Assembly (NCBI GenBank): GCA_012511175.1
Contig: JAAZGO010000002.1
Location: 1,047-65,046 of the forward strand
Direction: 5' to 3'
DNA: 64,000 nt
DNA from: Fastidiosipila sp.
Lineage (GTDB): Bacteria; Bacillota; Clostridia; Saccharofermentanales; DTU023
Shown here: piece after piece, positions 1-64,000 of the stretch
Layout: every line of letters starts with the position of its first letter
How positions within the stretch are numbered: position 1 is the stretch's first letter
Position numbers and translations under genes: made by a program
The notes under the pieces: model-generated
The model's database searches: none
Told to the model about the DNA's origin: nothing
The model's input: the letters and a program-made list of their open reading frames with translations, nothing else

Positions 1-343
1 TCCCGAACTTTTTTGAAGCAGATACCCCCCGTCAAGAGAATCCTTGCTATGGGCTCGGCATCCTGTGAGAAGGCAGGGGAACGTTCTCCTGCCGGTCCTC
101 CATTTTCGCGAACGCAATTCTTCCTGTCTATCCTATATGTCGTCATGATGACTGCCCTTGTGTCTATGTCTGGTGGACAGATGTATGAGTATCAAAATAT
201 CGATTGGGTGAAAGGCTTGGCAGCACGGCCTTATGAGTGACCGCCCATAATATTCGTTTCAAAACAAAAAGGCAAAATCTTGTCAAAATGAGCACTTACA
301 GGGCCTCTGCGGGATGAAAATCGTACAATCGTTGTCGCGTAAG

Positions 344-373
344 TTATACACATAGTTATCAACATTATCAACA
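344..373 (+). repeat. three closely spaced DnaA-box-like 9-mers (TTATACACA, TTATCAACA, TTATCAACA)
   Basis: Read directly in the sequence. 344..352 is TTATACACA and fits TTATNCACA. 356..364 and 365..373 are TTATCAACA, one mismatch each and directly abutting. They lie in an AT-rich non-coding stretch upstream of rpiB. Confidence 0.3.
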
Positions 374-524
374 AAAATGTTGGTAAGTAATCGACAGACT
401 TCCGGATAAATTATCGCCAAAATGCGCAAAACAAATGGCGAAAAGGAGATATAATTAGATCTTTTTTTGGGTGCGGCAAAAGAGGATACTTGGAATTCCA
501 TTCAGCTAACCGTCAAGAATTGCG

Positions 525-553
525 TTGTCACCGCCGACCGCCTGCGCTAAAAT
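525..553 (+). promoter_or_regulatory. putative sigma-A promoter of rpiB-upp (TTGTCA-17 nt-TAAAAT)
   Basis: The -35 TTGTCA is at 525..530 and the -10 TAAAAT at 548..553, with a 17-nt spacer. It sits about 30 nt upstream of the rpiB start. Confidence 0.4.
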
Positions 554-580
554 GGGGAAAGGAAAAGGGAGGGGGTGAAT

Positions 581-1033
581 ATGAAAATCGCAGTCGCCAG
601 CGATCAGGCAGGTTACGAACTGAAGGAGGCCGTCAGGCAACATCTTCTGGAACAGGGCCATGAGGTTCATGACGTGGGAACCTACTCCAGGGATTCGGTC
701 AGTTATGCTGAATTCAGCCAGAAAGCGGCGGACAAAATCGTGGAAGGAACGTGTGAGCGGGGGATTGTCATCTGCGGAACGGGAATCGGCGTGTCCATGG
801 TTGCCAACAAGAATCCCGGTGTGCGCTGCGCGCTTTGCACCAATGCCTACATGGCGGAGATGGCCAGGCGCCACAACGATGCCAACGTGCTGGCTTTGGG
901 AGGCCGCGTGCTCGCGGTGCCTTACGCATTGACCCTGGTGGATATTTTCATGAAAGAGTCATTTGACGGCGGCCGCCATCAAATTCGGATCGATCAGATC
1001 ACTGAACATGAAAGGAGCATCTTTCGTGACTAA
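581..1033 (+). CDS. rpiB: ribose-5-phosphate isomerase B (RpiB/LacAB family)
   Basis: ORF 575..1033. [15 protein letters not shown] and [14 protein letters not shown] are typical RpiB motifs. A GGGAGGGGG RBS precedes ATG 581; GTG 575 is an alternative start. Confidence 0.9.
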
Positions 1034-1673
1034 AGAAAACAATTATGAGGGGGTGTTCATTTTTGACCACCCGCTGATCCAGCACAAGCTTGCCTTGATG
1101 CGCGACAAGGACACGAAATCGAAAGAGTTCCGTGAACTGGTCAGCGAAGTATCCATGTTGATGGCCTATGAGGTAACCCGTGATCTGCCCTTGCGGCCGA
1201 TCGATGTCGAAACCCCCATTGGGACTGCGCACTGCCATATCATTGACGGAAAAAAACTTGCCCTGATCCCTATTCTAAGGGCAGGTTTGGGTATGGTCGA
1301 CGGCATGATCAACCTGATTCCCATGGCCAAGATCGGTCACATCGGACTTTACCGCGACCCGGACACCCTCGAGCCGGTTGAGTATTATTGCAAGCTTCCC
1401 GATGACATCGAGAACCGGGATGTGATTTTGCTGGATCCCATGCTGGCTACGGGCGGTTCCGCGGCGGCTTCAGTCGGCTTCCTTAAGGCGCGCAATATCG
1501 AACACATCAAGTTTGTCTGCCTGATTGCAGCCCCTGAGGGTATTGAGAAGTTACATGGCGAACATCCGGATATTCCCATTTTTTGTGCCGGCTTGGATGA
1601 CTGCCTCAACGAGCACGCCTACATCGTTCCAGGCCTGGGCGATGCCGGCGACAGGTTGTTCGGAACAAAATAA
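1026..1673 (+). CDS. upp: uracil phosphoribosyltransferase
   Basis: ORF 963..1673. It has [21 protein letters not shown] and the PRPP loop [19 protein letters not shown] precedes GTG 1026; ATG 1008 is an alternative start. Confidence 0.9.
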
Positions 1674-1701
1674 GCCGCTATTGCCTGTAAAGGAATCCGC
1701 A

Positions 1702-1740
1702 GGGCACTTCCCTCTGCCCAGAGGGAAGCGCCCTTTTATT
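1702..1740. terminator. bidirectional rho-independent terminator between upp and the FHA gene
   Basis: GGGCACTTCCCTCT-GCCC-AGAGGGAAGCGCCC forms a 14-bp stem with one mismatch, followed by TTTTATT. It lies between convergent genes. Confidence 0.6.
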
Positions 1741-2764
1741 CACAACGGAAGTAAAAAAAGTGTCCCGCAAAAGCAATCCTGCACTTGTCAGGGAGCAGGT
1801 ATTGACGGTGACCATTCAAGCGGACCCCGTCCAGGCTTGTCCCGTTTTTTGACCCAAGGTCCTCAATAAAAAAGCTGCCGTCCTTGAGCAGAATGCGGGC
1901 GTGGATCCGGCTGATGGCGGACGAATCAATGCAAAGGTCGGCGTCCCCCAGATCCCTGCCAATAAAAAACTCTTCGGTGAGAATGTAGGCACGATGCCCG
2001 TATTCTTCCTCGGGTGTTCCCGGCAAGCCTTCTGACAACTGGGCGATTTTGTAGCCCGCGGGCGCAAGGTCGAGCTCATGGGTTATTTCGTGAATCGGAC
2101 TTTCGCCCGCACCAAGCAGGACCCGGCAGGCCGCCTGAATCATGGAAGAGATTTTTCCGGTTTTCTGTGAAACTGCCGGCCGCCTTCCAGACGGCCGGCA
2201 GGGAGGGCCGGCAAGTGCCCGTGCCTCCTCCAGCAAGTCGCCATAGGCCTGTTTGGCAAAAAGGGCGCTGAAGCGGTCCGCCGTGAGGGGATCCCATTGA
2301 AAAACGCGGGCCATGAAATCCATGAGCGGCTCACCCTGATCTTTCAAGCCCGCATGATCGATTGAGAAGGGCAGGCAAATCAGTTTCACCCCGGGCTCTT
2401 TATCCGGGCAGCCGGGTTCCGTGAAAATAAGATCCGGCCGCAGCAGATCCTGCTCGACCAGCAGAAGGTGGTCAAGTGCCTCATCGACCGCGGTCATAAT
2501 CCTTTCGAACAAGCGGTAACCGGTGGCCTTATCCCCTTTTATAGATTGGACCGCCCGGCACAGGGGCTGGAGATTCCCCACCTCTGCAAAGAGAACCACT
2601 CCGCCACCGGCGCTCAGCTGCCAGGAAAGGGGCAGGGCGCTTGCAGGGCGATGGCGGAGCAGTCCGGTCTCAAGGCAGGGATCCGCATCACTGCCTGCGG
2701 AAGCCAGGCGGGCTGACAAGCGGATAAAACCGGGAAAACCTGTAGAGTCCACCATGCCAGCCAC
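1736..2764 (-). CDS. FHA-domain protein, last gene of the Tad-like operon
   Basis: The C-terminus FIGRDLGDADLCIDSSAISRIHARILLKDGSFFIEDLGSKNGTSLDG is a canonical FHA signature (GR...S..H...N.T). The roughly 230-aa N-terminal region has no motif I recognise. The gene starts 5 nt after the flp stop. Confidence 0.75.
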   Translation of the reverse strand: MAGMVDSTGFPGFIRLSARLASAGSDADPCLETGLLRHRPASALPLSWQLSAGGGVVLFAEVGNLQPLCRAVQSIKGDKATGYRLFERIMTAVDEALDHLLLVEQDLLRPDLIFTEPGCPDKEPGVKLICLPFSIDHAGLKDQGEPLMDFMARVFQWDPLTADRFSALFAKQAYGDLLEEARALAGPPCRPSGRRPAVSQKTGKISSMIQAACRVLLGAGESPIHEITHELDLAPAGYKIAQLSEGLPGTPEEEYGHRAYILTEEFFIGRDLGDADLCIDSSAISRIHARILLKDGSFFIEDLGSKNGTSLDGVRLNGHRQYLLPDKCRIAFAGHFFYFRCE

Positions 2765-2769
2765 TCACC

Positions 2770-2946
2770 CTACAATCCTTCAATGACTGAAGAGGTGAAG
2801 ACTTTATCGATCAGTTTGTTGGCAAAGGCAATGATGTTTTCGCGGAACAAGAGAGCAATGGTGATCAGAACGGCGATAATGATGATCACTTCAAGCGTTC
2901 CGAAGCCGTCCCATGACAGCCTTTCCGGCTTTTTTCCTTTTTTCAC
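2770..2946 (-). CDS. flp: Flp-family type IVb (class III) prepilin, 58 aa
   Basis: Not in the ORF track because it is under 60 aa. On the reverse strand AAAGGAGG is followed by 5 nt and then GTG at 2946. The translation is VKKGKKPERLSWDGFGTLEVIIIIAVLITIALLFRENIIAFANKLIDKVFTSSVIEGL*. A basic leader, then G/FGTLEV, then a hydrophobic helix, matches the Flp G/xxxxE(Y/V) processing motif. The gene sits directly downstream of tadBC. Confidence 0.7.
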   Translation of the reverse strand: MKKGKKPERLSWDGFGTLEVIIIIAVLITIALLFRENIIAFANKLIDKVFTSSVIEGL

Positions 2947-3069
2947 GGCCGCCTCCTTTCAATAGGGCATGTCAATGTGTCTCCCATTATGGCCCCGCGC
3001 ACTTCCCGCCCTGTTTCGCCGTCATGTCTTTAAGGGGCCAGGGGCGCGGAATTGACAGAATCGCCAGCT

Positions 3070-4665
3070 TCATAAAAAGGAGCGCATGCTGACCAGAGCC
3101 GGCAGGATGACGGTCACCATGACCACGATCAGGTCGATTGCCATGGGAATGACATAGAGCAGGGAGCGTTGCTCAGCTCTTCCTCTCAGGGCATCGCGGT
3201 AGAGCTGACGGCTCCGGTCAGATTGCATGCGGATTAGTTCCAGGATTTCCCCACCTCCTTCACGCTCATAGCGGGCCATCAAGCGGAGGGCTGCCTGCAC
3301 CTCAGGCAGGGGGCAGCGTTCGGCCAGCTGGTCGGCAGCCATCACACTGTCGTAGCCTGTTTCAAGCAGCAGGGCCGCCTGGGCCAAACTTAAGGCAACC
3401 GGATTGTCGGGATGGGCGCCGGCAATGTTGACATGGGCCACCATGCGCAGGGAACGGTCAAGAGTCAGACCGCTTTCCATCAGGATATGAAGCGAGTTGA
3501 CCACGGAAGGATAGAAAAACCGGAACTGCTCTTTTTGCCTGGCCGCCTGTCCAACGGTGATCAGGTCCCGAAGCGTTGAAAAAGCGAAAGGTGTCAGCAG
3601 GATCAGAAACCATGAAATCCGCCCCGACAGGGCAAAGAGGGCAGCAAGAAAAAGGCCTGATGCCAGATCGAGACGTTTTCTGGCCAAATAGGAAGGCCAG
3701 GCATATTCAGGATGACCGGACAGAAGGAGGACGGCTGAAGCGACCGACATGCCAATCTGGCCGGGCAGCCAGTCCAGGTAAAGGCGCGACAGCCATTTGG
3801 CTGCGGCTGGCTTTCGGGAGGCGGGCAGTTTTCCGCTGCCAGCCTTATTTTGCCGCTTCTTCTTGATTTTCGTTTTTTCAGGTGCTAAGAGCAAGAGCAA
3901 AATAAAGAGGGCGAACATCGCCACCAGATAAAGGAGTTTGAGCGGCAGCATCAGGGCAGGCGACTCGTGAATGGGCTGGCTGTAGGTTGAGGTATTGCTC
4001 AGGACAAAGCGAGCCATGAAGAAGGGGATTACAGCCAGGATCAGCGCTTCGCTGGAGTGACCGCGCCGTTCGTTGGAAACCTCGCTTTGTGCGTTGATCT
4101 GAGCAGCGAGATCCTGATGACTCTGACGGATAAAGATGTCAACCCTGCCGCCTGTCTGGGCCAGCATGATCAGCATGGTAAAGTCCCGCTTGCAAACCGG
4201 CAGCCCAACTTGCCCTGTGAAGACAGACAGGGCTTCGTTCAGGGACATCTGTGCCTCCAGGTTTTTTCTCATCCGGAAGAGTGACCGGACGATCAAGTTG
4301 TTGCGGCCAAGCTGGCCGGACAAGGGCCGGGCGGATTCGGAAAAAGCTGCTTCCAGGGGAATGCCGGCTGAAAGCCTGGTTGAAAGATAGCCCAAAAGAT
4401 GGAGGTATTGGGTCAACAGCATCCGCTCCTCGCGCCTGTGGAAGAGACGGGCCAGACCGATTCCCAGCAGAAGTGCCCCCGCGGCAGTGACAAACCAGCA
4501 GGAAGGGGTGTCTCCGAGAAAGGCGATCAGGGCCAGCCGGGCGGGGATAACTGACAGGAGGACCCAGCGGATGGTTGACAGCCACCGGTGACGGGAAAGC
4601 TGTCTTTCTTTTCTTCTCCGGGACTTTGGAATACGACCGAAGACCCCCTCTTTTCCTTTGTTCAT
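3070..4665 (-). CDS. fused TadB/TadC-like type II secretion system F-family membrane protein
   Basis: ORF 3070..4722. It is a polytopic membrane protein with two T2SSF-like halves, directly downstream of cpaF. ATG 4665 forms an ATGA overlap with the cpaF stop; ATG 4674 is an alternative start. Confidence 0.75.
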   Translation of the reverse strand: MNKGKEGVFGRIPKSRRRKERQLSRHRWLSTIRWVLLSVIPARLALIAFLGDTPSCWFVTAAGALLLGIGLARLFHRREERMLLTQYLHLLGYLSTRLSAGIPLEAAFSESARPLSGQLGRNNLIVRSLFRMRKNLEAQMSLNEALSVFTGQVGLPVCKRDFTMLIMLAQTGGRVDIFIRQSHQDLAAQINAQSEVSNERRGHSSEALILAVIPFFMARFVLSNTSTYSQPIHESPALMLPLKLLYLVAMFALFILLLLLAPEKTKIKKKRQNKAGSGKLPASRKPAAAKWLSRLYLDWLPGQIGMSVASAVLLLSGHPEYAWPSYLARKRLDLASGLFLAALFALSGRISWFLILLTPFAFSTLRDLITVGQAARQKEQFRFFYPSVVNSLHILMESGLTLDRSLRMVAHVNIAGAHPDNPVALSLAQAALLLETGYDSVMAADQLAERCPLPEVQAALRLMARYEREGGGEILELIRMQSDRSRQLYRDALRGRAEQRSLLYVIPMAIDLIVVMVTVILPALVSMRSFL

Positions 4666-5945
4666 TTTCTGCATGCCTGCTCCTTTCGGCCGCGCAGGCG
4701 GCCAAGATGAACCGTACGGCAAAGTCTTTCCCCGGCAGGCGGCATTCCCCTATCTTCCGTATGATCGCGCGGAGGAAGGATTTTGCAGGAGGTTCCGGAT
4801 TTGTTGGCACTTGTGTGAGGTGACCGGTAATGGACAGAAAGCTGAAAGGTTTCATCTTGAAAACCGGTGACCGAACTGATTTCGGCGACCAGCCGCCTGC
4901 CGTCGGGCATCCTGACCAGGTGGACCATGAGGTCGATGGATGATGCGACCATCCTTCTGCATGCCTCCCAGGGAAGCTGCGAGGCGGTCATGAGAAGAAG
5001 TGCCAGGCGGTTGAGCATCTCAGCCGTACTGTTTCCATGGCCGGTTGACATGGAGCCGGGATGGCCCGTCTGCATGGCCTGGATCATGTCGTAAGCCTCG
5101 ATGCCTCTGACCTCGCCGACGATCACGCGGTCGGGCCGGAGGCGAAGCGAGGAATTGATGAGGGTGGACAGGGAAATGGTGCCGCTGCCATCGATCGAAG
5201 CCGTGCGCGCCTCAAGGCGGACCAGGTTATGTTTTCCAGTCAATTCGAGCTCGGCGGCATCTTCCACCGTGACGATGCGTTCATGCTGGGGAATGAAGGC
5301 GGCAAGTGCGTTCAAAAAGGTGGTCTTGCCCGAAGCTGTACCGCCGCTGATGAAAATATTTTTACGTTCCCGCACGGCGTCCGCCAGGAAAGCAGCCTCG
5401 CCTTGGGGGATGGTCTGATTATTGATCAATGCCTCCATGGAGGGATGAATGCCCGTAAAGCGTCTGATCGACAGAACCGGACCGTTTGGCGCGGCAGGAG
5501 GCAGGATGGCGTGAACACGGGAACCGTCCGCAAGCCGCATATCGGCAATGGGTGAGCGCTCGTGTACCAGCTTGTTGGCCCGCCCGAAAAACCGGCTGAT
5601 CACATGGGTCATATGGGCAGCTGAATCAAAGGACAGATCGGTCATCTCCAGCTTCCCGGCCCGCTCGATGTAGATCTGGCCGGGGTTGTTGACCATGATC
5701 TCTGTAATATCCGCTTCCTCCAGAAGCGGCTGCAAAATATCGAGGCCCCGCATGGCATCAAAAAGATGGCGGATCAGGCGTGTTTTCTCCGCAACGGTCA
5801 AAGAAGAGCCCTGCGTCCGCTCCGATACCTCAGCGGCAATCATGCGCCTCAATTCATCGTCCGAGGGCTCGCTTCCCGGTTCAAGGTGAGAAGCGATGCG
5901 CTGGATCCAGAGTTGCTTTTCCTTGTAGCCCGGAAGCAAGGTCAA
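4662..5945 (-). CDS. cpaF: CpaF/TadA-family pilus assembly ATPase
   Basis: Motifs seen: ITEIMVNNPGQIYIERAGK, Walker A ISGGTASGKTTFLNAL, GEVRG.EA and TGHPGSMSTGH. These match the type II/IV secretion ATPase CpaF subfamily. Confidence 0.9.
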   Translation of the reverse strand: MTLLPGYKEKQLWIQRIASHLEPGSEPSDDELRRMIAAEVSERTQGSSLTVAEKTRLIRHLFDAMRGLDILQPLLEEADITEIMVNNPGQIYIERAGKLEMTDLSFDSAAHMTHVISRFFGRANKLVHERSPIADMRLADGSRVHAILPPAAPNGPVLSIRRFTGIHPSMEALINNQTIPQGEAAFLADAVRERKNIFISGGTASGKTTFLNALAAFIPQHERIVTVEDAAELELTGKHNLVRLEARTASIDGSGTISLSTLINSSLRLRPDRVIVGEVRGIEAYDMIQAMQTGHPGSMSTGHGNSTAEMLNRLALLLMTASQLPWEACRRMVASSIDLMVHLVRMPDGRRLVAEISSVTGFQDETFQLSVHYRSPHTSANKSGTSCKILPPRDHTEDRGMPPAGERLCRTVHLGRLRGRKEQACRK

Positions 5946-6895
5946 GACTCCCCGGGATCCGCCGTCGCTGTCGGGTCAGCCGGATGTTCGAGAATGGCGC
6001 AGCTTTTCGGGAGAGCTGCCAGAAAGATGCCCAGTTCACGCCGGGCCATCTGGGCAGCAGAGGAATCGCCCTGGGGAATGTCGACATAGAGCTGGTCGCA
6101 AAGGATAGCCAGTGATTTCAGCTTGTCAAGGGGCAGGCCCGCGGTATCGAGCCAGACCACTGTCGGCTCTGTTGAGGTGCGGGCATAGGCGCCGCAAAGG
6201 TTGACCAGCTGTTTCAGGTGCCGGGTCTCGCAGGCGATCATGTCATCTGCCCGGTCGGGGAGCCTGAAAGCAAAATAACCATTCTCATGTAAATAGAGCC
6301 AGGAACCAAGGTCACCGGCCTCCGGCAGGTCTCCCGAGGCGATCAGGCAAAGCAGGTCGCCCAGGGTTTGCCGGGGTCCCCGCCGAAAGGTGTCGGTGAC
6401 CAGATAGAGCGGTTTGACCGGCAGGTAGATCAGCCTGCGTCCGGCGGCCATTTCCTTCTTGATGACATGCCGCGTGATGGCCTCGCTTCTTTCCTGGGAG
6501 AATGACAAGTGGCAGCCAAGCCACCGGCGGCCGGGTTCCGCCCCGGATGCGGCCGGATCAATTTGATCCGCCAGATGGTGCCTTATCGCCTGGTCAATCC
6601 GGCGGGCTCCCCCAAAACGGGGCACCCGCTCCATGAGCCCGTCATCATCCTGAGCGGACTCCTGCCCCCAATGGAGCACGACAGGGCCCCCGCTGACGGA
6701 AGTATAGGTGTTTTTGAGCGAGGAGGGAACGATCAGAAGTGAGGCAGGCGCGTCCAAAGTGAAGTCGCGGGAGGCCGCCGGTTTGACGACAACCCGGTAG
6801 GAGCCCGCTGCCAGCGCGCGGAGGCGGTCCGCCATCCGGTCGGCTGCCTGGCTGTATGTGTCTATCAAAACGACCGTCGGTTTGATCCGCACCAC
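5942..6895 (-). CDS. hypothetical protein, first gene of the Tad-like operon (possibly a degenerate TadZ/CpaE-like scaffold)
   Basis: It overlaps cpaF by 4 nt. Length and position match TadZ/CpaE. Where a KGGxGKT P-loop would be expected the sequence reads CHLSFSQERSEAIT, and no Walker A is visible. The functional call is weak. Confidence 0.5.
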   Translation of the reverse strand: MVRIKPTVVLIDTYSQAADRMADRLRALAAGSYRVVVKPAASRDFTLDAPASLLIVPSSLKNTYTSVSGGPVVLHWGQESAQDDDGLMERVPRFGGARRIDQAIRHHLADQIDPAASGAEPGRRWLGCHLSFSQERSEAITRHVIKKEMAAGRRLIYLPVKPLYLVTDTFRRGPRQTLGDLLCLIASGDLPEAGDLGSWLYLHENGYFAFRLPDRADDMIACETRHLKQLVNLCGAYARTSTEPTVVWLDTAGLPLDKLKSLAILCDQLYVDIPQGDSSAAQMARRELGIFLAALPKSCAILEHPADPTATADPGES

Positions 6896-7051
6896 CTCCG
6901 CCCTGCCTTGTCCCAGCCATAACCTGTGGGGTTATCTTAAAAAAGAGCCCTAGATTTTCCGAGCAAAGAGAATGACAGAAAAGGCCTTCTCTTGCTTTTT
7001 TCGTCAAAGATCAGCCTGGCTGATGTGCTATAGTAAGCAAAATTGAATATC

Positions 7052-7154
7052 AACTTATCGCGAGAGGTGGAGGGACTGGCCCTGTGAAGCCCGGCAACCG
7101 CGGTGATGCGGCGGTGCTAATTCCTGCAGATCGCAAGATCTGAAAGATGAGGTT
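7052..7154 (+). promoter_or_regulatory. SAM-I (S-box) riboswitch
   Basis: ACTTATCGCGAGAGGTGGAGGGACTGGCCCTGTGAAGCCCGGCAACC...GGTGCTAATTCCTGCAGA...GAAAGATGAGG matches the S-box core (AGAGGTGGAGGGACTGGCCC, CCCGGCAACC, GGTGCTAA). It lies upstream of metK. An extended -10 TGCTATAGT is at 7026..7034. Confidence 0.9.
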
Positions 7155-7158
7155 TGTG

Positions 7159-7183
7159 ACAGCCTCCTCCCGGAGGCTTTTTG
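7159..7183 (+). terminator. riboswitch expression-platform terminator
   Basis: AGCCTCC-TCCC-GGAGGCT is followed by TTTTT, immediately 3' of the S-box aptamer. Confidence 0.7.
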
Positions 7184-7226
7184 TCGCCACAACCCTCTTC
7201 TCCCGCTTAGGAACCAGGAGGTAAAA

Positions 7227-8411
7227 ATGTTTAATTCAACGAATGACTCATGGCTGTTCACTTCTGAATCGGTGACCGAGGGTCACCCGGATAAGGTTTG
7301 CGACCAGATTGCCGACGCGGTGCTCGATACCCTGATCGGTCATGACCCCTGCGCCCGTGTCGCCTGTGAAACCGTTGTGACGACGGGCCTTGTGCTGGTT
7401 CTTGGGGAGATCACCACCAGTGCCTATGCCGATATCCCCCTGATTGCACGCGAAACACTGCGCCGGATTGGCTATGCAGACAATCAGACTGGATTTGATG
7501 CCTCCTCCTGCGCAGTCTTAACTTCAATTGATGAACAGTCGGCGGATATTGCCATGGGAGTCAACTGTTCACTTGAGGCCCGCGAAAATGGCGACCACGA
7601 TACGGGGGCAGGGGATCAGGGCATGATGTTCGGCTTCGCCAACAGTGATACGCCGGAATACATGCCGCTGCCCATCACCCTGGCTCACCGGCTGACCAAA
7701 AGACTGGCCGAGGCGCGCAAAAGCGGGCATGCCCCCTCCCTTTACCCGGACGGCAAATCACAGGTAACCATCCATTATGAGGGCGAGCGGCCCGTGCACA
7801 TCGATACGGTAGTCATCTCATCCCAACACCGCGATGATGTTCCGTCCGAGCAGGTACGCGAGGAAATTGAGGATGCTGTCATCTACCCTGTTCTGGCAGG
7901 TGATTTATTTGACAGTAAAACCAGGATCCTGATCAATCCGACAGGCCGTTTCGTGATTGGAGGACCCCAGGGCGATACGGGCCTGACCGGCAGGAAAATC
8001 ATTTGTGATACCTATGGCGGCTTTGGCCACCATGGCGGCGGAGCCTTTTCGGGCAAGGATCCGACCAAGGTTGACCGGACGGGCTCCTATGCCGCCCGTT
8101 ACATCGCGAAGAATCTGGTCGCTGCCGGATTTTGCAGTCAGTGTGAGGTTCAGATTGCTTACGTGATCGGTGTCGCCCAGCCGGTTTCAGTCACGGTGAC
8201 CACTTTCGGCACAGGCAGGGGACATTCCGACCAGGAGTTGAGCGCTCTGGTCAGGCGGTCTTTTGATCTGCGGCCCGATGCCCTGATCGAGCGCTTTGAT
8301 ATGCTCCGCCCCATCTATGCGCAGGTCAGCAATTACGGTCATTTTGGCAGGCCGGACCTGGATCTGCCCTGGGAGCGCCTTGACGCCCTTGAACAACTCC
8401 TGTCAAACTGA
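7227..8411 (+). CDS. metK: S-adenosylmethionine synthetase
   Basis: [34 protein letters not shown] and [15 protein letters not shown] are diagnostic MetK motifs. AGGAGG RBS is present. Confidence 0.97.
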
Positions 8412-8447
8412 GGAAAGCAATCATTCTTATGGAGTCCCGGCAAAGGC

Positions 8448-10850
8448 ATGGCTGATCACAGACAAGGTGAAATCCGGAAAGATAAGGCTTCCGGCATGGA
8501 AGAATCTGTCTCTTTTTCAGGCACCGTCCTGCGGGTCGTTTTTCGTGATGAAGACAGCGGCTATACCATTTTGGAGCTGGGCGGCGAAGAAGATGAGCTG
8601 GCCCTTGTCGGCATCATGCCTCATCTGTCGGCGGGTGACAGGATTTCAGGAGAGGGAAGTACAAGCGACCATCCCGTTTACGGCCCGCAGATCAATGTCC
8701 GGACTATTTCGAGATCGGTTCCGCAAGGGCAGGCAAGAATTGAGAAGTATCTCTCGGCAGGCGCTGTCAAAGGTGTGGGGCCGGCTACTGCGAAAAAACT
8801 GGTCCAGGCTTTCGGGGATAAGACGCTTGAAGTCATGCGGCTTGAACCTGAGCGGGTGGCTGGAATCCGGGGTATCGGGCTGAAAAGGGCCCGGGACTTC
8901 CAAAGCCAGCTGGAGGAGGACCGTCAGTACCAGGACTTGCTCCTGCTCCTTCTGCCCCATGGGATCGGGCCCTCACGTATCCTGCGGATTCACCGGATTC
9001 TGGGCGCCGGTGCGGAGCGGCTGATCCGCGCCAACCCTTATGAGCTTGCCAGCCGGGTTCCAGGCATTGGATTTTTAACAGCGGATGCCATCGCCTCGGC
9101 TGTTGGAATAGCCGGTGATCACCCGGCAAGGCTTAGGGGAGCGATTCTCTTTGCACTCCACCGCTCTCTTTTCAAGGGCGGCCACACGGTCGAATCGGCC
9201 CAAGCAGTCGCGGCTTCGCTCGCCCTTCGGCTGGAAGTCGGTGAGCCGGGGTTGATGCAGGCCATGGACCAATTAATTGAGGAGGGCCTGCTTGCCCGCT
9301 TGTCAGAGATGATGGAAAGAGGAAAGCTGCCGGCCAAGACCCCTTCCGGTCAAAACGGCAAGTGGGCCCGGGCTGCAAAAAAATTGGCCAAAGACCGTCT
9401 GCCGGCAGAGGGAGGCAAAAGCGGCAAGCCTGACCTGCCGGTTTCACCTGATTTGATCGCGCTTCGCGATGTCGCCCGGATCGAGAGGGCGATCGCGGAG
9501 CGCACCCTTCAATTGTCTGCCAGCAAGCTCTCCTCCAGGCAGTCCGTCAGCTGGCAGGAGGCGGCGGGCCTGGTCGAAGCTCTTGTGGAAAAAGAAGGAT
9601 TCAAGCCCGGCGAAGAGCAGCAAGAAGCGCTGCTGATGGCGCTGACCCAGCCACTTTCGATCGTGACGGGCGGGCCGGGTACCGGGAAAACAGCCATGGT
9701 GCGCCTGCTGACGCTGATTCTCAAGGAACGGGGAGAAAAAATCCTTCTGGCGGCACCGACAGGCCGTGCGGCCAGGAGGCTGTCGGAAGTTTGTAAAATG
9801 CCCGCCAAGACACTTCACCGGCTGCTGGCGCTCCGGGCCCAGGACGACGAGCTGCCCGACGCATCCTTCTGGCTGACGGCGGAACCCCTTGACTGCGATA
9901 CCCTGATTGTTGATGAATGCTCCATGATTGACCTCTTCCTCTTCGCCAATCTCCTGTCGGCAGTCAAACCGGGCACTCGCCTGCTGCTGATTGGCGATGC
10001 GGATCAGCTGCCTTCAATCGGCCCCGGCCAGGTTTTGCGTGACCTGCTCCAGACTCAGGCGGCAGCGCATAAGCAGCTGACCGAGATTTACCGTCAGGAG
10101 GCACACAAGCTGATTGTCAGCAATGCCCACCGGATCCTGAAAGGAGACCCGCTTGAGTTCGATCAAACGCTGGAATCCGACTTCATCTTCATTGATTGTG
10201 ACGATGAGGAGGCCATGCATGAGGGGGTCATGAAGCTGTGCCGCCAGGTCCTGCCCGGCTACTACGGGGTCACCGGTCTGAATGGCGTCCAGGTTCTTTC
10301 AGCCATCCGGCGCGGTCCTGCGGGTGTAAGCCGGCTCAATCGCAGCTTGCAGGAGCTGGCCCACACAGGCTCATTTCAAGTCCTGGAAGCCGGAGGCCAT
10401 CCATTCGCCAGGGGCGACAAGGTCATGCAGACCCGCAATAACTACGATCTGAGCTGGGAAACCGTCGTGGGAGGCAGGCAGGGCAAGGGGGTCATGAACG
10501 GCGAAACTGGCACGGTCCAGTCCATCAATCCTGCCGGGCCAAGCCTTACGGTTCTCTTCGAAGAGGAACGCCTTGCCCTGATCAAAGGTGAAGATCTGAA
10601 TGATCTGGACCTGGCCTATGCCATCACCATACATAAATCGCAGGGGTCGGAGTACCCGGTGGAAATTCTGGTTATTCCTTCCGGCGCGCCCTCCTTTTTG
10701 ACAAGAAATCTGCTCTATACAGGAATCACCCGGGCCAAAGAAAGGCTATTCCTCCTGACAAGGCGCCGTACCCTGGCCATGATGCTGAAAAACAACGAGG
10801 CCAACGAGAGGCGAGGCAGCCTGGTTTGGCAGCTTTCCCTCCGGCAGTGA
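8448..10850 (+). CDS. recD2: RecD2-like SF1B ATP-dependent DNA helicase
   Basis: Walker A VTGGPGTGKT, LLAAPTGRAA, DECSMID and the C-terminal AITIHKSQGSE. Length and N-terminal OB/HhH region are typical of RecD2. Confidence 0.9.
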   Translation: MADHRQGEIRKDKASGMEESVSFSGTVLRVVFRDEDSGYTILELGGEEDELALVGIMPHLSAGDRISGEGSTSDHPVYGPQINVRTISRSVPQGQARIEKYLSAGAVKGVGPATAKKLVQAFGDKTLEVMRLEPERVAGIRGIGLKRARDFQSQLEEDRQYQDLLLLLLPHGIGPSRILRIHRILGAGAERLIRANPYELASRVPGIGFLTADAIASAVGIAGDHPARLRGAILFALHRSLFKGGHTVESAQAVAASLALRLEVGEPGLMQAMDQLIEEGLLARLSEMMERGKLPAKTPSGQNGKWARAAKKLAKDRLPAEGGKSGKPDLPVSPDLIALRDVARIERAIAERTLQLSASKLSSRQSVSWQEAAGLVEALVEKEGFKPGEEQQEALLMALTQPLSIVTGGPGTGKTAMVRLLTLILKERGEKILLAAPTGRAARRLSEVCKMPAKTLHRLLALRAQDDELPDASFWLTAEPLDCDTLIVDECSMIDLFLFANLLSAVKPGTRLLLIGDADQLPSIGPGQVLRDLLQTQAAAHKQLTEIYRQEAHKLIVSNAHRILKGDPLEFDQTLESDFIFIDCDDEEAMHEGVMKLCRQVLPGYYGVTGLNGVQVLSAIRRGPAGVSRLNRSLQELAHTGSFQVLEAGGHPFARGDKVMQTRNNYDLSWETVVGGRQGKGVMNGETGTVQSINPAGPSLTVLFEEERLALIKGEDLNDLDLAYAITIHKSQGSEYPVEILVIPSGAPSFLTRNLLYTGITRAKERLFLLTRRRTLAMMLKNNEANERRGSLVWQLSLRQ

Positions 10851-11584
10851 ACAGGCATTCCCGTTTTCGAAGAATTCTGTCTCTTGCCCAAAAGACCTTT
10901 GAGAAGCTTTATTACATTCCCTGCTGCGCCATCTGTGATGAAGCGGTTCATCCTCCGCTTCCCTCGCCCTTTATCTGCAGAGACTGCCTTGCCGGGCTTC
11001 CTTTCCGCCTGGGCAGGGAAGAAATTGAATGGCAGGGCGGCTTTCCCCTGTACGCCACTTTCTTTTACAGGGATGACCTGCCCAAACTCCTCGTTTCCAT
11101 GAAATTTTCAGGCCGGACGGACCGGGCCCGTGCCTTGGCTCCTCTTATGGCGCACACGGTCCGCCGCCATCATTTAGGGGCTGACGCCATCATCCCGGTC
11201 CCCCTTCACCGGCGCAGGAAGGCGGAACGCGGCTATAACCAGGTTTCGGTTCTCGCGGAGTGCCTCTCAGAGGCCATCGATGTTCCCGCAGTTGAAGGGC
11301 TCCTGATCCGCCATCATTACACGGAGCGGCAAAGCGAGGCCCATTCAGTCAAGGAGCGGCAGCTGCATCTTCAAAATGCTTTCAGTATGGACCCTGCCTG
11401 TCCGCTTTCCTCCTCGCTTCAAGGGCGCCCCGTTATCCTCCTCGATGATGTGCTGACGACAGGCGCGACCATGATGGAAGCTGCGCGGCCGCTTATGAAA
11501 GCCGGGATACGGGTGACCGGGTTGGTGGCGGCCACAGGGAAAGACCGCTATCAGGGTTACGGTGAGGCGGCCGATCAATGGTAA
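10847..11584 (+). CDS. comFC: ComF-family protein (ComFC-like, PRTase fold)
   Basis: N-terminal Cys pairs (CCAICDE...CRDC) and the PRPP motif VILLDDVLTTGATM. GTG 10847 gives a GTGA overlap with the recD2 stop. The track ORF starts at 10826. Confidence 0.8.
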   Translation: MNRHSRFRRILSLAQKTFEKLYYIPCCAICDEAVHPPLPSPFICRDCLAGLPFRLGREEIEWQGGFPLYATFFYRDDLPKLLVSMKFSGRTDRARALAPLMAHTVRRHHLGADAIIPVPLHRRRKAERGYNQVSVLAECLSEAIDVPAVEGLLIRHHYTERQSEAHSVKERQLHLQNAFSMDPACPLSSSLQGRPVILLDDVLTTGATMMEAARPLMKAGIRVTGLVAATGKDRYQGYGEAADQW

Positions 11585-11614
11585 GATATCCAAAACATGA
11601 AAGAGGTAATCTCC

Positions 11615-12373
11615 ATGAACGGGTTGATTGTGGCTGGCCTGATTATTCCGGGGATCATGACCGGGATCGGGGCCATTCCCGCCCTTTTTGCCAGGGATGT
11701 GCCGCGCAAATGGCTTGACATCATGCTGGGTTTTGCCGCCGGCGTCATGCTGTCAGCGACCTGCTTTTCGCTCATTTTGCCCAGCATCGAGCATGGCGGC
11801 GGGACGCTCACAGCCGTCCTGGTGACTGCTGCCGGCATCGTGGCCGGCGCGGCCATGATTGACCTGATTGATCATTACGCGCCGCACGAGCACCTGATCT
11901 CGAAGCATCACGAAGGGGTCGTCACGGATTCCTTGAAGAAGATCTGGCTCTTTGTAATCGCCATTACCATCCACAACGTTCCCGAGGGCCTGGCTGTCGG
12001 CGTCGCCTTCGGATCCAATAATCCCGCTGGCGGAATTCCGATTGCCATCGGAATTGGACTTCAAAATCTTCCGGAAGGCCTGGCGGTGGCCTTTGCCTTG
12101 ATGCGTGAAAAATACAGCGCAAAAATTGCTTTCTGGATTGCCCTGATTACGGGGATCATTGAACCGGTCATGGCCTTTTTGGGTTTTGGCCTGGTCCGCC
12201 TCTTCAAGCCGGCTCTCTCCTTTATCCTGGCGCTTGCGGCCGGTGCGATGCTTTTCGTAATCGTCGACGAAGTCATCCCCGAAACCCACAGCAGCGGAAA
12301 TGAGCGGGCCGCCAGCTATGCCATGCTGATTGGTTTTGTCATCATGATGGTGCTGGATATCGCGCTCGGCTAA
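11615..12373 (+). CDS. ZIP-family divalent metal (zinc) transporter
   Basis: Multi-TM protein with HNVPEGLAVG and QNLPEGLAV motifs (ZupT/GufA type). AGAGGT RBS lies 7 nt before ATG 11615; ATG 11597 is an alternative start. Confidence 0.85.
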   Translation: MNGLIVAGLIIPGIMTGIGAIPALFARDVPRKWLDIMLGFAAGVMLSATCFSLILPSIEHGGGTLTAVLVTAAGIVAGAAMIDLIDHYAPHEHLISKHHEGVVTDSLKKIWLFVIAITIHNVPEGLAVGVAFGSNNPAGGIPIAIGIGLQNLPEGLAVAFALMREKYSAKIAFWIALITGIIEPVMAFLGFGLVRLFKPALSFILALAAGAMLFVIVDEVIPETHSSGNERAASYAMLIGFVIMMVLDIALG

Positions 12374-13431
12374 TCAAAATAGGCATGTGACAGCTGACCG
12401 AAACGGTGATGGCTGAAGAGGACCAGGCGGTCCATGGTGAAGGGCGGTATACCCAGGATCTGGTAGATGTCAAGCGAGCCCGGGGCCATGGTCTGCCGGA
12501 GGGTGCCGGCAAAATCGAGCTGGGATCTGATTTCTGTTAAAAAACTCAGCATCAAAAGGGGATCGTGGACAAAGATGACCAAGGCCAGCAGGCAGGCGAA
12601 AGTATCCTTCTGGCCGATTCCCTGCCTGTATTCTGAAGGTGACAGAAGACCCTGCGGGAGCAGGGAAAGAAACGCTTCCTCTGGGATCAGGCTGGTCATC
12701 TCGCTGGAGAAAACACGCTCGCCGTGGGCGATGGTGTTACGGTATTCGCGCAATAGTTCAAGCGCAGCGTTGAAGAATTCATTTGAACGTTCCGGCGAAT
12801 GGCCCGGAGGGATTGAAGCCGATTCGCCCCACATCATTTTTGAACAGATTTCCTCCCTGTCCGCTTCCCTCAGAATGTGATACCACTGGATGGCCAGACC
12901 GAACTCGATGTCGTGGACAAACATCCAGGGAGGCAATTGCTTCTTGCTGGTGAGAAACTTGTGAGAATAGGAGTTGCTCCGGGTGTCGGAAAGCAGAAAT
13001 TTCAACTTGCTCCTCAAGGTCCGCAGGATTCCCTCGGTTGCCGGGTTGGAAACATCGTAATGTCCCTGGTAAAAAAAATTATTGCGGGGATTATCGATAT
13101 CTTCACCGCTTTCGGTACCGAACTCGCGTGAAATCAGATAGGCAAGTTTTGTTTTAAAGGAAGCTTCGACGTAGAGAATCCCCTTGAGGAGGACCTGGTA
13201 GAAGTTGATGTTGAGCATGTGGGCAAGCTGAAGATCAAGCAGGGAAGGATTTCCTTCAAAATCCCGCTTGTCAAGACCGCCGTAGAGATGTTTGTTGAGA
13301 TTGACCAGGGAATAATAGGAGAAGGTACTAAGGGCTTCGACTGCTTCTTTTTCATCAGTCACTTCGATGCCGCGGCTTCGCATGAATTCAATCTGTTCGG
13401 CGTAGGTGCGAAAAGTTTTATGTTTCAGCAT
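12370..13431 (-). CDS. Abi_2 (AbiD/AbiF-like) abortive-infection family protein
   Basis: The N-terminus YAEQIEFMRSRGIEVTDEKEAVEALSTFSYYSLVN follows the Abi_2 pattern (eQi..L..RGl.i.D...a...L....YY.l). GGGAGGG RBS is present. Its stop codon overlaps the stop of the convergent ZIP gene. Confidence 0.7.
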   Translation of the reverse strand: MLKHKTFRTYAEQIEFMRSRGIEVTDEKEAVEALSTFSYYSLVNLNKHLYGGLDKRDFEGNPSLLDLQLAHMLNINFYQVLLKGILYVEASFKTKLAYLISREFGTESGEDIDNPRNNFFYQGHYDVSNPATEGILRTLRSKLKFLLSDTRSNSYSHKFLTSKKQLPPWMFVHDIEFGLAIQWYHILREADREEICSKMMWGESASIPPGHSPERSNEFFNAALELLREYRNTIAHGERVFSSEMTSLIPEEAFLSLLPQGLLSPSEYRQGIGQKDTFACLLALVIFVHDPLLMLSFLTEIRSQLDFAGTLRQTMAPGSLDIYQILGIPPFTMDRLVLFSHHRFGQLSHAYFD

Positions 13432-13463
13432 GATTGACCCTCCCTTTTTGCGCTTTCATTATC

Positions 13464-13778
13464 TCACGCCCCCGCTGGTTTGCGGCCGCGGTCCTTGACA
13501 GCTTTGTAGGGCTGGGCAGCTGGTGCCGGTTCCGGATCGCCCTTCCCGTCCATCCACCAGCGACCGGTCAGGGGGGAGTAGTAGAGGGGTAAGTCTTTGC
13601 CGCAGATCCGGCACAGCCAGCACTCGCCGGAACCTGCCGATCGGGCGGCCCGGCGGCCCAGGTAAAGGGAGCGGGTGATCTCGTAGCGCGAGCCGTCCTC
13701 CCAGGTAATTTCGAGCGGATGCCGGGCGCCGGAGGCGCTCATCTCAAGAATAACGGAAACGAAGACGGGCCGGCTCAT
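13464..13778 (-). CDS. small hypothetical protein (paralog A) downstream of the Y-family polymerase
   Basis: ATGA overlap with the polymerase stop. It shares ...PL....DGS...I.R.L and W..C.I....L.Y.....RW motifs with ORF 15016..15279. Confidence 0.6.
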   Translation of the reverse strand: MSRPVFVSVILEMSASGARHPLEITWEDGSRYEITRSLYLGRRAARSAGSGECWLCRICGKDLPLYYSPLTGRWWMDGKGDPEPAPAAQPYKAVKDRGRKPAGA

Positions 13779-15019
13779 GGTCCGAAGAATCCAATGGGAT
13801 GGATAACATTTTCGTTTTTTATGTCGTGTTCAGTAAGCGAGCGGTCGGCAAGTGAGATCCCGCGCCGGACGGCCAGGCCGCCGTAGCGGCCGCGAAGCAG
13901 ATCGATGGTATTTTCAAGCTGCCACACGGCTTTCCGCCTTCTTTCTTCGGGCAGGAAGGATTCCTGGTTCAGTTTCGAAAGAGGGATGAGATTGCAGGCG
14001 CGTACGCCAAGACTTCGGATCCATTGCCCCGGCTTGAAATGGGCCATGATGAGCTTGAAGGCCGCCGGTGCGATCTCGGAACAGAGTTGGCTGGCAAGCG
14101 GGAGGGGGGCCTGCCGTTCAAAATTGCAAAGCTGATAGTCGCGCAGGCTGACCTGGACTGTCCGGGCTGCCATGCCGGCGTCGCGCAGCCGGCTGGCAAC
14201 CGATTCAGCCAGCATGTAGGTGACCGCCTTGATGTCCTTCTCCGTGTAGAGGTCGTGCCGCGTCGTGATGGAATTGCCGACCGATTTGATGGGGATCTCC
14301 CGCCCCGATGAAGCGACGGGTGTCTCATCAAGGCCGGCGGCGAAGGTGTAAAGACTCAGGCCGACAATACCGAAGCTGGTGCGGAGGAAGTCCGGCCCTG
14401 CCGCAACGAGCTGACCGATGGTCCGGATGCCGACACGCCGGAGTTTGCGGTAAGTTGCCCGGCCGACGTAAAGCAGATCCTCGACGGGCCGGGAATAGAC
14501 AATGCTGCGGTAGTTATGGCGTGAAATAAGGGTGGTGGCGTCCGGTTTCTTCAGGTCACTCCCAAGCTTGGCGTAGATTTTATTCCAGCTGACCCCGACA
14601 CTCACGGTCAGGCCCAATTCCTTTTTCATGCGGCTCCGCAATGTTTCGGCGACGGCAAATCCATCATCCCGGGGGCAGTCGCTCAGGTCCATCCAGCACT
14701 CGTCGATGCCGAAGGATTCGACACGGTCCGTGTACTGGCGGTAGATCTCGCGGGCCAGCCGGCTGTAGTAGAGGTAGCTCCGGTAATCGGGCGGGACCAG
14801 AACCAGCTGCGGACATTTTTGTTTGGCCTGCCAGATGGTCTCTCCCGTCTTGATTCCTGTCTTTTTGGCCAGTTGATTTTTGGCCAGCACGATTCCGTGC
14901 CGGTTGACCGGATCGCCGGCAACGGCGCAGGGGACGGTCTTCAAAGAGGGCCGGCCAAGCATCTCCACGCTGGCGTAGAAGGAATTCTGATCGACATGCA
15001 GGATGACCCGGTCCTTCAT
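13775..15019 (-). CDS. Y-family (DinB/UmuC-like) translesion DNA polymerase
   Basis: ILHVDQNSFYASVE, GIDECWMDLS and SVGVSWNKIYAKLGSDLKKPD are typical Y-family palm and finger motifs. LexA boxes lie upstream of the operon. Confidence 0.9.
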   Translation of the reverse strand: MKDRVILHVDQNSFYASVEMLGRPSLKTVPCAVAGDPVNRHGIVLAKNQLAKKTGIKTGETIWQAKQKCPQLVLVPPDYRSYLYYSRLAREIYRQYTDRVESFGIDECWMDLSDCPRDDGFAVAETLRSRMKKELGLTVSVGVSWNKIYAKLGSDLKKPDATTLISRHNYRSIVYSRPVEDLLYVGRATYRKLRRVGIRTIGQLVAAGPDFLRTSFGIVGLSLYTFAAGLDETPVASSGREIPIKSVGNSITTRHDLYTEKDIKAVTYMLAESVASRLRDAGMAARTVQVSLRDYQLCNFERQAPLPLASQLCSEIAPAAFKLIMAHFKPGQWIRSLGVRACNLIPLSKLNQESFLPEERRRKAVWQLENTIDLLRGRYGGLAVRRGISLADRSLTEHDIKNENVIHPIGFFGP

Positions 15020-15279
15020 TCCTGCAATCCTCCGCTCAACAAAGAGGCCTCGATGGACCAGCGGTGGGAGGCGGCATCGTAAAAGAGGGTGACGGGCCGG
15101 TCTTCGATCAGGCAGGAAAAACGCCAGTCGGAAGACCCGTCTTTTGCCAGGTTGCGCTGCGGCGCCTGGAGACGCCGGCTGATCGTAAACTCCGAACCGT
15201 CATCAAAACAAAGCCTGAGCGGGAAAAGATCACCTTCGGGGGTGATCTTCGCCACGACTGTGACATACCTGCGTTCCAT
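15016..15279 (-). CDS. small hypothetical protein (paralog B) upstream of the Y-family polymerase
   Basis: Its stop forms an ATGA overlap with the polymerase start. ATG 15279 has a GAGG RBS; the track ORF starts at TTG 15291. It is paralogous to 13464..13778. Confidence 0.6.
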   Translation of the reverse strand: MERRYVTVVAKITPEGDLFPLRLCFDDGSEFTISRRLQAPQRNLAKDGSSDWRFSCLIEDRPVTLFYDAASHRWSIEASLLSGGLQE

Positions 15280-15292
15280 GCCAAACCTCAAT

Positions 15293-15306
15293 CGAACAAT
15301 CGTTCG
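15293..15306. promoter_or_regulatory. LexA operator (Cheo box) 1
   Basis: CGAACAATCGTTCG matches the Firmicutes SOS box CGAACnnnnGTTCG perfectly. It lies between the -10 and the RBS of the polymerase operon. Confidence 0.75.
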
Positions 15307-15311
15307 TATTT

Positions 15312-15340
15312 AGTTTAACACGTACATATGTTCGACGCAA
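15312..15340 (-). promoter_or_regulatory. SOS promoter (TTGCGT-17 nt-TAAACT) with an embedded second LexA box at 15321..15334
   Basis: The reverse strand reads TTGCGT cgaacatatgtacgtgt TAAACT. The spacer contains CGAACATATGTACG, one mismatch to the Cheo consensus. Confidence 0.65.
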
Positions 15341-15352
15341 GCAGCCAGCTTC

Positions 15353-15847
15353 TTATTTCAGATTGGCCTTAATCTCCCTGCCCTCCTGGTCATATTTTTT
15401 CTGTTTGCCGGTGATGGTTTCGATCTCAACTTTCCAGACCCCTGTCCGGCCAATGCTTCTGGCAACCTCCCGGTCAAAATGATCCATGAAGGCCGGCGTA
15501 TAGCGAAGGCTGATGGCCCGGAGCGCCTCGATCTTTTCTTCCACGTCTGTGACTTCCAGCGCAGTCCCGCTTACGATGGCTGATTCGTATTCAGTGGAGA
15601 AATCATCTGTCCGCGGCTTGACGTTGACGGCACAGGCGATCGAAACGCGCGGATTATGGCGCAGCGCCTCAAATTTATCCCCGGCAGGCGCGCCGTGGAA
15701 GTAAATGAAACCGCCGATTCTTGCAATGGAGAGCGGAATGCCATAGGGGCGCCCATCCGGCAAGATGGTACTCAATACGGCATAGGGGCACCGGTCAATC
15801 ACTTCCAGCGCCAGGGTTTTGTTCATCTCCCTGTCTTTTCGTCTCAT
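15353..15847 (-). CDS. pyridoxamine 5'-phosphate oxidase-family flavoprotein
   Basis: MRRKDREM...CPYAVLSTILPDGRPYGIPLS....YFHGA..G.K is the general-stress-type PNPOx-like fold pattern. ATG 15847 or GTG 15856 could be the start. Confidence 0.8.
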   Translation of the reverse strand: MRRKDREMNKTLALEVIDRCPYAVLSTILPDGRPYGIPLSIARIGGFIYFHGAPAGDKFEALRHNPRVSIACAVNVKPRTDDFSTEYESAIVSGTALEVTDVEEKIEALRAISLRYTPAFMDHFDREVARSIGRTGVWKVEIETITGKQKKYDQEGREIKANLK

Positions 15848-16205
15848 CCTTAACACCGGCCTTTCTGTTTGCTTTGCAGGAACCCTTTACATTGTACGAC
15901 AGCAGGCAGAATTCATGTTATAAAGGGAAAAGAAGTCTGCCGGTTTTGCAGATCCGTCAAATGATTGAAAATAAAAACCGCAAAGGAGACCAATATGTGA
16001 CTGATTATTGAACTGATCGCCTGGATCGGGCGAAAATTGAAGCAGCTGGCGCTTTCCCTTGACAGGAAAGTTCGAAAAAAATGAGATTTTAAAAAGGTTC
16101 TTATTCCGAATCTTTCGCCGTGAAGGCATGAGGGAGGCCTTGCGGAACAGGTGGGATATTTGTGAAGGAATCATGGAGTTTTTGTTAAGTTAAAAACTTC
16201 AACGC

Positions 16206-16234
16206 TTGACAAGCGCCATCTGCATATTTATGAT
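16206..16234 (+). promoter_or_regulatory. putative sigma-A promoter (TTGACA-17 nt-TATGAT) of the DUF3798 ABC operon
   Basis: TTGACA is at 16206..16211 and TATGAT at 16229..16234. It leaves a leader of about 130 nt containing two strong hairpins. Confidence 0.45.
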
Positions 16235-16366
16235 TGACCTACGTATCTCAAAATAAGAGAGCGTGATCGTCATGCGTTGATTCGTGTAAGGCGAATCGCC
16301 CTCTCTCCTTGCGGAGAGGGTAAAAATCATCCGGGTGACCGGGTGAAAAACAATTGGAGGAAGATT

Positions 16367-17524
16367 ATGACCAAGAAGATTCTCGTGGCTCTGCTTGCCG
16401 TGATGCTGATTCTCTCGGTCGTCGCCTGCGATCGTGGTGAGAAACCGCCCGCCGGAGGTGACTACAAGATTGGTGTCTACACAGGAACCGTCTCACAGGG
16501 GGAGGAGGAGTACCAGGCAGGTCAGAAAATGAAGGAGCGTTACGGTGATAAGATCATTACCGGAACCTATCCCGACAACTTCTCATCTGAGGTCGAACAA
16601 GTCATCCAGGGTGTCCTGCAGCTGGCATCGGATGAGAAAGTGAAAGCCATTGTATTCGTGCAAGCCATCCCGGGCGCGGCGGCGGCCATTGACAAGGTGA
16701 GAGAGACCCGTCCCGATATGCTCTTTGTTGCAGGTGTCTGTGCGGAACCCCCGGAAGTGATGGCGGCCAAAGCTGACGTCAACCTGCTGGTCGACGAAAT
16801 TTCCATGGGGCATACCATTCCCGAGGAAGCGCACCGCATGGGAGCCAAAACCTTTGTTCACATCTCATTCCCGCGTCACCTCGGCTATGAAACCATCGCG
16901 ACCCGCCGTCAGATCATGATCGAGACATGCAAAGATCTCGGCATCACTTTCATGGATCTCGAAGCTCCTGACCCGACGGGTGACGCCGGTATCTCAGGCG
17001 CTCAGCAGTTTATCCGGGAAGACATCCCCAAGAAGATTGCGGAACTCGGTCCTGATACCGCCTTCTTCTCAACCAACTGCGGCCTGCAGGAACCCCTGAT
17101 TCAGGAAGTGCTCAAGGGTGGAGCCATCTATCCGCAGCAGTGCTGCCCGAGCCCCTATCACGCTTACCCCGCAGCCCTGGGTGTTGACCTGGAAGGCCAC
17201 GAGGGCGATGTTAAGTTCATGCTCCAGTCCATTCGCGACAAGCTTCTGGAGGCTGGACAAGAGAAGCGCATGTCGACCTGGGGTGTTCCCATCAACATGC
17301 TGATGCTGGAAGCTGGTGTCGAGTACGCCATCGAGTTCTGTGAAGGCAAGTTCACTGAACGCCACGATCGTCCTGCGCTCGAGCGGGCCATCAAGAAAGT
17401 GGCCGACGAGTACAAGGCGGGCACAATTCAGATTTCCAACTTCAAGACCGAAGATGGCAAGGAGCTCGATAACTTCTACATGCTGCTGGCTCCCTTCGTT
17501 GACTTCAGCAAGCCGATTGAGTGA
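16367..17524 (+). CDS. DUF3798-type substrate-binding lipoprotein of an ABC transporter
   Basis: MTKKILVALLAVMLILSVVAC is a lipoprotein signal. GTVSQGEEEY, TYPDNF, FFSTNCGLQEPLI and QQCCPSPYH match the DUF3798 periplasmic-binding family as I remember it. GGAGG RBS precedes ATG 16367. Confidence 0.8.
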   Translation: MTKKILVALLAVMLILSVVACDRGEKPPAGGDYKIGVYTGTVSQGEEEYQAGQKMKERYGDKIITGTYPDNFSSEVEQVIQGVLQLASDEKVKAIVFVQAIPGAAAAIDKVRETRPDMLFVAGVCAEPPEVMAAKADVNLLVDEISMGHTIPEEAHRMGAKTFVHISFPRHLGYETIATRRQIMIETCKDLGITFMDLEAPDPTGDAGISGAQQFIREDIPKKIAELGPDTAFFSTNCGLQEPLIQEVLKGGAIYPQQCCPSPYHAYPAALGVDLEGHEGDVKFMLQSIRDKLLEAGQEKRMSTWGVPINMLMLEAGVEYAIEFCEGKFTERHDRPALERAIKKVADEYKAGTIQISNFKTEDGKELDNFYMLLAPFVDFSKPIE

Positions 17525-17568
17525 GCACTTCACGGTGAACGCCTAGATGCTGTTTGCCTGATGCATGA

Positions 17569-17604
17569 GCGCGCCGGCTCCAACAGGAGTCGGTGCGCTT
17601 TTTT
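17569..17604 (+). terminator. intra-operon terminator/attenuator after the binding-protein gene
   Basis: GCGCGCCGGCTCC-AACA-GGAGTCGGTGCGC forms a 13-bp stem (2 G-U pairs), followed by TTTTTT. Confidence 0.65.
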
Positions 17605-17670
17605 AAAAGCGATCATCCAGGGGCGGGCGCCGGCGTGCCGGCGGCAACGCCCGGACAGAAGGAGAATGAA

Positions 17671-19284
17671 ATGGACGGGCCACCCATTTTATCCATGAAG
17701 GGGATAAGCAAGGAATATTTTGGCAACCGTGTACTGAAAAATGTTGATCTGGCTGTCAGACCAGGCGAAATTCATGCCCTGGTCGGTGAGAATGGCGCCG
17801 GTAAGTCAACCTTAATGAATATTCTGTTCGGCATGCCTGTCATCCACACGACAGGTGGCTTTGAAGGGGAAGTGGAAATCGGTGGCCAGCCGGTCAAGAT
17901 CATGAGCCCGCACGAGGCCATGGATCATGGCATTGGCATGGTCCACCAGGAATTTATGTTGATTCCCGACTTCACCATTGCCGAGAATATCAAAGTGGGA
18001 CGGGAAATCGGGACGCCGACCGTATTTTCCAAGGTTTTCGGACCCGCCCTGGATATTCTTGACCGCGAGGCCATGAGCCGCGACGCAAAAAAAGCCCTGT
18101 CCCGGATTGGGATGAATATTGAGGACTATGTCAAGGTTGCCGGCCTTCCCATCGGCTACAAGCAGTTTGTTGAAATCGCGCGCGAAATCGACAAGACAGG
18201 AATCAAGCTTCTCGTTTTCGATGAACCGACAGCAGTGCTGGCAGAAAGCGAAGCGGAGCGCCTGCTCGAAATCATGAAAATCATCACCAGCCAGGGGATT
18301 GCGATCATCTTCATCACCCATAGGCTCGATGAGGTTATGGCGGTGGCCGACAGCCTGACCATCCTGCGCGACGGCGAACTGGTCGAACATGCCATGACCC
18401 GTGACATGACCGTGGTTGAGATCGCAGCCAAGATGATCGGCCGCAAGGTTGAGCGCCTGATTGATCTTGGCGATACCTGCCGCGTCTGCGAACAGGAGAC
18501 GGTTGCTTTTGAATTAAGCAATTTCAGCGTCGACATGCCCGGTGAACAGGTCAAGGGCATGAACGCCTCCGTTTTTGAAGGAGAAATCTTCGGTTTCGGT
18601 GGTCTTGCCGGCCAGGGGAAAATCGGCATCATCAACGGCGTCATGGGGCTTTTCCCTGCCGAGGGTGATGTCACGGTTTTCGGGGAAAAACTCCGGCTTG
18701 AAAGGCTGGGGGATGCCCTGAAGCATGACGTGGCTTTCGTCTCCGAGGATCGTCGGGGCGTCGGACTCCTGCTCAACGAATCCATCGAACGCAATATTGT
18801 CTTTTCAGCCATGCAGGTCCACAACCAATTCCTGCGGCGAATCGGCCCCATCAAGATGTTTAACCGGAAAAAGGCGAAAAAACACACGCTGGATATGATC
18901 AAGCTGCTCGATATCCGTTGTACGGGTCCCCACCAGAAGACAGGAAGTCTTTCCGGCGGCAATCAGCAAAAAATCTGTCTGGCCCGTGCGCTTACCATGA
19001 ATCCGAAGATTCTTGTTGTCGCCGAACCGACACGGGGGATTGACATCGGAGCAAAAAAACTTGTTCTGGAGCATCTGGTCAAGATGAACGTCGACCAAGG
19101 GATGACCATCGTCATTATCAGTTCGGAACTGGTCGAGCTGCGCTCCATCTGTGACAGGATTGCCATCGTATCCGAAGGGAAAGTTGCAGAGATCCTGGCG
19201 CCGGATGCCTCTGACGCGGCCTTCGGGCTGGCCATGTCCGGAATGTCCCTCGCCGGTGTTGAAGGGGGGGTTGAAGATGAGTAA
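17671..19284 (+). CDS. sugar/nucleoside-type ABC transporter ATP-binding protein (two fused ABC domains)
   Basis: Walker A GENGAGKST, a second signature LSGGNQQK and Walker B ILVVAEPTRGID. AAGGAGA RBS precedes ATG 17671. Confidence 0.9.
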   Translation: MDGPPILSMKGISKEYFGNRVLKNVDLAVRPGEIHALVGENGAGKSTLMNILFGMPVIHTTGGFEGEVEIGGQPVKIMSPHEAMDHGIGMVHQEFMLIPDFTIAENIKVGREIGTPTVFSKVFGPALDILDREAMSRDAKKALSRIGMNIEDYVKVAGLPIGYKQFVEIAREIDKTGIKLLVFDEPTAVLAESEAERLLEIMKIITSQGIAIIFITHRLDEVMAVADSLTILRDGELVEHAMTRDMTVVEIAAKMIGRKVERLIDLGDTCRVCEQETVAFELSNFSVDMPGEQVKGMNASVFEGEIFGFGGLAGQGKIGIINGVMGLFPAEGDVTVFGEKLRLERLGDALKHDVAFVSEDRRGVGLLLNESIERNIVFSAMQVHNQFLRRIGPIKMFNRKKAKKHTLDMIKLLDIRCTGPHQKTGSLSGGNQQKICLARALTMNPKILVVAEPTRGIDIGAKKLVLEHLVKMNVDQGMTIVIISSELVELRSICDRIAIVSEGKVAEILAPDASDAAFGLAMSGMSLAGVEGGVEDE

Positions 19285-20383
19285 TACGAAACAAACGATC
19301 CAGCGCATTGGCTGGCCCCGGCTGATCATCGGCCTCTTCTTCGTTTTGCTGGTCATTGTGTCTCCGGTTATGGGCCTGAAAATCACGGATGTCTTCAGTG
19401 ATGTGCTCCGGCGCTGGTCCATGTTCGGTATCCTCATCCTGGCCATGGTGCCGGGCGTGCAAAGCGGTATCGGCCTGAACTTTGGCGTTTCGCTGGGAAT
19501 TGTCGCCGGCCTGATTGGCAGTACAACGGCCATTGAATTGTCTTTCCGGCACGGTTCGCCACGGCCTTGGACCGATCTTGCCTTTGCGCTCCTGATTGCC
19601 ATCCCAATCGCCACTTTGCTGGGTTTTCTGTACGGTCTGCTGCTCAACCGGGTCAAGGGATCTGAAATGACCGTGTCAACTTACGTTGGCTTCTCAGTTA
19701 TTGCGCTTTCCAACATCGTCTGGCTATTGCTGCCCTTCCGGTCCGGCGTCCTCATCTGGCCGATCGCGGGCGAGGGTATGCGTAACACCATCAACCTGGA
19801 AGAAAGTTTTGGCGGCCTGATGAGTAATCCCGATGTGGTGGCAAAGATGCCCACAGCTCTTCACTGGCTGGCCTTCAGGGTGGGCGGCGTGGTCATACCC
19901 CTGGGGATGATTCTCTTTTTCCTTTTCATGTGCCTGGCGGTCTGGTTTTTCCTTTGGAGCAAAAAAGGAATTGCCATGAGCGCCGCGGGGGAAAATGAGC
20001 TCTTTACCCAGTCCAACGCCATCAATGTCAACCAGATGAGGATTCTGGGCACCGTGCTGTCTACCGTACTCGGAGCCATCGGCATCATCATGTATGCTCA
20101 GGTGTTTGGCTTCCTGCAACTCTACAACGCCCCGCTCATGATGGGATTCCAGTGTGTCGCGGCCGTTCTGATCGGCGGCGCGACGACAAGGCGGGCGACG
20201 GTGACCAACGTCATTGTCGGTGCCCTTCTTTTCCAGGGAATCCTGACGACCTCCCTGCCGGTAATCAAAAGGCTGATGCCTTCGGGAAGTACTTTGTCGG
20301 AGGTTGTCCGGATCATTATTTCGAATGGCATCATTCTTTACGCGCTGTCGAAAACGAAAGGAGGGAACCAGATTGAAAAATAA
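19277..20383 (+). CDS. ABC transporter permease (BPD_transp_2 type)
   Basis: Polytopic membrane protein. ATG 19277 overlaps the ATPase stop. Confidence 0.85.
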   Translation: MSNTKQTIQRIGWPRLIIGLFFVLLVIVSPVMGLKITDVFSDVLRRWSMFGILILAMVPGVQSGIGLNFGVSLGIVAGLIGSTTAIELSFRHGSPRPWTDLAFALLIAIPIATLLGFLYGLLLNRVKGSEMTVSTYVGFSVIALSNIVWLLLPFRSGVLIWPIAGEGMRNTINLEESFGGLMSNPDVVAKMPTALHWLAFRVGGVVIPLGMILFFLFMCLAVWFFLWSKKGIAMSAAGENELFTQSNAINVNQMRILGTVLSTVLGAIGIIMYAQVFGFLQLYNAPLMMGFQCVAAVLIGGATTRRATVTNVIVGALLFQGILTTSLPVIKRLMPSGSTLSEVVRIIISNGIILYALSKTKGGNQIEK

Positions 20384-21878
20384 TCATGACCTGAATCAAT
20401 CAGCCGTTTCCCAGCCGGACGTCATCGTGATGCAGACGGAAACGCCCTTGAAAAAAACGCTCAGCTGGCTTTTCGAAAACAAAGTCATGCTGATGTTTGC
20501 TGCCCTCTGTATTGGCGCTGTCGCTGTTTCCGGCAACACCGTCGGTTTCGTCCTCGGAAATGTCCTCATTCGTTTTGGCCGTAATGGCTTTACTGTGTTG
20601 TCCCTGCTCATCCCGGTACTGGCTGGAATGGGGCTCAACTTCAGCATTGTCATCGGAGCCATCGCCGCACAGACGGGATTATTTTTCGCCGTGGACTGGG
20701 GTTTGACCGGCATGACGGGCATGCTGGTCGCTTTCCTTATTACAACGCCTCTGACCATGCTTTTCGGCTTCGGCGTCGGCCGCCTTTTCAACAAAATGAA
20801 AGGGGCGGAAATGATCGCCGGCCTGATCCTCGGCTACTTTGCGGACGGACTCTACCAGCTGTTTTTTCTTTACATCCTGGGAGGTATCCTGCCTGTCAGG
20901 ACCAATAGTCTGGTCATACCCGGCGGTATCGGGATCAAGAATACCATTGACCTGACCGGTAACATGAAATATGCACTTGATCTGGTCAAGCTGGTGGATC
21001 TGGTCCTGGCCCTCGCGGTGCTTCTTGCCATTATTGCCATCATTCAGATAGTGGCCCGCCGGAAAAATGGACAGCCTTTTCCTGTTAAGACGCTTGTTCT
21101 GCTGGTGCTGGCCGCCCTCATCTATGGCCTGACTTTTATTCCCGCAGTCGGGGATTATTTCAGAACGGACCGTCTGCCGATTGTCAGCACCATTGAGATG
21201 GGAGCTGCCATCGCCGTCCTTTATGCGGTCTGGAAGCTGGTGAGCCACAAGCTGCGGCCGGATGGAAAGTTCAGGGTCAGGCGCTGCCTGATGATCATTG
21301 GGGTGGCTGCCGCTCTTTACGCGTCAACTTATATTCCGCTGGTTTACAGCATCATCAAGAACGCCTCCATTGCCGTACTTCCCTTTGCCCTGATCGCAGG
21401 CCTCTGTGTTTTCAACAAGGTCTTCCTGTCGACACGGCTGGGCCAGAACATGCGGACGGTGGGTCAAAGCCAGGTCATTGCCAATGCATCGGGCATTCAC
21501 GTAGACCGCGTCAGGGTCATCGCCATGATCATGTCGACCGTTTTGGCTGGCTGGGGGCAGCTGATTTATCTGCAGAACCTTGGAACCTTTGCAACCTACG
21601 GAGCACATCTGCAGGTGGGGCAGTTTGCAATCGCGGCCCTGCTGGTAGGCGGAGCTTCCGTCCAGAAAGCCACCAACAAGCAGGCCATTACAGGCATCAT
21701 CCTCTTCCACACGCTCTTTATTGTCGCACCGGAAGCAGGCGCCAAACTCTTCAACAATGCCATGATCGGCGAGTACTTCCGTGTCTTCGTATCTTATGGC
21801 GTGATTGCCCTTTCCCTGGCCATGCACGCCTGGCAGCGAAAGACAAAACCGGCACTTAAGCTCGAAATGCCCGACTAG
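20373..21878 (+). CDS. ABC transporter permease, second subunit
   Basis: Polytopic membrane protein. AAAGGAGGGA lies 7 nt before TTG 20373 and overlaps the previous stop. ATG 20430 is an alternative start. Confidence 0.8.
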   Translation: MKNNHDLNQSAVSQPDVIVMQTETPLKKTLSWLFENKVMLMFAALCIGAVAVSGNTVGFVLGNVLIRFGRNGFTVLSLLIPVLAGMGLNFSIVIGAIAAQTGLFFAVDWGLTGMTGMLVAFLITTPLTMLFGFGVGRLFNKMKGAEMIAGLILGYFADGLYQLFFLYILGGILPVRTNSLVIPGGIGIKNTIDLTGNMKYALDLVKLVDLVLALAVLLAIIAIIQIVARRKNGQPFPVKTLVLLVLAALIYGLTFIPAVGDYFRTDRLPIVSTIEMGAAIAVLYAVWKLVSHKLRPDGKFRVRRCLMIIGVAAALYASTYIPLVYSIIKNASIAVLPFALIAGLCVFNKVFLSTRLGQNMRTVGQSQVIANASGIHVDRVRVIAMIMSTVLAGWGQLIYLQNLGTFATYGAHLQVGQFAIAALLVGGASVQKATNKQAITGIILFHTLFIVAPEAGAKLFNNAMIGEYFRVFVSYGVIALSLAMHAWQRKTKPALKLEMPD

Positions 21879-21902
21879 AACCGGGCCGGAAAGAAAAAAT
21901 AG

Positions 21903-21936
21903 AAAAGCCTTGGAGCAAATGCCCCAAGGCTTTTTT
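21903..21936. terminator. bidirectional terminator between the ABC operon and tRNA-Arg
   Basis: AAAAGCCTTGG-10 nt-CCAAGGCTTTTTT, with an A-run on one side and a T-run on the other. Confidence 0.65.
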
Positions 21937-21937
21937 G

Positions 21938-22014
<77 letters not shown>

Positions 22015-22077
22015 GTGACAGCTTTACCATACTAGCGCCCGCGCCGGGGCTTGTCAAGAACACCAAGGAGCAGGCCG

Positions 22078-23418
22078 TCAGTCGAAGATCAGGGTAATTT
22101 TGGCGATGTAATCAGATTCCACCTGAACGGCCAGGGTCGTCAAGGAGCTCTCTTTTTGGAGCTGCACCATGTAACCATTTTCACGGATAAAGGGGTAGCG
22201 GAGATAAAGCTCATGGACCGAGTCGCCCGGCCGAAGCCCAGTACCCGTTTCAAAGGAACTGTAAGTGATGCAGACCTGATGAAGATCGCCTTCAAATGAA
22301 AGTGAATCCGGATCGCAAAGCCCGGAGGCTTCAACAATCATCCCTGGCCAAACAGCTCGAAAGGAGACGTCGCCCAGATTTTCACTGTCCATGATTTCCA
22401 GATTGAGAGGAATTCCAAGCGTTGGCAAGGCTGTTTCCGAATCAATTTTCGCCCCGGTTTCGTCCGGGCCAAAGAGCGGCTGGCCTTCGAAGAAAAGGAG
22501 GGTGTCATCGGGCTTGAGGGGCTGTGCGATATTTTCATCCGCTTGGAAGCGGCCCCCTGATTCAGTAAAAATGACTGTGCGGGTTTTGGCAGGCCTTGAA
22601 TCTGCGGAAAGGAGCTGTTCTTCAAAAACTGCCCTGCCGGGCATCATCTCAAGGCAGCGGTAGCTCCCCTTGCCGGTCAAAACCTGATCATGGTAAAAAG
22701 CCAACAGGTCTTTGGCACGCCGGTCGATCGCAGCGCTTTGTATCCGGCTTCGAATTTCCGTATTGTGGCGCAGAAGGGCCGACAGGGCCGGTTCCGAACC
22801 GCCTGCCAGCGCGTCAAGGTAAAGGATGATGTAATCGTAGAGGGCGGCCTGTTTCTGCAGCCAGGACTTGGAAAAGCAGGGGATGCCGCTCTCATCCTTG
22901 GTGACGGGAATGGCAAATTTCAATTCGCGCAGGTCGGATGTACGCGCTTTGATCCACCAGATGGATGCATCGGCCGGTTTGGGTGTCAGCTGTTTATCCG
23001 CTTTAGCTGCGTAGCCGCGGATGACCGCGCTCTCGTCTTCCGATGCCCGGTAATAAGATGAGATGCTGCCCGGCAGGCAGTCAGATAGAAAGGCCACATA
23101 GCGCAAAAACTCCGTCTGTGAAATCTCAGCACGCTGAATGGCAGGGATGGCATGCCAGATTTTGTCCCGGTAATCCGCATGAGTGATGGCCAGAGTGATC
23201 AGGCGGACCCATTCGTCCTCGCGAAAAAATTTTTCGTTTTGCGGGCGAAGCACAAAAGGTGCAACGTCAACTGAGGGCAGGTCGGCGGGCTGAGAAGAAA
23301 AAGGCGTGCAGGCTGTCAGAAGACAGGCTGAAGCCAAGACCAAAAGCGCAGCCAGGAGCCGCACGCTGCGAAACTTGGTTTTTCGATTGTTCTGAATCAC
23401 CATGCCCTCAAAGTCCAC
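22078..23418 (-). CDS. hypothetical lipoprotein
   Basis: N-terminal signal with lipobox LLTAC. I recognise no catalytic motif. The start is uncertain (GTG 23418 or ATG 23403). Confidence 0.55.
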   Translation of the reverse strand: MDFEGMVIQNNRKTKFRSVRLLAALLVLASACLLTACTPFSSQPADLPSVDVAPFVLRPQNEKFFREDEWVRLITLAITHADYRDKIWHAIPAIQRAEISQTEFLRYVAFLSDCLPGSISSYYRASEDESAVIRGYAAKADKQLTPKPADASIWWIKARTSDLRELKFAIPVTKDESGIPCFSKSWLQKQAALYDYIILYLDALAGGSEPALSALLRHNTEIRSRIQSAAIDRRAKDLLAFYHDQVLTGKGSYRCLEMMPGRAVFEEQLLSADSRPAKTRTVIFTESGGRFQADENIAQPLKPDDTLLFFEGQPLFGPDETGAKIDSETALPTLGIPLNLEIMDSENLGDVSFRAVWPGMIVEASGLCDPDSLSFEGDLHQVCITYSSFETGTGLRPGDSVHELYLRYPFIRENGYMVQLQKESSLTTLAVQVESDYIAKITLIFD

Positions 23419-23481
23419 TGAAATCGCAAGGGTCAGGCAAGGAGCCCTGCCTGTTTATTGTGCCCCAAGCAGGCTCCTGCA

Positions 23482-24261
23482 TCAAGGATCGGAGCATGCT
23501 TCCTTTTTGCCCCGCCGGGAAACTGCCTCAAAAACGATGATGCCGCAGGCGACTGCTGCGTTGAGCGAATTGATCCGGCCCCGAAGGGGGATGGACAAGA
23601 GAAAATCACAGTGCTGGGCGACCATCTTTGACATGCCCTCACCTTCGCTGCCAACGACCAGGGCGATGCTGCCGCCGTAGTCGGCATCTTTGTAGCAAGT
23701 ACCTGATACCGCACTGGTCCCGAAAATCCAAAAACCCTGGTCTTTCAGCATGAGGATGGTTTGGGTCAGATTGTTGACCCGGCAAAGCGGAAGGTGTTCA
23801 ACGGCGCCCGCGGAAGCTTTGGCGACCGCCGCGTTCAGCGGCGCAGACCGGTGCCTGGGGATGACAACTGCATCGATGCCTGCCCCATCCGCCACACGCA
23901 GGATGGAGCCGAGGTTGTTGGCGTCCTGAATGTGGTCGAGCAGAAGAAGAAAGGGATCCCGGCCTTCTTCTTTACAGGTCTGCAAAATGCCGTTGAGGTC
24001 GGAATAGGCGTAAGGTGCTGCCTCGGCGATAATACCCTGATGGGCCCGGGTCAGGGCCATGCTGTCCAGGACAGCCCGGCTGACAAAATCGACCCGGGCG
24101 CCCTGCTGGCGGCAACGGGCCGCCAAGGCAGCCAGATCACCGCGGGCGTTTTCCAGCACATAGACACGATTAAGCGACCGGCCGGCAGCCAGGGCTTCGG
24201 CGACCGGATTGCGGCCCTCAAGCCGGGTCAGTTCCAAATCATGATCTCTGTTTTCACTCAT
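23482..24261 (-). CDS. rlmB: 23S rRNA (guanosine-2'-O)-methyltransferase RlmB (SpoU/TrmH family)
   Basis: LEGRNPVAEAL (substrate-binding domain), DHIQDANNLGSILRVADGAG, GSEGEGMS and SLNAAVACGI. It has the conserved position after cysS-mrnC. ATG 24261 is the chosen start. Confidence 0.85.
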   Translation of the reverse strand: MSENRDHDLELTRLEGRNPVAEALAAGRSLNRVYVLENARGDLAALAARCRQQGARVDFVSRAVLDSMALTRAHQGIIAEAAPYAYSDLNGILQTCKEEGRDPFLLLLDHIQDANNLGSILRVADGAGIDAVVIPRHRSAPLNAAVAKASAGAVEHLPLCRVNNLTQTILMLKDQGFWIFGTSAVSGTCYKDADYGGSIALVVGSEGEGMSKMVAQHCDFLLSIPLRGRINSLNAAVACGIIVFEAVSRRGKKEACSDP

Positions 24262-24724
24262 GGTCTTCGATTGGGTCTTCCGGTGAGTCAAGCAGATAGC
24301 TGATGAGGGCACACGTTCGTTCTTTTTTTCCCTGCAGCCAAAGCCATCCGATCAGTGCCTCAATGGCAGTTGCCTTCCGGTAGTCTGAGGGTGCGGCGTG
24401 CCGGGGCAGGCTGCTTGCATGGAAGTTGCGCGCACGCTTCAGGAGATTGCGTTCATTTTCCTCGAGGGAGAAAAGGCTGTTCGCGTCCGACAGCTTCCCT
24501 GCCAGGTTCGCCTGTCCCTCTGCACTGACGTACTTCTCTGCCAAACGGTGGAGCTGGCCGGAGGCAGCATTGAACTCGCCGGACAGCTTGGTCCTGACGT
24601 AGAGTTCGAAGACGGCATCGCCTACCCAGGCCAAGGTTGAGATGGAGCAGGAAAGAAGTTCATGCTCCGATAAAACGGACTTTCCAAAAAAATCTTCTGC
24701 TTCCAAGTGACCCTCTGGGCTCAA
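24254..24724 (-). CDS. mrnC: Mini-ribonuclease III
   Basis: LAWVGDAVFELYVR and the RNase III-like signature, with the conserved cysS-mrnC-rlmB arrangement. TTG start overlaps the cysS stop. Confidence 0.85.
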   Translation of the reverse strand: MSPEGHLEAEDFFGKSVLSEHELLSCSISTLAWVGDAVFELYVRTKLSGEFNAASGQLHRLAEKYVSAEGQANLAGKLSDANSLFSLEENERNLLKRARNFHASSLPRHAAPSDYRKATAIEALIGWLWLQGKKERTCALISYLLDSPEDPIEDHE

Positions 24725-26133
24725 TCAGCGGGAATGACACGTACCCCCTGGGGGGTATCCTCAAGCTTATAGCCATGGGAGAGAATCTCATCGCGGAGGG
24801 TATCAGCCCTTTCGAAATCGCGCTCCTCTTTGGCTCTCGTTCTTTCCCTGACCAGGGCCATGATCGCGTCCGGGATGACAAGGTCTTTTTTTTCAGGGTC
24901 CAGGCCCAGGATACCGCAAAGTTCAAGGATGGCAGAACGGGCCTCAAGCAACCGGTCAGCGGACACTTGTCCGGTAGCAGCTGCCGTATTGCCTGCCCGC
25001 ACCAGCTCAAAGAGGGCAGCGACGGCGTCAGCGGTATTGAGGTCATCGTCCATGGCTTCTTTCCAGTCGTGACGAAAGACTTCAATGGCTTTGGCCAGGG
25101 CTTCTTCTTCCGGCCCGCTGACAGCTAAATCCTTTGAAGCGGCTGCCACAAAGGCCAGGTGATCGATGCTGGTGCTGATCCGCTGCCAGCTTGCCACGGC
25201 CGCATCGAGCAGATCATCGGAAAAATTGATGGGCATCCGGTAGTGGGCCTGCAGGATGAAATAACGCAAAATGTGGTAGGGGTAAAATTGAGCCAGGTCG
25301 CGGACTGTGAAGAAATTCCCTGCCGATTTGGACATTTTTTCGTGATTGACGTTGATATAGCCGTTGTGCATCCAATAGCGGACGAAGGGTTTTCCCGTCG
25401 CGGCCTCACTTTGGGCGATCTCATTTTCATGGTGGGGGAAAGTCAGGTCAACGCCGCCGGCGTGGATGTCGATGGTTTCGCCCAGATTGGCCAGGCTCAT
25501 GGCGGAGCACTCGATGTGCCAGCCGGGCCGGCCATCGCCCCAGGGGCTGGGCCAGAAAGGTTCACCTTCCTTCTTGAACTTCCACAAGGCAAAGTCGAGC
25601 GGGTTGCGTTTACCCTCTGTTTCCGCCACCCGTTCGCTGGCACCGGCAACCAGGTCGTCCAGATTGTGGCCGGAGAGTTTGCCATAGGCCGGGAAGGTCT
25701 CGATCGAGAAATAGATGCCATCTTCAGTCTGGTAGGCGTGCCCCTTATCCATCAGCATCTGGATCAGGCGGATGATGTCGTCCATGGATTCCGTTGCCCG
25801 CGGATGGATGGTGGCCCGCATGATCCGGAGCGCGTCGGCATCCCGGTAGTATTCGCCGATCATTCTGGCAGCCAGTTCGCCCGTTGAAATGCCCTCGGTT
25901 TTGGCCCGGCTGATGACCTTGTCGTCGATATCGGTGAAGTTCTGGACGTAGGTCACCCGGTAGCCCAGCCAGAGAAGGTATCTTCTCAGGGTATCGAAGA
26001 CGATGAAGGGCCTGGCATTGCCCAGGTGAAAGAAGTCGTAGACTGTCGGGCCGCAGACATAGATTCGGAAATGGTCTTTTTCAAGGGGAATCAGTTCTTC
26101 TTTTTGTCGGGTCAACGAGTTGTAAACTCTCAC
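24721..26133 (-). CDS. cysS: cysteine--tRNA ligase
   Basis: VRVYNSLTRQKE start, HLGNARP (HIGH-type) and KMSKSAGN. GGGAGGTG RBS precedes GTG 26133. The track ORF extends to 26196. Confidence 0.95.
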   Translation of the reverse strand: MRVYNSLTRQKEELIPLEKDHFRIYVCGPTVYDFFHLGNARPFIVFDTLRRYLLWLGYRVTYVQNFTDIDDKVISRAKTEGISTGELAARMIGEYYRDADALRIMRATIHPRATESMDDIIRLIQMLMDKGHAYQTEDGIYFSIETFPAYGKLSGHNLDDLVAGASERVAETEGKRNPLDFALWKFKKEGEPFWPSPWGDGRPGWHIECSAMSLANLGETIDIHAGGVDLTFPHHENEIAQSEAATGKPFVRYWMHNGYINVNHEKMSKSAGNFFTVRDLAQFYPYHILRYFILQAHYRMPINFSDDLLDAAVASWQRISTSIDHLAFVAAASKDLAVSGPEEEALAKAIEVFRHDWKEAMDDDLNTADAVAALFELVRAGNTAAATGQVSADRLLEARSAILELCGILGLDPEKKDLVIPDAIMALVRERTRAKEERDFERADTLRDEILSHGYKLEDTPQGVRVIPAD

Positions 26134-26519
26134 AGCCCACCTCCCGTGATCAAGGCATTTGTCTTCTTTCGCAAAAGAAAACCCGAAATGCCGCACTCCT
26201 TTTTTGATACCCAGCCTACATGCCAGGTGGGTGCCCTGCGGTGGTCTTAGAATGTCCTTCGAAAAGGCTTATCCCTATTCCACATCGACCCGGACTCCCC
26301 TTCAAAAAATGGTGGTCCAAAAACAAGAGTGCCGCGCATTCCAGGCAGCTTCATGATAGCACGATTGCAAAGGGGCTTCAAATCTTCCGGTTACATGATG
26401 CCCGTCACACAGGGCCGCAGGGATAAGGCACGTGATATAGTATCATATGGACAAAAATGCATCCGCCCTGCCTGCGGGCAGCGGCGGTTCCAGAACAATT
26501 CCATTACAAGGAGGACGCG

Positions 26520-27881
26520 ATGACGTCACAGAAACTTTCGGAAGACAAGGGAACGGCAGTATTGACTGTCGAGGTTCCGTCGGAAGAATTCAAACAATCA
26601 TTACAGGCTGCCCATCGGAAAAATGCCCGTCATTTCCAAGTGCCGGGCTTTCGCAGGGGGAAAGCGCCCTACCCAGTCGTAGTCCGCCATTACGGAGAAG
26701 ATATCCTCTATGACGACGCGCTTGAAATCGCTTTGCCCAAGGCTTACGGGAAAGCCCTGGAAGAGCAGGAGATCACCCCTTTCTCCGATCCGCGCTTTAA
26801 AGTCAAGGAAATCGGCAGTGAGGCCGGCCTGGTCTTCGAGGTCAGTGTGGCCCTCAGGCCCCGGGTCAAGCTTGGGAAATACAAGGGTGTTGAAGCATAC
26901 CGGCCCCCCGCGGAGGTCGATGAAGCAGCTATTGACAAAAGGATTGAAGAGGCGCGCGAACGCGTTTCCCGATTGGTGCCCGTGACCAGCCGCCCGATTG
27001 AGATGGGGGATCAGGTTACCCTGGACTACAAGGGTTTCCTAGGAGAGGAAGTCTTCGAAGGCGGCGAGGCCCAGGGTCATAAGCTGGAAATCGGGTCGGG
27101 TACCTTCATTCCGGGATTTGAGGAAGGCTTGATCGGGCATGGGCCGGGCGACGATTTTGATCTCCCGCTTACCTTCCCTGAAACTTATCACGCGGAGGAT
27201 CTGGCGGGCAGAGAGGTCGTTTTTAAGGTCAGGATCCGGGAGGTTCTGGTCAAGGAATTGCCCGAGATCGACGATGAGTTCGTGCGCGATGTCAGTGACA
27301 GCTGTGACAGCCTGGAAGAGTACCGGGCTGAGATCCGGGAAGAATTGGCCAAAGAAATGAACAGCCAGGCTGACCAGGCTTTTGAACAAAACATCATCGA
27401 TAAGATTGTGGCGGATTCAAGCATCGAACTTTCGGAGCTCATCGTCGAAGACGAAATCGACCGGGCCATGGACCGTCAGGAGAAGCAATTTGCCATGTAC
27501 GGCCTCAATTTCAGCGATTTTTTGAAGTATTCAGGTCAGACGGTCGCGCAGTACCGTGCCGGACAGGAAAAGAAATCACGCAGGCTGATTGAGAGCGCCT
27601 GGGTGGTCGAGGCCATCCGCGAAAAGGAGAAGGAGCGGTTTGAGCTGAGTGATGACGAGTTTGAAAAAGCCATCGGGGAGACAGCTGAAAAGGAAGGTAT
27701 TTCGGCCGACTTGTTCAGGGACCAGTATTTGAAGACCGACCACGATCAGGAGCATTTCCGGCACGACATGGAAAACCGGAAACTGCTCAAATGGCTGAAA
27801 GAGGTCAGTCATGTGACCGACGTGGCGCCCGTGGTTCCGGATGAAGACGAAGACAGTCAGGACCAGACGCATGAAGAATAA
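26520..27881 (+). CDS. tig: trigger factor
   Basis: [12 protein letters not shown] ribosome-binding motif, a central FKBP-type PPIase region and an acidic C-terminus. AAGGAGG RBS precedes ATG 26520. Confidence 0.93.
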
Positions 27882-27918
27882 CCAAGGCAAGGAAAGCCAA
27901 GAATGGAGGACATGGCAA

Positions 27919-28542
27919 ATGAACTTGATGGATAAGGACGGTTTTGACCCGGCACGGCTGAATCTGGTTCCCATGGTGGTGGAACAGACAACCCGCGGGG
28001 AACGTTCCTACGATATTTTTTCCAGGCTCCTGAAAGAGCGTATTGTGATCCTGAGCGACCAGGTCAATCACGTGACAGCCAGCCTGGTCATGGCCCAGTT
28101 TCTTTTCCTGGAGGCGGAGGATCCCGAAAAAGACATTCAGTTTTACATCAACAGCCCCGGCGGTGAGATCTCTTCGGGACTCTTGATTTATGACACCATG
28201 CAGTACATCAAGCCTGATGTCCAGACCATTTGCATGGGAATGGCGGCCAGCATGGGCGCCTTCCTGGTTGCAGCCGGCACCCCGGGCAAGCGCTTTGCCC
28301 TGCCCAACGCCGACCTGATGATCCATCAGCCAAGCGGCGGCGCGCACGGACAGGCCACTGACATCACCATTGCGGCAGAATACATCGTGCGGCTGAAGAA
28401 GCGACTCAACCAGATTCTGTCGGAAAAGACCGGGCAGCCCTACGAGGTTATCGAGCGCGACACTGACCGCGACCGGTGGTTGTCTGCCGAAGAAGCCCTT
28501 GAGTACGGTCTGATCGACAAGATCATGACCAAGCGCGTTTAG
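27919..28542 (+). CDS. clpP: ATP-dependent Clp protease proteolytic subunit
   Basis: [40 protein letters not shown] (active-site Ser) and MIHQP. GGAGGA RBS precedes ATG 27919. Confidence 0.95.
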
Positions 28543-28569
28543 CGCAGTCAGGCGAATGAGGAAACGGCC

Positions 28570-29862
28570 ATGTCGGACAGAAAAGACCAGGATCAATACA
28601 AGTCCCTTCACTGTTCCTTTTGCGGGAAAACGGAAGGCCAGGTGGAGCGCCTGATCGCCGGTCCCGGTGTCTACATCTGCAATGAATGCGTCATGCTCTG
28701 CGATGAGATGCTGGCGGAAGACCCGGTCCGGGGCCGGCCCAAGGCAGCGCCCGGCGCGGACGAAATGAACCTGCTGACACCGCAGCAGATCAAGGAAAAA
28801 CTCGACGAATATGTCATCGGCCAGGAAGATGCCAAAAAGACACTGGCCGTTTCTGTCTATAATCATTACAAGCGGGTTTTCTCGGACCTGGTTGACCAGG
28901 AAGATGACGGGGTGGAGCTTGCCAAGAGCAACATCATGCTGCTGGGGCCTTCCGGTTCAGGCAAAACCTTGATGGCGCAGACCCTGGCCCGTATTTTGAA
29001 TGTGCCCTTCGCCATCGCGGATGCAACCGCCCTGACCGAGGCCGGTTACGTTGGAGAAGATGTGGAGAACATCCTTTTGCGGCTGATTCAAAACGCTGAC
29101 TTCAACATAACTGCCGCTGAGCAGGGCATCATCTACATCGATGAGATCGATAAGATTACCCGCCGTTCAGACAACCCTTCCATTACCCGGGACGTCAGCG
29201 GCGAAGGGGTTCAGCAGGCTTTGCTCAAGATCCTGGAGAGCACCCTGGCCAACGTGCCGCCCCAGGGGGGGCGCAAGCATCCGCACCAGGAATTCATCCA
29301 GATCGATACGACCAACATTCTTTTCATACTGGGGGGTGCCTTTGCGGGCATGGACAAGATTATCCGCGACCGGATCGGGCAGAAATCCATGGGTTTTGGC
29401 GCGGAAATCGAAGGATCCTCGAAAATAAGCGATAAGGAATTATTTTCAAGGCTGCTGCCCGAAGACCTGCTGAAGTTTGGCCTGATTCCCGAATTTGTGG
29501 GTCGGGTCCCTGTAGTGGTTGCCTTGGAAGAGCTGGATGAAGAGGCGCTTGTCCGCGTCCTTGAGGAACCGAAGAACGCGCTTTTACGCCAATACAAAAA
29601 ATTGATGCGTTTTGACGATGTCGATCTGGTTTTTGAACCCAAGGCAATCCGTGAGATTGCCAAAAAAGCCCTGGAGCTGAAGACCGGGGCGCGCGGCCTG
29701 CGAACCATCCTTGAACGGCTGATGCTGGATGTCATGTATGAAATTCCCTCCTGCGGCGATGTCTGCGAAGTCTTCATCACGGTGGCCAGCGTCAGGGGGA
29801 GAGAAAAGCCACGCCTGAAACGAAAGAAACAAGCGGAGGACAAGAAGGCTGCGAACGCCTGA
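28570..29862 (+). CDS. clpX: ATP-dependent Clp protease ATP-binding subunit ClpX
   Basis: Zinc-binding CSFCGK...CNEC, Walker [17 protein letters not shown] and an FEP..IREIA C-terminal domain. Confidence 0.97.
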
Positions 29863-29900
29863 CAAACATTCAAAACTGCAAATTGGAAAATCCCGACAGG

Positions 29901-29931
29901 AAAAGACCGGAAATCGTCCGGTCTTTTTTTT
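29901..29931 (+). terminator. rho-independent terminator after clpX
   Basis: AAAAGACCGG-AAATCGT-CCGGTCTTTT forms a perfect 10-bp stem, followed by a T-run. Confidence 0.75.
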
Positions 29932-29964
29932 ATGGCAGGGGGAAACTGGAGCAAAGGAGTCGCC

Positions 29965-30783
29965 GTGGAGGAAGCAATCAAGACAATGAAAAAGCCGGTG
30001 GCCGGCTGGGCCGACAGCCGCGTAGCAGATCTCCTTGCCCGGATCAGGTCTCCGGGGCTGCCGCGCCGCCTGGTTGCCTGTCTTCCCGATGCTGATCACT
30101 ACCTTTTTGAGCATCTGGAAGGGGAGACGCTGAGACAGCTCCCGCAGGAGCTGCTTACATCCTCCAACCTCCAGCGCTGGTTCGATCAGGTTCTGGATTC
30201 ACTTGCCCTTATCAGCCTCTTTGCCGGGCTTCCCTTTGCCCATTTGGACCTCAGCCCCGAAAACATCATCGTTACCCGCGAAGGCCGTGCCTGCCTGATC
30301 GATTTCGCATCTTCGCGATTTCTGGACGGCAAGGCGGACCTTCCCGACACAGCCCGTTCAGTGACCGCGGGCTACGCAGCGCGGGAAGTCTATTTTGGCC
30401 GGCTGCGCCCGGAATCGGATCTTTTCAGTCTTGCCATGACCCTCTTGGCTGTCTGTTCGGGCCGGATGGCCGCGGAACTCGAAGGCCGGGTTATTAAAAA
30501 AACAATAAGCCGCCTGAGCCGGCCCTTTGCAGTGCGGCTGCGCCTTTGTCTGTCCGAAGAGCCCTCCCTGCGGCAGCCGGCAGCCAGAGGAAGCTTGTAC
30601 CAGGCTGTCCTGGAAGCAGGATTCAAGCGGTCAAAGGCCATTTCAGATCCCGGGCCGGAGGCGCTGAAGAGGCCTGAGCCGGCGGGGCCGTTCTGCCCCT
30701 TCCGAAGCGACGGTTGCCCTTTCCTGGATCTGGCCGATCAGCTGAGGGAGGCCGGTCAGGATGACGGCCACGTGCTACAATAA
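29965..30783 (+). CDS. protein-kinase-like protein with degenerate catalytic motifs (probable pseudokinase)
   Basis: FAHLDLSPENIIV sits where HRDLKPENI would be, and LIDFASS where DFG would be. GYAAREV and DLFSLAMTL resemble C-lobe motifs. I find no Gly-rich loop. AAAGGAG lies 5 nt before GTG 29965. The track start 29932 abuts the clpX terminator without an RBS. Confidence 0.55.
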   Translation: MEEAIKTMKKPVAGWADSRVADLLARIRSPGLPRRLVACLPDADHYLFEHLEGETLRQLPQELLTSSNLQRWFDQVLDSLALISLFAGLPFAHLDLSPENIIVTREGRACLIDFASSRFLDGKADLPDTARSVTAGYAAREVYFGRLRPESDLFSLAMTLLAVCSGRMAAELEGRVIKKTISRLSRPFAVRLRLCLSEEPSLRQPAARGSLYQAVLEAGFKRSKAISDPGPEALKRPEPAGPFCPFRSDGCPFLDLADQLREAGQDDGHVLQ

Positions 30784-30846
30784 GCCAGAACACCATTTTA
30801 CTGGCCGCAAGGCCGGAAATTATCAGGATAAAAGGAGTGTTGCCGG

Positions 30847-31284
30847 ATGCCTGAAGATAGACGCAAGAGCGGTGATGTCCGCCGAAGAGAGATCAAGCCA
30901 AGAAGTGAACCGCCGAAGAAAGGCGAGTCACAAGCAGGGAAAAGCAGGCAAAAAAAAGAACAGCGGGGAAGTTCGCCGGGGCAGGAGAGGGGCGGCAAAC
31001 GGGCAGGAAGGCAAGGGCAGCAAAGGCCAAAAAGTCCCTCCGGGGCAGGCAGCAGGGAAAAAGCGGATGCCGTCCCCCAGCCTCAAGTCCCGGGACCTGA
31101 TTCCCAGGAAAGAAAAAAGAGATCCAGCCGAAACAGGCGCAGGCCGAAAAAATCCGCAAAACAGGAGGGCCAGCCTTTTCGGGGAGAGGAGACAGCTGCT
31201 GACATCACCCGCGATATTGCCCGGATCGAGAAGGACATTCAGCTAGATTTGGACGGTATCCGGAACCAGAAACTCGATCTTTAA
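30847..31284 (+). CDS. highly basic, low-complexity (K/R/G/Q/S/P-rich) protein with a short structured C-terminus
   Basis: AAGGAG RBS lies 9 nt before ATG 30847. I prefer this frame over the overlapping 30761..31246 frame because of the RBS and the amphipathic C-terminal segment AADITRDIARIEKDIQLDLDGIRNQKLDL. Confidence 0.5.
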   Translation: MPEDRRKSGDVRRREIKPRSEPPKKGESQAGKSRQKKEQRGSSPGQERGGKRAGRQGQQRPKSPSGAGSREKADAVPQPQVPGPDSQERKKRSSRNRRRPKKSAKQEGQPFRGEETAADITRDIARIEKDIQLDLDGIRNQKLDL

Positions 31285-31310
31285 AGACGGCAGGGGCCTG
31301 TTTCGATCTG

Positions 31311-32744
31311 ATGAGCCGGAAAAGAGAAAACCAGGAAGGGCGGACGCCCTTGGCGGATGCCCTTGACGCCATCAGAAACCGTGTTTCCTTTCACATGCCC
31401 GGCCACCGCAAGGGCCGATTATTGCCCGGCCTGCCGGACATCCCCCTTGGTGCCCTCGATACGACGGAACTCGCTGATTCGGGTGATCTTGCCTCCCCCT
31501 CCGGCCAGGTCCTGGAGGCTTACCGTTTAGCGGCTTCTTTTTTTGGCGCTGGGGAAAGCTGGTTCATCACTTCCGGTACCACCACTTCGATTTTTATCAT
31601 GATGGCAGCGGTGCTGCGTGAAGGTGACCGGGTGATCATGCCGCGGGCTGTTCACATCGCAGCCGTTCATGCTGTCGCCATCCTTGGCCTGGAGCCGCTT
31701 TTTGTCAGCCCGGCAGCCGGGGAGAGTTTTCCCGACGGTCAGCCCCATGCCGGGGCTTATCTTGCCTCAATCCAGCAATACCCGGATGCCAGAGCCTGCT
31801 ATGTGACCTGCCCGGATTATTATGGACGGACCATGGATCTTTCCATCCTGGCCGAAGCAGCGAAAGAAGCTGGCATGGCCCTTCTGGTCGATGAAGCCCA
31901 CGGGGCTCATTTCGCGGCGGCTCCCGGCCTTCTGCCGCGGACAGCTCTTTCCCTGGGCGCCGATCTGACCTGTCAAAGCGCCCATAAAACCTTGCCGGCC
32001 CTGACGCCCGCCTCGCTTCTCCATGTGTCACAGGAGGCTCTCGACAGCGGCCGGGTGGATTCCTGCCGACTGGCTGGCCTGGTCAAGGTCTTTCAGACAT
32101 CCAGCCCCTCTTTTCTGATCGCGGCTTCCATGGATGCCGCGCGGGCGGTGGCCGCACAGAGGGGAGCTGCAGCCATCGAACGTCTGATCCGCTTGAACCG
32201 GGAACTTTGTGATGAGCTTCCGGCTTTTTACCGCAGGATCCTGCCGGAAGGTGCCGACCGGTCGCGGCTGGTCATCGATTACTCCCGGACAGGCTGCAGT
32301 CGCATCAGCTTTTCAAGCCATCTTTACAAGGCAGGCATTGACGCCGAGCTGATTGATCTGACCCGGGCGGTTTTTATTCCAGGCTTTGACCAGGACGAGG
32401 ATGACTATGCGCGTCTTTTAAGCGCCTTGAAATCAGTGCCGGCAAAAACAGACCCTGAAAAAATTGCAGGGCATGTCAAAAGGACTTCCGCCCTGTCGGA
32501 GCAGCGTGATACCCTGCTGTCGGGGGCGGCCCGTTTCGAACTAACTCCCCGGCAGGCCCTTTTCGGTCGTGCGGGGGAAGCGCATGTGGCAACCTGCGCC
32601 ATCGCCCCTTACCCGCCGGGCCTGCCCCTGGTCTGGCCGGGCGAGCGGCTGACCGTTTTTCACCGCCGGTATCTTGAAAAGCTGCAGGCTGAGGGCATTG
32701 CAGTCCGCGGTATTTCGCCTGTTCCGGCTAGTGGGCCGCAATGA
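31311..32744 (+). CDS. Orn/Lys/Arg decarboxylase-family PLP enzyme (YaaO-like)
   Basis: FHMPGHRKG start region and the PLP-lysine motif QSAHKTLPALT. It is positioned immediately upstream of tmk, as B. subtilis yaaO is. Confidence 0.85.
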   Translation: MSRKRENQEGRTPLADALDAIRNRVSFHMPGHRKGRLLPGLPDIPLGALDTTELADSGDLASPSGQVLEAYRLAASFFGAGESWFITSGTTTSIFIMMAAVLREGDRVIMPRAVHIAAVHAVAILGLEPLFVSPAAGESFPDGQPHAGAYLASIQQYPDARACYVTCPDYYGRTMDLSILAEAAKEAGMALLVDEAHGAHFAAAPGLLPRTALSLGADLTCQSAHKTLPALTPASLLHVSQEALDSGRVDSCRLAGLVKVFQTSSPSFLIAASMDAARAVAAQRGAAAIERLIRLNRELCDELPAFYRRILPEGADRSRLVIDYSRTGCSRISFSSHLYKAGIDAELIDLTRAVFIPGFDQDEDDYARLLSALKSVPAKTDPEKIAGHVKRTSALSEQRDTLLSGAARFELTPRQALFGRAGEAHVATCAIAPYPPGLPLVWPGERLTVFHRRYLEKLQAEGIAVRGISPVPASGPQ

Positions 32745-32811
32745 CTTTATGCTAAGATAAGTCTAATCCTGTGAGCCTTCACGGGAGAATGGTTTAGGGA
32801 GTGCCGGAGCC

Positions 32812-33444
32812 ATGGCCAGGGGGAAACTGATCACATTCGAAGGCATAGACGGTTCGGGAAAAACGACACAAATCAAGTTTCTCGCCGACTACCTTCGCTC
32901 ACTGGGTTTCGACGTTCTCCTCCTGCGCGAGCCGGGGGGAACCAGGATCGGTGAGGAGATCCGCCATGTTTTGCTTGACATGCGTTCCGGGGAGATGACT
33001 TCTGAAACCGAGCTTTTTCTCTTTGAGGCGGCCCGGGCCCAATTGGTCCGGGAAGTGATCCGGCCGGCTTTGGAAAAAGGCAGCTGGGTAATCAGTGACC
33101 GCTTCCATGACTCTTCAGTCGCCTATCAGGGCTATGGCCGCGGACTTCCCATTGAACTGGTCCGGGCCTTGAATGATATGGCTATCGGGGAAACGGTCCC
33201 CGATTTGACGATTTTGCTTGAGCTTGGTCCGGAAACGCGGGCAGTCCGGCTGGGCAAGCGTCACGGCAGTGGACTGGGGGACCGGATCGACCTTGAAACG
33301 GAACGGTTTAAGGAGCGGGTCTGCCAAGGCTTCCGGGCAATCGCGCAGGCGGAGCCTGAACGGGTTGTCCGCATTGAATCGCTGGATGAGAAAGAGAAGA
33401 CAGCAGAGCTGATTCGCCATGAAGTAAGGAGATATTTACTATGA
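32812..33444 (+). CDS. tmk: dTMP (thymidylate) kinase
   Basis: ITFEGIDGSGKTTQ P-loop, LLREPGGT and DRF..SS.AYQG. Confidence 0.95.
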   Translation: MARGKLITFEGIDGSGKTTQIKFLADYLRSLGFDVLLLREPGGTRIGEEIRHVLLDMRSGEMTSETELFLFEAARAQLVREVIRPALEKGSWVISDRFHDSSVAYQGYGRGLPIELVRALNDMAIGETVPDLTILLELGPETRAVRLGKRHGSGLGDRIDLETERFKERVCQGFRAIAQAEPERVVRIESLDEKEKTAELIRHEVRRYLL

Positions 33445-33770
33445 AATTGATCTTTGCCATCGTAAGTGACGACGATTCCCCGCGGCTGATGGCTGAAGTC
33501 AACCGGGCGGGTTACCGCGTCACCAAACTGCACTCAACCGGGGGTTTTCTCCGATCCGGCAACACGACCTTGATGACGGTTGTGGAAGATGCGGAGCAGG
33601 ACGAAGTGATCGCCATTATCCGCAAGAACTCAAAGAGCCGTAAGGCGGCAATCAATGCCAGCATCCCTCCCTCCAATATGGGGGCTTCCTACGTTCCCTA
33701 CCCGGTTGAAGTCAACATCGGAGGCGCGACCGTCTTCGTTGTTCCCGTCGAGCATTTTGAAAAATTCTGA
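33441..33770 (+). CDS. darA: cyclic-di-AMP receptor DarA (YaaQ, PII-like, DUF970)
   Basis: MKLIFAIVSDDDSPRLMAEVNRAGYRVTKLHSTGGFLRSGNTTLM matches the YaaQ family. It has the conserved tmk-yaaQ-holB position. Confidence 0.85.
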   Translation: MKLIFAIVSDDDSPRLMAEVNRAGYRVTKLHSTGGFLRSGNTTLMTVVEDAEQDEVIAIIRKNSKSRKAAINASIPPSNMGASYVPYPVEVNIGGATVFVVPVEHFEKF

Positions 33771-33771
33771 A

Positions 33772-34875
33772 ATGTCCGGTTTGGAAAAACCGGCTCAGCA
33801 AGATCCGGAGCAGGCAGACAGGCCCCTGTCCTTTGACACCATCGCCTGTTCCAGCCAGCTCAGGGAGCAGCTTGCCCGTTTGGCCGGTGGAAGCAGGATC
33901 CCGATTCTTCTGACTGGTGAAGAAGGATCCGGCAAGCACTACATCGCCCGCAGGCTGGCAGCGGCTATCCTCTGTGACCAGCCCCATCCATCTGGCGGTG
34001 CTTGCGGGCATTGTGCTTCCTGCCGGATGCTCCGGTCGGGTTCCCATCTCGATCTGATTGAACTTAGCCCCCCGGATGACAAGTCATCCATCCCGGTCGC
34101 TTCCATCCGTTCACAGGTTGCGGGGACCCTTCAGATTTACCCGCAAATAAGCCGCAACAGGGTCTATTGGGTCGAAGCGCTGAAGGCGGATACCCTCAAT
34201 GAACAAGGGCAAAACGCCTTGCTGAAACCTCTTGAGGAACACCCTGATTTTGCCCGTTTCATCATTCTGGCAGAAGATGTTGATCGCCTCCTGCCCACCA
34301 TCCGCTCCCGCTCGAGTGTGGTCCGGATTGGCAGGCGGAGCCGGGAAGAGATCAGGCGAATCCTGGAGGAATCGGGCAGCGGTGAACGGGCAGCCGGCCT
34401 GGCTTTGCGCTTCGCTGACGGCTTGCCCGGCCAAGCGCTTGCCATGGCCCGGGATGAGACCTTCCGCAGCTTGCGCGATCAGACTTTTTCACTTTTTTCC
34501 CTGCTGCCCCGGGCCAGCCGGACCTATTGCCTGACAGAGGGACTGGCCTTTTTCAAGGAAAACAGGGGGGAATTCAACATCCGGCTGCGTTTGATGGAGT
34601 CTTTTTTACGCGATCTCCTGCTCCTGCAAAACAAGATGGATCAGGAAGGGCTGGTGAATCTGGATCTGGCTGATGCCCTCGAAGCGATGTACCGGCAAGC
34701 ACCCGCAGCCGACCCGGCCAAGGCAGCTGAACTGGTCAGGCAGACCGCGCGTGCCCTGGCTTCAAACGCCAATTTTGACCACACCCTGGCCCGGATGCTT
34801 CTTGGCTTGCGCGCCTTTTTGGGCGGGCATCCCGTTCCGGCCAATGTTTTCAGAGCCAGGGACGGTTTTTTATAA
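33772..34875 (+). CDS. holB: DNA polymerase III subunit delta'
   Basis: LLTGEEGSGKH P-loop, zinc module CGHCASC and the context tmk-darA-holB-ricT. ATG 33772 lies 1 nt after the darA stop. Confidence 0.85.
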   Translation: MSGLEKPAQQDPEQADRPLSFDTIACSSQLREQLARLAGGSRIPILLTGEEGSGKHYIARRLAAAILCDQPHPSGGACGHCASCRMLRSGSHLDLIELSPPDDKSSIPVASIRSQVAGTLQIYPQISRNRVYWVEALKADTLNEQGQNALLKPLEEHPDFARFIILAEDVDRLLPTIRSRSSVVRIGRRSREEIRRILEESGSGERAAGLALRFADGLPGQALAMARDETFRSLRDQTFSLFSLLPRASRTYCLTEGLAFFKENRGEFNIRLRLMESFLRDLLLLQNKMDQEGLVNLDLADALEAMYRQAPAADPAKAAELVRQTARALASNANFDHTLARMLLGLRAFLGGHPVPANVFRARDGFL

Positions 34876-34947
34876 ACAGGGATCGAGACGTTATAATATG
34901 AAAAGAACCATCCCTCACAGGGGTGACATGGAAGTTGGAATTAACAA

Positions 34948-35907
34948 GTGAACAATATAAAGAAGCCCATCGAACAGGACAGTTCAGAGCAGAAAAACAG
35001 AGAAACGGCTATTGACTACGAGGAGGCGGGCGGGTATCCCGTCTGCGCCATTCGCGATGACCTGAAAGAAGCCGGGGAAGATCGGGCTGAAGACGGAGAG
35101 GAGAGAGTTCTCCTGGTCGGGGTCCGATTGCATGGCCGCGGCAAAGTCTACCACTTTTCGCCTGGTGATCATAAGATACGCCGGGGCGATTATTTGATCG
35201 TGGAAACCTCCCAGGGCATTGAGATCGGCGTGGCGGCTGACTGGCCCCAGCAGCTGCCGAAGAGCTCGGTCAGGGCACCTTTGAAGCGTGTCTTGCGCCT
35301 TGCGTCCAACGATGACATCCTGCATTACGAAGAGAATAAACAGCGGGAGGAGGAAGCTCTGGTGACTGCCAGGGAGCGTGTCGAGGTGTACGGTCTTGAC
35401 ATGGTGCTCGTCGATGTCGAATACCGCTTTGACAACCGCAAGATCACCTTCTTTTTCACCTCGGACGGGCGGGTTGATTTCCGCGAGCTGGTCCGCGACC
35501 TGGCTTCAATTTTCCTGACCCGGATTGAACTGCGCCAGATCGGTGTCCGCGACGAGGCATGCATGATCGGCGGCTTGGGTATCTGCGGACGTGAGCTGTG
35601 CTGCAGCACCTTCCTGCATGAGTTCCGCCCGGTCTCCATCCGCATGGCCAAGGACCAGAATCTGTCCATGAATCCTTCCAAGATTTCGGGGACCTGCGGC
35701 AGGCTGCTATGCTGCCTCAGCTACGAACACCATGTCTATGTTGACGCCAGGAAAAGAATGCCGGACCGCAACACGCGTCTCATGACACCCGATGGCCGCG
35801 GCCTGGTCGAGGCTGTCGACTTGCTCAAGGAAGAGGTGACGGTCCGCCTTGACCGAAACGGGGAACAGGATGTGAAGGTCTACCGCCTGTCGGATTTAGG
35901 GGATTGA
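34948..35907 (+). CDS. ricT: PSP1-domain protein RicT (YaaT)
   Basis: The PSP1 core is ...VDVEYRFDNRKITFFFTSDGRVDFRELVRDLASIF..RIELRQIGVRDEA. A Cys cluster GICGRELCCSTF...CGRLLCCL is present. It follows holB as expected. Confidence 0.85.
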   Translation: MNNIKKPIEQDSSEQKNRETAIDYEEAGGYPVCAIRDDLKEAGEDRAEDGEERVLLVGVRLHGRGKVYHFSPGDHKIRRGDYLIVETSQGIEIGVAADWPQQLPKSSVRAPLKRVLRLASNDDILHYEENKQREEEALVTARERVEVYGLDMVLVDVEYRFDNRKITFFFTSDGRVDFRELVRDLASIFLTRIELRQIGVRDEACMIGGLGICGRELCCSTFLHEFRPVSIRMAKDQNLSMNPSKISGTCGRLLCCLSYEHHVYVDARKRMPDRNTRLMTPDGRGLVEAVDLLKEEVTVRLDRNGEQDVKVYRLSDLGD

Positions 35908-35995
35908 AGATAGGGGCTTTTATGCTATGATCTTTGGGTAGAGTACAGATGGGAATGGCGCCCAGGGCCCGTTCCCTGTAAGAAGGAGGAGAATC

Positions 35996-36169
35996 ATGCC
36001 GCATATTATTGATGGTGACGAGTGCATCAGCTGTGGCGCATGTGCTGAAGTCTGCCCCACCGAGGCGATTTCTGAGGGGGACGAATTTTACGTCATTGAC
36101 GCCGACCTTTGCATCGACTGCGGGGCCTGTGTCGAGGTCTGTCCGGTCGACTGCATTTCGGAAGAATAG
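35996..36169 (+). CDS. 2x[4Fe-4S] ferredoxin, 57 aa
   Basis: Not in the ORF track. GAAGGAGGAG RBS precedes ATG 35996. The translation is [57 protein letters not shown], with two CxxCxxCxxxCP motifs. Confidence 0.85.
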
Positions 36170-36195
36170 AAGAAGATCGCCGTCAGGAAGAAGTC

Positions 36196-36226
36196 AGGCT
36201 GCCTCGCACGGGCGGCCTCTTTTTTC
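36196..36226 (+). terminator. terminator after the ferredoxin gene
   Basis: AGGCTGCC-TCGCACG-GGCGGCCT forms an 8-bp stem (one G-U), followed by CTTTTTT. Confidence 0.55.
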
Positions 36227-36251
36227 TAAGCAGATGGTGTTGGAGGTGACC

Positions 36252-37412
36252 ATGGAAAATTTTGTTTTTAGAAATCCTACAAAGATCTTATTTGGTGACG
36301 GGATGCTGGATCGCCTGCCGGAGGAACTGGCGCCCTTTGGCCGTAAACTGCTGCTGGTTTACGGTACGGGAAGCATCAAACGATCCGGTCTCTATGACCG
36401 GGTGATCCGGTTGCTGGAAAAAGCGGATAAGCAGGTTTTTGAACTGTCAGGTGTTATGCCCAACCCTCGCACCGAAAAAGTTTACCAGGGAATTGAAATC
36501 TGCCGCCGGGAGTCCATCGATTTTATCCTGGCCGTCGGCGGGGGCAGCGTCCTGGATTGTTCCAAGGCCATTGCTGCCGGAACCCTTCATGAAGGGGATT
36601 TTTGGGAGGATCTTTACCTGGGCAGGCAGTGCATCGACTGTGCAGTTCCCATTGGGGCCGTGCTGACCATGCCGGCGACGGGCAGTGAGATGAACAGCGG
36701 CACGGTCATCAGCGACTGGGAGAATAATCAGAAGCGCGGCTACGGCGATGAAAATCTTTTCCCGCAGTTTTCCATCCTGGAACCCGGTCTGACCATGACC
36801 ATGCCGCGCGAGCAGGTGGTCTACGGGGCGGTTGACATGATCTCACACGTTTTTGAGCAGTACTTCTCGCCGCCCGATGATGACAACCTGTCGGATGAGC
36901 TGGCCGAAGCTGTCCTGCGCAATATCCGGGTCAACCTGGAGCGGTCTCTGGCTGACCTTTCCGACTACCGGGCCCGGTCCAACCTGATGTGGGATGCGAC
37001 CATTGCCCTGAATGGCCTTCTAAGCCTGGGCAAGCGGGAAGACTGGCAGTCACACCAGATTGAGCACGCCCTCTCAGCCTGGTACGACATTCCGCATGGG
37101 GCGGGACTGGCCATTGTCCACCCCAAGCTGCTCTACTATATCCGCAAGGAGGCGGAGCACAAGCTGGCCCGCTATGCGGTTCGGGTCTGGGAGATTGATC
37201 CGGCGGGAAAGAGCCGGGAAGAGCTGGCCCTGGCCGGTATCCGGGCGACCCGGGATTTTTTCAACTCAATTGGCGCGCCAGCCAATCTGGCTGATGTCGG
37301 CATCCCAGCAGAAGCCATTGACCAGCTGGCAGGAAGCACCAGCCTGATCAAGTCGGGCTATCGATCCCTGGACCGCCATGATGTAACCGAGATCCTGAAA
37401 TTGCCATTCTGA
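36252..37412 (+). CDS. iron-containing (group III) alcohol dehydrogenase, YqhD/butanol-dehydrogenase type
   Basis: MENFVFRNPTKILFGDG start, AVGGGSVLDCSKAIA and a His-rich metal site (HQIEHALS...HGAGLA). GGAGGTG RBS precedes ATG 36252. The track ORF's N-terminal extension from 36009 overlaps the ferredoxin in another frame. Confidence 0.9.
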   Translation: MENFVFRNPTKILFGDGMLDRLPEELAPFGRKLLLVYGTGSIKRSGLYDRVIRLLEKADKQVFELSGVMPNPRTEKVYQGIEICRRESIDFILAVGGGSVLDCSKAIAAGTLHEGDFWEDLYLGRQCIDCAVPIGAVLTMPATGSEMNSGTVISDWENNQKRGYGDENLFPQFSILEPGLTMTMPREQVVYGAVDMISHVFEQYFSPPDDDNLSDELAEAVLRNIRVNLERSLADLSDYRARSNLMWDATIALNGLLSLGKREDWQSHQIEHALSAWYDIPHGAGLAIVHPKLLYYIRKEAEHKLARYAVRVWEIDPAGKSREELALAGIRATRDFFNSIGAPANLADVGIPAEAIDQLAGSTSLIKSGYRSLDRHDVTEILKLPF

Positions 37413-38353
37413 TGGGAGAGACCATGCCGGAACCGGACAGGCAGAATCCAGTTAAGGGAGGGACCCTTTACCTGGTCGCGACGCCACTTGGCAATGTCGG
37501 CGACATGAGCCCGCGCGCGGCGGAGATCCTCAATTCCGTTGACTACATCGCGGCCGAGGATACCCGGCGGGCGGCCCGCCTCCTGTCTTCCCTGGGGATC
37601 GGCAACCGGCTTGTCAGCTATTACGAACAAAATAAGGAATACCGGCACGGGATGCTTCTGGGTGATCTCAGGGCCGGCCGCACCATCGCCCTGATCTCGG
37701 ATGCCGGCATGCCCTGCATCTCGGATCCCGGTGAGGCCTTGGTCCGCCTGGCTGTCCGGCACGGCATACCTGTATCGGTCATTCCAGGTCCTTCAGCGCT
37801 GCTTTCTGCTCTTGCGGCCTCGGGGTTGGATACCGCCCGTTTTGCCTACGAGGGTTTCCTGCCCGTCAAGGGCAAGGAACGTCGAACCCGGCTGGAGGCG
37901 CTGGCACTGGAGGGCCGCACCCTGGTCTTTTACGAGGCCCCGCACCGGATCAGAAAGACTTTGTCCGACCTGGCGGCCGCGGGCCTGGAACCGCGCCGAC
38001 TGGTGATCGCCCGGGAACTCACCAAAGCCTACGAAGAGTTCATATACTTTACAGTCGGGGAGGCCGGGCCTTATTATGAAACAGTCCAGCCCAGGGGTGA
38101 ATTCACCCTGGTGATTGAGGGCCTTGATGAATTCCGGGTCCGGACGGGACAAAAGACAGAAAATGAATGGCCGGAGGAAAAACTCAAAGCCCTCCTGGAC
38201 GAAGCCCTTGCCAAGGGTTTGAAAACAGGTGAGGCAGCCATGGAAATTGCCATAAGGACAGGGGTGGGCCGCAACCGCCTCTACCAACTTGCTTTGGAGC
38301 TGGATCCGAATCAGCCCAAGACAGCTCAATCCGTCAAGGGACCTGATGGATGA
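37412..38353 (+). CDS. rsmI: 16S rRNA (cytidine1402-2'-O)-methyltransferase
   Basis: GTLYLVATPLGNVGDMSPRA, IAAEDTR, SDAGMPCISDPG and ELTK..EE are RsmI tetrapyrrole-methylase-fold motifs. Confidence 0.9.
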   Translation: MGETMPEPDRQNPVKGGTLYLVATPLGNVGDMSPRAAEILNSVDYIAAEDTRRAARLLSSLGIGNRLVSYYEQNKEYRHGMLLGDLRAGRTIALISDAGMPCISDPGEALVRLAVRHGIPVSVIPGPSALLSALAASGLDTARFAYEGFLPVKGKERRTRLEALALEGRTLVFYEAPHRIRKTLSDLAAAGLEPRRLVIARELTKAYEEFIYFTVGEAGPYYETVQPRGEFTLVIEGLDEFRVRTGQKTENEWPEEKLKALLDEALAKGLKTGEAAMEIAIRTGVGRNRLYQLALELDPNQPKTAQSVKGPDG

Positions 38354-38401
38354 TCAATGAAGGGTGACGGCTGCCCCGCCGGAACCCATTGGAGGTGCAG
38401 G

Positions 38402-39991
38402 ATGCCCGAAGAAAAATACTACATCACCACACCCATTTACTACCCCAGCGGCCAGTTGCATATCGGCCATTCCTATACAACCGTGGCAGCCGACGCCATG
38501 GCCCGCTACAAGCGTATGCGGGGGGCGGATGTTTTCTTTCTGACGGGCATGGACGAGCATGGCCAGAAGATCCAGCGGACTGCCCAGGAGGCGGGGATGA
38601 ACCCGCAGGCCTTTGTCGACAGCATGGCGGTCGACATCAAAGCCCTTTGGAAACTCCTGGATGTCAGTTATGACGGCTTCATCCGAACCACCGACCCGCA
38701 TCACGTCAAGGCGGTGCAGGCCATTGTCCAGCAGCTGAAAGACCAGGATGATATCTACAAGGGAAGCTACGAGGGTCTCTACTGCACTCCCTGTGAAGCC
38801 TTCTGGACGCCCAGCCAGGCGCCGGAAGGTGTTTGCCCGGACTGCGGCGGTCCGCTTGAGCCGACTGAGGAGTCCTGCTATTTTTTCCGGCTGTCCCGCT
38901 ATCAGGACCGGCTCATGGAGCTTTTCACCCGGGAGGATCCCTTTGTGCTTCCCGCGTCGAGGGCCCACGAAATGATCAATAATTTTCTAAAACCGGGCCT
39001 GGATGACGTGGCTGTGACCCGGACTTCTTTTGACTGGGGCATTCACGTTCCCTTTGATCCGGATCATGTGGTCTACGTCTGGATCGACGCCCTGTCCAAC
39101 TACATCACGGCCCTGGGGTACCCTGACGACCTCAGACTGTTCGACCGATACTGGCCGGCCGACGTTCACCTGATCGGCAAGGAGATTATGCGCTTTCATT
39201 CCCTGATCTGGCCCGCCCTTTTGATGGCCCTTGGCCTGCCCCTCCCCAGAAGGATCTTCGGACACGGCTGGCTGCTCTTGAAAGAAGGCAAGATGTCCAA
39301 GTCCAAAGGCAATGTGGTCGACCCGGTCATTCTGGTCGACAAGTACGGGGTTGACGCCATCCGCTATTTCCTCTTGCGCGAGGTGCCTTTCGGCGCCGAT
39401 GGCGTCTTTTCCAACCAGGCCCTGATTGAGCGGATCAACAGCGACCTGGCCAATGATCTGGGCAATCTGCTGAGCCGGACAGCAGCCATGATTACACAGA
39501 CTTTTCCGCAAGGGCTGCCCGCTGAACGCTTGGAGGAAGCGGTCGATCATGAACTCAACGGCCAGGCTGGCAGAACCCTGGAACTGGTTGAAAAGCACAT
39601 GGAGCAGCTGGAGTTCAGTCTCTCTTTGGAGGCCATCTGGGCCCAGATCGGCCGGTCCAATAAGTACATTGATGTGACCATGCCCTGGATCCTGGCAAAG
39701 AATGAAGTTGATCATCCGAGGCTGGCAGCGGTCCTCTACACGCTTGCCGACAATCTGCGCCGGATTGCCGTCATGATATCGCCCTTTATGACGCGGACAC
39801 CGGCCCGGATCCGGGAGCAGCTTGGCATTCCCGACTTTGATCCGAAAACCGGAATCGACAACACAAGATGGGAGTCGGCGGGCAAAAGCGGCCTCTACAG
39901 GGGCAATGACAAGGTCATCAAAGGAGCGGCCCTTTTCCCCAGAATCAATGTCGAAAAGGAACTCAAATCCCTGGAAGCCCTTCTGTCATGA
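38402..39991 (+). CDS. metG: methionine--tRNA ligase (short form, no C-terminal Trbp111-like domain)
   Basis: YYITTPIYYPSGQLHIGH, a zinc knuckle CTPCE...CPDCG and KMSKSKGN. GGAGGTG RBS precedes ATG 38402. Confidence 0.95.
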   Translation: MPEEKYYITTPIYYPSGQLHIGHSYTTVAADAMARYKRMRGADVFFLTGMDEHGQKIQRTAQEAGMNPQAFVDSMAVDIKALWKLLDVSYDGFIRTTDPHHVKAVQAIVQQLKDQDDIYKGSYEGLYCTPCEAFWTPSQAPEGVCPDCGGPLEPTEESCYFFRLSRYQDRLMELFTREDPFVLPASRAHEMINNFLKPGLDDVAVTRTSFDWGIHVPFDPDHVVYVWIDALSNYITALGYPDDLRLFDRYWPADVHLIGKEIMRFHSLIWPALLMALGLPLPRRIFGHGWLLLKEGKMSKSKGNVVDPVILVDKYGVDAIRYFLLREVPFGADGVFSNQALIERINSDLANDLGNLLSRTAAMITQTFPQGLPAERLEEAVDHELNGQAGRTLELVEKHMEQLEFSLSLEAIWAQIGRSNKYIDVTMPWILAKNEVDHPRLAAVLYTLADNLRRIAVMISPFMTRTPARIREQLGIPDFDPKTGIDNTRWESAGKSGLYRGNDKVIKGAALFPRINVEKELKSLEALLS

Positions 39992-40812
39992 CGGTTTGGT
40001 TTGACACTCACTCACATCTGCAGGATGACGACTTCAATGAAGATCTCCAGGAGGTCCTGGACCGTGCCCGGGACGCGGGCGTCACACGGGTCCTGCTGGC
40101 ATCTTCTGAAGAGAAAGATGCGGAAAAAGCCTGCCTGTTGACCTTGCAGAACGCCATGCTCTACGCCGCGGCCGGCATTCACCCGCATGAGGCGTCAGGC
40201 TGGAGCAAGGAAACCGCTGGCCGTCTTAAGGCACTGATCCGGGAAACCAATCGCCAGGCTGCCCTGCTCGGCCGGCACAAGGCGGTGGTCGCCATCGGTG
40301 AGATCGGCTTGGATTTTCATTATGATTTTTCCCCCAGGTCAATCCAGCACGCTGTTTTTCGCGCCCAGCTGGAATTGGCAAAAGAAGTTGACTTGCCGGT
40401 CATCATCCATATGCGGGAGGCCACAGCCGCCATGCTGGATGTTTTGACAAGCGCTTACAAAGACGGACTTTTTTCAAAGGATCATCCAGCCGGGGTCATC
40501 CACTGCTATTCGGGAAGCGCCGAAACCCTGCCGGCCCTGCTCGACTTGGGTTTCATGATTGGCTTCGACGGCCCTCTGACTTTCAAAAAAGCGAAAAAAC
40601 CCCTGGAGGCCCTGGCGGCGGTCCCCATGAACAGGCTGGTTCTTGAGACGGATTCTCCTTGGCTGGCTCCCGCCCCTTTCCGGGGTAAACGGAATGAACC
40701 TGCCTACCTGCCCTTGATCGGAGAGAAGGCAGCCGAGATTTTGGGGCTGGGTCTGGATGAGCTGGCAAGCCGGACGACTGAAAATGCCTTAAGACTCTTC
40801 CGGCTTGACTGA
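39988..40812 (+). CDS. tatD: TatD-family metal-dependent hydrolase/DNase
   Basis: WFDTHSHL, IGEIGLDFHY, PVIIHMREA, HCYSGS and ETDSPWL. It overlaps the metG stop. Confidence 0.9.
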   Translation: MTVWFDTHSHLQDDDFNEDLQEVLDRARDAGVTRVLLASSEEKDAEKACLLTLQNAMLYAAAGIHPHEASGWSKETAGRLKALIRETNRQAALLGRHKAVVAIGEIGLDFHYDFSPRSIQHAVFRAQLELAKEVDLPVIIHMREATAAMLDVLTSAYKDGLFSKDHPAGVIHCYSGSAETLPALLDLGFMIGFDGPLTFKKAKKPLEALAAVPMNRLVLETDSPWLAPAPFRGKRNEPAYLPLIGEKAAEILGLGLDELASRTTENALRLFRLD

Positions 40813-40837
40813 AAACCTCCTTATTTTGCCAACTGAG

Positions 40838-40858
40838 GCGGCCCCAGGCCGCTTTTTT
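40838..40858 (+). terminator. terminator after tatD
   Basis: GCGGCC-CCA-GGCCGC followed by TTTTTT. Confidence 0.7.
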
Positions 40859-40956
40859 CTTCACCAAATCGTCCTTCAAGGGCATGGCACGCCATCCTCT
40901 TTTTCGACACTCCTCCTGCTCCTGCCCCTATCTTCAAAAGACGGGAGGGCAGACGG

Positions 40957-41397
40957 ATGGACGGAAATAGGCAAGAAAAAAAGAAGGCAGGGAAGCTGGC
41001 AGCTGTCCTGGCAGTCACCCTGCTGGCAGTCTGCTTCACTTTGGCAGGCAGGAGCGCGCCCGTCAGTGCCTATACAGCAGGCCAGAGAAAGTCACTTTCA
41101 ACGGCAGATCTGTCCACTTCAAGGGAGCGGATCCTCAAATCCGCGGCCGCCCACGTCACAAGGGCCAATCAGGTCGGCTATGGCTATAACCGGGTCCTGA
41201 ACGGAGATCAGTACCTTCCGCTTGCCAGCTCCAGCCAGGGTTTTTGTTGTGTCGACCTGGTGACCCACGTGGTCTACACATCGACGGCTGTCCTGATCAG
41301 CGGCCGCTATCATTCCATTGAGGAAACCCTGGCGGCCCGCACCACTACAGTGCCAGCAATGGGCTTGTCTTTAATACACAGACGGTATCGACCTTGA
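40957..41397 (+). CDS. N-terminal fragment of the surface adhesin: signal peptide plus the Cys half of an NlpC/P60-like domain
   Basis: Signal peptide KLAAVLAVTLLAVCFTLAGRSAPVSA/Y. GFCCVDLVTHVVY resembles the NlpC/P60 nucleophile motif (G.DCSG.V..vY). The frame ends at TGA 41395..41397 while the next frame continues the domain. Confidence 0.6.
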   Translation: MDGNRQEKKKAGKLAAVLAVTLLAVCFTLAGRSAPVSAYTAGQRKSLSTADLSTSRERILKSAAAHVTRANQVGYGYNRVLNGDQYLPLASSSQGFCCVDLVTHVVYTSTAVLISGRYHSIEETLAARTTTVPAMGLSLIHRRYRP

Positions 41398-44222
41398 AAT
41401 CCCAGCTTCAGGCTATCCCCGCCCTTTATGCTTCCCTGGGCGCCGGGGTGAATCCATCCAGCCTGAAACTGGGAGACATTGTCCTTATGGGGGACAGGGA
41501 CGGCTCCGCGCTGAATCATTCGGTCCTGGTCCTGGGAGAGATCACTTCCGGAGAAAATGCCCACATGAAGATTCCAGGCTTTAATGCCAAGACCTCCTAT
41601 TTCATCAACATGAGCTCAGCGACGGGGGCCACTTATCAGAGTACCGACCGCTTCAACAAGGCCTGGAGTGCGGAGGCTCCCAACAAAGGCTATTTTATCA
41701 AGGCAGCCTACCGGCCGCTCTTTGACATCAAGCAGCAGGACCTGGGCGGTTTCAGTCTGAAAAAGACTGACGCCTTGACCGGAGCCGGTTTGCCGGGCGC
41801 CGTTTTCCGCCTGACGGATCCGGATGGGACAAGCAGGCAGATCAGCATGGTTTCTTCAGAATACCTATCGAACAAAGAATACCGGCCGGGCGTCTACACC
41901 CTTCAGGAAATTTCCGCCCCCCGCGGTTACCTGCTTGACCCCTCCGCCCACACCCTGATCATCAGATCCGACGAAATCAATGAAACTTACCGAAGCAATC
42001 CCCTGAAGAATTCACCAGACAAAGGAAAGATCGAAATCAGCAAAAAGGACGCAGTTACCGGCGCCGCCATCAAGGGTACCGTTTTTGAAGTCTCTCAATT
42101 TGCCTCTTTTCCCGCCTCCGCCACGCTCAGGCTGACCACCGGCACGGACGGGACGGCGACGTCACCGGACCTGATGCTCAGCGAGGGGGTGACGGCCTAT
42201 GTAAGAGAAGTTTCGGTTCCCGCCCCCTACCTGCTCGATACACAGGTCAGACAGGCAGTGCTGAGGCGAAGCCAAACGGTGACCCTTGCACTCCAAAATG
42301 ACAGGGCCCAGGGCAGGCTCAGTTTGAACAAGACCTGCTCATTGACGGGCAAACCTCTTGAGGGCGTGGTTTTTGAGATCAGAGACCGGGCAGGGGGGTT
42401 GATTGATTGCCTGATTACGGATCAGGACGGCCTTGCCGAATCCGGGGCATTGCCCCTGGGATCCTATCAGCTGATCGAAAGGGAGGCAGCCAAAGGCTAT
42501 CTGGCCGATGAGAGGCCCAAGACTTTCGATCTCGCCTATGAAGACATGGTGACGCCGCTTGTCAGCGTTCATCTCGGGCTTGACAATCAACCGATCCGGG
42601 GAGCCATCCTGATCGAGAAGCTGGAAAAAGAAAGCGGAGTGCCCATACCGGGGGCTGTCTTTGAGATTCTTGACGAGGAGGGTGAACCCGTCCTCGATTA
42701 TGAGGGGGAAGGGCTTCCGCTTCTGGTGAGCGACGGGGAGGGCAGGGTGCGGACCCCTGATCTTCGCTGCGGCCGCTATCAGATCCGGGAAGTTGAGAAC
42801 CCTGAAACCTATTACCTCAATGAAGAGGTCTATGAAGTGTCACTTGTCCTGCATGAAGAAGTGGTCAAGGTCATGATTCCCAATGAGAAGGTCCAGGTCC
42901 GGATCCAGATCAGAAAATTTGACGAGGAATCCCTTGAACCGCTCCAGGGTGCAGTCTTTGAAGTGGTCAAAAACGGGGAGGGATCCCCGCCCGAACTGGT
43001 CGCATCCGGTCTGGTCACGGATGAAAAAGGGCAGGCCACAACAGACAGGTTTCTCCCTGTGGGGGATTACCGGCTGCTGGAGACGTGTCCTCCGGAGGGT
43101 TATTCATCCGGTGAAGATCTGTGTTTCCAAATCACGCGGGAGACGGGCAGCCTTCTTCTGGAACGGGGCGGTCAGGCCATGGTTTTGCAGGTTGGCAATA
43201 AGCCTGTTGAGCTTGAAGTCTCAAAAAGAGGAACAGAAGGCGGCCAGGAGCTTGGGGGGGCAGAACTCCAGCTCATCGACAAGGAAAGCGGCCAACTGTT
43301 GGAGGAGTGGATTTCCTCCGGGGAGCCGCACCGGATCACCCGCCTGACCGTTCACCGGGCTTATGTTTTGGAAGAAAAGAAAGCGCCGCCCGGCTATGCC
43401 CTGGCGGAAGCTCTTAATTTTTCTGTTGAAGACAGCATGGAATGCCAGCAGCTGGTCATGCAAAATGAATTGACCTGTCTCCTGATTAAAAAACTGGATC
43501 AGGAAACAGGCGCTCCTTTAAGTGGCGCGGGCTTCCAGGTACAGAGTCTTGACGGGCAGGCTCTCTTCTTTTCCCAGGACCCGGAAAGGGGTGTTTATAC
43601 CTGGGCACCTCACACGGGGAATGAGGGACAGGCGGCACTTGAAAGCAACCGGGAGGGGGAGGTCGAGATCCGGGGCCTGCCTGCGGGCAGCTACCGACTG
43701 CTCGAAGTCAAAGCCCCCCATGGATACAACCGGCCGCCCCAGACTCTTTCCTTTACCCTGCCACCGGAAGCGACTGCCGCTGATCCCTGCACCCTCCAGC
43801 TTCCCAACAGGCAGTCGGAGGTCATTCTCACCAAAATTGACGCCATGACCGGCAAAGCCCTGGCGGGAGCCCGGCTGAATGTTTTTAATGAATGCGGGGA
43901 AACAATTATTTCCGGCACAACCGACAAAAAGGGGCAGATCATCCTGGCCGGCTTGGCTCCAGGCAAGTATGAGGTCAGGGAGGAAACCGCTCCCAGAGGC
44001 TATCAGAAGTCAGAGGAGCTTCTGCTTTTCAGCCTGGATGAATTCGGGGAAACAAAAGGGGAGCTCATCTTAAAGAACCTGCCGCAAAAAGCACCCTCAC
44101 CGGGCGCATCGCCCATCATTCCCTGCCTGATTCCTGCCCTGGCTGCACTGGCGGGAGGGGTCCTTCTCCTCATGGTTCTGACCAGGAAATACGGAGGAAA
44201 ACGGGAAGACCAGAAGATTTAG
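41394..44222 (+). CDS. surface adhesin body: His half of the NlpC/P60-like domain, 8 SpaA/CnaB-type repeats and a C-terminal sorting-signal-like anchor
   Basis: LKLGDIVLMGDRDGSALNHSVLVLG resembles the PGD...f.....HVgiy motif. There are eight repeats of about 95-110 aa of the pattern G.l.l.K.D..tG..L.GAvF.l.d..G.....l.TD..G......L..G.Y.l.E..AP.GY. The protein ends NLPQKAPSPG, then a hydrophobic stretch, then RKYGGKREDQKI. Confidence 0.75.
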   Translation: MKSQLQAIPALYASLGAGVNPSSLKLGDIVLMGDRDGSALNHSVLVLGEITSGENAHMKIPGFNAKTSYFINMSSATGATYQSTDRFNKAWSAEAPNKGYFIKAAYRPLFDIKQQDLGGFSLKKTDALTGAGLPGAVFRLTDPDGTSRQISMVSSEYLSNKEYRPGVYTLQEISAPRGYLLDPSAHTLIIRSDEINETYRSNPLKNSPDKGKIEISKKDAVTGAAIKGTVFEVSQFASFPASATLRLTTGTDGTATSPDLMLSEGVTAYVREVSVPAPYLLDTQVRQAVLRRSQTVTLALQNDRAQGRLSLNKTCSLTGKPLEGVVFEIRDRAGGLIDCLITDQDGLAESGALPLGSYQLIEREAAKGYLADERPKTFDLAYEDMVTPLVSVHLGLDNQPIRGAILIEKLEKESGVPIPGAVFEILDEEGEPVLDYEGEGLPLLVSDGEGRVRTPDLRCGRYQIREVENPETYYLNEEVYEVSLVLHEEVVKVMIPNEKVQVRIQIRKFDEESLEPLQGAVFEVVKNGEGSPPELVASGLVTDEKGQATTDRFLPVGDYRLLETCPPEGYSSGEDLCFQITRETGSLLLERGGQAMVLQVGNKPVELEVSKRGTEGGQELGGAELQLIDKESGQLLEEWISSGEPHRITRLTVHRAYVLEEKKAPPGYALAEALNFSVEDSMECQQLVMQNELTCLLIKKLDQETGAPLSGAGFQVQSLDGQALFFSQDPERGVYTWAPHTGNEGQAALESNREGEVEIRGLPAGSYRLLEVKAPHGYNRPPQTLSFTLPPEATAADPCTLQLPNRQSEVILTKIDAMTGKALAGARLNVFNECGETIISGTTDKKGQIILAGLAPGKYEVREETAPRGYQKSEELLLFSLDEFGETKGELILKNLPQKAPSPGASPIIPCLIPALAALAGGVLLLMVLTRKYGGKREDQKI

Positions 44223-44722
44223 CCGAAGAGGGCATTGCCAAAACGGATGATGCCCGAGGCCGCCAGGTAGACGATGATGCCGGCGCAGATGACCCCGGCC
44301 AGACAGGCCGCTACACTCTTTTTGAAATCCATGTCCAGAATGCTGGCCGCCAGAATGCCGGTCCAGGCACCGGTGCCGGGCAGGGGAATGGCGACGAAAA
44401 GGAAGAGGGCGTAATAAAGCCCCCGGCCTGCCTTGGCTAGAAGCTTGCGTCCGGCTGATTCACCCCGGTTTAAAAAGAAAGAAAATACGGGTCCGATCAG
44501 CCGTTTCTGGCTGCCCCAGACCAGAAGCTTCCTGGCGAAATAGAAGATGATGGGAACGGGCAGCATATTGCCGAGAAGGCCAACAATCATGGAAGGCAGA
44601 AGCGGCATGCCATGCGCGCTGGCGTAGAGGATGGAACCCCTGATCTCGATCAGGGGCAGCATGGCGATAAAAAAGATCCAAAAATATTTTCTGACCACGT
44701 TTCTGCAAACTCCCCGCGGCAT
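44219..44722 (-). CDS. small multidrug-export-family membrane protein (COG2426-like)
   Basis: MLPLIEIRGSILYA and LFVAIPLPGTGAWTGILAASILDMDFKKS match this family. Confidence 0.75.
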   Translation of the reverse strand: MPRGVCRNVVRKYFWIFFIAMLPLIEIRGSILYASAHGMPLLPSMIVGLLGNMLPVPIIFYFARKLLVWGSQKRLIGPVFSFFLNRGESAGRKLLAKAGRGLYYALFLFVAIPLPGTGAWTGILAASILDMDFKKSVAACLAGVICAGIIVYLAASGIIRFGNALFG

Positions 44723-44779
44723 CCAGCCGCGGCCGTCTGTACCACCTTATCATAATCAGCTTGTTTTTTAATATACAAT

Positions 44780-46057
44780 GTGGGGGTGGAACGGAGGTTG
44801 GGAAGAGGTTTGACTCGGCGCAATCAAAACAAGGCAGGGCGGGTGCTGGCAGCGACCCTGGGCGTTCAGTTCTTTTCCGGTGTCCTTTATGTTTGGAGCA
44901 TCTTCAAGGATCATCTGATCGCCCGCTACGGATGGGGTGACGCGGAGGCGACCATTCCCTACACGGTCTCGACCATTGTTTTCGCCCTGTCCATGTTTAC
45001 GGCAGGCCTCCTGCTCGACAGGGCCGGACCCCGGGTCATGATCAGCGCCGGGGTCATATTGATGGGCGGCGGCCTCATTCTGTCCGGCTTTGCGGACTCT
45101 GTCTGGCTCTGGGCCCTTACCTTCGGCCTGATCACCAGCGCGGGGGTGGGTTTTTCCTATCTGACGGCAGCCCCGACGGTCATTCAGTGGTTCCCGCCTG
45201 AAAAACGGGGGGCCATCACAGGGCTGGCGGTCGCCGGCGTGGCGATTTCCCCGGTCATGATCTCCCCGCTGGCCAATTTTGCTCTGGGACACTTCGGTCT
45301 CAAGCACGGGTCGTGGATACTGGGCGCTGTAGCCCTGGTCATCCCGCTCACACTGGCGCAGCTGATTGCCAATCCACCCGCGGACTATCTGCCGGCAAAT
45401 AATCAAAAGAACGAAGACGGACGTACTGAGCCAAACAGGAATGCAATGACCTGGCGTCAGATGATCCGCACCTTTGACTTTTACAAACTTTTTGCCATGT
45501 TTGCATTTTCCTCTTCGTCCGGCCTCATCATTTTCGGCCATATGACCCGGATCGCCAGGCTCCAGGCAGACTGGGACGGAGGCTACCTGCTCCTGATGCT
45601 GATCGCCGTCTTCAGCGCGGGAGGGCGTTTTCTGGGAGGCGTCATCTCCGACCACATCGGCAAGACAAATCTTTTGCGTGCGGTCTTTCTTTTGCAGGCA
45701 CTGAACATGCTTGTTTTCCACCTGATGGACACAAGTTTCACGCTGGCTCTTGGCGTCGCGGTCGCTGGTTTGTGTTACGGGGCTACCTTCTCGGCTTTTC
45801 CTCTTCTGACAGCTGATTACTACGGAGTCAGGAACTTGGGAGCCAATTACGGCCTTCTCTTTATTGGTTGGGGAATGGGTGGCGTTTTGGGGCCCCAGAT
45901 CGCCGGCAGTATTTTTGACGTGACGGGCAGCTACCATCTAGCTTACCGGCTGGCCCTGGGTTTGCTGATTGTCGCTTTCCTAATCTCATTTTCTCTTAGA
46001 AAAGAAAAAATCATCCGCCGGACCGTTAGCGGCATGGAAGGACGGGGTGGATCATGA
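44780..46057 (+). CDS. MFS transporter, oxalate/formate antiporter (OFA)-like family
   Basis: 12-TM profile. The N-terminus RVLAATLGVQFFSGVLYVWSIFKDHL is typical of OFA/L-lactate-type MFS proteins. GTG start. Confidence 0.85.
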   Translation: MGVERRLGRGLTRRNQNKAGRVLAATLGVQFFSGVLYVWSIFKDHLIARYGWGDAEATIPYTVSTIVFALSMFTAGLLLDRAGPRVMISAGVILMGGGLILSGFADSVWLWALTFGLITSAGVGFSYLTAAPTVIQWFPPEKRGAITGLAVAGVAISPVMISPLANFALGHFGLKHGSWILGAVALVIPLTLAQLIANPPADYLPANNQKNEDGRTEPNRNAMTWRQMIRTFDFYKLFAMFAFSSSSGLIIFGHMTRIARLQADWDGGYLLLMLIAVFSAGGRFLGGVISDHIGKTNLLRAVFLLQALNMLVFHLMDTSFTLALGVAVAGLCYGATFSAFPLLTADYYGVRNLGANYGLLFIGWGMGGVLGPQIAGSIFDVTGSYHLAYRLALGLLIVAFLISFSLRKEKIIRRTVSGMEGRGGS

Positions 46058-46485
46058 ATTTTGAAGACTTGATTGCTGAACTGAAAAAAGACGGCCTTGG
46101 AGGCTGTTCCCAAGTGATGGCCAAACTGGGACTGGAGCTGACCGGAAGGGAGAACCCGGACCTGATCCGGGCCATGTCAGGACTGACAGGCGGCATGGGA
46201 AGCAGTGGCAGCGCCTGTGGTGTCTTGACAGGGGGCGCCGCCACCTTGGGCTATTACATGGGCAAGGGCCAGATCGAAGATATTCCTCATCCGGATTACA
46301 AGGAGGCCATCCGGCGCTATGTGGACTGGTTCCGGGAGACTTACGGCACCGACCGCTGTGAGGAAATAATCCACGGGGATAAAGAATATTCAAGGAGGAT
46401 CTGCCCCGGAATCATTGAGGCAGGCTACCATAAGATGACGGAAATCCTGGAAGAGTACGGGGTATTGAACGAGCCTTGCCAATAG
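46054..46485 (+). CDS. C_GCAxxG_C_C-family putative redox protein
   Basis: GGCSQVM..., SGSACGVLTGG and C-terminal Cys residues (DRCEE...RICP) fit the C-GCAxxG-C-C pattern. ATGA overlap with the MFS gene. Confidence 0.75.
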   Translation: MNFEDLIAELKKDGLGGCSQVMAKLGLELTGRENPDLIRAMSGLTGGMGSSGSACGVLTGGAATLGYYMGKGQIEDIPHPDYKEAIRRYVDWFRETYGTDRCEEIIHGDKEYSRRICPGIIEAGYHKMTEILEEYGVLNEPCQ

Positions 46486-46739
46486 AAAAAATCTTGGTAA
46501 ATCGCTTGAAGGCAGGGGAAATACGCAAGGTGGATGCCAGCCCGACCAGAACCCGTGTCAAGGCAAATGGAAAAGACTAAATGATGCCATAGAAAATCGC
46601 GTCCCCTTGGAGTTGCTTTGGCTGATTCTCTTCTTCCAAACGCGGGTTCACGTCTAGACCCCAATACCGAACAAGCGCTGTGGGACGCTTTTGGAGGTGG
46701 TCATAGGTGACGTACTAAGAACTGGAAATTTCCTTTTGT

Positions 46740-47162
46740 CTATAATAAACCCAGGCGGCCTGCAAGCTTGCAGCAGTCAATATAGGCTGAAGACGTCTCG
46801 CCGTATCTTTCTTTTACGTCCGCTAACCTTTCTTGAACGTTTGTCTGTCGCCCGTCTGGGTTGACATGCAGATCAGCGATATTTAGTATCCTCAAGGGCT
46901 CTGAATCATAGGGCACATCAGGTTTACCATGGTAGAAAACTTCCTTCCAGTATTTGTACCCGTTGCGTTCCAATACTTTTCCTGCAATCTCTGCGTGTTG
47001 TCCAAGGCAGGAGGCATATTCATAGCCTACATCGTGGAGCAGCCCAAGCATAAACATGTCTTCAGCAAATTCCTCATTATCGGGATAGAGGGTGTTTGCG
47101 ATTTCTTTCATCTTCCTTGCAACGCCCAAACAATGCAGCATTCTTCGCGTATCAAGCCTCAA
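46740..47162 (-). CDS. small HD-domain phosphohydrolase (third gene of the STAND operon)
   Basis: H...(MLHCLGVA) and LGLLHDVGYEY give the H..HD metal-binding signature. AAGAGGTGG RBS precedes TTG 47162, 11 nt after the Nudix stop. Confidence 0.75.
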   Translation of the reverse strand: MRLDTRRMLHCLGVARKMKEIANTLYPDNEEFAEDMFMLGLLHDVGYEYASCLGQHAEIAGKVLERNGYKYWKEVFYHGKPDVPYDSEPLRILNIADLHVNPDGRQTNVQERLADVKERYGETSSAYIDCCKLAGRLGLL

Positions 47163-47173
47163 AATACCACCTC

Positions 47174-48067
47174 TTATCTAAGATTTCTTTCCCCTGTTTC
47201 AAAATAATTTCGGACGTCCTTCAATCTTGTTTTCTGAGAGTCTGCCATGGGCAGCTTATCTGCATTTTCAAGTTCGATCCATATGAAATTTGTCGATTCT
47301 TGATCGAGTTTGGGGTGCCCTGAAACAATTACTCCAGCGTACAGCAAGGTAAACTCTTGTCTGATTTCCCCATCCGAGTACTCGACTTTGATGTTCGGGT
47401 CGGTATATGTTCCAATGATGTCAGTGATGCGAATTGTGTAGCCAGTTTCTTCTTTGACTTCCCTCAAAGCACAGGCTGTCATGTTTTCTCCAATCTCCAG
47501 TGTACCTCCCGGCATGGTCCATTTCTCATTGTCTTTCCTTTTAAGCAATAAAATACGATTGTTTTCCACAATTGCCACAGCAGCAGCCGGGCGTATGGCA
47601 TTTGCCTTCGGCGAAGCCGGATCATATGAATAATCTTTCCTGATTTCACTTAAGCCCCCACGTATCCATTCTGCAACGATGTCATCCGCTTTGTAGCGAT
47701 GTTTGTCATTAATTGATGGAACTTTGATGAAAAGGATTGTGGTGCCGCCTTTTGCTTTTTGTGCATAAATCGTACCTCTTTTGATAACAAAGAAATCCCC
47801 GCGCTTAAATTCATATTCAATATTCTTTTTGATATCCAGGTATTTGGTCCATCCCGACACCACGTAATGATACTCCGTGACGGTATCATGATAATGAGGG
47901 TCTTCCACTGAGAATTCCTTGTACTCCGTAAGGCCAATTTCCACTGCGGTATCTTGCAGATGCTCAATTGTTTGATTCTTGTGAAGATTTCCGACAAAGT
48001 ACTGCCTGCTCATTTCCTTCAGTGCTTCATCAATTTGTGTTTTTGCGATCTTAGTAAATCCACTCAT
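47174..48067 (-). CDS. cupin-Nudix hydrolase fusion protein (second gene of the STAND operon)
   Basis: The N-terminal half has a cupin-like HYHDTVTEYHYVVSG...GDFFVI..G..Y. The C-terminal half has a complete Nudix box GGTLEIGENMTACALREVKEETG. GAGGA RBS lies 7 nt before ATG 48067; the track start is TTG 48085. Confidence 0.8.
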   Translation of the reverse strand: MSGFTKIAKTQIDEALKEMSRQYFVGNLHKNQTIEHLQDTAVEIGLTEYKEFSVEDPHYHDTVTEYHYVVSGWTKYLDIKKNIEYEFKRGDFFVIKRGTIYAQKAKGGTTILFIKVPSINDKHRYKADDIVAEWIRGGLSEIRKDYSYDPASPKANAIRPAAAVAIVENNRILLLKRKDNEKWTMPGGTLEIGENMTACALREVKEETGYTIRITDIIGTYTDPNIKVEYSDGEIRQEFTLLYAGVIVSGHPKLDQESTNFIWIELENADKLPMADSQKTRLKDVRNYFETGERNLR

Positions 48068-48081
48068 TTTTTCATCCTCGA

Positions 48082-50535
48082 TCAAAGAAATAGCAAATAG
48101 AAGTCTTGGACATCTTTGCCAGCGATTAATCTGTCGACTATGGATACATTATATGAATAGTTCATCGATTGAGCGTCGAAGCGCAGACACTGCAACATTT
48201 CAAGTTCGGCGGCACCCGGAGGTTCGTGATCCAGAGTGAAAAGCATGCGGGCCGTTTTCGCGTTAATCGTCCCCCATGCATGGCCGATTCGGTGATAAAT
48301 TGCCTCCGCCTGTTTGACGAGCAGATGCCCCTGGTCATGGCTCTTCTTCGACAAATGGAGCATGGCTTGGCCCAAAAAAGCGTGAGCGAGCCATCCCTGC
48401 AAGTTTCTTTGTGAAGCTAGGCACGCAAGTTTCTCGAAACAATACTGCGCCTCTTGGTATCGTTGAAGCTTTCGATAGATTTCTCCCATTGAACCAAGCA
48501 AGTAGAGATGGTAGCGTGTTTCAACATCAGAATCTATTCTCAGATACTTTTCACATAATTCCAATGCTTGTTCTGGCAAATCTTTGACAGCAAGCATGTC
48601 AGCCATTTTTCTTGCGGTTCGAACCTCTAAGGCATCATTGTGAGTCTCTTTCGCAAAGCGATCAGTTTTCTTCAACCACTTATCCGCCAGCTCGAATTCA
48701 CCCGCCAATGGACTGAGGTTTCCTCCAATCAGGAACAATAGTTCACCATATTCTTCTTCAAATTCCGAGACATCGTCTTTCACGGCGAATTCCAAGGCTT
48801 CATGTATCAGCCCATCTACCGGGTAGCGGAACATCCCATGATGGATCCTCCTGATTGCCAACCGGAGAAGCTCTTTGTTTTTAATGATTATTTCCTGGGG
48901 AAACCTGCTCAATGTTGCGCCACAAATTGCGATGGCCTCTTCATAGTTCCCACCCAAGTGAACAATATCGACATAAATATTAATCAGATCGATTGGCAGG
49001 GTGAGTAAACCGTATTTCTCAATGATCATCCGTATAGTGCCCAGGACAAAGCTCTGTTCGCCGCGAAGCTGCAACTCCGCAATGAATTTGCGGTAAGATT
49101 CCTGGAACCAAGTGAAAAAAACACTCGCAGGCAATACCTCGCACTTGTGGTAGACCATCTCAGCAAACGGATCTTTCATCCTGTGACTCAGGAAAATTTC
49201 CTCATAATAGTCAGCCATGACCTGATGGATGTGTTGGGTGGTTTCAAAATCGATGTGTTTTTGTAAGCCCTTTTTCATCAACAAATGAATAAAATAGTGC
49301 TGTTTTTCTCTTGAAATGAAAGAGTAATCGTTAAATCCAGCGAATTTCGAGAGGGAATAGCCGGGAACAAACTGCCTGGCCAGAAGATCGAAAATTTCCC
49401 GCGTATAGAAGCGCGGAATTGACAGTACCTTCAGTAGCTCCACTTCGTTGCCTGAAAGATTATTTGCAAATCTCTCGATGATCTCAGAATAATCGTGTCC
49501 GAAATCGGATAGACAGGGCGTTCTTCCGCTGTTAACAATATCAGCATACGTTTTTAGAGCGAGCGAAAGATAAAAAGGGTATCCTTGACAGCTCTCGACA
49601 ATTTTGTCAAGTATCGCTTCCTCCTTGATCCCCGCACTCAACAGGTATTCGTACGAGTAGGCGGTTTCCAGATTGCGAAGTTCACACATTTCAATGTACT
49701 CGTTCCATTCCTGCTCCCACCTTAGTTTTTCACGGCCGAAAATCACGAAAAGGCAGCCAGGAAAATACATGATAAAATCTTTAATCCATCTTTCACTTCT
49801 GTTCCTATGAATGCTATCACTCTCGTATGCGTTCAACGCTTCAAAAGTGTCAATAAAAAAGACGACATTCAGTTCTGGATTTTTTTGTTTTATGCGCTGC
49901 AAATCACGCTCAAAATATGCTGGCAGCCTTTCCTCAATTTCGATGATGTCCAAATCTTCAAAGCTTTGAAGATCACCCTTCATTGCTTCGTCCATTCGCA
50001 GCGTCTTGAAGCGGTCAGAAAGCCGGTCAAAGATATTTATTGCAACTTGGGTTATGCCACTATCAAAAAGTGATACAATGCTCAAACCGATATCGAATTT
50101 TTTGGATAATTCTTCTTTTTCCCTGCTGTACGCTGTATCAGGGTATTTTTTTTTAAAGTACATAGCGTATGCAATTTCAAAGAATTTGTAATGGAATTTG
50201 CTTCTACTTTCACTGCTGTCAACTAAACTGATAAGGGCATCCCCGGGGTTCCGATTTTCAGGTGAACTGAAATCCAGATGAAAACGGAGGGCATTTATGC
50301 CATACAGCTTGTCGTGTAAAGCGATGAGTTCTTTTTTTAATCTAGACTTCCCGATGCCGCCAACGCCGTGGTACATAACGATCTTGTAGTCATTGGTTGA
50401 ACGGGAAAGGGCATCGGAGAATACTTTTATCTCACGCCCTCGGTTAACAAAGCGGTCGTCAATGGAAAATTTATTTTTGGAATGATCGAACGTGTGTTTT
50501 GGCCCTATCACACCATCTCCCCCTCCTCTATCCAT
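48082..50535 (-). CDS. STAND (NB-ARC-like) P-loop NTPase with a C-terminal TPR-like repeat region and no N-terminal effector domain
   Basis: Walker A YHGVGGIGKSRL, Walker B-like VVFFIDTFEAL, LFVIFGRE, and CQGYPFYLSLAL at the position of the NB-ARC GxPLAL motif. The C-terminal half is helical repeats (e.g. GNYEEAIAICGATL, LQRYQEAQYCFEKLACLA). A promoter at 50636..50664 argues for ATG 50535 or GTG 50511 as the start rather than the track start 50706. Confidence 0.8.
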   Translation of the reverse strand: MDRGGGDGVIGPKHTFDHSKNKFSIDDRFVNRGREIKVFSDALSRSTNDYKIVMYHGVGGIGKSRLKKELIALHDKLYGINALRFHLDFSSPENRNPGDALISLVDSSESRSKFHYKFFEIAYAMYFKKKYPDTAYSREKEELSKKFDIGLSIVSLFDSGITQVAINIFDRLSDRFKTLRMDEAMKGDLQSFEDLDIIEIEERLPAYFERDLQRIKQKNPELNVVFFIDTFEALNAYESDSIHRNRSERWIKDFIMYFPGCLFVIFGREKLRWEQEWNEYIEMCELRNLETAYSYEYLLSAGIKEEAILDKIVESCQGYPFYLSLALKTYADIVNSGRTPCLSDFGHDYSEIIERFANNLSGNEVELLKVLSIPRFYTREIFDLLARQFVPGYSLSKFAGFNDYSFISREKQHYFIHLLMKKGLQKHIDFETTQHIHQVMADYYEEIFLSHRMKDPFAEMVYHKCEVLPASVFFTWFQESYRKFIAELQLRGEQSFVLGTIRMIIEKYGLLTLPIDLINIYVDIVHLGGNYEEAIAICGATLSRFPQEIIIKNKELLRLAIRRIHHGMFRYPVDGLIHEALEFAVKDDVSEFEEEYGELLFLIGGNLSPLAGEFELADKWLKKTDRFAKETHNDALEVRTARKMADMLAVKDLPEQALELCEKYLRIDSDVETRYHLYLLGSMGEIYRKLQRYQEAQYCFEKLACLASQRNLQGWLAHAFLGQAMLHLSKKSHDQGHLLVKQAEAIYHRIGHAWGTINAKTARMLFTLDHEPPGAAELEMLQCLRFDAQSMNYSYNVSIVDRLIAGKDVQDFYLLFL

Positions 50536-50635
50536 TGATTCTGTGAACTGGTTCCAGTCAGTGTTCGCAAAGAGAGGCGATTCCCTCTGCACCCAAAAAA
50601 ACGGAACATGTTGGAATGAAGGCCCAGACAACAGA

Positions 50636-50664
50636 ATTGTAAAGCATTTTTTTTTGTATATCAA
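50636..50664 (-). promoter_or_regulatory. near-consensus sigma-A promoter of the STAND operon (TTGATA-17 nt-TACAAT)
   Basis: The reverse strand reads TTGATA tacaaaaaaaaatgctt TACAAT, about 95 nt upstream of ATG 50535. Confidence 0.55.
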
Positions 50665-51238
50665 CGTTTCAGGGCACCCTGGGATAATGACACGAGCGGA
50701 TGGCACCGCCCGTTGTTGCTGCGTTCAGTCCCGCCAGTATGCCGCGGATAGAAGGAGGATTGTTGATGCCATCACGGGATAAGGCTCGTGTCGACAACCC
50801 TGGAATAACGCCTGGAAAGAGATTGAACTGGAAGATTATTTGAAATTTGATTCTTCCCAGGGCCTTTCAAAGCCAGAGGGCACCAACCTGCTGTTCCAAA
50901 GCCGTAGAAGAGGAGCGCAAAAACGTGAAAGCAGAGCAGTCGATGGCATACCTTTGGCATTCACTCTCCAACGCGTGGAATGATTGTCCAGGTCGGACCC
51001 GAACAAGCTTCAGGATTCCCTCTTTGTCCTGTGTGAACAATCTGGAAATCCGGTGCCCCTGCCGAGGCTACAACTCCTGCTGTCGCTAAACTTTGACGGT
51101 ACCATCTTCAGCTGGTTAGGTATGAACAATCGGAAGGTATATGCTATTAGGAGAAGGCTGAGGTCATGCACTTCAATGAACGGCGCCTGTCGGAGGGGTG
51201 CCGTGCCGAACCGGCCATCTGTTTGAAAGGAGTTGTCC

Positions 51239-52177
51239 ATGCGCTACATCTATGGTCCCGTCCCTTCCCGGAGAATGGGACTTTCCCTGGGTGTAAGCCC
51301 CATTCCCCAGAAAACCTGCAACTACTCATGCATCTACTGTCAGCTGGGGAGAACCACACGGATGACCAACACCCGCCAGCTTTTCTTCCCGGTTGGGGAT
51401 ATCCTCAAGGAACTTGATCAGGTTCTGGAAAACAAGATCAGCTTCGATGTGGTGACCCTGGTCGGCGAGGGCGAACCTACCCTTTATCTGGGCCTGGGCG
51501 AGCTGATCGCCGGCATCAAGGAGAGGACGGACAAGCCGGTGGCAGTCATTACCAACGGGGCTCTTCTTTGCGATTCCCAAGTGAGGACTGAGCTGTCCCT
51601 GGCCGACATTATCCTGCCCACGCTTGACGCATACGATGAGGCATCCTTCCGGGCGATCAACCGGCCGCATGGCAGCCTCCGCTTCGAACAGGTCAAAGAA
51701 GGCCTGATCCGTTTCTCAAAGGAATACAAGGGAAAGCTTTGGGTTGAAATCATGCTTATGGATGGCATCAACGATGATGACGCCTCCTTGCGAAAATTTG
51801 CCCAACTGCTAAGCCAGCTGCATTACGACAGGCTCTATCTCAATACCCCGGTCAGGCCGCCCGCGGAATCCGATGTCCGGCCCCTTGCGCCCGAAAAAAT
51901 GAGGCACGCCGTCAATGTCCTGGGAGGCATCGCCATTGATCTTCTGGCTTCAGAGGGCTTCCACAGCGATATCCGGGACGATTACGAAGCTGTCAAGAGC
52001 ATCATCAAGCGCCACCCCATGAACCAGCATGAAATTGAGAGTTTTCTTGCTGCACGCGGCAGGAAAGACGTGGAGCAGATTTTCAAACGCTTGAAAAGAG
52101 ATGATAGTGTCGAGGTCATCACTTACAAAGGTTATGAGACCTACCGGCTGCGGCCAATGGGACAGATCAGCCATTGA
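51239..52177 (+). CDS. radical SAM protein (COG0731-like)
   Basis: YIYGPVPSRRMGLSLGVSP.PQKTCNYSCIYCQLG carries the CxxxCxxC cluster. AAAGGAG RBS lies 6 nt before ATG 51239. Confidence 0.85.
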   Translation: MRYIYGPVPSRRMGLSLGVSPIPQKTCNYSCIYCQLGRTTRMTNTRQLFFPVGDILKELDQVLENKISFDVVTLVGEGEPTLYLGLGELIAGIKERTDKPVAVITNGALLCDSQVRTELSLADIILPTLDAYDEASFRAINRPHGSLRFEQVKEGLIRFSKEYKGKLWVEIMLMDGINDDDASLRKFAQLLSQLHYDRLYLNTPVRPPAESDVRPLAPEKMRHAVNVLGGIAIDLLASEGFHSDIRDDYEAVKSIIKRHPMNQHEIESFLAARGRKDVEQIFKRLKRDDSVEVITYKGYETYRLRPMGQISH

Positions 52178-52277
52178 ACGGAAGGAGCCCGTCGGTTCAG
52201 CCTGAAAACCAATTTTCATATATAATGAAGGACAATCGCCCGGCACGCGCTTTTGACGCGCTTTTTTGGAGGAAGAA

Positions 52278-54710
52278 ATGGATCCGTACGATTTTGCCTC
52301 AATCGAGAAAAAATGGCAGGACCGCTGGGAAAAGACAGGTGTCTTTCACGCCGACCAGCCCAGGAAAGGTTATGTGCCCGGCAAAAATAAATACTACTGC
52401 CTGGTGGAATTCCCCTATCCTTCCGGTGAAGGCCTGCATGTGGGTCACCCCAGAAGCTATACCGCCCTTGATCTGGTGGCCAGGAAAAAGAGGCTGGAAG
52501 GCTGGAATGTCCTCTATCCCATGGGTTGGGATGCCTTCGGCCTGCCGACTGAAAACTATGCGGTCAAACATAAGATCCAGCCGGCCATTGTGACCAGGGA
52601 GAACATCGCCCGCTACAAAAAACAGCTGCAATCCCTGGGCTTCAGTTTTGACTGGTCCCGGGAGATCAATACCACCGATCCCGCCTACTACAAATGGACT
52701 CAGTGGATCTTCCTGCAATTTTATAAACATGGCCTGGCCTACAAAAAAGAAATGGCCGTCAACTGGTGCCCATCCTGTCTGATCGTTCTGGCTAATGAGG
52801 AGGTGGTGGACGGCAAGTGTGAGCGCTGTGGCGCCGAGGTCACCCACAAACAGAAGAGCCAGTGGATGCTGAAAATAACAGAATACGCCCAAAGACTGCT
52901 GGACGGCCTTGACCAGGTTCACTTCATTGACCGGGTCAACACCCAGCAGCGCAACTGGATCGGCCGCAGCACAGGCGCTGAGGTCAGTTTTGGAACAACA
53001 GCCGGCGATGACCTGCCAGTTTTCACCACACGGCCCGACACACTTTGGGGGGCCACCTACATGGTCATGTCGCCCGAGCATGCCCTGCTCGGCCGGTGGC
53101 TGGACCGGGGGCTCCTGACCAGCCGTGAAGAACTTGAAGCCTACCGCAAGGAGGCCCAGCGAAAATCCGAGTTCGAACGGACAGAGCTGACCCGGGAAAA
53201 AACAGGGGTTCGCCTGGAGGGCGTCCGGGGCATCAACCCCGTCAACCGGGAGGAGATTCCCATCTTTATCTCGGATTACGTCCTGACCACTTATGGCACC
53301 GGCGCCATCATGGCCGTACCCGGGCACGATGACCGTGACTACGACTTTGCCAAAGCTTTCGATTTGCCCATCGTCTGTGTGGTTGAAGGCGGCGACATCA
53401 GCCAAGCAGCCTTTACTGACATTGAAACAGGCATCATGGTCAACTCCGGCTTTATCAATGGCATGAAGGTTCAGGACGCCATTGAAAAGGTCATTGACTG
53501 GCTGGAGACCGAAGGCATCGGCCACCGCAAGGTTAACTACAAGCTTCGGGACTGGGTCTTCTCCCGCCAGCGCTACTGGGGCGAACCCATTCCAATGATT
53601 TACTGTGAAACCTGTGGCTGGCAGCCCATGCCGGAAGAAGAGCTGCCCCTAGTGCTGCCGGAGGCCGAGTCCTTCCTGCCGACCGAGACCGGCGAGTCGC
53701 CCCTGGCCAAGCTGACGGACTGGGTCAAGACCCGCTGTCCCCAATGCGGTGGTTCCGGTACCCGGGAAACTGATACCATGCCCAACTGGGCTGGCTCCTC
53801 CTGGTACTTTCTCCGCTACACGGACCCCCACTGTGAGACAGGCCTGGCCTCCAGGGAAGCTTTGGACTACTGGATGCCCGTTGACTGGTACAACGGCGGC
53901 ATGGAGCACACCACCCTGCATCTGCTCTATTCGCGTTTCTGGCATCAGTTCCTTTACGACCGGGGCCTGGTTCCTGTTCCCGAACCTTATCTTCGACGGA
54001 CCAGCCATGGCATGATCCTGGGCGAAGGCGGGGAAAAGATGTCCAAATCCCGGGGCAATGTGGTCAACCCCGATGAGATAGTGACAGAGTACGGAGCCGA
54101 TACCATGCGCCTTTATGAGGTATTCATCGGGGACTTTGAAAAGGCTGCCGTCTGGAGCACTACCTCCATCAAGGGCTGCTCACGTTTCTTGGAGCGGGTC
54201 TGGGCCCTGCAGGAAAAGGTGGTCGCCGGGAACGCCTACCGGCAGGAAACGGAAGTCCTGATCCACCAATCCATCAAAAAAGTGACAGGCGATATCGATA
54301 CCCTGAAAGGCAACACAGCTGTGGCCCAGCTTATGACCCTGACCAACAGGTTCTATGACCTGGAAGGGGTCAACGACGCGGAGTTCAGGACCTTCCTGAT
54401 TCTCTTGAATCCCTTCGCTCCCCACATCACCGAGGAGATCTGGGAGCGGCAGGCTTATGGTGGAAGTATTACTGACCAGACCTGGCCCTCCTATGATGAG
54501 GCCAGGACGGTCGAAGATACGGTGGAAATCGTCCTCCAGATCAATGGGAAAATTAGGGCCCGGGTGGAAATCCCCAGGGATCTGGCTAAGGAAGAGGCCC
54601 TCCTGCTGGCCAGGCAACACGAACTGATTGCCCCCGAACTTGAGGGCAGGCGGGTAGTCAAAGAGATCTACGTGCCGGGCAGCCTGATCAACCTGGTGGT
54701 GGTCTCCTGA
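52278..54710 (+). CDS. leuS: leucine--tRNA ligase
   Basis: [27 protein letters not shown], a CP1 editing domain and [11 protein letters not shown] 52278 is the chosen start. Confidence 0.97.
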
Positions 54711-54956
54711 GACCTTAGCTGAGAGCAGTTTTCGATTGCTCTTATTTGACATCGCTTGCATAGCAGATCGCCAACATTGTGGCACTATTTGCTCTGGCTA
54801 GGGGTCGCGGTATTGGAGAATGTGTTATTTCCAAAATAGCGATGAAGAATTGGCGGAGAAGCATCTATCAGGGGGATCGATTGCTTTCACCTGCCGTCAA
54901 TTGATTCAAGGACGTGAACCCGGCCAATTTGAAAGACCGATAGAAAGGAAGAATGT

Positions 54957-55967
54957 ATGCAACAAGAGAACAAATCTCTTTGCCCTATTTGTAATGAACG
55001 ATTGACATTGTTCAAAGAAACACTTCGTGGAATAAAAATCTGTTCAAAACACATGGCTGAAGCGGGGATATTCCCTGAGGACAGGGTTAACGAACCAGAT
55101 GAATTCTACACTATTGAAGAAATTAAGTCACGCATTGAATACATTCGAACCAATACAGGTGAAGTTGGTGGGGGGAAGCAGACAATTTGCCCAATATGCA
55201 GGGATATCCTCGCGATGTCCCGGATAAAATTGCAGGGCGGGATAAAGATCTGTGAGATACATCTGAAAGAGGCTGGGTACGACCGCAACAATCCAAATTC
55301 GAAACCCTTTAGCCAGGTTTCCCTGGAAGAGATCAAAGAGTCCATCCGCTTGAAGTCGCCGGCTGAGGACTCTAATGAAATTTTTGAGCAGCGTTTTGAT
55401 CCAGTGCCTCGGGAGGATGTAGAAAGATTCAAACGCACGAAGCAGATCGGCCAAATTATTGCTTTCGATGATGAAAATAAGAACTGGGCGCTTCTTTCAC
55501 CGCCTGATGGCGAGATACGTCTGATACTTCCCTACGATACCATTATTGGGTTTGAATTGATTGAGGACGGCAAGACAATTGAACAAAAAGGCCTTGGCAG
55601 AGCTGTGGCAGGGGGTCTGTTATTCGGCGCGGCCGGCGCGATCGTGGGTGCAGTCACGACAAGTAAAAAAATTGATGAAATATGCCGCTATTTGAGGATT
55701 AAAATAACCTTAGATGATATTATCAGGCCTGCGGTTTATGCTGACATAATCACAGAAACAACGCCGAAGGAAACGGTCGCTTATCAGGAATCGTGGAATT
55801 ATGCGCAGGAAATCATTTCAGTCCTGCAAAATATTATTGACAAATACCATAAGGTTGCAACGATCACAACAATTGAAGAGGTCAAGCAATTCAAAGAATT
55901 GCTTGATCTAGGGATTATTACGGAAGAGGAGTTTGTAAAAAAGAAGAAGGAATTATTGGGCCTCTAA
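54957..55967 (+). CDS. double zinc-ribbon / glycine-zipper / SHOCT-domain protein
   Basis: Two N-terminal repeats CPIC(N/R)..L......L.G.IKIC..H..EAG. A glycine-zipper segment GLGRAVAGGLLFGAAGAIVGAV. The C-terminal EEVKQFKELLDLGIITEEEFVKKKKELLGL is a SHOCT signature. The gene is AT-rich. Confidence 0.7.
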   Translation: MQQENKSLCPICNERLTLFKETLRGIKICSKHMAEAGIFPEDRVNEPDEFYTIEEIKSRIEYIRTNTGEVGGGKQTICPICRDILAMSRIKLQGGIKICEIHLKEAGYDRNNPNSKPFSQVSLEEIKESIRLKSPAEDSNEIFEQRFDPVPREDVERFKRTKQIGQIIAFDDENKNWALLSPPDGEIRLILPYDTIIGFELIEDGKTIEQKGLGRAVAGGLLFGAAGAIVGAVTTSKKIDEICRYLRIKITLDDIIRPAVYADIITETTPKETVAYQESWNYAQEIISVLQNIIDKYHKVATITTIEEVKQFKELLDLGIITEEEFVKKKKELLGL

Positions 55968-56096
55968 GAGAGCCAAAGAAAAAATTCACTTGCGTAAGTG
56001 ACAAGCATCACAAATACTTCAGAGTTAGCATCTGAATTTTTCAAGTCCACTTGACAAGGTTCTTCTCATGTGCGAGACTTGCCTATAATTGAATAA

Positions 56097-56371
56097 CCCT
56101 CAAAGGCAGTGAAGGGAAGAGTAGGCTGGCTGGTGTCGGACAGAGAACCCGGTAAGGTGGAAGCGGGGCGGGACCGAGAGCTGAACATGGCCCCTGAGCC
56201 GCAGGGCTGAGCGAATGGTTAGGTCCTGACGGGTGCGCCCGTTACAGCGCCGGAGTATGATGGTACTCTCAGAGGCTTGAATCGTGAGGTTCAGGCGAAT
56301 CCGGGTGGTAACACGACGTTGACAAGCGCTCGTCCCGGAACCTTGGAAGGTTCCGGGACGGGCGTTTTTTC
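56097..56371 (+). promoter_or_regulatory. T-box riboswitch leader (probable Met specifier AUG at 56187..56189)
   Basis: Stem I elements are CAGAGA and the distal GGTGGAAG. The specifier-loop candidate is GAACATGG. The T-box sequence AATCCGGGTGGTAACACGACG is at 56298..56318. A terminator follows, and the leader sits upstream of metNIQ. Confidence 0.8.
56331..56371 (+). terminator. T-box terminator hairpin
   Basis: CGTCCCGGAACC-TTGGAA-GGTTCCGGGACG forms a 12-bp stem, followed by GGCGTTTTTT. Confidence 0.8.
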
Positions 56372-56391
56372 TTGGAGGCGAAAGAGGAGCA

Positions 56392-57429
56392 TTGAGTATT
56401 CTGGAAGTTAAAAATTTGAGCAAGTCCTTCCCCTTGGAGGGGGATACTTTGCGGGCAGTGGACCAAGTCAGTTTTTCGGTCGACGAAGGCGAAATCTATG
56501 GCCTGATCGGCCTGTCCGGGGCAGGAAAATCCACCCTGGTTCGCTGCTTGAATCTGCTGACCCGGCCCGATCAGGGTGAAATATGGTTTGACGGCCTGAA
56601 CCTGGTGGATCAGCCGGAGGAGGTGCTCCGCGACAAGCGGAGGGAGATGGGTATCATCTTCCAGCACTTCAACCTCTTTATGAGGAAGACCGTCCGGGAC
56701 AATGTGGCCTATCCCCTGCGTTTGTGGGGTAGATCCAAAACAGAGATCAAGGCCCGGGTTGACGAACTGCTTGACTACATCGGCCTTTCAGCCCATGCCA
56801 AATCCTACCCGGCCGAACTGTCGGGCGGCCAAAAGCAGCGGGTGGCCATCGCACGGGCCCTGGCCTTGAATCCCCGGCTTTTGCTGTCGGATGAGGCGAC
56901 CTCGGCCCTGGATCCTGTCAACACTGAACTGGTGGTAACCATGCTTCGCAAGGTAGTTGACGACCTGGGGATCGCAGTCATCTTGATCACCCATCAAATG
57001 GAAGTGGCCAAGGTGCTCTGCGACCGGGTGGCAGTCATGGAAGAGGGGCGGCTGGTTGAAGAGAATACGGTTGAACAGCTCTTCCTGCAGCCCAGGGAGG
57101 CCGCGACCCGCCGCATGGTGCGTGGATTTGATGAGGACATCCCCCTGGAGCGCCTGGCTTCATTGACCTCAGCTCCCGTCTACCGGCTGGGTTTCCGGTC
57201 CGAATCGGTCAGGCGGCCCCTCATCTCCAATCTAGCCCGCCAGTACGAGCTGGATGTCAATATCCTGGCAGGCAACATCAATGCCCTGGTGACCGGTGAC
57301 ATTGGCTACCTGGTTGTGTCATTTGACGGGGACCGGGAAAAAGAGGAGACCGCCCTTGAAGCACTGAAAAAAGAGGGCGTTGAGATCCTGCGGCTGACCA
57401 ACGCTCAGCGGGGAGGTTTGGTTTCATGA
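56392..57429 (+). CDS. metN: methionine ABC transporter ATP-binding protein
   Basis: GLSGAGKST, LSGGQKQRVAIARAL and a C-terminal NIL domain (...LVTGDIGYLVVSF.G). AGAGGAG RBS precedes TTG 56392. Confidence 0.93.
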   Translation: MSILEVKNLSKSFPLEGDTLRAVDQVSFSVDEGEIYGLIGLSGAGKSTLVRCLNLLTRPDQGEIWFDGLNLVDQPEEVLRDKRREMGIIFQHFNLFMRKTVRDNVAYPLRLWGRSKTEIKARVDELLDYIGLSAHAKSYPAELSGGQKQRVAIARALALNPRLLLSDEATSALDPVNTELVVTMLRKVVDDLGIAVILITHQMEVAKVLCDRVAVMEEGRLVEENTVEQLFLQPREAATRRMVRGFDEDIPLERLASLTSAPVYRLGFRSESVRRPLISNLARQYELDVNILAGNINALVTGDIGYLVVSFDGDREKEETALEALKKEGVEILRLTNAQRGGLVS

Positions 57430-58082
57430 ATGACTTTGTCAAAGCCACCTGGGAAACCCTCCTCATGGTCGGGGCAAGCAGCTTCTTCTCCGTTTTGTTA
57501 GGACTCCCCCTGGGCGTATTGCTCGTCCTGACAAAACCGGAGGGGCTGCTCCCCCGCCCACAGCTTTACCGTATCCTTGATTTCATTATCAATGTGCTTC
57601 GGTCTTTGCCTTTCATTGTCCTCATGATCGTTGTCTTCCCGCTTTCCCGTCTGCTGATCGGGCGGGCGACGGGGACAACGGCCACCATCGTGCCGTTGGC
57701 TGTTGCCGCCATTCCCTTTGTTGCCCGGATCATGGAACAGAGCCTGCTGGAAGTCGACACCGGGGTCCTGGACGCGGGCCTGGCCTGCGGCGCCCGGGTC
57801 GGTCAGCTGGTCAAAACCGTCCTCATCCCTGAGGCTTTGCCGTCCCTGGTCAACGGGGTGACCATCACCATCATCAACATCATCGGCAACTCGGCCATGG
57901 CAGGCGCTATCGGCGGCGGAGGCCTGGGCGACCTGGCTGTCCGCTACGGTCTTTACCGAAGGAACGCCGTGAAGCTCTATATCGCCGTTGCCATCATCAT
58001 CCTGATCGTCCAGCTCGTCCAATGGGCGGGCAGGGCGCTCGAAAACAGCTTGCGCCGGGACTTACCCGTCGCTTCCCTATAA
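57426..58082 (+). CDS. metI: methionine ABC transporter permease
   Basis: Five-TM MetI-type permease with ARIMEQSLLEVD..V.DAG...GA. ATGA overlap with metN. Confidence 0.93.
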   Translation: MNDFVKATWETLLMVGASSFFSVLLGLPLGVLLVLTKPEGLLPRPQLYRILDFIINVLRSLPFIVLMIVVFPLSRLLIGRATGTTATIVPLAVAAIPFVARIMEQSLLEVDTGVLDAGLACGARVGQLVKTVLIPEALPSLVNGVTITIINIIGNSAMAGAIGGGGLGDLAVRYGLYRRNAVKLYIAVAIIILIVQLVQWAGRALENSLRRDLPVASL

Positions 58083-58100
58083 ATGCAAAAGGAGAAAAAC

Positions 58101-58946
58101 ATGAAAAAGCACATTATCGGAATACTCACCATTATTTTGCTGGCGACTCTGCTTATTGCCGTGTCAGCCTGCTCCAAGAAACAGGACAAGCTGGTCATCG
58201 GAGTCAGCCCGGCACCCCACGCCGATATCGTCGCCCTGGTGGTCGATGAACTGAAAGAGCAGGGGATCACGCTTGAAATCCGCGAATTCAGTGACTACGT
58301 TACACCCAATATTGCCTTGTCGGACAAGGATATCGACGCCAACTACTTCCAACACATCCCTTACTTTGCCCACGAGAACAGTGTCGGCAAGTTCGGACTG
58401 GAAATCCTGGGAGGCATCCACATTGAACCCATGGGTCTCTTTTCAACCAAGCATGCCTCCTTGTCCGACCTGCCCGACGGCGCTGAGATCATGGTCCCCA
58501 ACGATACCACCAACGAAGGCCGTGCCCTCCTGCTTCTCCAACAAGTCGGCCTGATCACCTTGAAAGAAGGTGTTGTCGGTGACGCGACGCCGAAAGACAT
58601 CGTTGACAACCCCAAGGGATTGAAATTCACTGAAATGGATGCTCCTGCCATCCCGGAGACGTACCAGGATGTGGACGCGGCGGTGATCAACGGGAATTAC
58701 GCTATTGAGCACGGCTTGAATCCGGTCAAGGAATCCCTGGCCATTGAAGATGAATCCAGCCCTTATGTCAACATCATTGCCGTCAAAGAGGGTGATGCCA
58801 AGCGTCCTGAACTGCAAAAGCTTCTGGAGGCGCTCCAGAGCGACAAGGTAAAAGCCTATATTGAGGAGAAATACGAAGGGGCTGTCGTACCGGCCTTCCA
58901 GACCAAAGAGGTCGCGGACAAACTGGCGGAGGAATACCGACCCTAG
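58101..58946 (+). CDS. metQ: MetQ/NlpA-family methionine-binding lipoprotein
   Basis: Lipobox IAVSAC, then GVSPAPHADI, NYFQH.PY and VPND.TNEGRAL. AAGGAG RBS precedes ATG 58101. Confidence 0.9.
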   Translation: MKKHIIGILTIILLATLLIAVSACSKKQDKLVIGVSPAPHADIVALVVDELKEQGITLEIREFSDYVTPNIALSDKDIDANYFQHIPYFAHENSVGKFGLEILGGIHIEPMGLFSTKHASLSDLPDGAEIMVPNDTTNEGRALLLLQQVGLITLKEGVVGDATPKDIVDNPKGLKFTEMDAPAIPETYQDVDAAVINGNYAIEHGLNPVKESLAIEDESSPYVNIIAVKEGDAKRPELQKLLEALQSDKVKAYIEEKYEGAVVPAFQTKEVADKLAEEYRP

Positions 58947-59115
58947 CGCGTTCGTTTAACTCTGTGCGGGATGCCTCTTTCCTTTTTCTCCTGATATGAT
59001 GGGATCAGCCACAGGCATCCCGCACGCAAAACGACGGGCAAGCCAGCCTGAGAAAGTCATGCCTCTTCCATTTTGGGAGAAGCGAAACATCTGTTTAAAC
59101 GAATGGGGTTAAGAG

Positions 59116-59622
59116 CTAATAGCCGTAGGAACCTTCAATGGATTCATCATTGACGATCCAGTCCTGGACTTCAATCTTGCGGTATTGATCCCGTGTATCA
59201 CGGATATAGACGTATTTGATGCCGGCATTGATGATCAGGCGCTTGCACATGGCGCAGGAAGAAGCCTCTTTGATGTAGTCGCCGGTTGTGACTTCTTTGC
59301 CCACAAGGTAAAGCGAACTGCCGATCATCTCGCTTCGGGCCGCGCTGATGATGGCATTGGCTTCAGCGTGAACACTGCGGCAGAGTTCATAGCGCTCGCC
59401 GCGGGGTACCTGCAGGCGCTCCCTTGTGCAGTAACCCAGTTCATTGCAGTTGGCCCGCCCCCGGGGAGCCCCCACATAGCCGGTGGAGATGACCTCGTCA
59501 TCCTTGACGATGACTGCCCCGTAATGGCGGCGGATGCAGGTAGAACGCTCGCTGACAACCTCAGCCAGATCCAGGTAATAGTTGGTTTTATCCCGGCGGG
59601 TAAAGACGGTTTGATCGCTCAT
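59116..59622 (-). CDS. comEB: deoxycytidylate (dCMP) deaminase, ComEB-like
   Basis: Zinc-binding motifs VHAEANAI and SCAMCKRLIINAGI of the cytidine/deoxycytidylate deaminase family. Confidence 0.9.
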   Translation of the reverse strand: MSDQTVFTRRDKTNYYLDLAEVVSERSTCIRRHYGAVIVKDDEVISTGYVGAPRGRANCNELGYCTRERLQVPRGERYELCRSVHAEANAIISAARSEMIGSSLYLVGKEVTTGDYIKEASSCAMCKRLIINAGIKYVYIRDTRDQYRKIEVQDWIVNDESIEGSYGY

Positions 59623-59990
59623 GGTGCAGTCCTCACATACTCTTGCTGATTGCTAGAATAACACAGAGGCGGCCGCGATCCAGGACCAGATCGGCCCAGG
59701 TTCTGAGAAAAAATGGGTCTTTTATGCGGTAATGCCCCTGCTGCGGCGGATCCATGACGGCCCAGTCTGTGTCCATTTAGAGCCACGAGCCGCCTGACTG
59801 TACAGAATATCGTTTACGGATAAAGGTCGGAATCTCGTGCACAATGCACAGAACTTAATGCCGAAGTGCATTGATATGCCGACAAATACTTCATTATTCA
59901 AATAAAGTATAGTATCATATGTTTGAAATACGGTCATTTGCCGAACTTGCATTATTCCTGACGAGTAGGGATATCATCCTTGCGGGAGAG

Positions 59991-60131
59991 ATGAAAATGC
60001 GCAAAACCATTGTGGCAATTCTGACAGTATTGATTTTCCTTTTGTGGGCGATTTCAACGCCGCCGGCGGAACCAGCCAGGAGAGCATCCGAAAAAATTCT
60101 TTTCCAGCAGATGATCAGGCCTTCACTTTAG
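59991..60131 (+). CDS. possible small membrane or secreted peptide (46 aa)
   Basis: GGGAGAG RBS directly precedes ATG 59991. MKMRKTIVAILTVLIFLLWAISTPPAEP... is signal/TM-like. It lies immediately upstream of the next two co-oriented genes. Evidence is weak. Confidence 0.35.
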   Translation: MKMRKTIVAILTVLIFLLWAISTPPAEPARRASEKILFQQMIRPSL

Positions 60132-60165
60132 ACATGGAAAACAAACATGTATGGGAGGGATTAAC

Positions 60166-61698
60166 ATGCGCATCACCGTCTTGTTATTTACAGTAATGCT
60201 TATCCTCTTGTCCTTTGCTCCTTCAGCATTCGCACAGGAAGTCCGAACGACGCTGCTCGATATCGCCATGGTTACGGAAGATGCCATCCACCTGTTTACA
60301 ATCGGTTGGGAGCGGGGTGAGTTAAGCGCGACCTTGATTGCGCCGGACGGCACCAGGATCCCCCAGGACGATCCGCCTGACGGAGTCTTGGTGGCTACAA
60401 GTGAACAGATTATCATCTTCCGCGTCGAAAACCCACAAAAAGGGCTCTGGAAAGCAGAACTCAAGGAATTCGACAACGGGCGTGTTGGCATCATCACGGA
60501 AAAGCTCTACCTACCCCTCATTGTGGAAAAGGTCACGGCCCGACAGGAGGGAAGCGATATTCTCGTTGATTTTTCCATCAAAGGCGATAAAAACAAAACT
60601 TGCAGCTACGATGTCTATCTTACCCTGGACGGTCAGTACCAAAAAGGGCGCCTCTTACAAAGCGGGGCCTCATTGACCGGCGAACAGGTGAGCCTTAGAT
60701 GTCCCGGCAAGGATGTCAGCAGCTATGAAAAATGGCAGGTCACCGTCTATGCCGAATGCGAGACGAATGGATTTACCGATTTTCATTCGGCCTCTTCCCT
60801 GCCCTTTGTTTTTGCCAATCCGGAAGCGCCGGGATTGGTGAGAGATCTCAAGGCCTTTCTTCATGAAAATGGGGTTCGCGCGGAGTGGCAGCCGCCGGAC
60901 GAAACCATTACCGGCTACCTCGCGGTCCTCTATGACGCCAACGATGAGCTCATTCATTCCGTCACGCTCAAGGCCGAAGAGACACAGGCACAGCTTCCCT
61001 TCTTCGACCAGGAGCTTGTCAAAATTGCCATCTCATCCATCAGAGAGGGCATCTGTGGATTGCCCAACACGCTCCTTGTCAATGCGGACATGACTCTGGC
61101 TTCCCTGGTTGGTTTTAGTCTTCCGGACCAACCCGCAACCTCCAATGGCTACATTGAACTTGCCTACGACACCGGCGGGAAAACAGTCCCCCTGTCCGTG
61201 GACCTGGACGGGCAGCAAAGCGATCGAACCTTAACAGGAGACGGCGTTTTACGTTTGCCCGTACACAACGGGACCAACCGGATCACGGTCAGCGCCGAGG
61301 GGGATAACGGCGTATGGGTCTCCGAAAGAAAAACATACATGCTCGACCTGATAGCTCCCACCTTGCGCATTTTTGTGGACTGGGACGCCATCGTCACTTC
61401 CAAAAAGAAGATCCTCTTGTCCGGGAATGCATCCCAGGCGCAGGTCACCGTTAACGGCGAAACCGTGGAGACAAAAGACAACGGAAATTTCAGCAAAGAG
61501 GTGCCGCTTGACTATGGCATCAATCTTTTAAAGGTGACGGCAACAAACGATTCAGGAAACACGACCACCTATGAAGCTCATGTAACGAGGAGAGACTTGG
61601 CATCATCCTTTCCATGGTGGCTTCTCGGAGGTCTTCTTGCGGCCGCGCTCGTCGTTCCGGCCTATGCGCTGTCGAATCGAAGGAGGCGTTCAAAATGA
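60166..61698 (+). CDS. secreted, C-terminally membrane-anchored beta-rich protein of unknown function
   Basis: Signal peptide MRITVLLFTVMLILLSFAPSAFA/QEV. C-terminal TM WWLLGGLLAAALVVPAYAL followed by SNRRRRSK. GGGAGGG RBS precedes ATG 60166. Confidence 0.7.
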   Translation: MRITVLLFTVMLILLSFAPSAFAQEVRTTLLDIAMVTEDAIHLFTIGWERGELSATLIAPDGTRIPQDDPPDGVLVATSEQIIIFRVENPQKGLWKAELKEFDNGRVGIITEKLYLPLIVEKVTARQEGSDILVDFSIKGDKNKTCSYDVYLTLDGQYQKGRLLQSGASLTGEQVSLRCPGKDVSSYEKWQVTVYAECETNGFTDFHSASSLPFVFANPEAPGLVRDLKAFLHENGVRAEWQPPDETITGYLAVLYDANDELIHSVTLKAEETQAQLPFFDQELVKIAISSIREGICGLPNTLLVNADMTLASLVGFSLPDQPATSNGYIELAYDTGGKTVPLSVDLDGQQSDRTLTGDGVLRLPVHNGTNRITVSAEGDNGVWVSERKTYMLDLIAPTLRIFVDWDAIVTSKKKILLSGNASQAQVTVNGETVETKDNGNFSKEVPLDYGINLLKVTATNDSGNTTTYEAHVTRRDLASSFPWWLLGGLLAAALVVPAYALSNRRRRSK

Positions 61699-64000
61699 GT
61701 GAGGTGCTTGTTTTATTGTTGGAATCGCCCGTGATGCAAATTTCGCTTTCGGTATTTCTTGCCGTGATCGGCCTCTTCATCGTGGCGGCCGTCCAACGCA
61801 GACTGGGCAAGCTGACGGCCATCGTACTGGCCGTCTTGATGCTGGCCAGTCTTTCAGCGGGGACGGTTGACGGGATCCGGCGCTATGCTGAAAAAGCGGG
61901 GCGCACCAAAATGCTTCAATCGGAAAAGGAAGCGCTGACTGCACTGGCCGCTGGGGATTCGAGAAAAGCCTATGCCAAGGCAATTGATTCCATCTTGGCA
62001 CAGCCCGACCGTCCTCTCTCTGTGCTTACGGCGGCCCGGGCGGCCTTGCTGACCGGCGATCTTGCTGCGGCCGATCAATTCTACGGACAATTACAAACCC
62101 TATCCGCTGATGACCTCGAAGATTGGAATATGGCAAACAATGAGGAAGAGATCAGCACCTGGAACCAGCTGTCGCAGCTGCCAAAAGATGAGGTAAAAGA
62201 GGCGGCCGGTTCTTTTTCCGAACAGGTGAAACAAAACATTGACGAGCAGACAGGTGTCCTTCCGGACATTCAGGAAGCTTCCGACAATTACGGTTCTGTA
62301 CGCGATTTAGAAATCCAGCTCCATGACGCCCAGCAAACGGAAACCAATGCGACCGATCTGACCGCCATCGATCAGGAACTGCATGACCTGATGGACGAGC
62401 CCGGCGGGGAGGAAGCAAGGGACCTTCTGATCGAGTCCCTGGTCTGGCAGCAGCAATGGGATGCTCTTCTCTCCTGGCTGATCAATGACGGAGCCCCTGG
62501 CCTTCTTGACCTGGCTGAGCTTGTTCTCGAAGGAGCCTTGCCCGATGGTTTGCTGGCTGGCGCCCTCTTGACCGGTTCCGATCTTGATGCGGTACAGAAG
62601 CTGGCCGACAGGCTCTGGTCTATGAGGGGTGCCAAAAGCAATCGCGGCCGGCTTCATCTGATCTTGGGCAGGATCTATGCCCAGTTGCTGAAGAACCCCG
62701 AAAAAGCCCTGGACATCATCTATCAGGCACTCAATACAAACCTGCACCTTAGTGCTGAAGATTTGTCCATCCTGAGGGAGCTTGAGGCCCTGCGCCTCAT
62801 GCTTGAATTGATGGGAGTAGAGCTCGGCAACAACATGCTGAACGACTATCTGAACGATTCGTGGGACGGGTGGAGCGGAGATACCGGGCAAGACGATTCG
62901 GGTCCGGACGATCGGCCACCGGAGGAGACTACGACGACCGATGAGCCGGATGAGCCGGATGAGCCGGATGAGCCGGAATGGCCCCCGGAATTATCCGGTG
63001 AAAATATCCGGACGGATTTCCTGCCCTTTTTCAACATTTGCGCTCCCGAGATGACCCAAGCGGGCCACCTCCGCTTCTATGTCACCATGGCCGAGGGAAG
63101 CGCCGGCTTCCCCGAGGGAGAACCTGAGGGGACGGACTTCGAGTTCCGTACCAATATTGGTTCGCACTATAGCCTTGGAGTCCATTCGATGACCCCGGCC
63201 CAAGACATCGAACGCTACACCATGCTCCTGATTGACTGCCGTCCGCAGATGAGCGAGAAAGCGCTGGGGCTGGCGAAAACCGCCGCTTTGGCCTATGTAC
63301 GCTCCATGCCTGAAGGTGAGCATGTCCTGGTCTATAAAGCGGGACTGCCCTGGCAGGATCCTAATCTCAAATTCACCGAACCCGGTGAAAAAATCGAACT
63401 TTTTGGCAATATGGAAATGGAAACATTTCTATTCAGCAGCGATAAAGTCAAGCTGGAAGCTTACATCAAGGCCGATTACCCCGGCGATGCCTTCTTTGAT
63501 CCGGACATGTATTTCATGATCTCCTGGGCCCTGAACCAGATGACTGCGATCAGTCAGCGGGGTGTCAGCGGAGAGTGGGATACCTTCCCTCTGACATCCG
63601 CGATTCCTCGGTTCGGGCAGGTCATTGTTTTTACCAACGGTGATCCCGGAACGGGGCAAATCGCGGGCGGTGAAAAAAGCATTGAATACGTCAGGGCCGC
63701 GGCCATTGCCGCCAACGCGGCCGTTCATATCGTAGAGGTCGGGCAATCGCAGGAACGCGCGGACCTTGAAGCGATCGCAGAGGCTGGACGCGGATCATAC
63801 CTTGACCCGTCAGTAGACAGTCTTATGGCCTTTTATAATTACGTCCGCTATCGGGAGGTCAAACTCTTTCTTGCTGACTGCGACTGCTCTGAAATTGGAT
63901 GCACCTCGGACAGTTTTTTCGAGCTTCAGGCCAAGCATAAACCGACCGACGTCGTGGTGGGCTTTTTCCGGGGTCCCGGAAAAGGAGTGGATCTTATCGG
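61695..64000 (+). CDS. membrane-anchored TPR-like / acidic-linker / von Willebrand factor A (vWA)-like protein, 3'-truncated by the window end
   Basis: Absent from the ORF track because it has no stop in the window. I translated 61695..64000 by hand and found no stop. ATGA overlap with the previous gene. N-terminal TM segments are followed by a helical region, then DEPDEPDEPDEPE, then vWA-like YTMLLIDCRPQM ... VIVFTNGD ... AVHIVEVGQSQERADLEAIAEAGRGSY. Confidence 0.8.
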   Translation, partial: MSEVLVLLLESPVMQISLSVFLAVIGLFIVAAVQRRLGKLTAIVLAVLMLASLSAGTVDGIRRYAEKAGRTKMLQSEKEALTALAAGDSRKAYAKAIDSILAQPDRPLSVLTAARAALLTGDLAAADQFYGQLQTLSADDLEDWNMANNEEEISTWNQLSQLPKDEVKEAAGSFSEQVKQNIDEQTGVLPDIQEASDNYGSVRDLEIQLHDAQQTETNATDLTAIDQELHDLMDEPGGEEARDLLIESLVWQQQWDALLSWLINDGAPGLLDLAELVLEGALPDGLLAGALLTGSDLDAVQKLADRLWSMRGAKSNRGRLHLILGRIYAQLLKNPEKALDIIYQALNTNLHLSAEDLSILRELEALRLMLELMGVELGNNMLNDYLNDSWDGWSGDTGQDDSGPDDRPPEETTTTDEPDEPDEPDEPEWPPELSGENIRTDFLPFFNICAPEMTQAGHLRFYVTMAEGSAGFPEGEPEGTDFEFRTNIGSHYSLGVHSMTPAQDIERYTMLLIDCRPQMSEKALGLAKTAALAYVRSMPEGEHVLVYKAGLPWQDPNLKFTEPGEKIELFGNMEMETFLFSSDKVKLEAYIKADYPGDAFFDPDMYFMISWALNQMTAISQRGVSGEWDTFPLTSAIPRFGQVIVFTNGDPGTGQIAGGEKSIEYVRAAAIAANAAVHIVEVGQSQERADLEAIAEAGRGSYLDPSVDSLMAFYNYVRYREVKLFLADCDCSEIGCTSDSFFELQAKHKPTDVVVGFFRGPGKGVDLI
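62940..62975 (+). repeat. perfect 9-bp x4 tandem repeat (GATGAGCCG) encoding (DEP)4
   Basis: Read directly in the sequence. It is in frame within the vWA gene's acidic linker. Confidence 0.9.

Follow-up and report, generated by a model that had tools for sequence, protein, structure and literature searches.

Organization of the operon

The operon lies within a 64,000-nucleotide stretch of Fastidiosipila sp. DNA (the window) and comprises three tightly packed genes on the minus strand. Gene 1 (48082..50511; ORF call, Foldseek and AF2 model) encodes a STAND NTPase with a TPR sensor, gene 2 (47174..48067; Pfam and AF2) a 297-residue cupin-Nudix fusion, and gene 3 (46740..47162; Pfam) a 140-residue HD phosphohydrolase with a TTG start. 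The gene 1 stop (48082) is separated from the gene 2 ATG (48067) by 14 nt containing a GAGGA ribosome-binding site (RBS), and the gene 2 stop (47174) from the gene 3 TTG (47162) by 11 nt containing the RBS AGAGGTGG. The ORFs, strand and spacing given by an earlier, sequence-only reading are therefore all borne out, as is its observation that the operon is AT-richer than its surroundings: the GC content is 0.41-0.47 over 46.5-50.5 kb, compared to 0.54-0.60 in the flanks on either side. For the cassette itself the values are 0.42-0.44, and for the host 0.55-0.58.

The start of gene 1 requires a minor correction. That reading began the gene at an in-frame ATG (50535), about 55 residues ahead of the P-loop. 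The GTG at 50511, which has the RBS GGAGGGGGAG immediately upstream and is also used in public gene calls, is the likelier start, yielding a protein of 809 residues with, therefore, ~48 residues before the P-loop. A candidate sigma-70-type promoter, TTGATA-17-TACAAT (50636..50664, minus strand), is situated ~125 nt ahead of this start; it was previously regarded as a near-consensus promoter belonging to the operon. The sequence is indeed present and is the top-scoring match of the region (10/12 positions), but promoter-like sites as a class are no more frequent than in a shuffled control (9 versus 7.7 +/- 2.6 expected). A role as the operon promoter is plausible.

Sequence and structural features of the three proteins

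The gene 1 protein is composed of an N-terminal NOD module (residues 1 to ~470; 49102..50511, minus strand), with a P-loop domain, a helical domain and a winged helix, and a C-terminal TPR sensor module (residues ~471-809; 48082..49101, minus strand) that is common to TIR-NACHT-TPR and nSTAND1-TPR proteins. The boundary falls at profile position 476/477, where the NOD-only and TPR-only classes of matches separate. The Walker A motif, GVGGIGKS (50344-50367), is located in the NOD module, and an alignment of 30 homologues shows little or no variation at the Walker B residues D221/E224, the sensor-I residue R260, the G310-x-P312 of the 'GYPF' motif and H409. The motifs noted earlier (Walker A, Walker B and GYPF) are thus present, and the switch residues are retained.

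The AF2 model (pLDDT 85) has the domain order expected for a STAND switch; its sole winged helix is the one internal to the NOD, after which TPR helices continue to the C-terminus. The top fold match in the PDB (Foldseek) is PH0952 (6mfv), followed by Avs3, CED-4 and Apaf-1, while Pfam matches to NB-ARC, AAA_16 and TPR are all below threshold. No DNA-binding match was detected in Pfam, nor any HTH, LuxR or SARP domain in Pfam or NCBIfam, and no PADLOC model, the Avs and bNACHT models included, matches the protein even at E 0.1. By its conserved motifs and the model, gene 1 is thus a STAND NTPase with a complete ADP/ATP-switch NOD and a specialized TPR sensor, lacking both an N-terminal effector and a DNA-binding domain. 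The AF2, Foldseek and Pfam results agree on this architecture, which is the one originally proposed. Effector-less NOD-TPR proteins form a broad clade in bacteria and archaea.

In gene 2, a cupin domain (roughly 47693-48010, minus strand), with the motif HxHx4E at 47873-47896, is followed by a Nudix domain (roughly 47198-47605, minus strand), with the Nudix box GGTLEIGENMTACALREVKEETG at 47441-47509. Both are recognized by Pfam (NUDIX 6e-19, Cupin_1 3e-5), and the AF2 model has a pLDDT of 92. The cupin residues H58, H60 and E65, as well as the Nudix box, are invariant in an alignment of 45 homologues. Between homologues, gene 2 shares ~50-55 % identity, compared to ~37-40 % for gene 1. The Nudix half resembles Ap4A, NTP and UDP-X/CDP-X diphosphatases; its structural neighbors are diphosphatases of Ap4A, NTPs and NDP-sugars, and NudC ranks no higher than 38 among them. 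Gene 2 is therefore, as the sequence-only reading had it, a cupin fused to a full Nudix box, with an intact His2-Glu pocket and a catalytically complete predicted Nudix diphosphatase.

Gene 3 matches Pfam HD (5e-7), and H10, H43-D44, H56, H78 and D97 are invariant in the family alignment, giving the pattern H..HD..H..H..D. Its TTG start is backed by an RBS and by the N-termini of homologues. The best PDB sequence match, the YqeK Ap4A hydrolase 8jja, is weak (E 0.067). The protein is a small member of the HD superfamily of phosphohydrolases, in agreement with its first description, and its predicted metal site is intact. With their catalytic residues invariant, the cupin, Nudix and HD enzymes all look active.

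Distribution and genomic context

The triad was found in ~12 unrelated genomic contexts in several phyla, at 36-58 % identity, including Lachnospiraceae, Eubacterium and Fusobacterium; Bacteroides, Parapedobacter and Sedimentibacter have cupin-bearing variants. Its flanks differ from lineage to lineage. The triad is thus not a syntenic core locus; it recurs as a conserved cassette in changed surroundings, consistent with the original grouping of the three genes. BREX genes (BrxC, PglX) immediately follow the triad at two loci (L028 and L076), two TIR proteins come next at a third (L038), and AbiE (AbiEi/AbiEii) is located near a fourth (L006). Strong matches to IetA, UzuA, CARF-PDDEXK, PifA and HEC-01 were present among 137 neighboring proteins, an enrichment estimate made without a matched control.

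In the window, the flanking genes are of a housekeeping type (leuS, a radical-SAM gene, an MFS transporter and an adhesin), and metabolic genes also flank the triad at two other loci (L005 and L010). Proximity to known defense genes is thus a feature of some copies, and not of this one. The triad is present on all contigs with an identical flank gene, none of which offers an empty site, and within the species the cassette is fixed. The cassette in the window is not bordered by repeats and has neither an integrase nor a tRNA, and the family was not found on viral contigs. A literature search returned no description of a STAND-TPR/cupin-Nudix/HD triad, which, together with the lack of a PADLOC model for gene 1, agrees with the earlier view that the operon corresponds to no named system.

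Coupling of the TPR sensor to the cupin domain

Among 56 classifiable loci, a protein ending in the TPR type of gene 1 precedes the cupin(-Nudix) gene in 37, irrespective of its NOD. The NODs found ahead of this sensor include TIR-NACHT and nSTAND1. For example, the TPR halves of gene 1 and a TIR-NACHT-TPR protein (L104) share 30 % identity over 282 aa (E 8e-39), while their NOD halves are unrelated. The TIR-NACHT versions bring their own N-terminal effector domain and still keep the cupin-Nudix. At 14 of the 56 loci, the cupin-Nudix is preceded by a CorA-like membrane protein and a STAND protein is absent; the remaining 5/56 have no recognizable upstream partner.

The downstream genes vary as well. 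Partner sets include cupin-Nudix with HD, cupin with HAD, cupin alone, His_Phos_1, metallo-beta-lactamase and Amidase_2, and the Nudix domain is either fused or split. The HD gene is optional: it is replaced by a HAD gene at one locus (L026), and just 3/19 of the TIR and nSTAND1 versions possess it. In cupin-only cassettes there is no hydrolase, and the NOD protein bears a further N-terminal domain.

These patterns point to a stable link between the TPR sensor half of gene 1 and the cupin domain, rather than to the arrangement first envisaged, of one sensor with two trans-encoded effectors. Given this coupling, the CorA-like loci and the optional HD gene, the role of Nudix and HD need not be limited to that of effectors. 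Since the cupin-Nudix occurs beside a TIR-bearing STAND protein, or behind a CorA-like protein without any STAND protein, the Nudix may not be the killing effector, and an HD enzyme that acted universally, whether as effector or as signal cleaner, would not be expected to be so scarce in the TIR and nSTAND1 versions. By analogy with Metis, the two enzymes could be effectors, co-effectors or signal-clearing enzymes.

Functional implications

Judged from gene content and distribution, the operon looks like an undescribed, horizontally mobile, modular cassette of an immune type. Module swapping across clades is typical of conflict systems, and the operon probably belongs to an undescribed modular family of such systems centered on STAND NTPases, whose role would most likely be anti-phage. 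We tentatively favor, as not far short of an even prospect, that the operon is a new modular variant of STAND defense, with the hydrolysis of nucleotides or NAD+ as its output. In such a system, the TPR sensor and the cupin protein would jointly perceive a trigger, either a phage protein or an infection-made small molecule held by the cupin pocket. Nucleotide exchange in the gene 1 NOD, followed by oligomerization, would then cluster or activate the cupin-tethered Nudix, which would cleave a dinucleotide or nucleotide that is essential to the cell. The foremost candidate is NAD+, because of the analogy with MisA of Metis and the TIR NADase of the sister systems. The HD enzyme, whose place is taken by a HAD enzyme in one relative, may dephosphorylate the mononucleotide product, rendering the depletion irreversible, or alternatively may remove basal ligand and prevent self-activation, as with MisB. 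The outcome would be metabolite depletion and abortive infection.

Metis, an experimentally validated defense system, combines a sensor-gated NAD+ diphosphatase with a signal-clearing phosphatase (Osterman et al., bioRxiv 10.1101/2025.11.05.686725). Genes 2 and 3 could likewise be self-sufficient, the cupin sensing a danger-signal small molecule and turning on the fused Nudix, and HD clearing basal signal against autoimmunity; in that case gene 1, or at other loci the CorA-like protein, would be a separate second arm or amplifier rather than the main sensor. The occurrence of cupin-Nudix(+HD) without a STAND protein (the 14 CorA-like loci and the 5 without an upstream partner), the HAD phosphatase of L026, which has the MisB fold, and the better conservation of gene 2 relative to gene 1 are consistent with this scheme, and the same logic is found in Metis, including its transmembrane-effector variant. 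Against it, the tie between cupin and one TPR sensor type outlasts the NOD swaps, which argues for a direct functional link instead of an independent arm. Most TIR and nSTAND1 versions lack HD, the CorA-like protein coexists with the cupin-Nudix while the transmembrane protein of Metis type II supplants MisA, and the folds (PUA and calcineurin-like in Metis, cupin and Nudix here) are not the same. We regard it as unlikely.

No greater probability attaches to a role outside immunity, in which the operon would be a housekeeping or stress module under STAND regulation, setting how much of a nucleotide alarmone or damaged metabolite (Ap4A, ADP-ribose or oxidized NTPs) is present, with its ATPase-TPR protein as a regulatory scaffold of two sanitizing hydrolases. 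Enzymes with Nudix and YqeK-like HD folds classically serve in house-cleaning or act on Ap4A, the housekeeping flanks and fixation in the species suit such a role, as do the metabolic flanks of the two other loci and the wide occurrence of the effector-less NOD-TPR clade, and only 198/589 STAND clades are classified as defense-associated (Lee et al. 2026). However, the patchy cross-phylum spread, atypical GC content and lineage-specific flanks are difficult to reconcile with housekeeping, as are the BREX, TIR and AbiE genes close to some copies, the fusion of the same sensor to a TIR domain in sister systems and the exchange of partner genes between clades.

It is less probable still that Nudix and HD are only negative regulators (antitoxin-like proteins or signal cleaners), with killing carried out by an effector elsewhere or by the STAND oligomer itself, for example by hydrolyzing ATP without restraint or by sequestering a host factor. 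TIR-bearing relatives that already possess an effector keep the cupin-Nudix, the STAND protein of cupin-only cassettes has a further N-terminal domain and no accompanying hydrolase, and MisB is a precedent for a protective phosphatase. However, gene 1 has no recognizable effector domain and just ~48 residues ahead of its P-loop, and the Nudix, with invariant catalytic residues, is fused to the coupling domain in the manner of an output module. To our knowledge, killing by a STAND protein through NTPase activity alone is without precedent.

In a last and very improbable reading, gene 1 would be a MalT/AfsR-type transcription factor that regulates a Nudix/HD metabolic pair. MalT, itself a STAND protein, has a helical-repeat sensor, and gene 1 shows a weak, sub-threshold similarity to TPR_MalT (1.6e-4, Pfam). 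The reading is in effect refuted, as neither Pfam and NCBIfam nor the AF2 model, where the NOD-internal winged helix leads directly into the TPR, reveals a DNA-binding domain; in addition, relatives carry TIR rather than DNA-binding domains.

Comparison with known systems

Partial similarities connect the individual proteins to several known families. The sole PADLOC match of gene 2, through its Nudix half, is to the defense candidate PDC-S07 (6e-14), and it extends only over the generic Nudix domain (residues 161-285); PDC-S07 is a stand-alone single gene of roughly 135 aa without cupin, STAND or HD partners. Gene 3 has the metal-site pattern of YqeK, but its match to 8jja is very weak, it is shorter (140 aa, compared to about 190-216 aa) and its genomic context is different. 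PH0952 of Pyrococcus horikoshii, the best structural match of gene 1 (Foldseek E 9e-12), likewise consists of a NOD and a TPR sensor without an effector domain, although the two share only 13 % sequence identity. We know of no cupin, Nudix or HD partners of PH0952.

Gene 1 resembles antiviral STAND NTPases, among them Avs/AVAST, bNACHT and the roughly 90 families linked to defense by Lee et al. (2026), in its layout, a C-terminal helical-repeat sensor behind a NOD made up of P-loop domain, helical domain and winged helix; Avs3 is among its best fold matches. As with antiviral STAND systems, some copies of the triad are near defense genes and the sensor module is common to several NOD clades, a sharing reported for other sensors (Lee et al. 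2026). Unlike Avs and bNACHT proteins, gene 1 has no fused effector, the candidate outputs being separate downstream genes, and its sensor type is genetically coupled to a cupin, an association not described for Avs families in the literature searched.

The closest functional analogue of the triad is Metis, in which MisA contains PUA-like and calcineurin-like domains, MisB is a HAD protein, and a transmembrane protein takes the place of MisA in type II (MisC/MisB) systems (bioRxiv 10.1101/2025.11.05.686725). The two differ in that Metis has no STAND NTPase, in the domains employed (cupin and Nudix in gene 2, HD in gene 3) and in the CorA-like protein, which sits alongside the cupin-Nudix instead of replacing it. 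They are alike in joining a small β-barrel-type sensor domain and a nucleotide diphosphatase in one protein, in having an adjoining small phosphatase, which in L026 is a HAD protein like MisB, and in having a version with a transmembrane protein.

Organization of the cassette

The cassette occupies 3.9 kb of the minus strand, and a check of the open reading frames recovered its three genes as the sequence-only reading had described them. Gene 1, encoding a STAND NTPase with a TPR sensor, ends at 48082 and lies in a mechanical ORF that extends up to 50706. The start proposed earlier, ATG 50535, is in frame, but public gene calls instead use GTG 50511, immediately 3′ of the ribosome-binding site (RBS) GGAGGGGGAG, giving a protein of 809 aa. 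Gene 2 (cupin-Nudix, ATG 48067 to 47174) has a GAGGA RBS within the 14-nt gap after gene 1, and gene 3 (HD, TTG 47162 to 46740) has the RBS AGAGGTGG within the 11-nt gap after gene 2. The TTG start agrees with the N-termini of homologues in the alignment. The three genes are packed as a predicted operon, and the AT-richness noticed previously was confirmed (GC 0.41–0.47, compared to 0.54–0.60 in both flanks). The candidate promoter TTGATA-17-TACAAT at 50664..50636 is present and is the best nearby match; however, promoter-like sites are no commoner than in shuffled sequence (9 observed, 7.7 ± 2.6 expected). Two runs labelled 'RNA-Seq' behaved like DNA, with flat depth and contigs up to 14 kb, while the one true metatranscriptome yielded only a 251-nt contig, which falls within gene 2.

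Several other features of the window were recorded. An unusually long non-coding gap of ∼700 nt (50512–51232) separates gene 1 from a divergent radical-SAM gene; it contains an inverted repeat (50678–50697 / 50784–50803) and has no Rfam match. A second GC-poor islet (54957–55967, plus strand, GC 0.42–0.45) lies just past leuS and consists of one 336-aa gene with repeated CPICxxxL...C motifs, annotated publicly as PH_gly_zipper/SHOCT. A SpaA-domain surface protein (41394–44222, plus strand, together with the preceding ORF) is annotated in two pieces of 146 aa + 942 aa here and in some strains and as a single 1088-aa protein in others, an apparent strain-variable split or frameshift. Rfam matches elsewhere in the window are a SAM riboswitch (7052–7153, plus strand), a tRNA (21941–22014, minus strand) and 6S RNA (26176–26350, minus strand).

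The STAND NTPase

Gene 1 has the layout of a STAND nucleotide-binding oligomerization domain (NOD), with a nucleotide-binding domain, a helical domain containing GxP and a winged helix with a histidine, followed by a repeat sensor. Its Walker A motif, GVGGIGKS at 50344–50367, fits GxxxxGK[ST], and its Walker B motif fits hhhhD(D/E). In an alignment of 30 homologues, G49, G51, G52, G54 and K55, D221 and E224 of the Walker B region, and G310 and P312 of GxP are invariant, R260 is invariant or nearly so, and H409 is kept in at least 90%. By sequence, the NTPase switch is intact.

The AF2 model (pLDDT 84.9) begins with a disordered N-terminus of ∼24 residues, after which come the P-loop domain, a helical and winged-helix region to approximately residue 420–470, and all-helical repeats to the C-terminus. 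Pfam matches to NB-ARC, AAA_16 and TPR were all sub-threshold, and a PDB sequence search found only generic TPR (LGN) matches, so that a fold search was needed. In Foldseek, the first-ranked match was PH0952 from Pyrococcus horikoshii (6mfv, E 9e-12), an effector-less STAND-TPR protein, followed by Avs3, SAMD9, CED-4 and Apaf-1.

Gene 1 itself carries no N-terminal effector, as had been proposed: with the GTG start, about 48 residues (rather than the ∼55 first counted) precede the P-loop, residues 1–24 are disordered, and no effector domain was found by Pfam. The claim that it lacks an HTH also holds for Pfam, NCBIfam and the AF2 model, which contains the NOD and TPR regions only. A STAND transcription regulator of the MalT/AfsR/LuxR type was rejected because none of these sources revealed a DNA-binding HTH.

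The cupin-Nudix and HD proteins

The domain assignment of gene 2 as a fusion of cupin and Nudix was corroborated by Pfam (Cupin_1 3e-5 and NUDIX 6e-19); in the N-terminal half, Cupin_1 is above the cutoff and Cupin_2 below it. The AF2 model (pLDDT 91.8) consists of two compact domains, the cupin half being a β-barrel. The Nudix box, GGTLEIGENMTACALREVKEETGY, conforms to Gx5Ex7REUxEExGU; its 23-codon translation stops at G209, and the last residue, Y210, was taken from the homologue alignment. Among 45 homologues, G187/G188, E194, R202, E203, E206, E207 and G209 are invariant. The core of cupin motif 1, G(x)5HxH(x)3-4E(x)6G, is present, with H58, H60, E65 and G72 invariant in the same 45 proteins, while in motif 2, G(x)5PxG(x)2H(x)3N, the alignment shows the histidine replaced by an invariant Y101-A-Q103. 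By sequence, the Nudix site is intact, and the cupin pocket is predicted to be so too. In its Nudix half the protein is most like diphosphatases of Ap4A, NTP and NDP-X, a likeness compatible with more than one substrate. The family comprises 453 homologues, of which the best 120 are all 291–317 aa long (nearly all 297–300) with at least 48% identity.

Gene 3 encodes a minimal HD protein, in agreement with the initial assignment. It contains the H...HD...D metal-binding motif (Pfam HD 5e-7, above cutoff), and H10, H43-D44, H56, H78 and D97 are invariant in 16 homologues; by sequence the HD site is intact. The closest solved relative by sequence is the YqeK Ap4A hydrolase, at an E-value of only 0.067.

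Distribution and genomic context

A k-mer-limited search retrieved 32 homologues of gene 1 of ∼800 aa or longer (93–99% query coverage), none with a name given by its source. The gene 1 profile matched 9,126 proteins in the whole library of 1.8 billion proteins, 1,107 of them at E≤1e-30, and the full-length relatives form ∼45 clusters at 50% identity. The triad recurs at 36–58% identity in other genomic contexts, in hosts that include Lachnospiraceae, Eubacterium and Fusobacterium; cupin-bearing variants were found in Bacteroides, Parapedobacter and Sedimentibacter. Had the triad been a syntenic core locus, the defence proposal would have been weakened, but its flanks are unrelated each time. 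For example, they contain sugar-transport genes and gdh in L005 (such handles denote loci with homologues in other genomes or metagenomes), a patch of mobile or defence-like character (HTH_17, PBECR4 and AbiE) in L006, cell-wall genes in L008, and PFOR and PTS genes in L010.

In the window's species, a bacterium of anaerobic digesters and sludge, the cassette is a fixed feature, with a radical-SAM/leuS block on one side and a C_GCAxxG/MFS block on the other. No empty site was seen: all 19 contigs (19/19) with an identical C_GCAxxG flank protein carry the triad, showing no insertion polymorphism, and the corresponding search with the radical-SAM flank protein found no record. Repeats at the boundaries are trivial (14–22 nt); no border-marking repeats or integrase were detected, nor any tRNA or Rfam match between positions 46 and 52 kb. 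No gene 1 relative was found on viral contigs, and phage carriage is therefore unsupported.

Exchange of partners around the sensor and cupin

Genes downstream of gene 1 homologues vary with distance. Close relatives are followed by cupin-Nudix and HD genes, a Parapedobacter relative by cupin-Nudix only, and a Sedimentibacter relative by a stand-alone cupin and a HAD phosphatase. In distant clades, the downstream genes encode His_Phos_1, a metallo-β-lactamase-fold protein, Amidase_2 or DCC1-like proteins. In Neobacillus and Fredinandcohnia (L079, L081, L085, L086 and L089; e.g. L085:10371–10865), an Amidase_2 gene of the PGRP type follows the gene-1-NOD relative with a 3-nt gap or an overlap; an NLR-like NTPase is here combined with an amidase of the peptidoglycan-recognition type.

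A stand-alone cupin is the only partner at four loci (L027, L028, L076 and L075). The STAND proteins of the first three have an extra N-terminal domain of ∼170–190 aa with no Pfam match; that of L075 is fragmentary. These regions (L027:7329–7900, L028:7440–8000, L076:7431–8000) are weakly conserved between L027 and L076 (28–30% identity). The extra region of the cupin-only cassettes could be a new kind of effector or adaptor domain.

The view from gene 2 is similar. We fetched 80 metagenome loci and typed the gene immediately upstream of cupin-Nudix, 56 loci being classifiable. In 7/56 it encodes a protein of the gene 1 type, matched over its full length in 6 and partially in 1, with HD downstream in 6/6 determinable cases. 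The largest group, 30/56, had a protein matching the TPR half of gene 1 only, with HD in 3/19 determinable cases; 14/56 had a CorA-like membrane protein (three sub-lineages, 42–55% identity), with HD in 12/13; and 5/56 had neither type. The TPR-half-only proteins have another NOD, for example Zn-ribbon-TIR-NACHT/NPHP3_N (L101, L104, L038) or nSTAND1 (L131). The TPR half of the L104 protein aligns with that of gene 1 (30% identity over 282 aa, E 8e-39), whereas the NOD halves are unrelated, and in the library search NOD and TPR likewise meet at a clean boundary (profile position 476/477). Soil contigs encode cupin and Nudix in two neighbouring genes.

Modules of the cassette therefore swap among lineages: sensor and cupin stay paired, while the NOD that precedes them and the hydrolases that follow can be exchanged. 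The sequence-only reading, an effector-less STAND sensor with two trans-encoded nucleotide-hydrolysing effectors, keeps its triad and its sensor; the two-effector scheme is refined, since it is the TPR-cupin link that is stable and the hydrolases that change.

The CorA-like proteins (L114, L117, L119–L121, L123, L125–L127, L129, L138, L139, L141 and L142; e.g. L125:4691–6004) are conserved, ∼420–440 aa long and encoded directly 5′ of cupin-Nudix(+HD), with no STAND gene there. They have a C-terminal CorA-like TM pair and an N-terminal ∼300-aa domain without annotation. They are unrelated to gene 1, a relationship we rejected because the hhalign probability was only 0.1%. Possibly, the CorA-like protein with cupin-Nudix/HD is a second, independent system type using the same module.

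A less likely alternative is that gene 2 and gene 3 form a self-sufficient core, like that of the defence system Metis, to which gene 1 is an added arm. The CorA-like loci, where HD usually follows cupin-Nudix, would suit such a core; the stable pairing of TPR sensor and cupin suits a direct functional link better.

Defence genes near the cassettes

Some copies of the cassette adjoin defence genes. A PADLOC scan of 137 neighbouring proteins from 15 loci (raw counts) gave strong, specific matches to BrxC and PglX/PglXI (E = 0), AbiEi (7e-94), PifA (9e-91), HEC-01A (3e-145) and PDC-S72 (5e-99), as well as UzuA, IetA and CARF-PDDEXK. Targeted scans located a complete BrxC-PglX pair directly 3′ of a gene 1 + cupin cassette at two independent loci (L028 and L076), and two TIR-domain proteins immediately behind the triad in L038. 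There is no common fourth gene: the large ORFs 3′ of the cassette in L008, L010, L028, L038 and L076 are mutually unrelated, some being BREX components or TIR proteins. In L008 (10512–18482), three large ORFs (708, 750 and 1164 aa, the last with Tubulin_2) directly follow the triad; none has a PADLOC match, and they may be another uncharacterised system.

The anticipated association with defence islands is thus seen in the BREX and TIR neighbours, but several loci, including the window, are purely housekeeping in their surroundings. The latter loci would be compatible with a second alternative, that the cassette is a non-immune nucleotide-homeostasis module, which accounts less readily for the former. 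An immune role is the reading we develop here.

Putative mechanism

In the mechanism that we propose, the TPR sensor would perceive the trigger jointly with the cupin protein. Oligomerization of the NOD would then activate the cupin-tethered Nudix domain, which would destroy NAD+ or another nucleotide, and the HD protein could either finish the degradation or clear basal ligand. HD is present alongside effector-less NODs and CorA-like proteins and mostly missing with TIR and nSTAND1 NODs, a distribution that matches no model perfectly, including the one we favour least, in which the Nudix and HD proteins are purely negative regulators.

A more specific form of the joint-receptor mechanism is speculative, and we consider it rather unlikely. 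The cupin would be a dedicated co-receptor of a bacterial NLR-like sensor, catching a small molecule made during infection and presenting it to the TPR; a metabolite, rather than a phage protein, would trigger a STAND 'resistosome' and fire a trans-tethered Nudix NAD+/nucleotide diphosphatase. Sister systems would plug the same co-receptor into TIR-NACHT or nSTAND1 NODs or a CorA-like membrane effector.

Comparison with known systems

Gene 1 matched no family in PADLOC v2.0.0 at E≤0.1, which places it outside the named Avs or bNACHT families, and the sole match of gene 2 was the generic Nudix candidate PDC-S07. Avs/AVAST proteins typically have an N-terminal effector fusion (such as nuclease, TIR, SIR2 or protease), whereas gene 1 has none. 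In the literature searched, whose coverage is incomplete so that an earlier description may exist elsewhere, we found no account of a system of STAND, cupin-Nudix and HD; with no PADLOC model for gene 1 either, the initial impression that the triad is no named system was upheld. According to a survey covering 589 STAND clades, one sensor can occur in several clades; partners of the cupin or Nudix kind go unmentioned there (Lee et al. 2026).

The closest functional precedent is Metis (bioRxiv 10.1101/2025.11.05.686725). Its MisA combines a PUA-like sensor with a calcineurin-like NAD+ diphosphatase turned on by m6dAMP, and its MisB, a HAD phosphatase, clears basal m6dAMP and so prevents autoimmunity; in type II Metis, a transmembrane effector takes the place of MisA. 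The cassette appears to share this logic but uses other folds (cupin + Nudix, HD or HAD, CorA-like), with a STAND NTPase as an extra component. The likeness to type I Metis is one of logic only, since gene 2 is cupin + Nudix and gene 3 is HD. Judged by its sequences, the cassette belongs to neither Metis nor any named Avs family. It is a candidate for a new, putative variant of immunity built on STAND proteins, in which the nucleotide-hydrolase partners are encoded in trans and can be exchanged and a cupin is the coupling domain.

To our knowledge, in known bacterial STAND/NLR-like immune proteins the effector is part of the sensor polypeptide, and phage proteins are sensed directly. With a sensor tied genetically to a cupin encoded by another gene, this cassette family would stand apart from them: its outputs (Nudix, HD, HAD, TIR, CorA-like) can be replaced one for another like cartridges, and the receptor may have two components. 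The cassette is small and widespread and lends itself to direct experiments. If this reading is right, Nudix diphosphatases would join the metabolite-depleting defence effectors, and a role would emerge for part of the very large 'effector-less' STAND-TPR pool (the 9,126 representatives matching the gene 1 profile). Bacteria would then also possess a two-component receptor/adaptor logic nearer to that of eukaryotic NLRs, with their guard/co-receptor and adaptor-recruitment schemes.
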